A stretch of 64,000 nucleotides of DNA, taken from assembly GCA_964016885.1 (NCBI GenBank), contig OZ024752.1, forward strand, positions 44,206,001-44,270,000, read 5' to 3'. Under the pieces are notes generated by a model. The model saw only the letters and a program-made list of their open reading frames with translations. It made no database searches and was not told the DNA's origin. Of the stretch, positions 1 to 64,000 are shown piece after piece (within the stretch, counting starts at the first letter, position 1; each line of letters opens with the position of its first letter). This stretch comes from Eledone cirrhosa. Lineage: Eukaryota. The position numbers and the translations under genes are program-made.

Positions 1-1511
1 AAAAATCAAGTTAATATTCTCAGACAAACACGTGTAACTGTTTTATGATTAAAATAAATATGCTAGGGATAATTGTAATGTATTTCAAATCCTGCCCTGG
101 TTAACTCTGCCTTATAACGAGAGTAAAGCAATAAAATGTGCCAAACAAGAACTATGATTGTTACATTCAACTCTTAAAAGTGATGTCCTAGCATGGTTAC
201 TGACCTCCAATGAAAGAATAGGAAACTTCAGTTTTTTAATCTTTAATATAAAGTGTTCTAGCTGGAATCTAGAACTACAAACATTAACCCCTTCTTGTGG
301 TAATGTTGTTTAACCCACCTACAATATACAATTGGGAGTATCCATTTCCTTCAACACCGGTCTCATAAAAGGGTTTCACTTGAAAGCTAAGAAAGTTACT
401 GTTCACTTATAGAGTAATCTTGGTACTTACTACAATAAGTTTTGTTCCCAACTATTTTTATTTAAAGTTAGGTACTCTAAGTACGAGTGCTGGAATTACA
501 AACCATTAATCATTTGGTTTTGTGCTTTATTTTCTTTGCATATTTATCTTAATATGCTCCATTAAATTGCTACCAATATTTTCCTCCAACACATTGGAGT
601 ATGTGATAAGACATATTTCAGAGGTCATGTTTAATTCGTCACAACGATGCACCTGTCTTAAAATATAAACATCTAATCAGGTGGGTTATTACTCTAAACA
701 GTTTCCACCTTAACTCCAACATAAATATACTCATTTTTTAATGTCTTCTCTTCAATAGAAGCCAAAATACTCAGCTTCTTTATGAATTCTTTCTACAATT
801 TCCTTTATTAATAAGATAAATATTTTTACAGACATTAATCAGTTATTGATATGTCCTTTCCAGATATAACTCTTATATTTCACTGTTTTATTACATAGTT
901 AATATCTTTAAGAGATTTAAAAGTTTTAAATAGTTTAATTCAACCTTATATGACATTCTTATATCATCAACCATTTTCATGTTTATTCAGTTCTGCACAG
1001 ACTTGTTACAGTTTGCAATATTAAAATATAATCAATTTTTATATCAACCTTTTGAGTTTATATTTTTTTCATCTTTGCAAATGTTTATTCTAATCACTGG
1101 AACTTAGCAGTTGTCCATTTTAATAAGTTTTATGTTATATGTTATAACAATCTTAAAATTTGATTACATTCCATGATATTATGAAAAATCCTTTTTTTTT
1201 TCTTTTAATTGCACTTATTTCTACATTTGTAAAACTATGGTGAGGATAATTATCCAAAATGATTAAACTTTTGTGTTGCCTCATTATTAAGATATGTTCC
1301 AGCTTCTTGGTATCAAATTTCTACATAACCTGGACACAATTAGCTATATGTTCAAAATAGTTTTTACTGTATATTCAGTGTAGAATGTTCACACAAAATA
1401 CATTCCACATTGTTTGTTTTAGAATGAACAAGAGCTCATACTAGAGTAGGTAATACTTAAGGTGATGATTTTAGTAATAAGTTCTAAGCTTAATAAACAC
1501 AATAAAATAGC

Positions 1512-1517
1512 TTTATT
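1512..1517 (-). terminator. Candidate polyadenylation signal (AATAAA) of the mannosidase gene
   Basis: tttatt on the plus strand about 80 nt downstream of the TAA stop at 1599-1601. Confidence 0.5.
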
Positions 1518-1598
1518 CATTTAGTTACATCGTTATCGTAATTCTGCTGAAATACTTTTTTTTTAAATGTATACAAAACATGGAAGATGCGATCAAAA

Positions 1599-4500
1599 TT
1601 AAAAGAAATTCGAAATTGTCACTGCAAATGTTTTGATTTCCATTGGTAATAAGGTAACATCGAGACCTTGCTTTTTGATATAAGGACCTGAAATTGGATT
1701 TAAAACTGTTAGAGTTTGAAGCAAAACTTGAAAAAAGGGATTTAATTTGTTGACGGTTTTAACAAGATATTTTGAAACTAATATTAACTAATATCAACAA
1801 TTTTCAAATAATTTTAGTTTTTCAGGGCTTAAAATGGAGCAGCTATTGTTTGTTTGTATGGCAGAAAGTAAACTAATGCTTGATTAGCCATGAGGAAGAG
1901 ACTTCCGTTGGTTTTTGACGATGAGTACTCTAGTTATTTGATCAATAGAAGAGCTTGTATAAGTGGCTGAGCATTCTACAAACAGGTGTACTGTTTTGTA
2001 ATGCTTACGAAGTGTCAGCATGACCCAGTGTGTGACAAGGTTGGCTCTTTAAATTACAGGTACAGTCCATCTGAAGGGCTTCCAAACAGTTTCTATCTCC
2101 CCCAGTTTCACAAGGCATGGGTTGACCCAAGGCTGTGGTAAATAACACCCAGGGTGTCATGCAGTAGGATTGAACTTGAAACCTAATGATTGTCAACAAA
2201 ACATAACCTGTCATGTTTCAAATCTTTCCCAAGATTCATTTAAATGGTATTAATTTATGCCAAGAAATATTAAACTTACTCTTTGCATCAGGTTTCCATT
2301 TTAGACGATGTAAATCTGATAACTTGAGATTAGCACCAAGAACTAATTCTTCAACAGCAGTGATATTAAAGTGGCTAAATAAATTCTGGAAAAAAGAAAA
2401 AAAGAAGTGACATATAAAAATGAGATTTTCATTGAAGGGAATAACCCTTCCTAGTTGAGAAATCAAGACATTTATTACACATAAATCCAAAGACATACTA
2501 TGACATGATCTTTAATGCCAATAAAGTACACTATGTTTGCTATTTCTACCTCAAAGAAAATATTTGTACATTGTTTCAGTAATTTTAAAGTTTGTCTTAT
2601 AATATAATATATATATAATTTTTAGTTTTGTTCAACATGAAAAGGTATAATATCAATTCATGTTTTCTATATATAGTCTAGGAGTGAGGGCTGGCCATTC
2701 TGGGGTGATAACTGCAACAAAGTATGAAAATTACCTTTAGTGATATTGTGACAGGTTCTGAAAATATGCTTTCCTTTTTCTCAAAGATATGTTCTAAACG
2801 GAGTAATAAGGTGTTCTTTCTCAATTGCTGTAGTGTTAATATATTTAGGTTACCAGGAAGACTTGTCTTCATAGCTGCCCACTGAAATGGTAAAATTATA
2901 ATTATTATTTGTATTGGTGGGGTTGATTGGTAGAGGGTCAGATGCCATACTTAGCAGCAGTTACAGTCTGAGTTGAAATCCTGCTGAGGTTAACTTTGCC
3001 CTTCATCCTTACAGGGGTCGATAAAATAAAGTACCAGTAATGTACTGGGTAATTGCTGGCCTTGTGCCAAAAGTAGAAACAATTATAACATGCTAGACCG
3101 ATACAAATAATGTCTTGATTGGTGCTAGTGTCACAATAAAATAGACACTAGGTTGTATGTGTGAGCTGTGGACTGCTGCCGGCCTAACTCAGCACTTGGT
3201 AGATACAAGCACCTTGTTTAATGCAAAAGATGTTTAAAAGAGTTTTAGGGGGCAGCCATTTCTAATAAAACATCCAGCAGTCAGTCATGGCGTTCTCTGA
3301 CCTTAATTGGTGGGTTCTCACGTGTGTAAGTGGCTTACACTATTTTTATTGTGTATTTAATTTATATCAAATTTCTAACTTGTCCATATATGTGCCAAAT
3401 TACATAATATATACTAACATGGTGATTCCATTTGGACCATTGTTGGCAGATTAGAATCGTAGAAACTGATGCATCAGTCCAGGTATCTCAAATACCCACA
3501 CAAAGTTGTCTTCTTCACTGATTAACATATAAGTGTACACATTAATTAGGTTCGAATTTTAATAATACGAACTTGATTAAATTATAGTTAAGAGTTCATA
3601 TCTTGTACATAAATGGATTACTTTTAAAATAAACTTACATTTGTGTTGAAATTTTTCTTCCATTCATCTGGTGTGATTTTCAGTTCAGCAAAAGCCATTG
3701 TTGGGTGTAAAAACGACTCAATGGCCTGCTGACGGTGGAAAATTGTTGACTTTTCTTTTGTGTCAACATAGAGAAGATGTTTCCCTGAAATTATATAATT
3801 CATAAATAAATTCAGTGTAGATTTGTCAGAAACCTACTAATATATTCATTTAAAAAAGGCCAAAGGTGATTCTCAAACCCCCCAAAATGTATTTATGTAG
3901 TAAATTTATTGGTACATACCTCGAATTATGAGGCCATGTCCATCAACACCTGTTTCATTTAAAGGTTCACCAACACCTCTACCATCATCAAATAAAAGAC
4001 GACGGTGTAACTACAAAAAATAAAAATAAATTTATTACCCTCCAATATGAACATTTGTTTTTGACATGAAACTAGCAAGACATTCTTCCAAGTACTAAAC
4101 TGTGCTATAACTTCATCACATTAAAAATTAAAGTCTTTACTTTAGTCTAATTCTAGATATTTTTCACAATGATCCATCCACTAGTAAAGCTATTATAAAT
4201 ATTTGAATAAACAAACATGGTTTTAAATATTTTCTTACTAAATCCTTATAAGATGTTAAATAGACATACCATAATTTCAACGTTTCCTTCCTTTAAACTG
4301 GTACCTCCTTGAGAACGGTCGGTCAAAACAGTAAACTGAACATCCTTGTTAACATCCTAGAAAATACAAATATTTAAAGTGAGTTGATTGTTTTATAACA
4401 AAACTAATTCAACAAATGATTAAAATCTCACCATTTTCTATACAAAATGGCAGTGTCACCCTGTACCAGGCTCCAAAACAATGGTTCCGCTGCAAGACGG

Positions 4501-7500
4501 TGGCCTGTCCCGTCTCATAAAGGTGCCATCCAGGTGGTTGGTGTTAGGAAGAGGGGTATCCAGGTGTAAAATACCCAGCTAATTTTACAGTCCTCGGAAC
4601 AAGGTATGGCGTGGCCAATCCTGAGCACACCTGTTTCCCAATGTGGACGACCTGTCTAACCCATGCAAGTATGGATAAATGGACGCTAAAGGATGATGAT
4701 TATTATAAACATATCTATATGGTGCCATGACAGGTAATTTGTAACAATTACTACTGCAAAGTGGTAGTGTTGATACCACAACAGAAAGCCCCCAGTTTGC
4801 ACTGTCAGGTGATAGAGAAAATACACCTGGTACACTCTGAAGTGGTTAGCATTAGGAAGGGCATCCAGCAGCAGATACCATGCCAGAATGGAATATAAGA
4901 AGAAGACAGTCATTAAACCTGTTTAGACTTAAGATGTGACAACACATCTAACATAGGCAAACATGGAAAATAGACACACACATATAAAGGAAGTCACATA
5001 TATATAAAGAGGAAGTTAAACACATATATAAAGTAAGTCGCATACACACATTTATAAAGAGGGAGTCATACACACATATATAAAGGAAATCACACATACA
5101 TACATATAAAGGAAGTCACACATACATAAAGAGGAAGTTAAACATATATAAAGAGGAAGTCATACATATATAAAGAGGAAGTTAAACATATAAAAAGACA
5201 AAAAGCAAGCCAAAAAAAAATAAGATTAACATTTTTCCACAAGAGAAAAAAATCAAAGGAGAATAATTTACCTTGATAAATATTTTGGCGTTAACAGGAA
5301 AATAATTGCCAGCAACAGGTTCAGAATTTTTGAAAGTCCAGGTAGGTCTGTAATTAAGTCTGTAATACAGGTAAGTCTATAATTAAGGCTGTAATACAAA
5401 TTAAACACTAAAATTTATAAAGTAATTCTCTTTAAATATTGTTTTCTATAACTTTACATGTAGGAAATAATACAAACCAAATAGTGAAAATATGTAGCAA
5501 TATTTGACCACATAAATATTGCTACATGTAGGCACTGTTATGTGGTCAAATATTGCTACATGTAGGCACTGTTGACTACATAGTGGCTATATGTAGCAAT
5601 ATAAAATATTTGATCACATAATAAAAATAAGACAGGCAGGCATTGAAAGGGTGTACTTACTTTCTCTCCATTATTTGTCTTCCATTTGCATCAGTAAAGA
5701 ATAAATTGTTAGTTTTAAGGTCAGATTGGTAAGAAACAATGACTTCTTTTCCCTGATTCTCTCTGGAATGTTAGAATTAGATGTTAATAGATTACAACAA
5801 ATATAACAAACTTATTTAATAAAGGTTTCCAATTCAGGCAAACCCCACTGTATTATATAGCCATAATATTCTCAATACCAGTAGGACTTAATAACCCTTT
5901 TTTCGACCATATCTGAGAAAGAAGAGTGCTGTCATTGCTTACATAGTACTTCCAAATCTTTTCCCTCCAAAATACCGTTTATTTAAATGAATTTACCATA
6001 GACCCAAGGTTTTTGAAAGGTCTGTCTACTGAATAGGTTCACAGTTTTAGTGCCCAGTCCACACTGTAAAGTGGTCATGTTGGTGCCATGAAAAAAAAGC
6101 ACCCAGTCCATACTGTAAAGTGGTCATGTTGGTGCCATGAAAAAAAAGCACCCAGTCCACACTGTAAAGTGGTCATGTTGGTGCCATGTAAAAGCACCTA
6201 GTCCACACTGTAAATGTGGTTGGCGTAAGGAAGGGCATCCAGCCATAGAAACCAAGCCAGAATCAGTTCTATATGAGCAAGACACAGTCATCTGATTTGG
6301 CTTGTCTCAAAGGGACAACTCATCTAACCCATGCTAGCATGGAAAATGGACCTTAAACAATGATGATGACGATGATGAAGTATTGTCAATGTAGCCATTA
6401 ACAAATCATCGAAAGGTTATGAAATAAATATAAAAGAAAAAAATGACTCATAATCCAAACAATTTTCTAAATAAATTCCTTACGCGGGAATTGATCCGAC
6501 AGTCCATTCAACTTCAGCAAAGTTATCAGATCTATATATCCGTAAAACTTGGGTAACCCAAGGGCAGAATACTTGATGAACCTCTTGAACAAGTGGTCCC
6601 TGTGAAAAGGAAATTCTGGAACAATTAAATAAAACCAACAAATTTAACCCTATCAACCAACCCAAAACTGCCTCTCATTCTATGAAACAAAACCATTTTA
6701 AAGGATTTATATTTAAATTAAAACTTTCCTACCTAATTTTATATAAGAACAGTTTGTTACCTTACAAATACCATCTCAATAAAATAATTTTAGTAAATCT
6801 TTCCCAAATTCTTCGTTAATTAATTAAAATAGTAAATATTTCACTAGAAACATGGTAGTGAAAGTGTTAATTTTATTTAACTTCTCTGAAATACTTATCT
6901 TTTCAGAGTGAAACTAATCAAGTTGAAACTGACTAGAATCTATTTTAAGAAACTTAGTGAAACAATTACAAATATTTCAAGTCTATTTTAGTTCAAAGTT
7001 CAGTCATTTAAGACATTTTCTTTCCAACATTAATATTTTAAAAATATTTTCTAGATAATACTGATTTGTCTATTTCCAACATATATTTGTTCAAGAACAG
7101 AGAGAGAGGGAGAGGGAGAGAGAGAGAGAATGTTTGTGAATAAGCATTCCTCTGAAGAATCTAGTGTAATTCTACAACTTACCTTTATTATATGACTCTT
7201 TGTTGGCATTAAATAATTGACACTATTTGGTGTGTTATTTAAAGGTCTGAAAATATAATTGTTGGAAGCTTGTTCACCAGGGTTGGAGTTGTTACCATCA
7301 TGGCCTATGTAATAGAAATAGTTTTGTGCCAAAGATACAGATATTTTACTTTTAAGGTTTGAAATTGATTCCATACGACCAGTTTTACCGTTAAAGGAGA
7401 GAGAGATTTTCTGGAAAAGAAAATTTGATAAATTTAATAAGAACAGAACAACAATAACACAAACAATAGCTAATGTCTACTTTTCACGCTGTATGGATTA

Positions 7501-10500
7501 GAATGGCTGTTATCAGACTAGACAGCTTATATATAGTACAGAGTGTACTGGGTGCTTCAGTCTTACCACCTTACAGAGTGTACTGGGTGCCATCAGTTCA
7601 GTCTTACCACCTTACAGAGTGTTCTGGGTGCTTTTTTCATGACAACATGACCCTCCCCAAATATAAAAATATAATTATATACTTACATCGTTTTTTATAA
7701 CAAAATCTTCCCCCAATTCTACAGGAACTAATTGCGATAAACTTCGCTGAATTATATTTTCATCTGAAAATGTTAAAAAAAATTTTTTTTTAAATTAAAG
7801 AAAAAAAACATTCAATATTCAATTTACTTTTTGTATCTAATTCCTTTATTTTTCTATTTTTTATAACATTTTTATAACATGTGAGATGCTTGTTACCAAT
7901 CAGAGAGATGAGCAACTCTGCTTGAGTACTGATCCAATCTGTGACTAACTCTTTTAGCAGGAAAAATAGATGTTAAATGACGACAACAACAACAACTAAA
8001 GTCAGAATCAAACTTACCGTGAGTCTTTTGCACAAAATAAGTTGCAAATCCTAAAGACTGTATCTTTACTTGGAAAACCAAAATATTCTCTGCTTTGGAA
8101 TCTTTCCGTTCTGGAATTCTTTTAGTAGAAGTACTGATACCTATAAGCTAAAAATTGAATAGGAATGATATTTATATTATTTTTATTTCTCTATATTTAT
8201 AAAAGAAGTTGTAGATGGCCAAAAGGTTAAGTAGTTTCCTTTGTCATCATTAAGTCCTAAGTTTGATCCCACTGTGTAGCATGTAAGAAAACTGGCATTT
8301 ATCATAGTCTTAACCCTTTAGCATTTAAATCAGCCATATCCAGCCAGAATTCTCTCACCTCTTTCAGTTCAAACTGCCCCCAACTGGTCCCCAATACTGA
8401 TGTTAAGGTATTGTTCTCAAAATAAATAATATTAAAATCTCATAGATTATTATGCGAGATAAGTCTTTACCATGAAAATATAACAGTATATATATATATA
8501 TATAGTAATGTAAATACTAAAGGGTTAAGTCGACACTGTCTACATAATTTCAGTGAAATTAGAATTGATGCAAACATATTTAACACAGAAGCAAGATATC
8601 GATGAATAAAAATAACGTTGTGGATATAAACTTACTTGAGTTTCAACAGGGTTCAAGTCTGGTCCTAATACAGCATAACCAAAACTCTGAACAGGTAATC
8701 GCACCCAGTGGGATACAAGTTGTGCCAATGGATTGTATAGAGTCACAGTAAACTGGAAATAGAAAGAGAAAAATCATTCTAAAAAACAAGTTTTTCTACG
8801 ACTGGTTCACAATATTTTATTATGGTATATCTCAAGAATAAAATAATTACATAGTTCAATATTCTATGAAATTGAACATTTTAAAATGTCCTTAATATTG
8901 GTTTCTGATTTAGGCACAAGGCCAACAATTTTGGGGAAAGGGGAACGTTGATTAAATCGACCGCAGTGCATTACTGGTACTTTACTTTATTGACCCTGTA
9001 AGGATGAAAGGCAAAGCTAACCTTGGTAGGATTTGAAAATAGATCAGAAAGGAACGTCACTCTATGCCACAAAGCATGTTGTCTGACGCTCTACCGATTC
9101 TGCCAATTCACCGCCCTGAAGTGTCTAAAGAGTATCTCATCTTTCCTAGTGAGAGGAATTTCATTTTGGTGCAAAATATTTGAGAAATCCAATGAAAATC
9201 TATAATTCACTGGAATTATTCTTCATGTTGAGAAGATAGGGAGAGGTGGACCCCTACAACTTTTACAATACGTACCCAGTAACACAGGAACACCACTACT
9301 GCCACCCATTAAAAAAAACATAACAATGTCTTTGTTTTGTCATGTTTCCAAATAGAATAATAAATCAAGTGAAAAGTGTGAATTCTAGAATCAGATTGAT
9401 CGATTTAGAATCAAATAACATACCTTATTTAAGTCTTCAGTCACTTTACACATTGATATATTTAATAAAGAACAGTAAAACTGAGTTGGAGGAACTTTGG
9501 GAGTCTTTCGTAACAACTTCTCATAAGCTGCATTCATTAATTTCTGAAAAAAAAACAAAAAAACAAAAAAACAAAGTAATTTAAAACAGAATAAAAAATC
9601 AGAGAATCACTTCTACTGGGAAAGTCTTGCAACGAAATTCTAACTCACCTGGCAAGATTTAGTTCCATAAGATAGTCTAGATACATAATCATCAGCAACT
9701 GCTTGTTTTTCAGTACCGCTGCCAAATAAAACATTAATTATTATAACAGTCCATATATTATTAACTCTAAGTTATACTAACATTTTAATAATAATAATGA
9801 AATTATTGTGTACAGTGCTCGGGTGCACTACAATGAAATTCATGAATTTCATTAATTAATGAAATTCATTTCTTAAAAAAGGCAGTCTAGAATTTCTTGA
9901 TTTAAATATCAGTCTTCTTACACTAAGGCAGTGAATTGGCAGAGTTATTAGAACGTCAGGCAGAATGTTTTGCAGTATTCTTTCCGACTTTCTGCTCTCT
10001 GTGAGAAGAATTCGTTCCATTCTGCTTCAGTGGACAGAATCAGAAGATTTTAAAAAGTCGTGTTTTTCTACTTGTTGTTTTATGAACATCTCGACAAGTT
10101 GGGTGTTGAAACCATTAGATGTATCTTAAATATACAATTTCAGAAGTGATCCAAACTATACAAATATCATCATCACCATTTAACATTCATTTTCCTTGTT
10201 TGCACGGGTTAAACGGTTGTCACCTTATGAGACGGGTTAAACGGTTGTCACCTTATGAGACGAGTTAAACGGTTGTCACCTTATGAGACGAGTTAAACGG
10301 TTGTCACCTTATGAGACAGGTTAAACGGTTGTCACCTTATGAGACGAGTTAAACGGTTGTCACCTTATGAGACGAGTTAAACGGTTGTCACCTTATGAGA
10401 CGGGTTAAACGGTTGTCACCTTATGAGACGAGTTAAACGGTTGTCACCTTATGAGACGAGTTAAACGGTTGTCACCTTATGAGACGGGTTAAACGGTTGT

Positions 10501-13500
10501 CACCTTATGAGACGGGTTAAACGGTTGTCACCTTATGAGATGAGTTAAACGGTTGTCACCTTATGAGACGGGTTAAACGGTTGTCACCTTATGAGACGGG
10601 TTAAACGGTTGTCACCTTATGAGACAAGTCAGATCAGCTGAGCATGTGTTACACACACAGAACTGTTTCTGGCTTGGTTTCTATGGCTGGATGCTCTTCC
10701 TAACACCAACTACACACACATATATGATGGGATTCTGTACAGTTTCTGTCTACCAATTTAACAAGGCATTAGTCTGCCTAAAGCTATGATAGAAGAGACT
10801 TGCCCAAGGTTTCAAACCCAAAACTACATAGTTGCACCACAAATCCTTAACCATACAACCATGTATCCATGTGTCTGTGTGTGTGTGTGTGTCCGTGTGG
10901 GTGTGTGTGATAATTACAGTATGGAGACTATTTTTTACCATATAAAAATGAACAAAAACTTAGTAATTTGAAAATAAAATATTTGGAGGAATTTAATAAA
11001 ATATCTAACATTTCATTGAAAAGCTGATATTTAGAATATTACTTAACAAGAATTTCTAAAATGATATTTTGATGGAAGGATTTAATATAAATATAAACAT
11101 TTCAAAAGGAACAATTTTCTATCATAGAATCAGGAAGGTTTCGGGTAGTTTGATGTAAGATTAAAATAAGATTAAAAAAGACAACTTACGTCACGGCATC
11201 ATGATGTTGTGCAACACTTAAAGGCTCCCCTACAATAGAATAATAAACAAACAGGAATTGGAATACCATTTTCTATGTGGAATAGAAGAATAAATTGGAA
11301 TACTATTTTCTATGTGGAATAGATGAATAAATAAGAAGTTTACTCACACATTCTGAACAAATCTATGTGGTTGTAAAGTTGAGCAAACACATCTAAATGG
11401 CGACAGACCTGTCAAAACATTTCATAATTTAAATATATTACTCCTGATATCTGTGAGCTTTTGAATTCATTGAAAAATATCAAAAGTGCAGGTGTCATTA
11501 CTTTCTACAAAAACTTACCTGGAATAAATTGCTAGATTCTCGAACATACTGCTTAATGGCCGGCCTGCTGGTAAAGTAACCGGTCCAATAACTATGGATG
11601 CGATCAGCATATGGGAAAAAATCATCTCTTTTCTCAGGCCAGGTAATGTTTGCTTTGTTTAGTTGATAAAGGTAACAGGAAGGAGTAGAATAAATCAAAT
11701 TCAATTTGCTGCCATTTTGTTGCTGTAAAATATAAAGTTGAAGAAGCTGATTAAAAAAAAAATCTTTCTGATAAATATGTAGGGATGAATATTCTAGACT
11801 ATAACTGTTTGTGCGACCTAACAATCTGCTGTAAATACAATGACAGACACAAATAAAACTACAGATAAAAGTAGAACTTACTCTGGCATTGATGTACTTA
11901 ATAAGTTTGTCTAGGTTCTTGTACCAAGCATTAGCATTGCTGTACTGGAAGTCTGAACCCATTGTTAACATAATGTGCTTCGTTCTAAGAGTTAAAGACT
12001 AGCAAAGAGAAAATAGCAAAATTAATCAATAAATATGATTAGAAACAGATCAGGAAAGAAGCAAATAGAGTTTGACAAAAACATCTCACGACATTTAGTA
12101 ATATAACAACATCATCACTACCATCTCACAACATTTAGTAATATAACAACATCACTACCATCTCACAACATTTAGTAATCCAACAATGTCACCCTTACTG
12201 TGTCTTATCATCTAGGCCCCAAATAAACCACAATATTCAACTTTTTCTCATCAGAGCATAAACCCTTTTTAATTTCCTTCTTTATTAGTCAAACATACAG
12301 AAATCCCCCACATTTTATTTCATCAGGTGTAAAATTACAGACTAAACATAAAACACAGATTTATAGCCCTAACTAAGCCATAAATGAAAGACCATATTTT
12401 ACCTTCATTAAAACCCACGAAGTGAAAAAAGCCAACTTTTTCTCCAGGTTTTTCTCTCTAAGTCGATCATCATCCTTGAAATAAAAATAACAATAATTCA
12501 TAAACATGAATTTCTTTCAATCCAAAGTAAACATATTATAAACATTAAACATAGCAAACCACCCAAAACAGCAGATATTCCTCTTCATACATTCTTTCCA
12601 CCCATTTATCTTCTCTCTCAGACCACCGATACTCTCTGTCACTAACATCAAGTCAGCTCAGTATATTAACACCCATGGTAAACTCTCCTTTACACTTCAG
12701 ACCAGTAACTTCATCTCAACTACAAATAGTAGTGGGCTTAATAGCGACCCCTGGTGCACTCCTTTAAACCATATCTCTGTATGATGTAAGAGACAACTAA
12801 AAGAGCTGGTGCCAGTAAGGACATCCAGCTATAAAATGTCTCAAAAAGAACTTTATAGTGAGTATAATGTATTAAAATAATATTTACCATGATAGGATCA
12901 TCTGTACAGAGTTCATCAAAACAAAAGCCAGGAGGTGGATTATAACCATTTAGCAGTATTCCAGTGAATAAATCTGCTTGGTCTCCTGCAATTAAAGTTC
13001 CAACTCAAGTCATTCAATCTTATAAAATATCCATCTTTTTGTTAAACAAACCTAAGTCAAATACAAAATTACATAAAATATTTAAATCTGCAGTTTTTAA
13101 ATCCTTCAATATTAATAACTTTAAGAAAATGTTTCTATTTTCTATTTTATAAAAAGAATCAAAGTTTTCTGATAGAATCTTTAGCAATAGATTTTAATTT
13201 GAAAAATTATTTTATTGCTAATATTAACAAATGTTACGAGGAAGAAGACTATATACCAAGATTTTGGTTAGCTTTCCAAATCATTTCCATGTCTTTATTA
13301 AGTACACGCTTCACTATATCTTGGTAGTCAGCCCGACCAAAAAATAAGCCATCAAAACCCATCTACAAAACAAAATAAAAAATTTATATTGCATACACGC
13401 AGAACTGGTAGAGGGTTGGACGCCATGCTTTGTAGCATAGAGTTACGCCACTTTACAATTTGAGTTCAAATCCCACCGAGGTTAACTTTGCCTTTCGTCC

Positions 13501-16500
13501 TTACGGGGGTCGATAAAATAAAGTACCAGTAATGCACTGGGATAATTGCTGGCCTTGTGGCAAAAGTAGAAATAATTATTTTATGTTCACTTTCCATTCT
13601 TGCATGGGCCAGACAAGTCATAATTTTGTTGTTTTATATTTTAACCCTTTTGCATTTAAACTGGCCAGAATTCTCTCACCTCTTTCTGTTCAAACTGGTT
13701 GTAATTGGCTGCTTATACTGATGTTAAGGTATTGTTCTCAAAATAAATAACATCAAAATCTCATAGATTCAATATTATGTGAGGTAAAGACTTTACCATG
13801 AAAGTACAATATTAAATATAGGGTAATGTAAATGATAAAGGGTTAAACTTCTAAAATAACACAAGGAAACACCTTGGCTTTAAATACATAGCTGCTCACA
13901 TTTTCCATGACACCAATGCATTTAAAGCACTTAAAATATAAATTTCCTATCTGCCAAACCTCAAATATAATGAGCAAGCATGAGAGCCCTTTTATGGTCG
14001 CTTGCTCTGCTAGAAATAACAGCCAAAGCTTCCTCAAACCACACTCAACCATCTTTAAAATATATATATTGAATAATGTAGCCCAGTGTATACAATTTGT
14101 GAAAGTAGATGGTTTGCTTAAGACTTGCTTTCGATCATAGATCTGCTTGATCAGAGTTGAACTGAAGCTCAACGACAATCTCAAATACAATTAGTTACAA
14201 GAAAAAAATTTGTTAAATCCTTACTCCAGCAAATAATGATGCCATTTCCTTTGAATGACCAAATGGATCGATCTGCCATGCTACTCTAGGACGGGCACAT
14301 TCACCAAATGTCTGTGATAGAAACTCAAAACCCAGAGTATGCTGATCAATAATGGCACTATAGTGGGTTGTTGCTTCATCATTCATCGACCAACCTCCAA
14401 GTATAAATTCCAAACGTCCTATAAATTAAAAAGAAATTTCATCAAAAATTAAATTTCATATTTTCACCAACTTCAGTGTTAGTCAGCTTTCCCGCCCTAG
14501 ATCAGCAACTTCAATAAATCCTCTCCTTACTCAAGTTTTAAATGTTTTCTTTTGTTTTAAATGAATCCATGAATATATAACTTTGATAGGTTTCAGCCAG
14601 TATTGGCCCAGGCCATGCCTAACTTAATAGCACCACCTTGCAATATGTGGCAAAATATACGACAATAACACAAACATTGATGACATCATACTAATTACCT
14701 TCATTAACTAGTTTCTTTACAATATGACGAGTATGATCATCCTGTTCATGCCACCAACGCCAAAAGAAAGCCATTTCTACATATATAAAGCGTCTGGAAG
14801 GATCTTTCAAAAGTTCTTGAATTACAGAATCCAAGATGTATTGTACTCCTGCATTTTGGATCTTTGTTTTGGCTGCAACAAATAAAAATAAATTACATTT
14901 AGAATAAGTAGATTCAGAGTATATTATATTTATATTATATGACAACGGTAGAGTTGCAGAAATAGTTCAGTGGCAGAAAATATTTAGTTTCCTTCCTATA
15001 ATATGGTTCCAATATGAACTGGATACGCCACGACCAACTAGCCAGACCCTCCTCACAATGGTGCCACCCAGTTCCATACTGTAAACATGGTTGGTGTTAG
15101 GAAGGGCATCCAGCAGCCGTAGAAAACCCAGCCCCACTATGAGCAAGACATGGCATGGCCAACAGGCCAGGCCTCCCTCATAATGGGATCACCTAGTTCC
15201 ACACCGTAAATGTGGTTAGGGTTAGGAATGGTATCAAGCTGTGGAAAATCCCAGGCAAAATACAGTTCTATTTGAGCAAGGCACGGCACAGCCAGTTGGC
15301 CAGATTTGTCTCATAATCTGGACGACCATTCTAACCTATGCAAACATTAAAAACTAGACAAACTATTCACTTTTCTGACATTTGTACATTATTCTATGTA
15401 CTATACATGCACCTTTGATGAGTTGTAGTGCACCTGAGCACTGTATATGATAATTTTCATTATTATTTTTAAATGTCCATTACTGAAGTCATCCCTGGAG
15501 TGGTGGGGAGTTGTTGATGAATATATAACAATTCTTATGATATGAAATGTTTTGGTTTATGTCATCAAATATCTGATTGACAGCAACAAATGACAGACCA
15601 ACTTGAGACAACAGCGCAGTCATATTTGATGTATTGTGAAAAATATCTATTGAACACTTCTATGTCAAATATATTGTTATATGCACACTACTCGACATGG
15701 TACACCAAATATATATCTTCTCCTTCTCCCACTTATTCCTGAGAGGGTCGTGGGGACAGAGTCCTCAAATACGCCCAGGATTGTCATCATAACTACCAAA
15801 CACCAGGCCTACTTTCTTCAGTATATCTCCAATTTTTAATCAATTTAAATTTCAGAGTTATTTCCCTTACCCTTCTTGACAAGATTTGTCATAATATTTC
15901 TTTTCATTACAGGCGTAATTTCAATTGATTAAACATTATTTTGGGCTCACTACTAGTGTAGATTGTTAGTCTGCATTTAACTGTATGTTCTACATGCAGA
16001 AGGTGTCCAGGGGGAAATTTTCTAATATCAAATTTATTACTTACCACCATAATAATACTGGTCAACTGTTTTTAGCCAACCAACATCATCATGGGTATGA
16101 GGTACCAAATGGACATTGATAAACCCTTCTTTTACAGGATTACAACTCTGAAAATAGAGAACAAAACAAGGATATATTTAAATTAATGTTTCTTAACTTC
16201 TTTTTTTTTGTATTTGCCGCTCTCCATACACCCACTATGGAGGTACCTGGTACATTATATCGTAGGTCTCCATACTCTCCAGGGAAGGACCTGAGAGTTG
16301 TTCCATCGCTTCTTCTGGTTTAGGGTGGAGAAGGGATCGCGTTATTTGCGTGTTATTGATGTTCAGTCCCAGATCAGCCCTGATCGAGCATACTTAGGAT
16401 CAAAATCATTCCAGCCGTGACCATCTTGTCATTTTAAAGCTGGGATTACATTAACTAATGTCAATTACCCTTAAAACGGTAGGGATCAGCATAAGGGGAA

Positions 16501-17783
16501 ATTTCGCTGCTATTTCTAGCAGATGGCTTGAGTATTGAGTTTCGTGGTAGGTAAAGCGACATTAAGTGTTTAAAGAAATATATATCTGGACAAGCGATAA
16601 TTTTTGTTTTATAATAATAATTGTTTCTACTTTAGACACAAGGCCAGCAATTACCCAGTGCATTACTGGTACTTTATTTTGTTTTATAATAATAATAATG
16701 AAATTATTGTGTACAGTGTTCAGGTGCAATACAACTCATCAAAGGTGCCTGTATTCACACCTTCCTTTACATTTTCTTTAATGTTGTAACATTAAAAGAA
16801 TATATCCTTCTGAAAGAATCGCGAGCAATTTATAATGTTATCTAAGCATTTGTAATGTTATTTAAGTATATATTTAAAACATATTTATGTTATTCTACTG
16901 TAAATTTATTTATATGCTTTGTATAATAAAACTTTCTAAATGAGACAGAAAAAACAACAAAACATAGAATAATGTTTCTATTTACTAAAATGTTAACAGA
17001 TAAAAATATTTAATTTAATTGGCTGAAATCAAACCCGGAACCGTCACTAATTCGTTGAAATCACTAAACAGCTTATCTCCATTTTACAACATAAATACAT
17101 TGTAAAGAAAAATATTGGGTGTTTACAACAGATATGGAGTGAAGGAAATAAAAATATCAGCGGATTCATTTAGAAATAGAGTGTTAGGGTTAGGTTTAAG
17201 TTTAGGGTTCCTTTGTCGGATCATGTGTGTGTGTATATATATGTATGTGCACATGTGTGTGTGTGTATGCGCATATATGTGATTATATATATGTGATTAT
17301 ATATATATGTGTGTGTATGTGCATATACGTGTTTGTATATGCATATATATATGTGCGTGTATGTGCATATATATGTGTATATGCATATATGTGTATGTGC
17401 ATATATATGTATGTGTATGTGCATATATATGTGCGTGTATATGCATGTGTGTATGTGCATATATATGTGTGTATGTGCATATATATATGTATGTGTATCT
17501 GCATATATATGTGTGTGCATATATATGTATGTGTATCTGCATATATATGTGCGTGTGTGTGGACGTGAAAAGATGATGTAAAATAAATATAATGAATCGA
17601 TCGAGATATTTTAAATGCGAATGTTCGATATTTATGTTCAATAATACACAAAGTAAGATATTTCAGTGAGTCTGTTCTTCTTACCTTATAACCGCAAGAT
17701 TGTGTTTTAAAAGGCTGAGCTTGAATATATGTAACCAGTAGAAAGTTAAGAAAAATACACCCAACTCCAGTAGACATCGTCAT
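1599..17783 (-). CDS. MAN2B1: Lysosomal alpha-mannosidase (glycoside hydrolase family 38), 26 coding exons, 993 aa
   Basis: Exons in transcript order, all GT-AG and phase-consistent, total 2982 nt: 17685-17783, 16045-16147, 14699-14872, 14225-14418, 13257-13362, 12888-12985, 12403-12474, 11882-11998, 11519-11722, 11348-11408, 11190-11229, 9649-9718, 9424-9543, 8636-8752, 8018-8147, 7687-7763, 7183-7410, 6484-6599, 5661-5762, 5272-5359, 4270-4356, 3920-4010, 3639-3784, 2735-2881, 2280-2385, 1599-1687. Signal-peptide-like N-terminus ([22 protein letters not shown]). GH38 motifs: [11 protein letters not shown] (Zn ligands), WQIDPFGHS (nucleophile), TMGSDF (acid/base), [18 protein letters not shown]-terminal [10 protein letters not shown]. 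The start could be the ATG at 17777 instead. Confidence 0.95.
2917..3085 (+). mobile_element. tRNA-derived SINE family A (Meta-like core)
   Basis: A-box-like ttggtagag, B-box-like gagttgaaatcc, core ttgcccttcatccttacaggggtcgataaaataaagtaccag, repeated throughout the window. Confidence 0.8.
4530..4975 (+). mobile_element. Two copies of SINE family B (ggttggtgttaggaagggcatccagc core, RTE-type tail)
   Basis: Cores at about 4535 and 4843; tail ctaacccatgcaagtatggataaatggacg...gatgatgat matches the RTE 3' end at 44145-44190. Confidence 0.7.
4975..5195. repeat. Degenerate minisatellite of about 24 bp (ataaagaggaagtcacacacatat)
   Basis: Visible tandem repeat. Confidence 0.75.
6050..6378 (+). mobile_element. 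SINE family B copy with an internal tandem expansion of about 50 bp
   Basis: cagtccacactgtaaagtggtcatgttggtgccatg three times, then the core and ctaacccatgctagcatggaaaatggac...gatgatga. Confidence 0.75.
8310..8528 (+). mobile_element. piggyBac-type MITE of about 210 bp with TTAA target duplication
   Basis: ttaa|ccctttagcattta ... taaatactaaaggg|ttaa terminal inverted repeats. Confidence 0.8.
8908..9115 (-). mobile_element. SINE family A copy
   Basis: ctggtactttactttattgaccctgtaaggatgaaaggcaaag is the reverse complement of the core. Confidence 0.75.
10168..10712 (-). mobile_element. SINE family B copy containing a 28-bp minisatellite
   Basis: Tail catcatcaccatttaac at left, core gctggatgctcttcctaacaccaac at right. 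Confidence 0.7.
10204..10624. repeat. 28-bp minisatellite, 15 copies (acgRgttaaacggttgtcaccttatgag)
   Basis: Near-perfect tandem array. Confidence 0.95.
13400..13578 (+). mobile_element. SINE family A copy
   Basis: gagttcaaatcccaccgaggttaactttgcctttcgtccttacgggggtcgataaaataaagtaccag. Confidence 0.8.
13641..13846 (+). mobile_element. piggyBac-type MITE copy
   Basis: ttaa|cccttttgcattta ... taaatgataaaggg|ttaa; same internal sequence (ggccagaattctctcacctctttc). Confidence 0.8.
15070..15360 (+). mobile_element. SINE family B (two cores in tandem)
   Basis: ggttggtgttaggaagggcatccagc at about 15089 and a diverged second core at about 15213. Confidence 0.65.
17223..17560. repeat. Complex (AT/GT) microsatellite
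   Basis: Iterated gcatatatatgtgtgtatgt; explains several overlapping spurious ORFs. Confidence 0.9.
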
Positions 17784-18058
17784 GTCTTCACATAAATATT
17801 TGGAGAGAAAAAAATGCAATAGTGAAAATTTACAATCGAACGAAAAATAAACAATAAACTATCGTCGTTTAGAGAGTTTAAAAAATATCATAGGAGTGTT
17901 GAGATGTTGATAAACATTACTTAAATAAGGCCAGAACATGTGACATATCTCAACTATCAACTTAATACAAAGTTCGCCGGTTATTTTAGAGTTTGTTCCC
18001 TTGATAAACGCCTTCACCTGATTAGCAATCTCCTCGTGATGGCTTAAACTGCGTTGAC

Positions 18059-18112
<54 letters not shown>

Positions 18113-18113
18113 C

Positions 18114-18740
18114 TAGGTTAAGAATAACGTCCTCGAAAATGAAAGTGGATTTTCTGACAAGTGAATGTGTGTTTTGTTTTTTTTACAGTGAAATTTACGA
18201 TACACTCTTTGTTTATTTACAACAGGTCTCTATAGTGATATGGTGTTAATTAGTATTGCGTGTGTGATTATTTTCTCTTATATATATATGTGTGGGTGTG
18301 TATATATATGTGTGTCTGTATGTATATATATATGTGTGTTTGTATATATATATATGTGTTTGTGTCATCATCATCGTTTAGATGTTTTTGTAATATCTTG
18401 CCAAAGTTGGCACCAACTATAAACAAATTAAGGCCGGGTCATAAGAAGGACAGAGAATGATAAGGGATTTGGGTAAAAACATCTAAACGATGATGATGAC
18501 ACAAACACATATATATATACATACAGACACACATATATATACACACATATACACACCCACACATATATATATATAAGAGAAAATAATCACACACGCAATA
18601 CTAATTAACACCATATCACTATAGAGACCTGTTGTAAATAAACAAAGAGTGTATCGTAAATTTCATTGTAAAAAAAACAAAAAACACATTCACTTGTCAG
18701 AAAATCCACTTTCATTTTCGAGGACGTTATTCTTAACCTA
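18114..18740. repeat. Long inverted repeat (arms about 270 bp, spacer 85 bp)
   Basis: 18114-18389 is the near-perfect reverse complement of 18475-18740 (taggttaagaataacgtcct ... aggacgttattcttaaccta); preceded by (TA)n. Confidence 0.95.
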
Positions 18741-18754
18741 TGACTCCTTTATTT

Positions 18755-18810
18755 ACTGCTATAAATATTTCGATGATAGCCATTGAATGGCTACGATCTC
18801 ATCAGGCAGT
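18755..18810 (-). ncRNA. Minimal type I hammerhead ribozyme
   Basis: Minus strand reads actgc-CUGAUGA-gatcgtagccattcaatggctatcatc-GAAA-tattta-UA-gcagt. Stem I is 5 bp; stem II is long with the canonical G10.1-C11.1 pair; stem III is short and near-palindromic; AUA cleavage triplet. Confidence 0.85.
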
Positions 18811-18992
18811 TAGTCAGTTCTTAGATATGCCAGCTCTGTGTTTATAGTGTTGATGGTATCAGAGGTTATATTTAATTTGTTGGGATTCAACAAGCTTAAA
18901 CATTTTTATGACTGATATAAAGCACTCAACAGCTAAGTAGAGTAAATATACAATATATTAATAAATGGAAACTATATTTATAAAACCATAAT

Positions 18993-19058
18993 TATTTTAT
19001 TATATATATTTCAAGGGCGACCAAGGTAAATTATGGTGCGCTTTCATCAGATAAAATA
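18993..19058 (-). ncRNA. Minimal type I hammerhead ribozyme (left arm of inverted repeat)
   Basis: Minus strand reads tattttat-CUGAUGA-aagcgcacca...tggtcgccctt-GAAA-tatata-UA-ataaaata. Perfect 8-bp stem I and palindromic stem III. Confidence 0.85.
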
Positions 19059-19342
19059 CAGATTTGTTTTAAAAATAAATATTGACATACCCGGAAAAAA
19101 AACAATCTCAACGGTTGAAATTCGCTGGATACATCTATCTTGCCTCTCTCCCTTTTACATGTATTTTCTTCCAACAGTTTCATTTAAATAAACCGTTGTT
19201 TTTTTCAATTTTTCCGACACTCATTTGCATACTCACTCACAACTCTGTATCGCCCTCAAGTATCTCCACTATCCAGCGAATTTCAACCGTTGAGGTTGTC
19301 TTTTTCCCGGTTATGTCAATATTTATTTATAAAACAAATCTG

Positions 19343-19408
19343 TATTTTATCTGATGAAAGCGCACCATAATTTACCTTGGTCGTCCTTGAAATATATATA
19401 ATAAAATA
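19343..19408 (+). ncRNA. Minimal type I hammerhead ribozyme (right arm of inverted repeat)
   Basis: tattttat-CUGAUGA (19351-19357)-aagcgcacca...tggtcgtcctt-GAAA (19389-19392)-tatata-UA-ataaaata; predicted cleavage after 19400. Confidence 0.85.
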
Positions 19409-19704
19409 ATTATGGTTTTATAAATATAGTTTCCATTTATTAATATATTGTATATATATATATATATATATACAAATACATACATACTATATATATATAT
19501 ATGTATATATGTATATATATTACTTTTGCAACGTTTTTGGTATGAAATCGTGTGTCGAAACAAATATTGTTATACTTGGGGAGGGTCATATTGTTATAAT
19601 ATTGCCAGAAATAACAATATGACCCTCCCCAAACCCCAAGTATAACAATATATACATGTGTGTGTGTGTATGGTCCCGTAACTCCCGAGGGAGTCGTAGA
19701 GGAA

Positions 19705-19845
19705 GAATTAACCCCAATACTAGACTGGTACTTTTTTAAAATCAACCTTGAATGAATGAAAGGCAAAGTTGACCTCGTCAGGATTTGAACTCAGAGAGTA
19801 GAGAACCGAAATACTGTAAAGCAGTCTACCAACTCTGCTGTCTCG
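19705..19845 (-). mobile_element. SINE family A copy
   Basis: gaatgaaaggcaaagttgacctcgtcaggatttgaactcag. Confidence 0.65.
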
Positions 19846-20085
19846 TCTAACATTTAAACAAGAGTCATACTTAAGGTTGAACTGTTGTTGTTTGGTCTGA
19901 GGTCAACCCTAATCCAGTAGAGCTGTCATCAAACATATACCAGCTGTGACAGTCCCATATATTTCTTGTGCAGGTAATCCATGAGTGCATTATCCAATGT
20001 GTCCTTTTCTAAGTTGATAGGGTGTGATTTGAGGGAAGTTGGTTGCTATTTCTAGTAAGTGAAGTAACCTTGATGACTGTGCACA

Positions 20086-20296
20086 TATATTGAGGCAGGT
20101 AGACAGGTGCATTATATTGAGGCAGGTAGACAGGTGTATTATACTGAGAAATGTAGACAGGTGTATTATATTGAGGCAGTTAGACAGGTGTATTATATTG
20201 AGACAGGTAGATAGGTGTATTATATTGAGATAGGTAGACAGGTGTATTATATTGAGATAGGTAGACAGGTGTATTATATTGAGACAGGTGTATTAT
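20086..20296. repeat. 27-bp minisatellite (tattatattgagacaggtagacaggtg), about 7-8 copies
   Basis: Visible tandem repeat. Confidence 0.9.
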
Positions 20297-20540
20297 AATC
20301 GTTTTAATTAGAAGAGAAACGGATATTCTTAGATGTTATTTAAATATTTAAAAAATATTTATTCAGATCAAAAAGCACACCTGTTCTGACATTTAGGGGC
20401 TTCTAGGCTTACCTTAATTAATTATTGCTAGGAACCTTATAAGTACATAAAAATACATCAAAGTGAGAAGAGGAAAAAAGAAAAGGAAGAATCTAAAGTT
20501 GGATTTTATTGTATTTTATAATCTAATAGTTTATCACGAC

Positions 20541-20920
20541 ATTGTCACATATGATACTATTGTCACATATGATACTATTGTCACATATGATACTATTGTC
20601 ACATATGATACTATTGTCACATATAATACTATTGTCACATATGATACTATTGTCACATATAATACTATTGTCACATATGATACTATTGTCACATATGATA
20701 CTATTGTCACATATAATACTATTGTCACATATAATACTATTGTCACATATAATACTATTGTCACATATAATACTATTGTCACATATAATACTATTGTCAC
20801 ATATAATACTATTGTCACATATAATACTGTTGTCACATATAATACTATTGTCACATATAATACTATTGTCACATATAATACTGTTGTCACATATAATACT
20901 ATTGTCACATATAATACTGT
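20541..20920. repeat. 18-bp minisatellite (attgtcacatatRatact), about 21 copies
   Basis: Visible tandem repeat; source of the TIVTYN-type ORFs. Confidence 0.95.
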
Positions 20921-20984
20921 GTAAACATTGATATGTTGCACTAATCTCTGTTATTGCTGTTACTGGTAGAAAGATTAAGATAAT

Positions 20985-21550
20985 TGTGGTAGTGGTGGTG
21001 GTGGTGATGGCTGTAGTGGTGGTGTTGGTGATGGTAGTGGTAGTGTCTGTGGTGGTGGTGGTACCTGTTGTAGTGGTAGTGTCTATAGTGGTGGTGGTGG
21101 TGTTTATGGTAGTGGTAGTGTCTATGGTAGTGGTAGTGTCTGTGGTGGTGGTGGTGGTGTCTATGGTGGTGGTAGTGTCTGTGGTGGTGGTGGTGTCTAT
21201 GGTGGTGGTAGTGTCTGTGGTGGTGGTAGTGTCTATGGTGGTGGTGGTGGTGTCTATGGTGGTGATGGTGGTGTCTATGGCGGTGGTGGTGTCTGTGGTG
21301 GTGGTGCAATACAACACAAACAGTACAATATATTCTCTTACAGTAAGATTAAATTCCATATTTACAAATCACATGAGGGTTTTTAAAAAAAATTAATAAG
21401 TTGTAGTAAGAGAAGAATGGTAGGAATGTAGTAGTAATGTGGTAGTAATGTGGTAGTAATGTGGTAGTAATGTGGTAGGAATGTAGTAGTAATGTGGTAG
21501 TAATGTGGTAGTAATGTGGTAGCAATGTGGTAGTAATGTAGTAGGAATGG
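20985..21550. repeat. (GTG)n-derived repeat (20985-21305) and 11-bp gtagtaatgtg repeat (21420-21550)
   Basis: Visible low-complexity tracts. Confidence 0.9.
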
Positions 21551-21899
21551 CTAAATGATAAGACATGTTGCGGCTGTAAAATAAAAGTAGAGATATGAAC
21601 TCATTTAAAACATAACAGTTTAAATTCCACTTTACATAATTAGAGAAAAGTATTAAAAAGTGATTTAAAAAATAAAGATAATAATGAAAATTACTGTGTA
21701 CAGTGCTCAGGTGCACTACAACTCATCAAAGGTGCATGTATAGTACATAGAATAATGTACACATGTCAGGTAAGTGAACAGCGTATGAGTCATGATATAC
21801 ACACAGACACATGTGTGTATGGAGTGGAGAATATCAGGTGTAGTGTTGGTGAATTTTGGGAAGTTTTGAAGGATGCAGTGTCCCAAGGTCTTCATCATT

Positions 21900-22620
21900 T
21901 CCTCTTCATGTCGTATTAAGTTGTAAAGATATCTCAGCTCTCCTGCAGTGACATCTCCTCCATGCTTAAGCAGTTATCTCATCTAGCTCTGTTGCCTTGA
22001 GATACTCTCATCTGTTGTAACAGATGCTCACATCTGTTGTAACAGATACTCTCATCTGTTGTAACAGATGCTCACATCTGTTGTAGCAGATACTCTCATC
22101 TGTTGTAACAGATGCTCACATCTGTTGTAACAGATGCTCACATCTGTTGTAACAGATACTCTCATCTGTTGTAACAGATGCTCACATCTGTTGTAGCAGA
22201 TACTCTCATCTGCTGTAACAGATGCTCTCATCTGTTGTAACAGATGCTCCTGGTTGAAGTTGAAGAGTTTGAGCAGGTTTGATCAATGAAACACTTCCTG
22301 GAGATGTTTCACCTACCTGACTGATCCTTCCTCACCTGTTACCAACATCTATCTTTACCCTTGCTACAGTTAAACCACTTCTTGCTTTTCTCAGCTCCCT
22401 CACAATTCTCAACAGATCTCTAGCATCATTTCTCAATACTCTTTCTTGCCCTTTTCTTCAAGCTATGTTCTCTTCTCCTTCCTACAACTCCTTATTACAT
22501 GTCTGTAATTCATTGTCTCGTTATTTCCGTGTCTGTACAGTCTTCACCTGGTCCTTTTAAAGGTTTTTGCTTCTTTCTTCCTGTCAATGAAACTTCAAAT
22601 TACTTTGTCAGCAATTGATG
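21900..22620 (-). mobile_element. Heavily decayed LINE (RTE-like) remnant interrupted by a minisatellite
   Basis: Minus strand gives EEGSVR*VKHLQEVF, resembling the RW.EHF.E.LN linker motif of RTE ORFs; many stops and indels. Confidence 0.4.
22000..22250. repeat. 22-bp minisatellite (agatRctcWcatctgttgtaac), about 11 copies
   Basis: Visible tandem repeat; the unit is self-complementary (acagatg..catctgt). Confidence 0.9.
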
Positions 22621-23181
22621 TGACGACATCTTGGAAATGAGTCAAATATCCCTGATGATTAAACCCTCTCTTTGAAGCTTGAAAATTGTTATTGATTGTC
22701 TCTGGGAATCTGGTTGAAGTTTCCACCTGCGAAAGAACCTCCTCCATTGCATAGAGGAGCAGAGACAGGAGACAGGAGAGGGAGAGAGAGAGAGCTACAT
22801 TTAATTAGACGTTACAACAAAGAATGTTGGTATTTCCTTTTAAACATTGTTTTGGCAAACCAAGACTCTTCATTGCTCTACAGGTGATAGCGAGACTAAA
22901 TCGCTGGAATAGCCAAGCACCCTCACCAATACACTTGATATTTCAGTAAAATATATCTCAAATTGTTTCCACACACACACACTGCGACATATAACAGTTC
23001 TAACAGTTAAAAAGGTTGTCTATCTAAGAGTATATACACACAATGTGAACTTGTCCCCCTTCTTTTAATTCAAGATTGTAATTTAAGTCTTAATCGCTCA
23101 TTACGTTATAAGAAATATTCAAGTGGAGATAACTCTGTGAGGTATAGTAGGTGGCGCTGATGATCAGCTAAATCATTCAAT

Positions 23182-26100
23182 ATGGCTCAATCAAGTAATG
23201 TCGCCGGTGATTCTTCACACGAACATTCGGAATCAAAAAAGAAAAAAAGTTCAACTGCGACAAGTTTTACCCTCGAAAGTATAATAGTTTCCTTGATCTT
23301 TTTTTGTTATATTTGTTTATAATGTAACTGTTATTCTAATAGAAATACCGACTTGTTTCTCAGTTGTCAGAAATGGTTCGGAATTTTGCACTATTTTGTT
23401 ATTCATTAGAAATAATTTCCCCCCCAAATATTTCTATATTTCGTCCGATTCTGTCATGGATTAATTATAATTTATAAGCAAAACTTCCTGAGTGTGTTTT
23501 CCTTGTTTTAATGTTTAGATACGTGTCACGTATGACAAATGGTGTTTTAATTCTCGTGCAATTTGTCTCCTTTCCTCGACGTTCGTCAGCTGCTATGGAG
23601 AGATTGTTCAACTGATTCCATCATTTTTTATCCTCATAAGCACGTGTATAGCATTGATCCAACTGTTGTGTTCAATACACTGATAGATATTCCCTATGAT
23701 CCGAATCTCTATTTAAATGTGTGTCCTATCCATATGGTGTCTGCCTCTATTTCCTAACACGTGGAAAGAGTGCAATCTTGACAGTCTTGGTCATATAACA
23801 GCAAAATATTTCATTTCATCGACTACTACATGTTTTCAACTTCAATTCCATTTAAAATTTACATTTTCGTTTTCTCTTCCCAACAAGAATACTGTACCTG
23901 GTGCCTATCTTATTTCCAATAATATTAAAAGGGATTTCAGTTTTTTTCCTACGTGTTTTAAATGATATTTGCTTTATTATTTTTTATTTTATTTTAGATT
24001 TATAATAATTCAGGCGTCTTAGTCTAGGTTTTATCTGATTGTCATAAAGGAGGGCAATTTACGACAAAATCGGTAGAGCGACATAGAAAATATCTTGTAG
24101 TTATTTAGGTTTCTTTCTATTCTAAGTTAAAATCCCGTCGGACTCGACTTCTTTGCCGATAAAATAAGTACCAATCAAGTACTGGAATCGATTAAATCGG
24201 CAACATCCTTCTCTTAAATATGTAGTGTTGTGTTATAATGGAAGAAAGTGATATAGCGACAGAAAGACAGGAATTTTAAGAGAGCTGGAATAGGTTCCGT
24301 CTAAATCCTCCACCGTATTGATGAATAAGTAGAACAAATGGCGTGCACTAGATAAGGCTGGAATGCTGAAAAACTGGAAGTGTTAGGTGTATAGAGCTCT
24401 GAGAGAAGAAGTTTGCCAATGTCCTATGGCAAGATCAAGCTAGTGAGGTGTTTCAGATCTTAAGACGATGTGTCAGTTTGAGGCAAAATGTTGGTGGTGA
24501 AACCTGGATCCAGAATAACAGTGGGACTCATAAGAAAAGGGGGACTATCCCCAGTAGACCCAACAGAGCAGGGTTTCCAAATCTTTTGGCCTACAAGCTG
24601 GCTATATTTTTTTGTTTTGTACACAAATTCTTCCTCCATTCTACTTTCAAATGATCTCGTACCACTCTTGCTGGGGATGGAACATTGGAAGATTTTGATT
24701 TAAATAGGAACTTCTTAAAATGAGTTGCTTTGTTTCATAGAACCAGAGCTAGTTTTAGGCAGCTTGGTGTTAAAAGGGTTAATATCAAAACAGTTAATTA
24801 GTAAAGTTATATATAGAACAAGTATTGATTTATTTATATGGGAGGAATCAGCAAAGGTTGGTCTTCAGCTGAGTTGGGTGAAGACCCAGCTGATACATGT
24901 CAGCAATGGCCCAGATTCTCCCCTACAACAATGAAGATCAACTGCAGATAGCAGAGCCCTGAGGACCATCAAGAACATCAGATGGTATCACCATGTATCA
25001 GCCTGCAGCCTCTTGTCACATTGCTCTTGTATGGACATGTCTTCTGCCAGATGATCCTACCATGTCCTTACTCTCATTAACACAGCTACTGCAAGCTAGA
25101 GGCCATGCACCAGATGCCTGGATGAGATTAAGGAAGATCTCCAGAAGCTTGCAGAGGGGCTGACACAGGACCGCCAGCGATGGAGGGGAGTGGTAGAGCT
25201 GGTCAGTTCTATGTGCGATGATGCTTCTAGGATTGCTGACTTAGGATGGCTCCAGTCCCATCGAGCAAGAAGAAATCAATATATATTATCATCATCATCA
25301 TCATCACCATTGTTTTGTCTGTCTTTCCATGTTGGCATGGGTTCGTTAAATTCTCTCCAGTGTAGCATCTCTGCACATGTTTCTTTCCTTTGTGAGGTTC
25401 AGTTTCTTTAGATCAGCTTTCATCAGTTCTAACCACGTCTTCTATAATGTAATTTATGTGAAAATGTTAACTGATAGTCCCATGTAGTGTTTTTCTTTTA
25501 GTCTTTCAAATTGTGTGTATCTTTTCTTCACAAATATATTAATCTTCAGTTTTACAGATAATTAAGGAAGCCCAACAGCAACATGGCCTTAGACATGGAG
25601 ATTATCAACGTTATAGGTAAAATTAACTTTCATTATTTTCAGTATCGGTAGAGGGTCGGTCACCATGCTTTGACGCATAGAGTTATGGGCCTTGCCATTC
25701 TGAGTTCAAATCCCGCCGAGGTTAACTTTGCCTTTCATCCTTACGGGGTCGATAAAATAAAGTACCAGTAATGTACTGGGTAATTGCTGGCCTTGTGCCT
25801 AAAAGTAGAAACAATTATTTTATTAAGCATATATGTATGGAAAATACTTTACTTTTTCATTGTATAACTTATAGTTTTACGTCAAATTCTCAGGTTGTTT
25901 TTGTGGTACCAGCCCTACCACCTTACACTGTAGACTGGGTGCTTTTTGTTGTGGCACCAGCATGACCACCTGCAGAGTAGACTGGGTGCTTTTTGTTGTG
26001 GCACCAGCCCTACCACCTTACAGAGTAGACTGGGTGCTTTTTGTTGTGGTACCAGCCCTACCACCTTACAGAGTAGACTGGGTGCTTTTTGTTGTGGTAC

Positions 26101-29100
26101 CAGCCCTACCACCTTACAGAGTGGACTGGGTGTAATTTGGACTCAGAATGTAAAGATTCACAACAGATGCTGCAAGGAATCTCATTTGATGCTCTACCAA
26201 TTCTGTCAGTTCACCATCCTAGACTGGTATTTTATTCAGGGCTCCAAATGATAAAGTTAAACTCAAGACTGTGCCAAGTCAAACTAAGTTCTGCAAGGTT
26301 TTCTAACAACTTTGCCCAATTGTAACAGTATTTCGTCCTCCTCAGTTCTCAGTTCAAACCCTGTTATGTTTGACGTCCATTTTTTATAGTCCAGTTAGAT
26401 AACACTTGTGTTTAAGATAGAAATCATTGCTTTCTTTCTTTTCTTTCTTGCATATCCTTAATGTTTCAATTATATTCTATTTTACAGAAGTTATTGTAGC
26501 CGTCGACTCCGTCGTATACGAAAGTCTCTCCATTTTCCCCAGGGAAACAAGCATAAAGTTATCCCGAAAAAAATCAACAATGAAATGCTAGTTGATATCC
26601 GGTAATTATTACTATATTAATCTAGATTTAATAATTACTTTTCCGTGTATGAAATATAAAACAATGATTGACTTCCAACAGTTTCTTAGTTTTGGTTGTG
26701 AGCTAAGAAACAGCTATTAACCCTTTACCATATAAACTGGTCGTATCTGGCCAGACTCACTTCTTTCTGTTCAAACCAGCTGTAACTGGCCGCTCACACT
26801 AATGTTATGGTATTGTTCTCAAAATAAATAATATCAAAATCTCATAGATTCGATATTATGTGAGGTAAAGCCTTTACTGCAAAAATACAATAGTATATAT
26901 AGAGTAATGTAAATGCTAAAGAGTTAATGTGTAAATTATATTTATACATTTTTTTTCCAACAAATATATATATATTGAGAATTTCAGTATTTTGCTATTT
27001 ATCTTTGTTGTTTTTTAATTGCAGATATCTACACCTTCCTCTCTTTTCTGCTGAAAGAGCATGGGGTTATTTCATGCAGCTGAAAGCTGAGGCTAACACA
27101 GAACATAGAAAACAGTTCCATATGTTGTCTCGTTTGAAAAAGGCTGTGAGTCATGCAGATGATTTAGCAAAGCTTTGTGATAGTGCTAAATGCGATGCTC
27201 GAACTAAACTTGAAGCCCATGTTTGTATATTTATTTGTTCTTAGTGTTTGATAATCTATGTATGAAGATTCACTGCAATCTAGAAAGATTAGTTTTCTCA
27301 TTATTTCTAAGGTCTAATTATTTTACTAATAATTGAGTTGATAAAATAAAACTACCAGTTAAATACTGGGTCAATATAATAAACTATTCTCTTCCCTCAA
27401 TCTTATGGTTTTATGTATTACTTTTGTTGTGAATTTTTGTTTCTTTTGTGGGTTTAAAAAAAAAAATTTTTTTTAGGGCTACCAAGCATGGATGAAAGGG
27501 ACTTTAGAATTTGAGCTGGAAAACTGGGCAGATGCTATTGAATTCTATACTAATTCTGAAACTATCTACTCCAAATTGGCCAGTGCCTTCACAGATGAAA
27601 CAAAAGATCTGTATCTTCAGCGGGTGTCTGAAGTAGCACCCAATATTCGCTACTGCAGCTTTAGAATTGGTGATGAATCAGCCATCAAGGACCTTATGCG
27701 AATGAGACTTGAATCTGGACAGGATGCTCAACTTGCACATCTTGATGTTAGTATTTTAAATTTCCTATTATATAATTTATCTTAATGTGGTTCTAAGCTA
27801 TTTATTTTACTGGTTTCAGCTGTATACAACTTGTCTACTTCTTAGTGGATAGCTTTATTTTCTTTAACCCTTTAGCATTTAAACTGGCTGTATCCAGCCA
27901 GAATCCTCTCATCGCTTTCTGTTCAAACTGGCCATGTTTTACTATATTTTGGCAATATTAGGACGACATGACCCTCCCCAAATATAACAGATAATTATAT
28001 ATATTTTTTTTGTTTTATTACTTCAGCAACTTCTTTCTCAAACTCGTGAAAAACAAGCTGCAACTCTCTCTAATGTTACATGGCGTAATCGTACCGTTCC
28101 TGTGAAGAACGAGCAGGTCAGAGTTTTCTTATTAAACCTTCAAGAAAGTTCCAAACAAGTCGAAACAGCTGAAGGCTTTGACAGGAAAGTGTCTATTATT
28201 GAAAGTTTACTAAAACAATGTATAGATGCTTTACAAGTTCTCAGAGATGCATTACAAGATGACCAGGTAATTTACTATTTCATTAAGCTCTTTATCATAT
28301 TTCTAATGAAATACAGTGTTTTAATTAATTCATGAAGAATTTGGAAGAATTATTAATTATTTCATTAAGATGGCATTTGTAACATAACAAAAGGTTCTTA
28401 TATAAAATTATGTTGGAAGAACTTGTTTTTTTATTGTCTTTTCATGGAACCAGAGGCAATTTTGGGCGGGTTGGTATTGTAATGGTGATACACTGTCTAG
28501 CAAGGAATGGTATTGTAATGGTGATACACTGCCTAGTAAGGAATGGTATTGTAATGGTGATACACTGTCTAGCAAGGGATGGTATTGTAATGGTGATATA
28601 CTTGTTAACAAGGGTTGATTTTACTCAAAGTTTTCTAACTTGTAAGTTTTTATTTTCTGTGTAGAACTTCAAAGCAGCGTTGCGTGGTCAGACTATTGAA
28701 GTGAGGATCTCTAATCAGCATTATTTGCACTCCTACCTCACTTATATCAGGCTTACCAAAACGATTGAACGAAATCTTCTCCTTATTGATAATTTGAAAC
28801 GATATCTTCCTAATAAAACCATCCCAGAAGGGAAGAAAGTTACCAAACCTCAAGATTTGGTGCGGCTTTATGATATCATTATTCAGGTAAGTTCCACAAA
28901 ATTATTTATTATTATTTTTTTTGTAAATGTTTGTTAATGTGTTACAAAAGGGGACACCCAGGTTCCGGCTATGAATTGTAGGATCTCCCAATGTTCAGTC
29001 AACTACTATATCATAGTGGTCTTCATTGTCACTAATTTTATCTCTTCAGTTTTCAATGATAAACTCAATCTAATTAACAGTAAGGTATAGCTTCTGTTTG

Positions 29101-31161
29101 TTAATTATGTATCATATGTCAATAATGATATTCTATTTTAATTACCTTTAATTAGAACAATCTGTCATGTGAAAATAACAATTATTTATTTCCTTTCAGA
29201 ATCTAAATGAGATCTTTAACCTAGCTGGAATTGAAAATGATATGCAATTATCCAATGAAGTTAAAACTTTAATTCAAAGTTTTAAATCTTTTAGGTAAGT
29301 AACTTCTCTTTTCTGTGGAATGGTCGAAAACTTTTAAAAGATAGACTTATTTATAAACAAGTTTCATCATTATCATCACCATTTAACGTCCATTTTTCCA
29401 CGCTAGCATGGGTTAGACGAGTTGTCCTGTTGTGAGAAATGCCGGGTCAGATGACCATGTCTTGCTCATATAGAACTGTTTCTGGCTTGGTTTCTACAGC
29501 TGGATGCCCTTCCTAACACCAACCTTATTTAAAGTGTCTGGTTGGTGCTTTTAAATTGACACCAACAAACCACTTTACGGTGTAGGATGGGGACTTTAGT
29601 TGGGGAGGTAGGTCTTCTAAACAATTACAAGTAAACTGTAAAACATTTTGAAAATGTCTGTTCTTTTACTCTATTATTCAGTCTTTAAATCTTCCAACAT
29701 AATTATATATAAGAACCTTTCATTAAGTTACTATCTTAGTAATAATTTATTATTTGAGTAGATCCCTCAGAATTCTTCATTAATTAATTGAAATAGAGTG
29801 TATTTCATTAGATATATGGTCATTAAAGGGTTAAGTGGTTTTGTTTCATAGAAAGAGAAGCAGTTTTTGGTGTGGCCATTCTCTGATAGGTTTGTGGTTG
29901 AGACTGTAGCAGTGGGGACTTCTGGCATCCTTGGCCCCTGGACCACATCCCTAACTGTGTCAACACCACGAAGTGGAGTGGATGTTCTACCAAGTGTATT
30001 TAATTAGAAATGTGGTCATGAAAGGGTAAAAGTCTTTATTCCTATATTTGTTTGTGTTTATTTCAGAACTTTCTACATTGCTCTTTCATACTCGATGGAT
30101 AAGAAGTGGAAGGAATCGATAGCATTATATGAAAGAGTTCTTAGCTATATTGGACTAGCTTTAGAAGGTTACAAGGGACTTCATACCTCTGGAATATTCT
30201 TAAATATAAAGGTAAGTCAAACAAGTTTATTTTGTTATCGGTGACTAATATTTCACGTCAGTCTACACAGCTGGCAAAAGTGAGTTGTAACTGTAATTGA
30301 AGAGTCCAGCTTTGACACACATTGTCATGCTGGATCTCCCTGAGAACTATGTTGAGGGTGCATGTGTCTGTTCTATTGATTAAATCAACTGGTGCACTGG
30401 TTGTCAGAAATGACAAATCAAACAACATACCATAATAGCTGGCCTATTGGACGCCCCTTTGTATAAGATGCCCCCCTGGTTTTACAAGAACATTTTGAGA
30501 ATGTTCCACCAATTGTTAAAGTTATCTCTCTCTTAACAAATGAAATTCCAGAGTCTGTTGAAATTTTGTACAATTTTGAATGTTAGACATTTCAATGATT
30601 TGTATATATATATTATTTCTTCATTAGAATGAAAAACAGAAGATTGAAGCATTGCAGAAGGAATCTTCATGTATGAAAGACTCTTGCCATGCTTCTAGTA
30701 TTCTTGGAAATACTGGACTTGAACCAGTCAGAAATATCTCTCACAAGAAGGTAACACTTTACATTTCTATTTTTATCAGATTCCTAATCCCAAAATTTTA
30801 GTTGAATATATTTTAACCCTTTCAATCCATAATTTAAAGGGATTAATACTGCTGTAATTTTATTTACATTATAAGAAAACCTCACTTGTTTGTTTTTTAT
30901 GATTGTTTTGTTATAAAATATTGTTTATTTTTACAGCTTCTCATGGACAGGCTGGAGCAGTATTTTGAAGACCCATCATTAATTAGTAAACATCCCAAAC
31001 TTGTAACCTTCCCACCAGAATTTGAGCCGATTCCTTGTCGACCTCTCTTCTTTGACCTGGCTCTCAATCATATTTCATTTCCGTCCTTGGATGGCAAGAT
31101 TGAACAGAAGAGTATTTCTGAAATGGTGAAAGGTTGGTTCTGGGGTGGAAGCAAAAAGTAA
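23182..31161 (+). CDS. SRP68: Signal recognition particle subunit SRP68, 11 exons, 597 aa
   Basis: Exons: 23182-23278, 25550-25616, 26488-26601, 27025-27220, 27477-27746, 28027-28266, 28665-28886, 29200-29294, 30067-30211, 30628-30750, 30937-31161 (1794 nt, GT-AG, phase-consistent). Hallmarks: [79 protein letters not shown], C-terminal VKGWFWGG. Confidence 0.95.
24066..24200 (+). mobile_element. SINE family A copy (diverged)
   Basis: atcggtagagcg ... aatcccgtcgg ... cgataaaataagtacca. Confidence 0.55.
24935..25255 (+). mobile_element. Decayed RTE-like 3' end in SRP68 intron 1
   Basis: agatggtatcaccatgt (RWY.H), ggccatgcaccagatgcctggatgagattaaggaagat (RP..RW.D.IKED) and caggaccgccagcgatggagg (QDRQRWR). 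Confidence 0.55.
25643..25818 (+). mobile_element. SINE family A copy
   Basis: tcggtagagggtcgg ... gagttcaaatcccgccgaggttaactttgcctttcatccttacggggtcgataaaataaagtaccag. Confidence 0.85.
25900..26132. repeat. Tandem repeat of about 50 bp, 4 copies, derived from SINE family B
   Basis: gtggtaccagccctaccaccttacagagtagactgggtgctttttgtt. Confidence 0.85.
26717..26927 (+). mobile_element. piggyBac-type MITE copy
   Basis: ttaa|ccctttacc ... taaatgctaaagag|ttaa. Confidence 0.75.
28472..28600. repeat. 36-bp tandem repeat, about 3.5 copies, in an SRP68 intron
   Basis: tggtattgtaatggtgatacactgtctagcaaggaa. Confidence 0.9.
29365..29590 (-). mobile_element. SINE family B copy
   Basis: catttaacgtccatttttccacgctagcatgggttag ... 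ctggatgcccttcctaacaccaacc. Confidence 0.75.
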
Positions 31162-31874
31162 AAGTTACAAATCACACAAATTGGAAGCAGCAACATTACT
31201 GTTTGTGACAAGTGAGAAAATACCTGTCTACAGGAGAAGAAATTTCATCAGATAGAGAATATCATCCAGTTGGTTAATATGTAAGCAGGACAGTCAACTC
31301 TGGAAATCACTTCAAAACTAGAAATTGGCAAGTGAAGAAATATTCATAAAGTTAAATTCATTTTATTAAAATAAATCAATAAAGGCAAAAATTGTATCAA
31401 GTGATGAGAAAAATACAGTAAAGATCTTCAGTTAAATATTTACTTCCAAGACTTTCTATATCTTCAAAAGGGTTGTTTAGTTTTATGAACTGTTTCTCTG
31501 ATGTAATAAAAAGAAAAAAAAATCTGGTTAAAATCTAAGAAAGATTTTAAAAAAAAACCCAACATTTTTAATCCATTAACATTTTGTGAATTGCTAACTG
31601 TACTGGGAAACAATATAGCCTCTGGAATCTTATGATGGATTTTCATTGTGGAAAATTTTGAAAATAAAGCAGTTTTAACTAAAAAGATAAAGAAAATTGT
31701 TTTTCTAAAATTCAGTTATTTTTATGTCTCTTTTTTTAAAAAAATTTCTTCATCAATTCTATTGATTACTATTTGGTATATAATGTAAATCAATAAAAAT
31801 ACAAAAGATGGGTTCATTGACATAGAAAGAACACACGGACATGGCGATGTTAAGAAGTTTAAGGTACAATAAAT

Positions 31875-32817
31875 AGTCCTGGTCAAAACTGACCAGGACA
31901 AGGGGCAATGTTAATAAACCAGGACACTGGGGTAATGTTAATAAACCTGGACAGCCCTGGTCAAAACTGACCAGGACACTGGGTCATTGTTAAACCTGGA
32001 CAGGCCAAGACACTGGGGCAATGTTAATAAACCTGGACAGTCCTGGTCAAGACTGGCCAGGACACTGGGGCAATGTTAAACCTAGACAGTCCTGGTCAAA
32101 ACTGACCAGGGCATTGTTAAACCTGGACAGTCCTGGTCAAAACAGGCCAGGACACTGGGGCATTGTTAAACCTGGACAGGCCAAGACACTGGGGCAATGT
32201 TAATAAACCTGGACAGTCCTGGTCAAGACTGGCCAGGACACTGGGGCAATGTTAAACCTAGACAGTCCTGGTCAAAACTGACCAGGGCATTGTTAAACCT
32301 GGACAGTCCTGGTCAAAACAGGCCAGGACACTGAGGCAATGTTAATAAACCTGGACAGTCCTGGTCAAGACTGGCCAGGACACTGGGGCAATGTTAAACC
32401 TAGACAGTCCTGGTCAAAACTGACCAGGACACTGGGGCATTGTTAAACCTGGTCAAAACAGGCCAGGACACTGAGGCAATGTTAATAAACCTGGACAGTC
32501 CTGGTCAAAACTGACCAGGACACTGGGGCAATGTTAAACCTAGACAGTCCTGGTCAAAACTGACCAGGACACTGGGGCATTGTTAAACCTGGACAGTCCT
32601 GGTCAAAACTGACCAGGACACTGGGGCATTGTTAAACCTGGACAGTCCTGGTCAAAACTGACCAGGACAAGGGCATTGTTAAACCTGGACAGTCCTGGTC
32701 AAGACTGGCTAGGACACTGGGGCATTGTTAAACCTGGACAGTCCTGGTCAAAACTGACCAGGACAAGGGCATTGTTAAACCTGGACAGTCCTGGTCAAGA
32801 CTGGCTAGGACACTGGA
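31875..32817. repeat. Hairpin-containing minisatellite, unit about 50 bp
   Basis: Unit ttaaacctggacagtcctggtcaaaactgaccaggacactggggcaatg. Confidence 0.95.
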
Positions 32818-33085
32818 ATGTTGAAGCTGACACATTACTGCATTAACTCCTGCCTTCCACCACTCGTGAACATGTTCCCGAGATACTTGAACTTCTCTAC
32901 CTGCTTCAGTGGAACTCCAGTCACATGTAGAGTGTACTGTGCTGGCCTCCTTGAGAAGACAAGTGTCTCAGTTTTTGCAGAACTGATTTTCATTCCAGCC
33001 ATGTAGCACTCGGCATCAAACCTATCAAGTGGAAGTCGGAGATCATCTTCTGTCGAGTTAAGTAACATCATGTCTGCAGATTCCA
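32818..33085 (-). mobile_element. Degenerate RTE-like reverse transcriptase fragment
   Basis: AGMKISSAKTETLVFS...LKQVEKFKYLG, typical of the distal RT domains. Confidence 0.75.
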
Positions 33086-33292
33086 GCAGACTGGTTTGAC
33101 ACCCGTCAAATTAAAAGATATGAGAGTGAAATATAAAATACAAACAAAACGTGTGTTCTTGTATATATTTTATTGGAAATATCGCTTTAAAACCAAGAAA
33201 CAGAACTCTTACAGACTTATTTGAAAGTTATCTCCCCTACATTTTGGGACAAACCAAGTTAAACTGGAAGAGTTTATTAACCATAAGAGGGT

Positions 33293-33359
33293 ACTTCCGG
33301 TGTAACGAACTCAATATAAATAACGAGACGGCTCCCATTTCCTCTTTCTCACAGACCAT
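33293..33359 (+). promoter_or_regulatory. RPS2 promoter and non-coding first exon with a TCT/5'-TOP pyrimidine tract
   Basis: ETS-like acttccgg at 33293-33300, TATA-like tataaat at 33315-33321, pyrimidine tract tttcctctttctc at about 33338-33350, then a gtaagt donor at 33360 that can splice to the acceptor just before the ATG at 33551. This is the typical layout of a ribosomal protein gene. Confidence 0.75.
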
Positions 33360-33550
33360 GTAAGTGTCTACATCTTTAATTGTAGTCGTCTTAATTAAAT
33401 TATTACATTAAATAGATTTAACACTAAATTATTCTAGAAAATTAGAAATATTCTTATTTAAAGATATTATCTATAGTTTTAAGTTTAAATATCACAAATA
33501 TCTTTATTGAAGAAAAAATCCAAAGATAATTTTTCTATATTTTTGTAGCA

Positions 33551-35636
<2,086 letters not shown>

Positions 35637-35779
35637 CGACTTGCAGTGTCTCTTCACTGAAATGGAAGCCTTGTTTTAAATAAAAAGAAAAATTGAATTA
35701 AACATTTTGATCTTTATTTTTTCATTCACAAGTTTGCATGCAAAGTTAGATTGTGTTCTCTCAATTAAATCAACGTCAG

Positions 35780-35875
35780 TAGTTAGTTACTGGTGCTTTA
35801 GTTTATCGACCCTGTGAGGATAGAAGGCAAAGCTGACCTCAGCGGGATTTGAACTCAACATAAAGGGCCGTAACT
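35780..35875 (-). mobile_element. SINE family A copy
   Basis: tttatcgaccctgtgaggatagaaggcaaagctgacctcagcgggatttgaactca. Confidence 0.7.
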
Positions 35876-37029
35876 CTGCACTAGAGATAATCACCATATT
35901 TTCCTGGTTCACTGGCACCATAGTCATTCCTTCTGTCAGGCACTACTGCATATTAAAATTGACATTACCCAATGTGCCTCTCCCCTTTCAAGATGAAATG
36001 GTGTAATTTGAAGTAAACTAGGTTGCTATTTTTAGCAGGTTGAGCACTGATTATATCTATGTAGGCCTGTCCAACCCTTGCTAGCCACGTAGGCAGATAT
36101 TACAATGATAATTGAGGTAAGTCCGATATTGTGAACAATGACACTAGATATTCAATTGAGGTTTAATATTGGAGCATTGTTCTGAGTAAAAGCACTTCAT
36201 GTTGCTCCAGTCCACTGAGTCATACCATGTCACTTAATGGTGATGAAACCAGGATAAGCACTGGGTTTTGAACAAACTTGTATTGACAGGAGGCTAATTG
36301 TTATACAACTAGAATTATTAAATTTTTCTTTTGCCATATACTGGTCAGGGCTTCATATAATGAAAAAATCTTGGCAAGTGACTTGATCTGGGACTGGCTG
36401 GAATAGCTCTTCCAGTGGTTTCTTCACATATATAAACCGCCTATGGAAGCATCTGAACTACCATCAGACATATATATATATATATATATATATATCACGA
36501 TATCTTTACGCAGAAATTCCATTCTAATTATAACATTTAAAGAAACTTTTGCTTGTGAAGATAAAAACGAGCTAATGTTCAATATTTACTCGCAAAACTT
36601 GGCCAGGTTTTAGGAGTTTAAAACAACATAAAATTGATATTTCATGAACTTTTTGTTCAACCATTCGGATCGGGTGCAGCAAATGCCATGTAGTTTTTTA
36701 AATTTTTTTATTTTAATGCCCCAAATTTGGAAGGGATAAGTTTTATGTATGACCCGTAACTACTGGGGCATTTTTAAAAACTCTCCAGGTCTGAATACAG
36801 CAGATCTCTTCCGAGAATGGAAGTGATACAGAGGAAAAATCGACCCTAGTACTTCACTGGTACATTCAATAACATTTTATTAGAATATCGCACCTTGTCT
36901 CTGATAAGTAACGGAACTACAAACGAAATATCGTCTGATCTCGTGTGATTCTAAACGATATCACCTCTCTCTGCCACCATAATTCTTCCTCCACCGCCAC
37001 CACCATCTGTAACAGTAATTAGAATCACT

Positions 37030-37312
37030 GCTACTATCACCACCACCTCCACCATTGCTACTACTACCCCACCACCACCATTGCTACTACCACCACCACT
37101 ACCACCACCACTACCACTACTACTATCATCACTACCACTACTATCACCACCACCACCACTTCACTACTATCACCACCACCACCACCACTTCACTACTATC
37201 ACCACCACCACCACCACTGTTACTACTATCACCACCACCACCACCACTACTACTACTACCACTATCACCACCACCACACTACTATTACTACTACCACCGC
37301 CGCCACCGCCAT
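37030..37312. repeat. (CAC/TAC)n trinucleotide tract
   Basis: Low complexity. Confidence 0.9.
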
Positions 37313-37514
37313 CTTATCAGCCATTTACTCAGTTTTGTTGTTTTGGTCTGCGATCCTCTCACGGACGATGTATGAGATGTTTACCGCTCAAAGACGGATA
37401 TTTTACCATTTCTCACTGGCTCCACAGACTTAGTGAAACACACCTGGATTAACCTCTGTATTTTAGGTAAGACATTTATTAGCTTTTCATTGCCAGCCGG
37501 AATATTAGATGAAA

Positions 37515-37589
37515 TATTGGCCGATTGTTCGAGCAAGAGAGATATAGAGATGCCTCTGGTTTAATGTTGGGGTATATATAGAGAGAGAG

Positions 37590-37628
<39 letters not shown>

Positions 37629-37725
37629 TGTTTGAATGGCAAGAAATATATAGAGAGAGGTGTATATAGAGATGTTTGTATGGCAAGATATATATATATA
37701 TATATATAGATGTTTGTATGGCAAG

Positions 37726-37760
<35 letters not shown>

Positions 37761-37805
37761 TGTTCCTATGTCTCTCTGGTTTGATATTTGACGATTGTTG
37801 GAGCA

Positions 37806-37848
<43 letters not shown>

Positions 37849-38010
37849 TCTCTGTTATTCTTTTTTACGTACATTCTTCCAGCATCATGCCGATTGTTCG
37901 AACTAAATATATATATAAAGAGAGAGAGAGATGTTTGTATGGCAAGAAAGATATGTAGATATGTTTGTATGTATGTCTGGTTTAATATTTACCGATTGTT
38001 CGAACAAGAA

Positions 38011-38065
<55 letters not shown>

Positions 38066-38303
38066 TTTTGGAAGATGTTTCTATGTCTCTCTCTGTTGTT
38101 TTTTACATACATTCTTCCTCCAACTGACAATGCTGGATATTATAACATACGTATAACATATAACACAGAGAAGATAGCATCTCATCCATCTCTCTTCCAA
38201 TATATTATGCCATATATATATATATATACTCATTATAAAAGACACATTGATACATTTATTGTAAGATACCTTCCAAACACCATCTCTCACTGTAACAATA
38301 TCT

Positions 38304-38363
<60 letters not shown>

Positions 38364-38469
38364 AGATATGTTTTATATATAATGTTGTGTGTGTATATAT
38401 ATATATATATATAGCAGAAGATATATGTTGTGTATATATATATATATATATATAGCAGAAGATATATGT

Positions 38470-38502
<33 letters not shown>

Positions 38503-38516
38503 CAGAAGATATATGT

Positions 38517-38556
<40 letters not shown>

Positions 38557-38567
38557 ATATCTTCTGC

Positions 38568-38599
<32 letters not shown>

Positions 38600-38609
38600 A
38601 TATCTTCTG

Positions 38610-38647
<38 letters not shown>

Positions 38648-38651
38648 TCTG

Positions 38652-38682
<31 letters not shown>

Positions 38683-38749
38683 ACATATATCTTCTGCTAT
38701 ATATATATATATATATAGTAAAAATATATATACAACATATATCTTCTGC

Positions 38750-38781
<32 letters not shown>

Positions 38782-38798
38782 CAACATATATCTTCTGC

Positions 38799-38830
<32 letters not shown>

Positions 38831-38981
38831 CAGCATATATCTTCAACTATATATATATAGATGTGTGTATATATATATATAACATATCTTCTGCCATATA
38901 TATATATATGTTTGTACACGCGTATGGTCATAAGGTACATTTGATTTTTGTATAATTATACATTATATTCAATTGTGTGTG

Positions 38982-39013
<32 letters not shown>

Positions 39014-39027
39014 TATAGATGTATGTA

Positions 39028-39070
<43 letters not shown>

Positions 39071-39202
39071 TGAAGAATCTTGAAGAAAATAAGGAGGGTA
39101 TGAGAGAAATTATGAATATTTTTGTAAAGATATAGCAGAATACATGTCTACCTATGTATCTAGTACATACATAGATGTTTTGTTATGAATATATATATAA
39201 AT

Positions 39203-39234
<32 letters not shown>

Positions 39235-39376
39235 GTATGTGTATATATATATATGTATGTATAAGCAAATGGGTGTAAGGATTTTAATGCATGAATTATA
39301 TATATATGTATATATATATATGTGTGTAGAGACAGAGCGAGAGAGAACCATATATCGTCTGACAAACACGTAGTAT

Positions 39377-39429
<53 letters not shown>

Positions 39430-64000: not shown

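What the first reader, a model, noticed from the sequence alone, without database searches (positions are those of the whole stretch)
18945..19456. Non-coding foldback element with two outward-facing hammerhead ribozymes
Seen: two inverted arms of about 185 bp around a 140-bp spacer. Each arm has a complete type I hammerhead (CUGAUGA, GAAA, AUA site, perfect 8-bp stem I, palindromic TATATA stem III), at 18993-19058 (minus) and 19343-19408 (plus). The arms differ by a few substitutions but the cores are intact, and the right arm runs into (TA)n. Known: minimal type I hammerheads with palindromic stem III mark the pseudo-LTRs of Penelope-like retroelements and retrozymes and cleave as dimers; Penelope termini can be inverted. 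Inference: this is a non-autonomous ribozyme-bearing element in which a transcript of either strand contains one hammerhead plus its antisense, so full foldback would mask the ribozyme and give long dsRNA.
Basis: partly seen in the sequence, partly recalled or inferred. Interest (0 to 1): 0.85.

Follow-up and report, generated by a model that had tools for sequence, protein, structure and literature searches.

The report
Head-to-head Penelope ends with hammerheads
The two mirror-image ribozyme motifs are real and belong to a very abundant repeat family; they are most likely the two cut-short ends that a Penelope-like jumping gene left back to back in one insertion, a pattern already described, so the finding is ordinary.

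Summary
In detail: 189-bp inverted arms (96%) around 138 bp, each with a type I hammerhead motif, far beyond chance. The unit is not a symmetric foldback element, though. Reads and contigs from four runs show three things. The arm belongs to a very high-copy family. The 'spacer' is the 5' continuation of the right-hand copy. The left copy runs about 85 bp further, to 18865, past the reported boundary. The real unit is [tail + inverted 5'-truncated copy][longer direct copy](TA)n, 18865-19450. A diverged sibling at 53575-53793 has the same layout with other breakpoints. This matches published insertion anatomy of Penelope-like elements (PLEs): pLTR hammerhead, adjacent inverted truncated copy, one-sided tail, AT-rich target. 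Opposite-strand hammerhead pairs 100-700 bp apart are already in print (PMC4209133). No RT or GIY-YIG gene could be linked, so membership is unproven and a non-autonomous PLE derivative stays open. Read-through RNA would indeed mask the ribozymes, but nothing shows transcription or function here. Verdict: a new member of a known kind, low interest.

The parts
18865..18950 (-).
   Evidence: X1 contigs span 18904-19058, 18860-18966 and 18865-18973; about 8,000-9,000 RAD reads per run lie across 18902-18970; its last 30 nt match the inverted stub of the 53.7-kb sibling.
18868..18903 (-). Predicted stem-loop at the long 3' end; the upper hairpin 18877-18893 is kept, with a different loop, in the 53.7-kb stub. 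Candidate RT-initiation or protein-binding site (inferred).
   Evidence: ViennaRNA fold of both; analogy to the AC-rich stem-loop in PMC11167929
18951..19131 (-). Inverted, 5'-truncated copy of the family's pLTR-like end
18993..19058 (-). Type I hammerhead motif, left; predicted cut 19001/19000
19132..19269 (+). 'Spacer' = 5' continuation of the direct copy; lower-copy family sequence
   Evidence: joints 19131-19269 (X1, 3 contigs, depth 131.7), 19117-19259 (X11 8 reads, X12 10 reads, 4 starts each) and 19114-19259 (X1, 1 contig)
19270..19450 (+). Direct copy of the pLTR-like end, stopping at the family's short 3' end
   Evidence: loose ends in (TA)n at 18946/18955/18963
19343..19408 (+). Type I hammerhead motif, right; predicted cut 19400/19401
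19451..19520 (.). (TA)n tract, likely insertion target
   Evidence: array 19443-19520; no target-site duplication found
53575..53762 (-). Diverged sibling direct copy (79-82% identity), hammerhead 53682-53617 with intact core, ending in (TA)n
53763..53793 (+). Inverted 31-nt stub of the tail, abutting the 5' end of the sibling copy, with (TA)n beyond
   Evidence: 26 of 31 columns identical; 0 of 5000 shuffles reach the score; only the 2 overlapping tiles at this spot among 1592 window tiles reach it
18745..18864 (-). Neighbouring piece of a different high-copy hammerhead family (motif 18810-18755); abuts the tail; not part of the unit
   Evidence: contigs span 18745-18864 and run on unlike beyond 18864

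Best explanation
This is likely one insertion of a Penelope-like retrotransposon (PLE) family, in which two 5'-truncated copies of the element's hammerhead-bearing end were laid down head to head at an AT-rich site. Shown: the arms and hammerhead motifs; the high-copy family; the spacer's continuity with the right copy; the one-sided tail; a sibling unit with the same layout and other breakpoints. Inferred mechanism: the PLE protein nicks both strands near (TA)n and primes reverse transcription twice on the same kind of RNA, once from the short 3' end (right copy, 319 nt, 19450 back to 19132) and once from the long 3' end (left copy, 267 nt, 18865 up to 19131). The two short cDNAs are then joined at their 5' ends. 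The hammerheads are passengers of the pLTR. In the parent element they would process tandem transcripts as dimers or with protein help; here they face away from each other, a read-through RNA would bury them, and the locus is probably inert.
For: (1) Family abundance: summed X1 depth 0.49-0.86 million over 19017-19085, against 6-17 for single listed contigs; RAD depth about 1,700-3,100 there, against 8-13 at 19132-19177. Depth is not a copy number. (2) Depth falls steadily 5'-ward, as 5' truncation predicts. (3) Three joints tie the spacer to the arm in right-copy orientation, in three runs. (4) 6 of the 15 joints shown are arm-to-arm strand switches at other points (18931-19092, 19058-19092, 18946-18955, 18946-18963, 18977-19009, 18981-18990); 22 more joints were not shown. 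(5) Two kinds of 3' end: (TA)n right after about 18946-18963, or continuation to 18865. (6) The sibling at 53.7 kb is (TA)n + inverted tail stub + direct copy + (TA)n. (7) Both arms share an allele at 18991 that 24,238 of 24,386 X11 reads laid there lack, so they come from one source lineage. (8) Against the sibling, the core and stems are 93-95% identical, domain II 48% and upstream 63%; all 36 cells of the hammerhead structure pair, with one A-U/G-C swap. (9) Literature: adjacent inverted 5'-truncated copy and one-sided tail (PMC8557442; PMC3846280); dual hammerheads 100-700 bp apart on opposite strands (PMC4209133); both strands cut and extended, two RT start sites defining the tail, AT-rich targets (PMC11167929).
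Against: No PLE RT or GIY-YIG ORF is linked: 95 of 187 ORFs of at least 70 aa were scanned against Pfam, and the only RT hits, at 41247-41945 and 32838-33110, are far away and look LINE-like. The 319 nt of the direct copy hold no convincing coding remnant. The tail is about 85 nt, against 30-40 bp in print. No target-site duplication was found. Helix II lacks G10.1-C11.1. The covariation rests on 3 sequences and 160 of 500 shuffles reach it. No listed read or contig spans the whole unit, and 7,703 pieces were not shown. 5 of the 6 arm differences fall in the inner 60 nt (P = 0.014, post hoc), which two copies of one RNA would not predict. The two-priming step is my inference; PMC3846280 instead favours self-priming on an antisense template.
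Confidence: 0.62

Rival explanations
1. The family is a short non-autonomous PLE derivative (pLTR only, retrozyme-like but dispersed), copied by a PLE protein in trans. The head-to-head anatomy arises by the same insertion mechanism. Together with the best explanation, a PLE-type origin is about 0.87.
For: No coding remnant in 19132-19450. Steep loss of depth 5' of 19109. The inverted copy here starts at the position equivalent to 19270, and the 53.7-kb copy appears to start near the same position in a weak alignment, which could be a fixed 5' end. Non-autonomous PLEs and PLE-derived retrozymes are in print.
Against: Family sequence continues through the whole spacer: 11 X1 contigs carry a variant at 19143. 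138 nt upstream of a pLTR can be untranslated in an autonomous element. No tandem array of the unit occurs here.
Confidence: 0.25
2. One reading: a fixed, symmetric foldback element with two outward hammerheads that moves as a unit and is regulated by masking or dsRNA formation.
For: The arms are 96% complementary with intact cores. Read-through RNA folds at about -290 to -305 kcal/mol with the ribozyme fully masked.
Against: The ends are asymmetric. The spacer belongs to the right copy. Inversion points differ among copies, and depth drops across the 19131/19132 junction (X1 14,000 to 4,306; RAD about 160-200 to 8-10). The sibling has another layout.
Confidence: 0.05
3. A single copy inserted, and the inverted arm arose later by a DNA-level fold-back duplication or repair.
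For: The arms share a rare allele. AT-rich palindromic neighbourhoods are unstable (established knowledge).
Against: The inverted copy carries about 85 nt of family tail that the direct copy lacks, so it cannot have been copied from the direct copy as it now stands. The same one-sided tail recurs at 53.7 kb.
Confidence: 0.04
4. The unit has been co-opted as a transcription attenuator or small-RNA source in the 5.4-kb gap between the divergent alpha-mannosidase and SRP68 genes.
For: It lies about 1.1 kb upstream of the mannosidase ATG (17783, minus) and 3.7 kb upstream of the SRP68 ATG (23182, plus). The cores are intact.
Against: Intact cores are expected at about 3% arm divergence. No expression data. 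The region is a pile of unrelated repeats.
Confidence: 0.02
5. Assembly artefact (chimeric palindrome).
For: No listed read or contig spans the whole unit. Inverted PLE structures are known to trouble assemblers (PMC8557442).
Against: The arms differ at six inner positions; at three of them the right arm has the family allele and the left does not. The ends are asymmetric in a family-typical way. The spacer-to-right-arm junction exists in independent data.
Confidence: 0.02

Closest known systems
Insertion units of endonuclease-positive Penelope-like elements: pLTR, adjacent inverted 5'-truncated copy, one-sided tail (PMC3846280; PMC8557442 Fig. 2)
   Same: Head-to-head inverted truncated copy directly at the 5' end of a longer copy; tail on one end only; microsatellite/AT-rich target that hides a target-site duplication; 5' truncation gradient.
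   Different: No ORF seen or linked; the tail is about 85 nt rather than 30-40 bp; no palindrome or overlap at the inverted junction.
Minimal/atypical type I hammerheads of metazoan PLEs (PMC4209133)
   Same: CUGANGA-H ... GAAAN-palindrome-NUH core; U-rich 5' and AU-rich 3' flanks; short palindromic helix III suited to dimers; mostly single motifs, some in opposite-strand pairs 100-700 bp apart (the cores here are about 300 bp apart).
   Different: Helix I is 8 bp rather than 4-5. The helix II base is A-U in this unit (G-C in the sibling and in the consensus), followed by a long, weak domain II. This sequence family was not found in print.
PAc Poseidon element of Anolis, in vitro mechanism (PMC11167929)
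   Same: Two 3' ends downstream of the hammerhead, with a stem-loop at the end region; AT-rich target.
   Different: In PAc the ORF starts within the hammerhead and runs through the tail; here every frame downstream of the core is closed.
Non-LTR retrozymes of animals (PMC7229834; bioRxiv 10.64898/2026.07.22.740005)
   Same: Non-coding, AT-rich, a few hundred bp, type I hammerhead, PLE-related, intergenic.
   Different: Retrozymes are head-to-tail tandem repeats giving two same-strand ribozymes and circular RNA; this unit is inverted, with one ribozyme per strand.
Naiad PLEs (PMC8557442)
   Same: (TA)n targets and tandem/inverted insertions.
   Different: Naiads lack canonical hammerheads; six short motifs of this family gave 0 hits in that paper's supplement.

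Membership tests
Endonuclease-positive PLE | Single ORF with telomerase-like RT and GIY-YIG endonuclease | not testable with these tools
   No genome is held. None in the window among 95 of 187 ORFs scanned. Pattern scans of genome, viral and metagenome contigs gave 0 loci. A truncated copy is not expected to carry it.
Endonuclease-positive PLE | Type I hammerhead in the terminal repeat | tested here: met
   descriptor match only, no Rfam hit, cleavage untested
Endonuclease-positive PLE | Inverted 5'-truncated copy directly adjacent at the 5' end (head to head) | tested here: met
   again at 53.7 kb
Endonuclease-positive PLE | Tail of 30-40 bp at one end only | tested here: inconclusive
   A one-sided extension is present, but it is about 85 nt
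Endonuclease-positive PLE | Variable 5' truncation, dispersed copies | tested here: met
   Depth gradient and varied joints; sibling copy
Endonuclease-positive PLE | AT-rich or microsatellite target; target-site duplication optional | tested here: met
   (TA)n at 19443-19520 and on both sides of the sibling; no duplication found
Endonuclease-positive PLE | Direct partial-tandem pLTRs around an ORF | not testable with these tools
   Needs full-length copies
Non-LTR retrozyme | Head-to-tail tandem repeats with a hammerhead in each unit | tested here: not met
   No tandem repeat of the unit in 17900-20400; the copies are inverted or solo. Arrays elsewhere in the genome could not be examined.
Non-LTR retrozyme | Expression as linear and circular RNA | not testable with these tools
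   No RNA run was available to lay
MITE / foldback DNA transposon | Symmetric terminal inverted repeats with fixed ends and a target-site duplication | tested here: not met
   Ends differ by about 85 nt, inversion points vary, no duplication
Rfam hammerhead families | Score at or above the gathering threshold | tested here: not met

The most novel reading that the evidence does not exclude
The family is an ORF-less, dispersed PLE parasite of very high copy number with a fixed 5' start near 19270 and two defined 3' ends about 85 nt apart, the long one closed by a conserved stem-loop. Its head-to-head pairs would always put the long end on the inverted copy and the short end on the direct copy. 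If so, the genome records, in thousands of copies, that PLE inversions are built by two primings at two alternative RT start sites.
Probability: 0.15. Interest if true: 0.45.

Novelty: new member of a known kind. Interest (0 to 1): 0.15.

Why it matters
As a locus it matters little: it looks like retrotransposon debris of a described type. The family has modest use. It is abundant, Rfam misses its ribozyme, and the recurring rule seen at 2 of 2 units in this window (long end on the inverted copy, short end on the direct copy) could be counted genome-wide to test how Penelope-like elements build inverted insertions, a step that is still unresolved in the papers read.

Tried and rejected
Rfam: 0 matches at gathering score in the whole window; at E <= 10 in 17900-19900 there were 50 matches, none a hammerhead, mostly microsatellite or hairpin hits to miRNA models. 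Folding the isolated motifs gave no stability beyond shuffles (z -0.2 to -0.8). The window's genome is not held, so no genome-wide BLAST was possible. Pattern scans gave 0 loci in metagenome contigs, genome contigs and viral contigs. No RNA holder listed. Pfam on 95 of 187 ORFs, the 92 low-complexity ones left out: no PLE domain. No earlier finding by sequence or place. Not found in print: an 18-nt family motif in full texts (0 papers) and six DNA motifs in the PMC8557442 supplement; supplement file 1 of PMC4209133 was not searchable and the PMC13282606 supplement was only listed, so an existing repeat-library name is not excluded. A search for Penelope-like + twin priming + inversion listed 3 papers, none about PLEs by title. 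A same-strand heterodimer of the left hammerhead with the neighbour at 18810-18755 (cut sites 241 nt apart) was considered and rejected: 7 of 8 helix III pairs, but +0.4 kcal/mol against -3.2 for the homodimer, and P(stem I) = 0.0 in the joint fold. Covariation with 3 sequences is not significant.

Full report
1. Observation. The inverted repeat is real: arms 18943-19131 and 19270-19458, 96% complementary, 138 nt apart. A type I hammerhead descriptor finds 19343-19408 (+) and 19058-18993 (-), each with an 8-bp stem I; 200 shuffled windows give 0.0 such hits on average. Rfam finds no hammerhead. As monomers, the active fold lies about 3 kcal/mol above the minimum-energy fold, while two helix III segments pair 8 of 8, as in dimer-type hammerheads. 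With the bulged-nucleotide register of the published consensus, helix II opens with A-U and G-U here and with G-C and G-C in the sibling copy.

2. Setting. The window is AT-rich animal-type DNA full of (TA)n tracts. Its repeats recall octopus genomes; this is recalled and was not tested. The unit lies between two divergent genes: alpha-mannosidase (GH38 exons on the minus strand, ATG at 17783) and SRP68 (plus strand, ATG at 23182, splice frame checked). It is therefore intergenic, unless there is an unseen untranslated exon.

3. What the family data show. I laid two contig sets (X1, X4) and two raw RAD runs (X11, X12) on 18580-19269, which holds the left flank, left arm and spacer, at 80% likeness. 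Depth over the GC-containing hammerhead part (19017-19085) is 0.49-0.86 million in X1 (single listed contigs 6-17) and about 1,700-3,100 reads per RAD run. It falls to 14,000 at 19109-19131 and 4,306 at 19132-19154 in X1, and to about 160-200 and then 8-10 in the RAD runs. Summed depth is not a copy number, and the AT-rich peak at 18948-19016 may attract unrelated reads, but the arm is plainly a very abundant repeat, also present in organism B.

Three strand-switch joints join the end of the spacer to the arm: 19131-19269 (X1, 3 contigs, depth 131.7), 19114-19259 (X1) and 19117-19259 (X11 8 reads, X12 10 reads, 4 starts each). The spacer is thus the upstream part of the right-hand copy. Six other strand switches among the 15 joints shown lie at different arm positions; 22 joints were not shown, and their geometry is not stated, so I take them as consistent with head-to-head junctions at other loci, not as proof. 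The family has two kinds of 3' end: many reads stop at 18946-18963 and run into (TA)n, while about 8,000-9,000 reads per RAD run and X1 contigs (18904-19058, 18865-18973, 18860-18966) continue through what looked like left flank. The left copy therefore has an extra tail to about 18865, where it abuts a piece of another hammerhead family.

4. An independent sibling. At 53575-53762 (-) lies a copy 79-82% identical, with an intact core, ending in (TA)n. Identity is 93-95% in the core and stems, 86% downstream, 63% upstream and 48% in domain II. Directly 5' of it, 53763-53793 is an inverted 31-nt stub of the tail's end, followed by (TA)n: 26 of 31 columns are identical, 0 of 5000 shuffles reach the score, and no other place in the window does. 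Both tail ends fold into the same small hairpin with different loops. So 2 of 2 units of this family in the window have the layout [inverted copy with long end][direct copy with short end], with different lengths.

5. Mechanism. Shown: everything in sections 1, 3 and 4. From the literature: PLE insertions are often 5'-truncated, with an inverted 5'-truncated copy adjacent at the 5' end and a 30-40 bp tail at one end (PMC8557442, passages; PMC3846280, passages and Discussion). PLE hammerheads occur mostly singly, sometimes as opposite-strand pairs 100-700 bp apart, show no cleavage as monomers and little as dimers (PMC4209133, parts 1-2 of 4 and passages of supplement file 2). A purified PLE protein cuts and extends both strands at AT-rich DNA and starts reverse transcription at two sites that delimit the tail, in an AC-rich stem-loop; its hammerhead needs the protein and is dispensable for insertion in vitro (PMC11167929, parts 1-2 of 4). 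Inferred: two primings, one per nick, from the short and the long end, joined 5' to 5'. Both arms share an allele at 18991 that over 99% of X11 reads lack, which fits one event from one source lineage. Unexplained: 5 of 6 arm differences lie in the inner 60 nt (P = 0.014 post hoc). Sibling templates, gene conversion of the outer arms or chance could each give this.

6. The ribozymes here. Read-through RNA of either strand meets the antisense arm first and folds completely, so stem I probability is 0.0. RNA starting in the spacer escapes the antisense arm, but stem I probability is still only 0.02-0.05.

7. Works like versus member of. It works like a truncated PLE insertion unit and meets the structural features that could be tested. 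The defining RT-GIY-YIG ORF could not be tested, so membership is likely but unproven. It fails the tandem criterion of non-LTR retrozymes (PMC7229834, passages; bioRxiv 10.64898/2026.07.22.740005, part 1 of 5 and passages) and the symmetric-end criterion of MITEs. If the host is a cephalopod, PLE families are already catalogued there (PMC13282606, passages; PMC6962438, passages). Earlier scan notes from other genomes reach the same reading; they are unchecked and are not counted as support.

8. Verdict. Real, correctly spotted, but an incomplete view of a known insertion pattern. New member of a known kind; interest 0.15.

Noticed in passing
window 18745-18864 (-): A second, unrelated high-copy hammerhead family (motif 18810-18755, 5-bp stem I). 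In other copies the sequence goes on about 13 nt past 18864 and often then into (TA)n, so it may be a short element with a defined 5' end.
   Followed up: partly
window 18114-18740: A second foldback with TA at both ends and long terminal inverted repeats, no hammerhead; looks like a Tc1/mariner-type MITE (name recalled), possibly inserted into the 3' end of the second hammerhead family.
   Followed up: partly
window 42210-42330: A small palindrome between simple repeats with two outward CUGAUGA cores: a full hammerhead on + (core at 42270, 12-bp bulged stem I, cut after 42308) and a truncated one on - (42258). Probably another head-to-head PLE micro-insertion.
   Followed up: partly
window 41985-42150 (-): A further single type I hammerhead motif (core at 42062) in a 165-bp piece between (TA)n tracts; a different family again.
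   Followed up: no
window 40736-41945 and 42370-43030: Two opposite, 73% identical LINE-like RT remnants (RVT_1 at 41247-41945) flanking the hammerhead pieces above.
   Followed up: no
window 34729-35473 (+): Ribosomal protein S5-domain (RPS2-type) coding sequence split over two frames without an evident intron; possibly a processed pseudogene.
   Followed up: no
window 17783 (-) and 23182 (+): Alpha-mannosidase and SRP68 start codons face away from each other 5.4 kb apart, with several repeats and minisatellites between them.
   Followed up: partly
window 18854-18864 (+): An 11-nt stretch resembles a plant-type initiator-tRNA primer-binding site (recalled, not tested). It is on the strand opposite the nearby hammerhead and is probably chance.
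   Followed up: no
window 19564-19651, 5492-5602, 43955-44019, 44957-45000: Other short palindromes without hammerhead cores.
   Followed up: no
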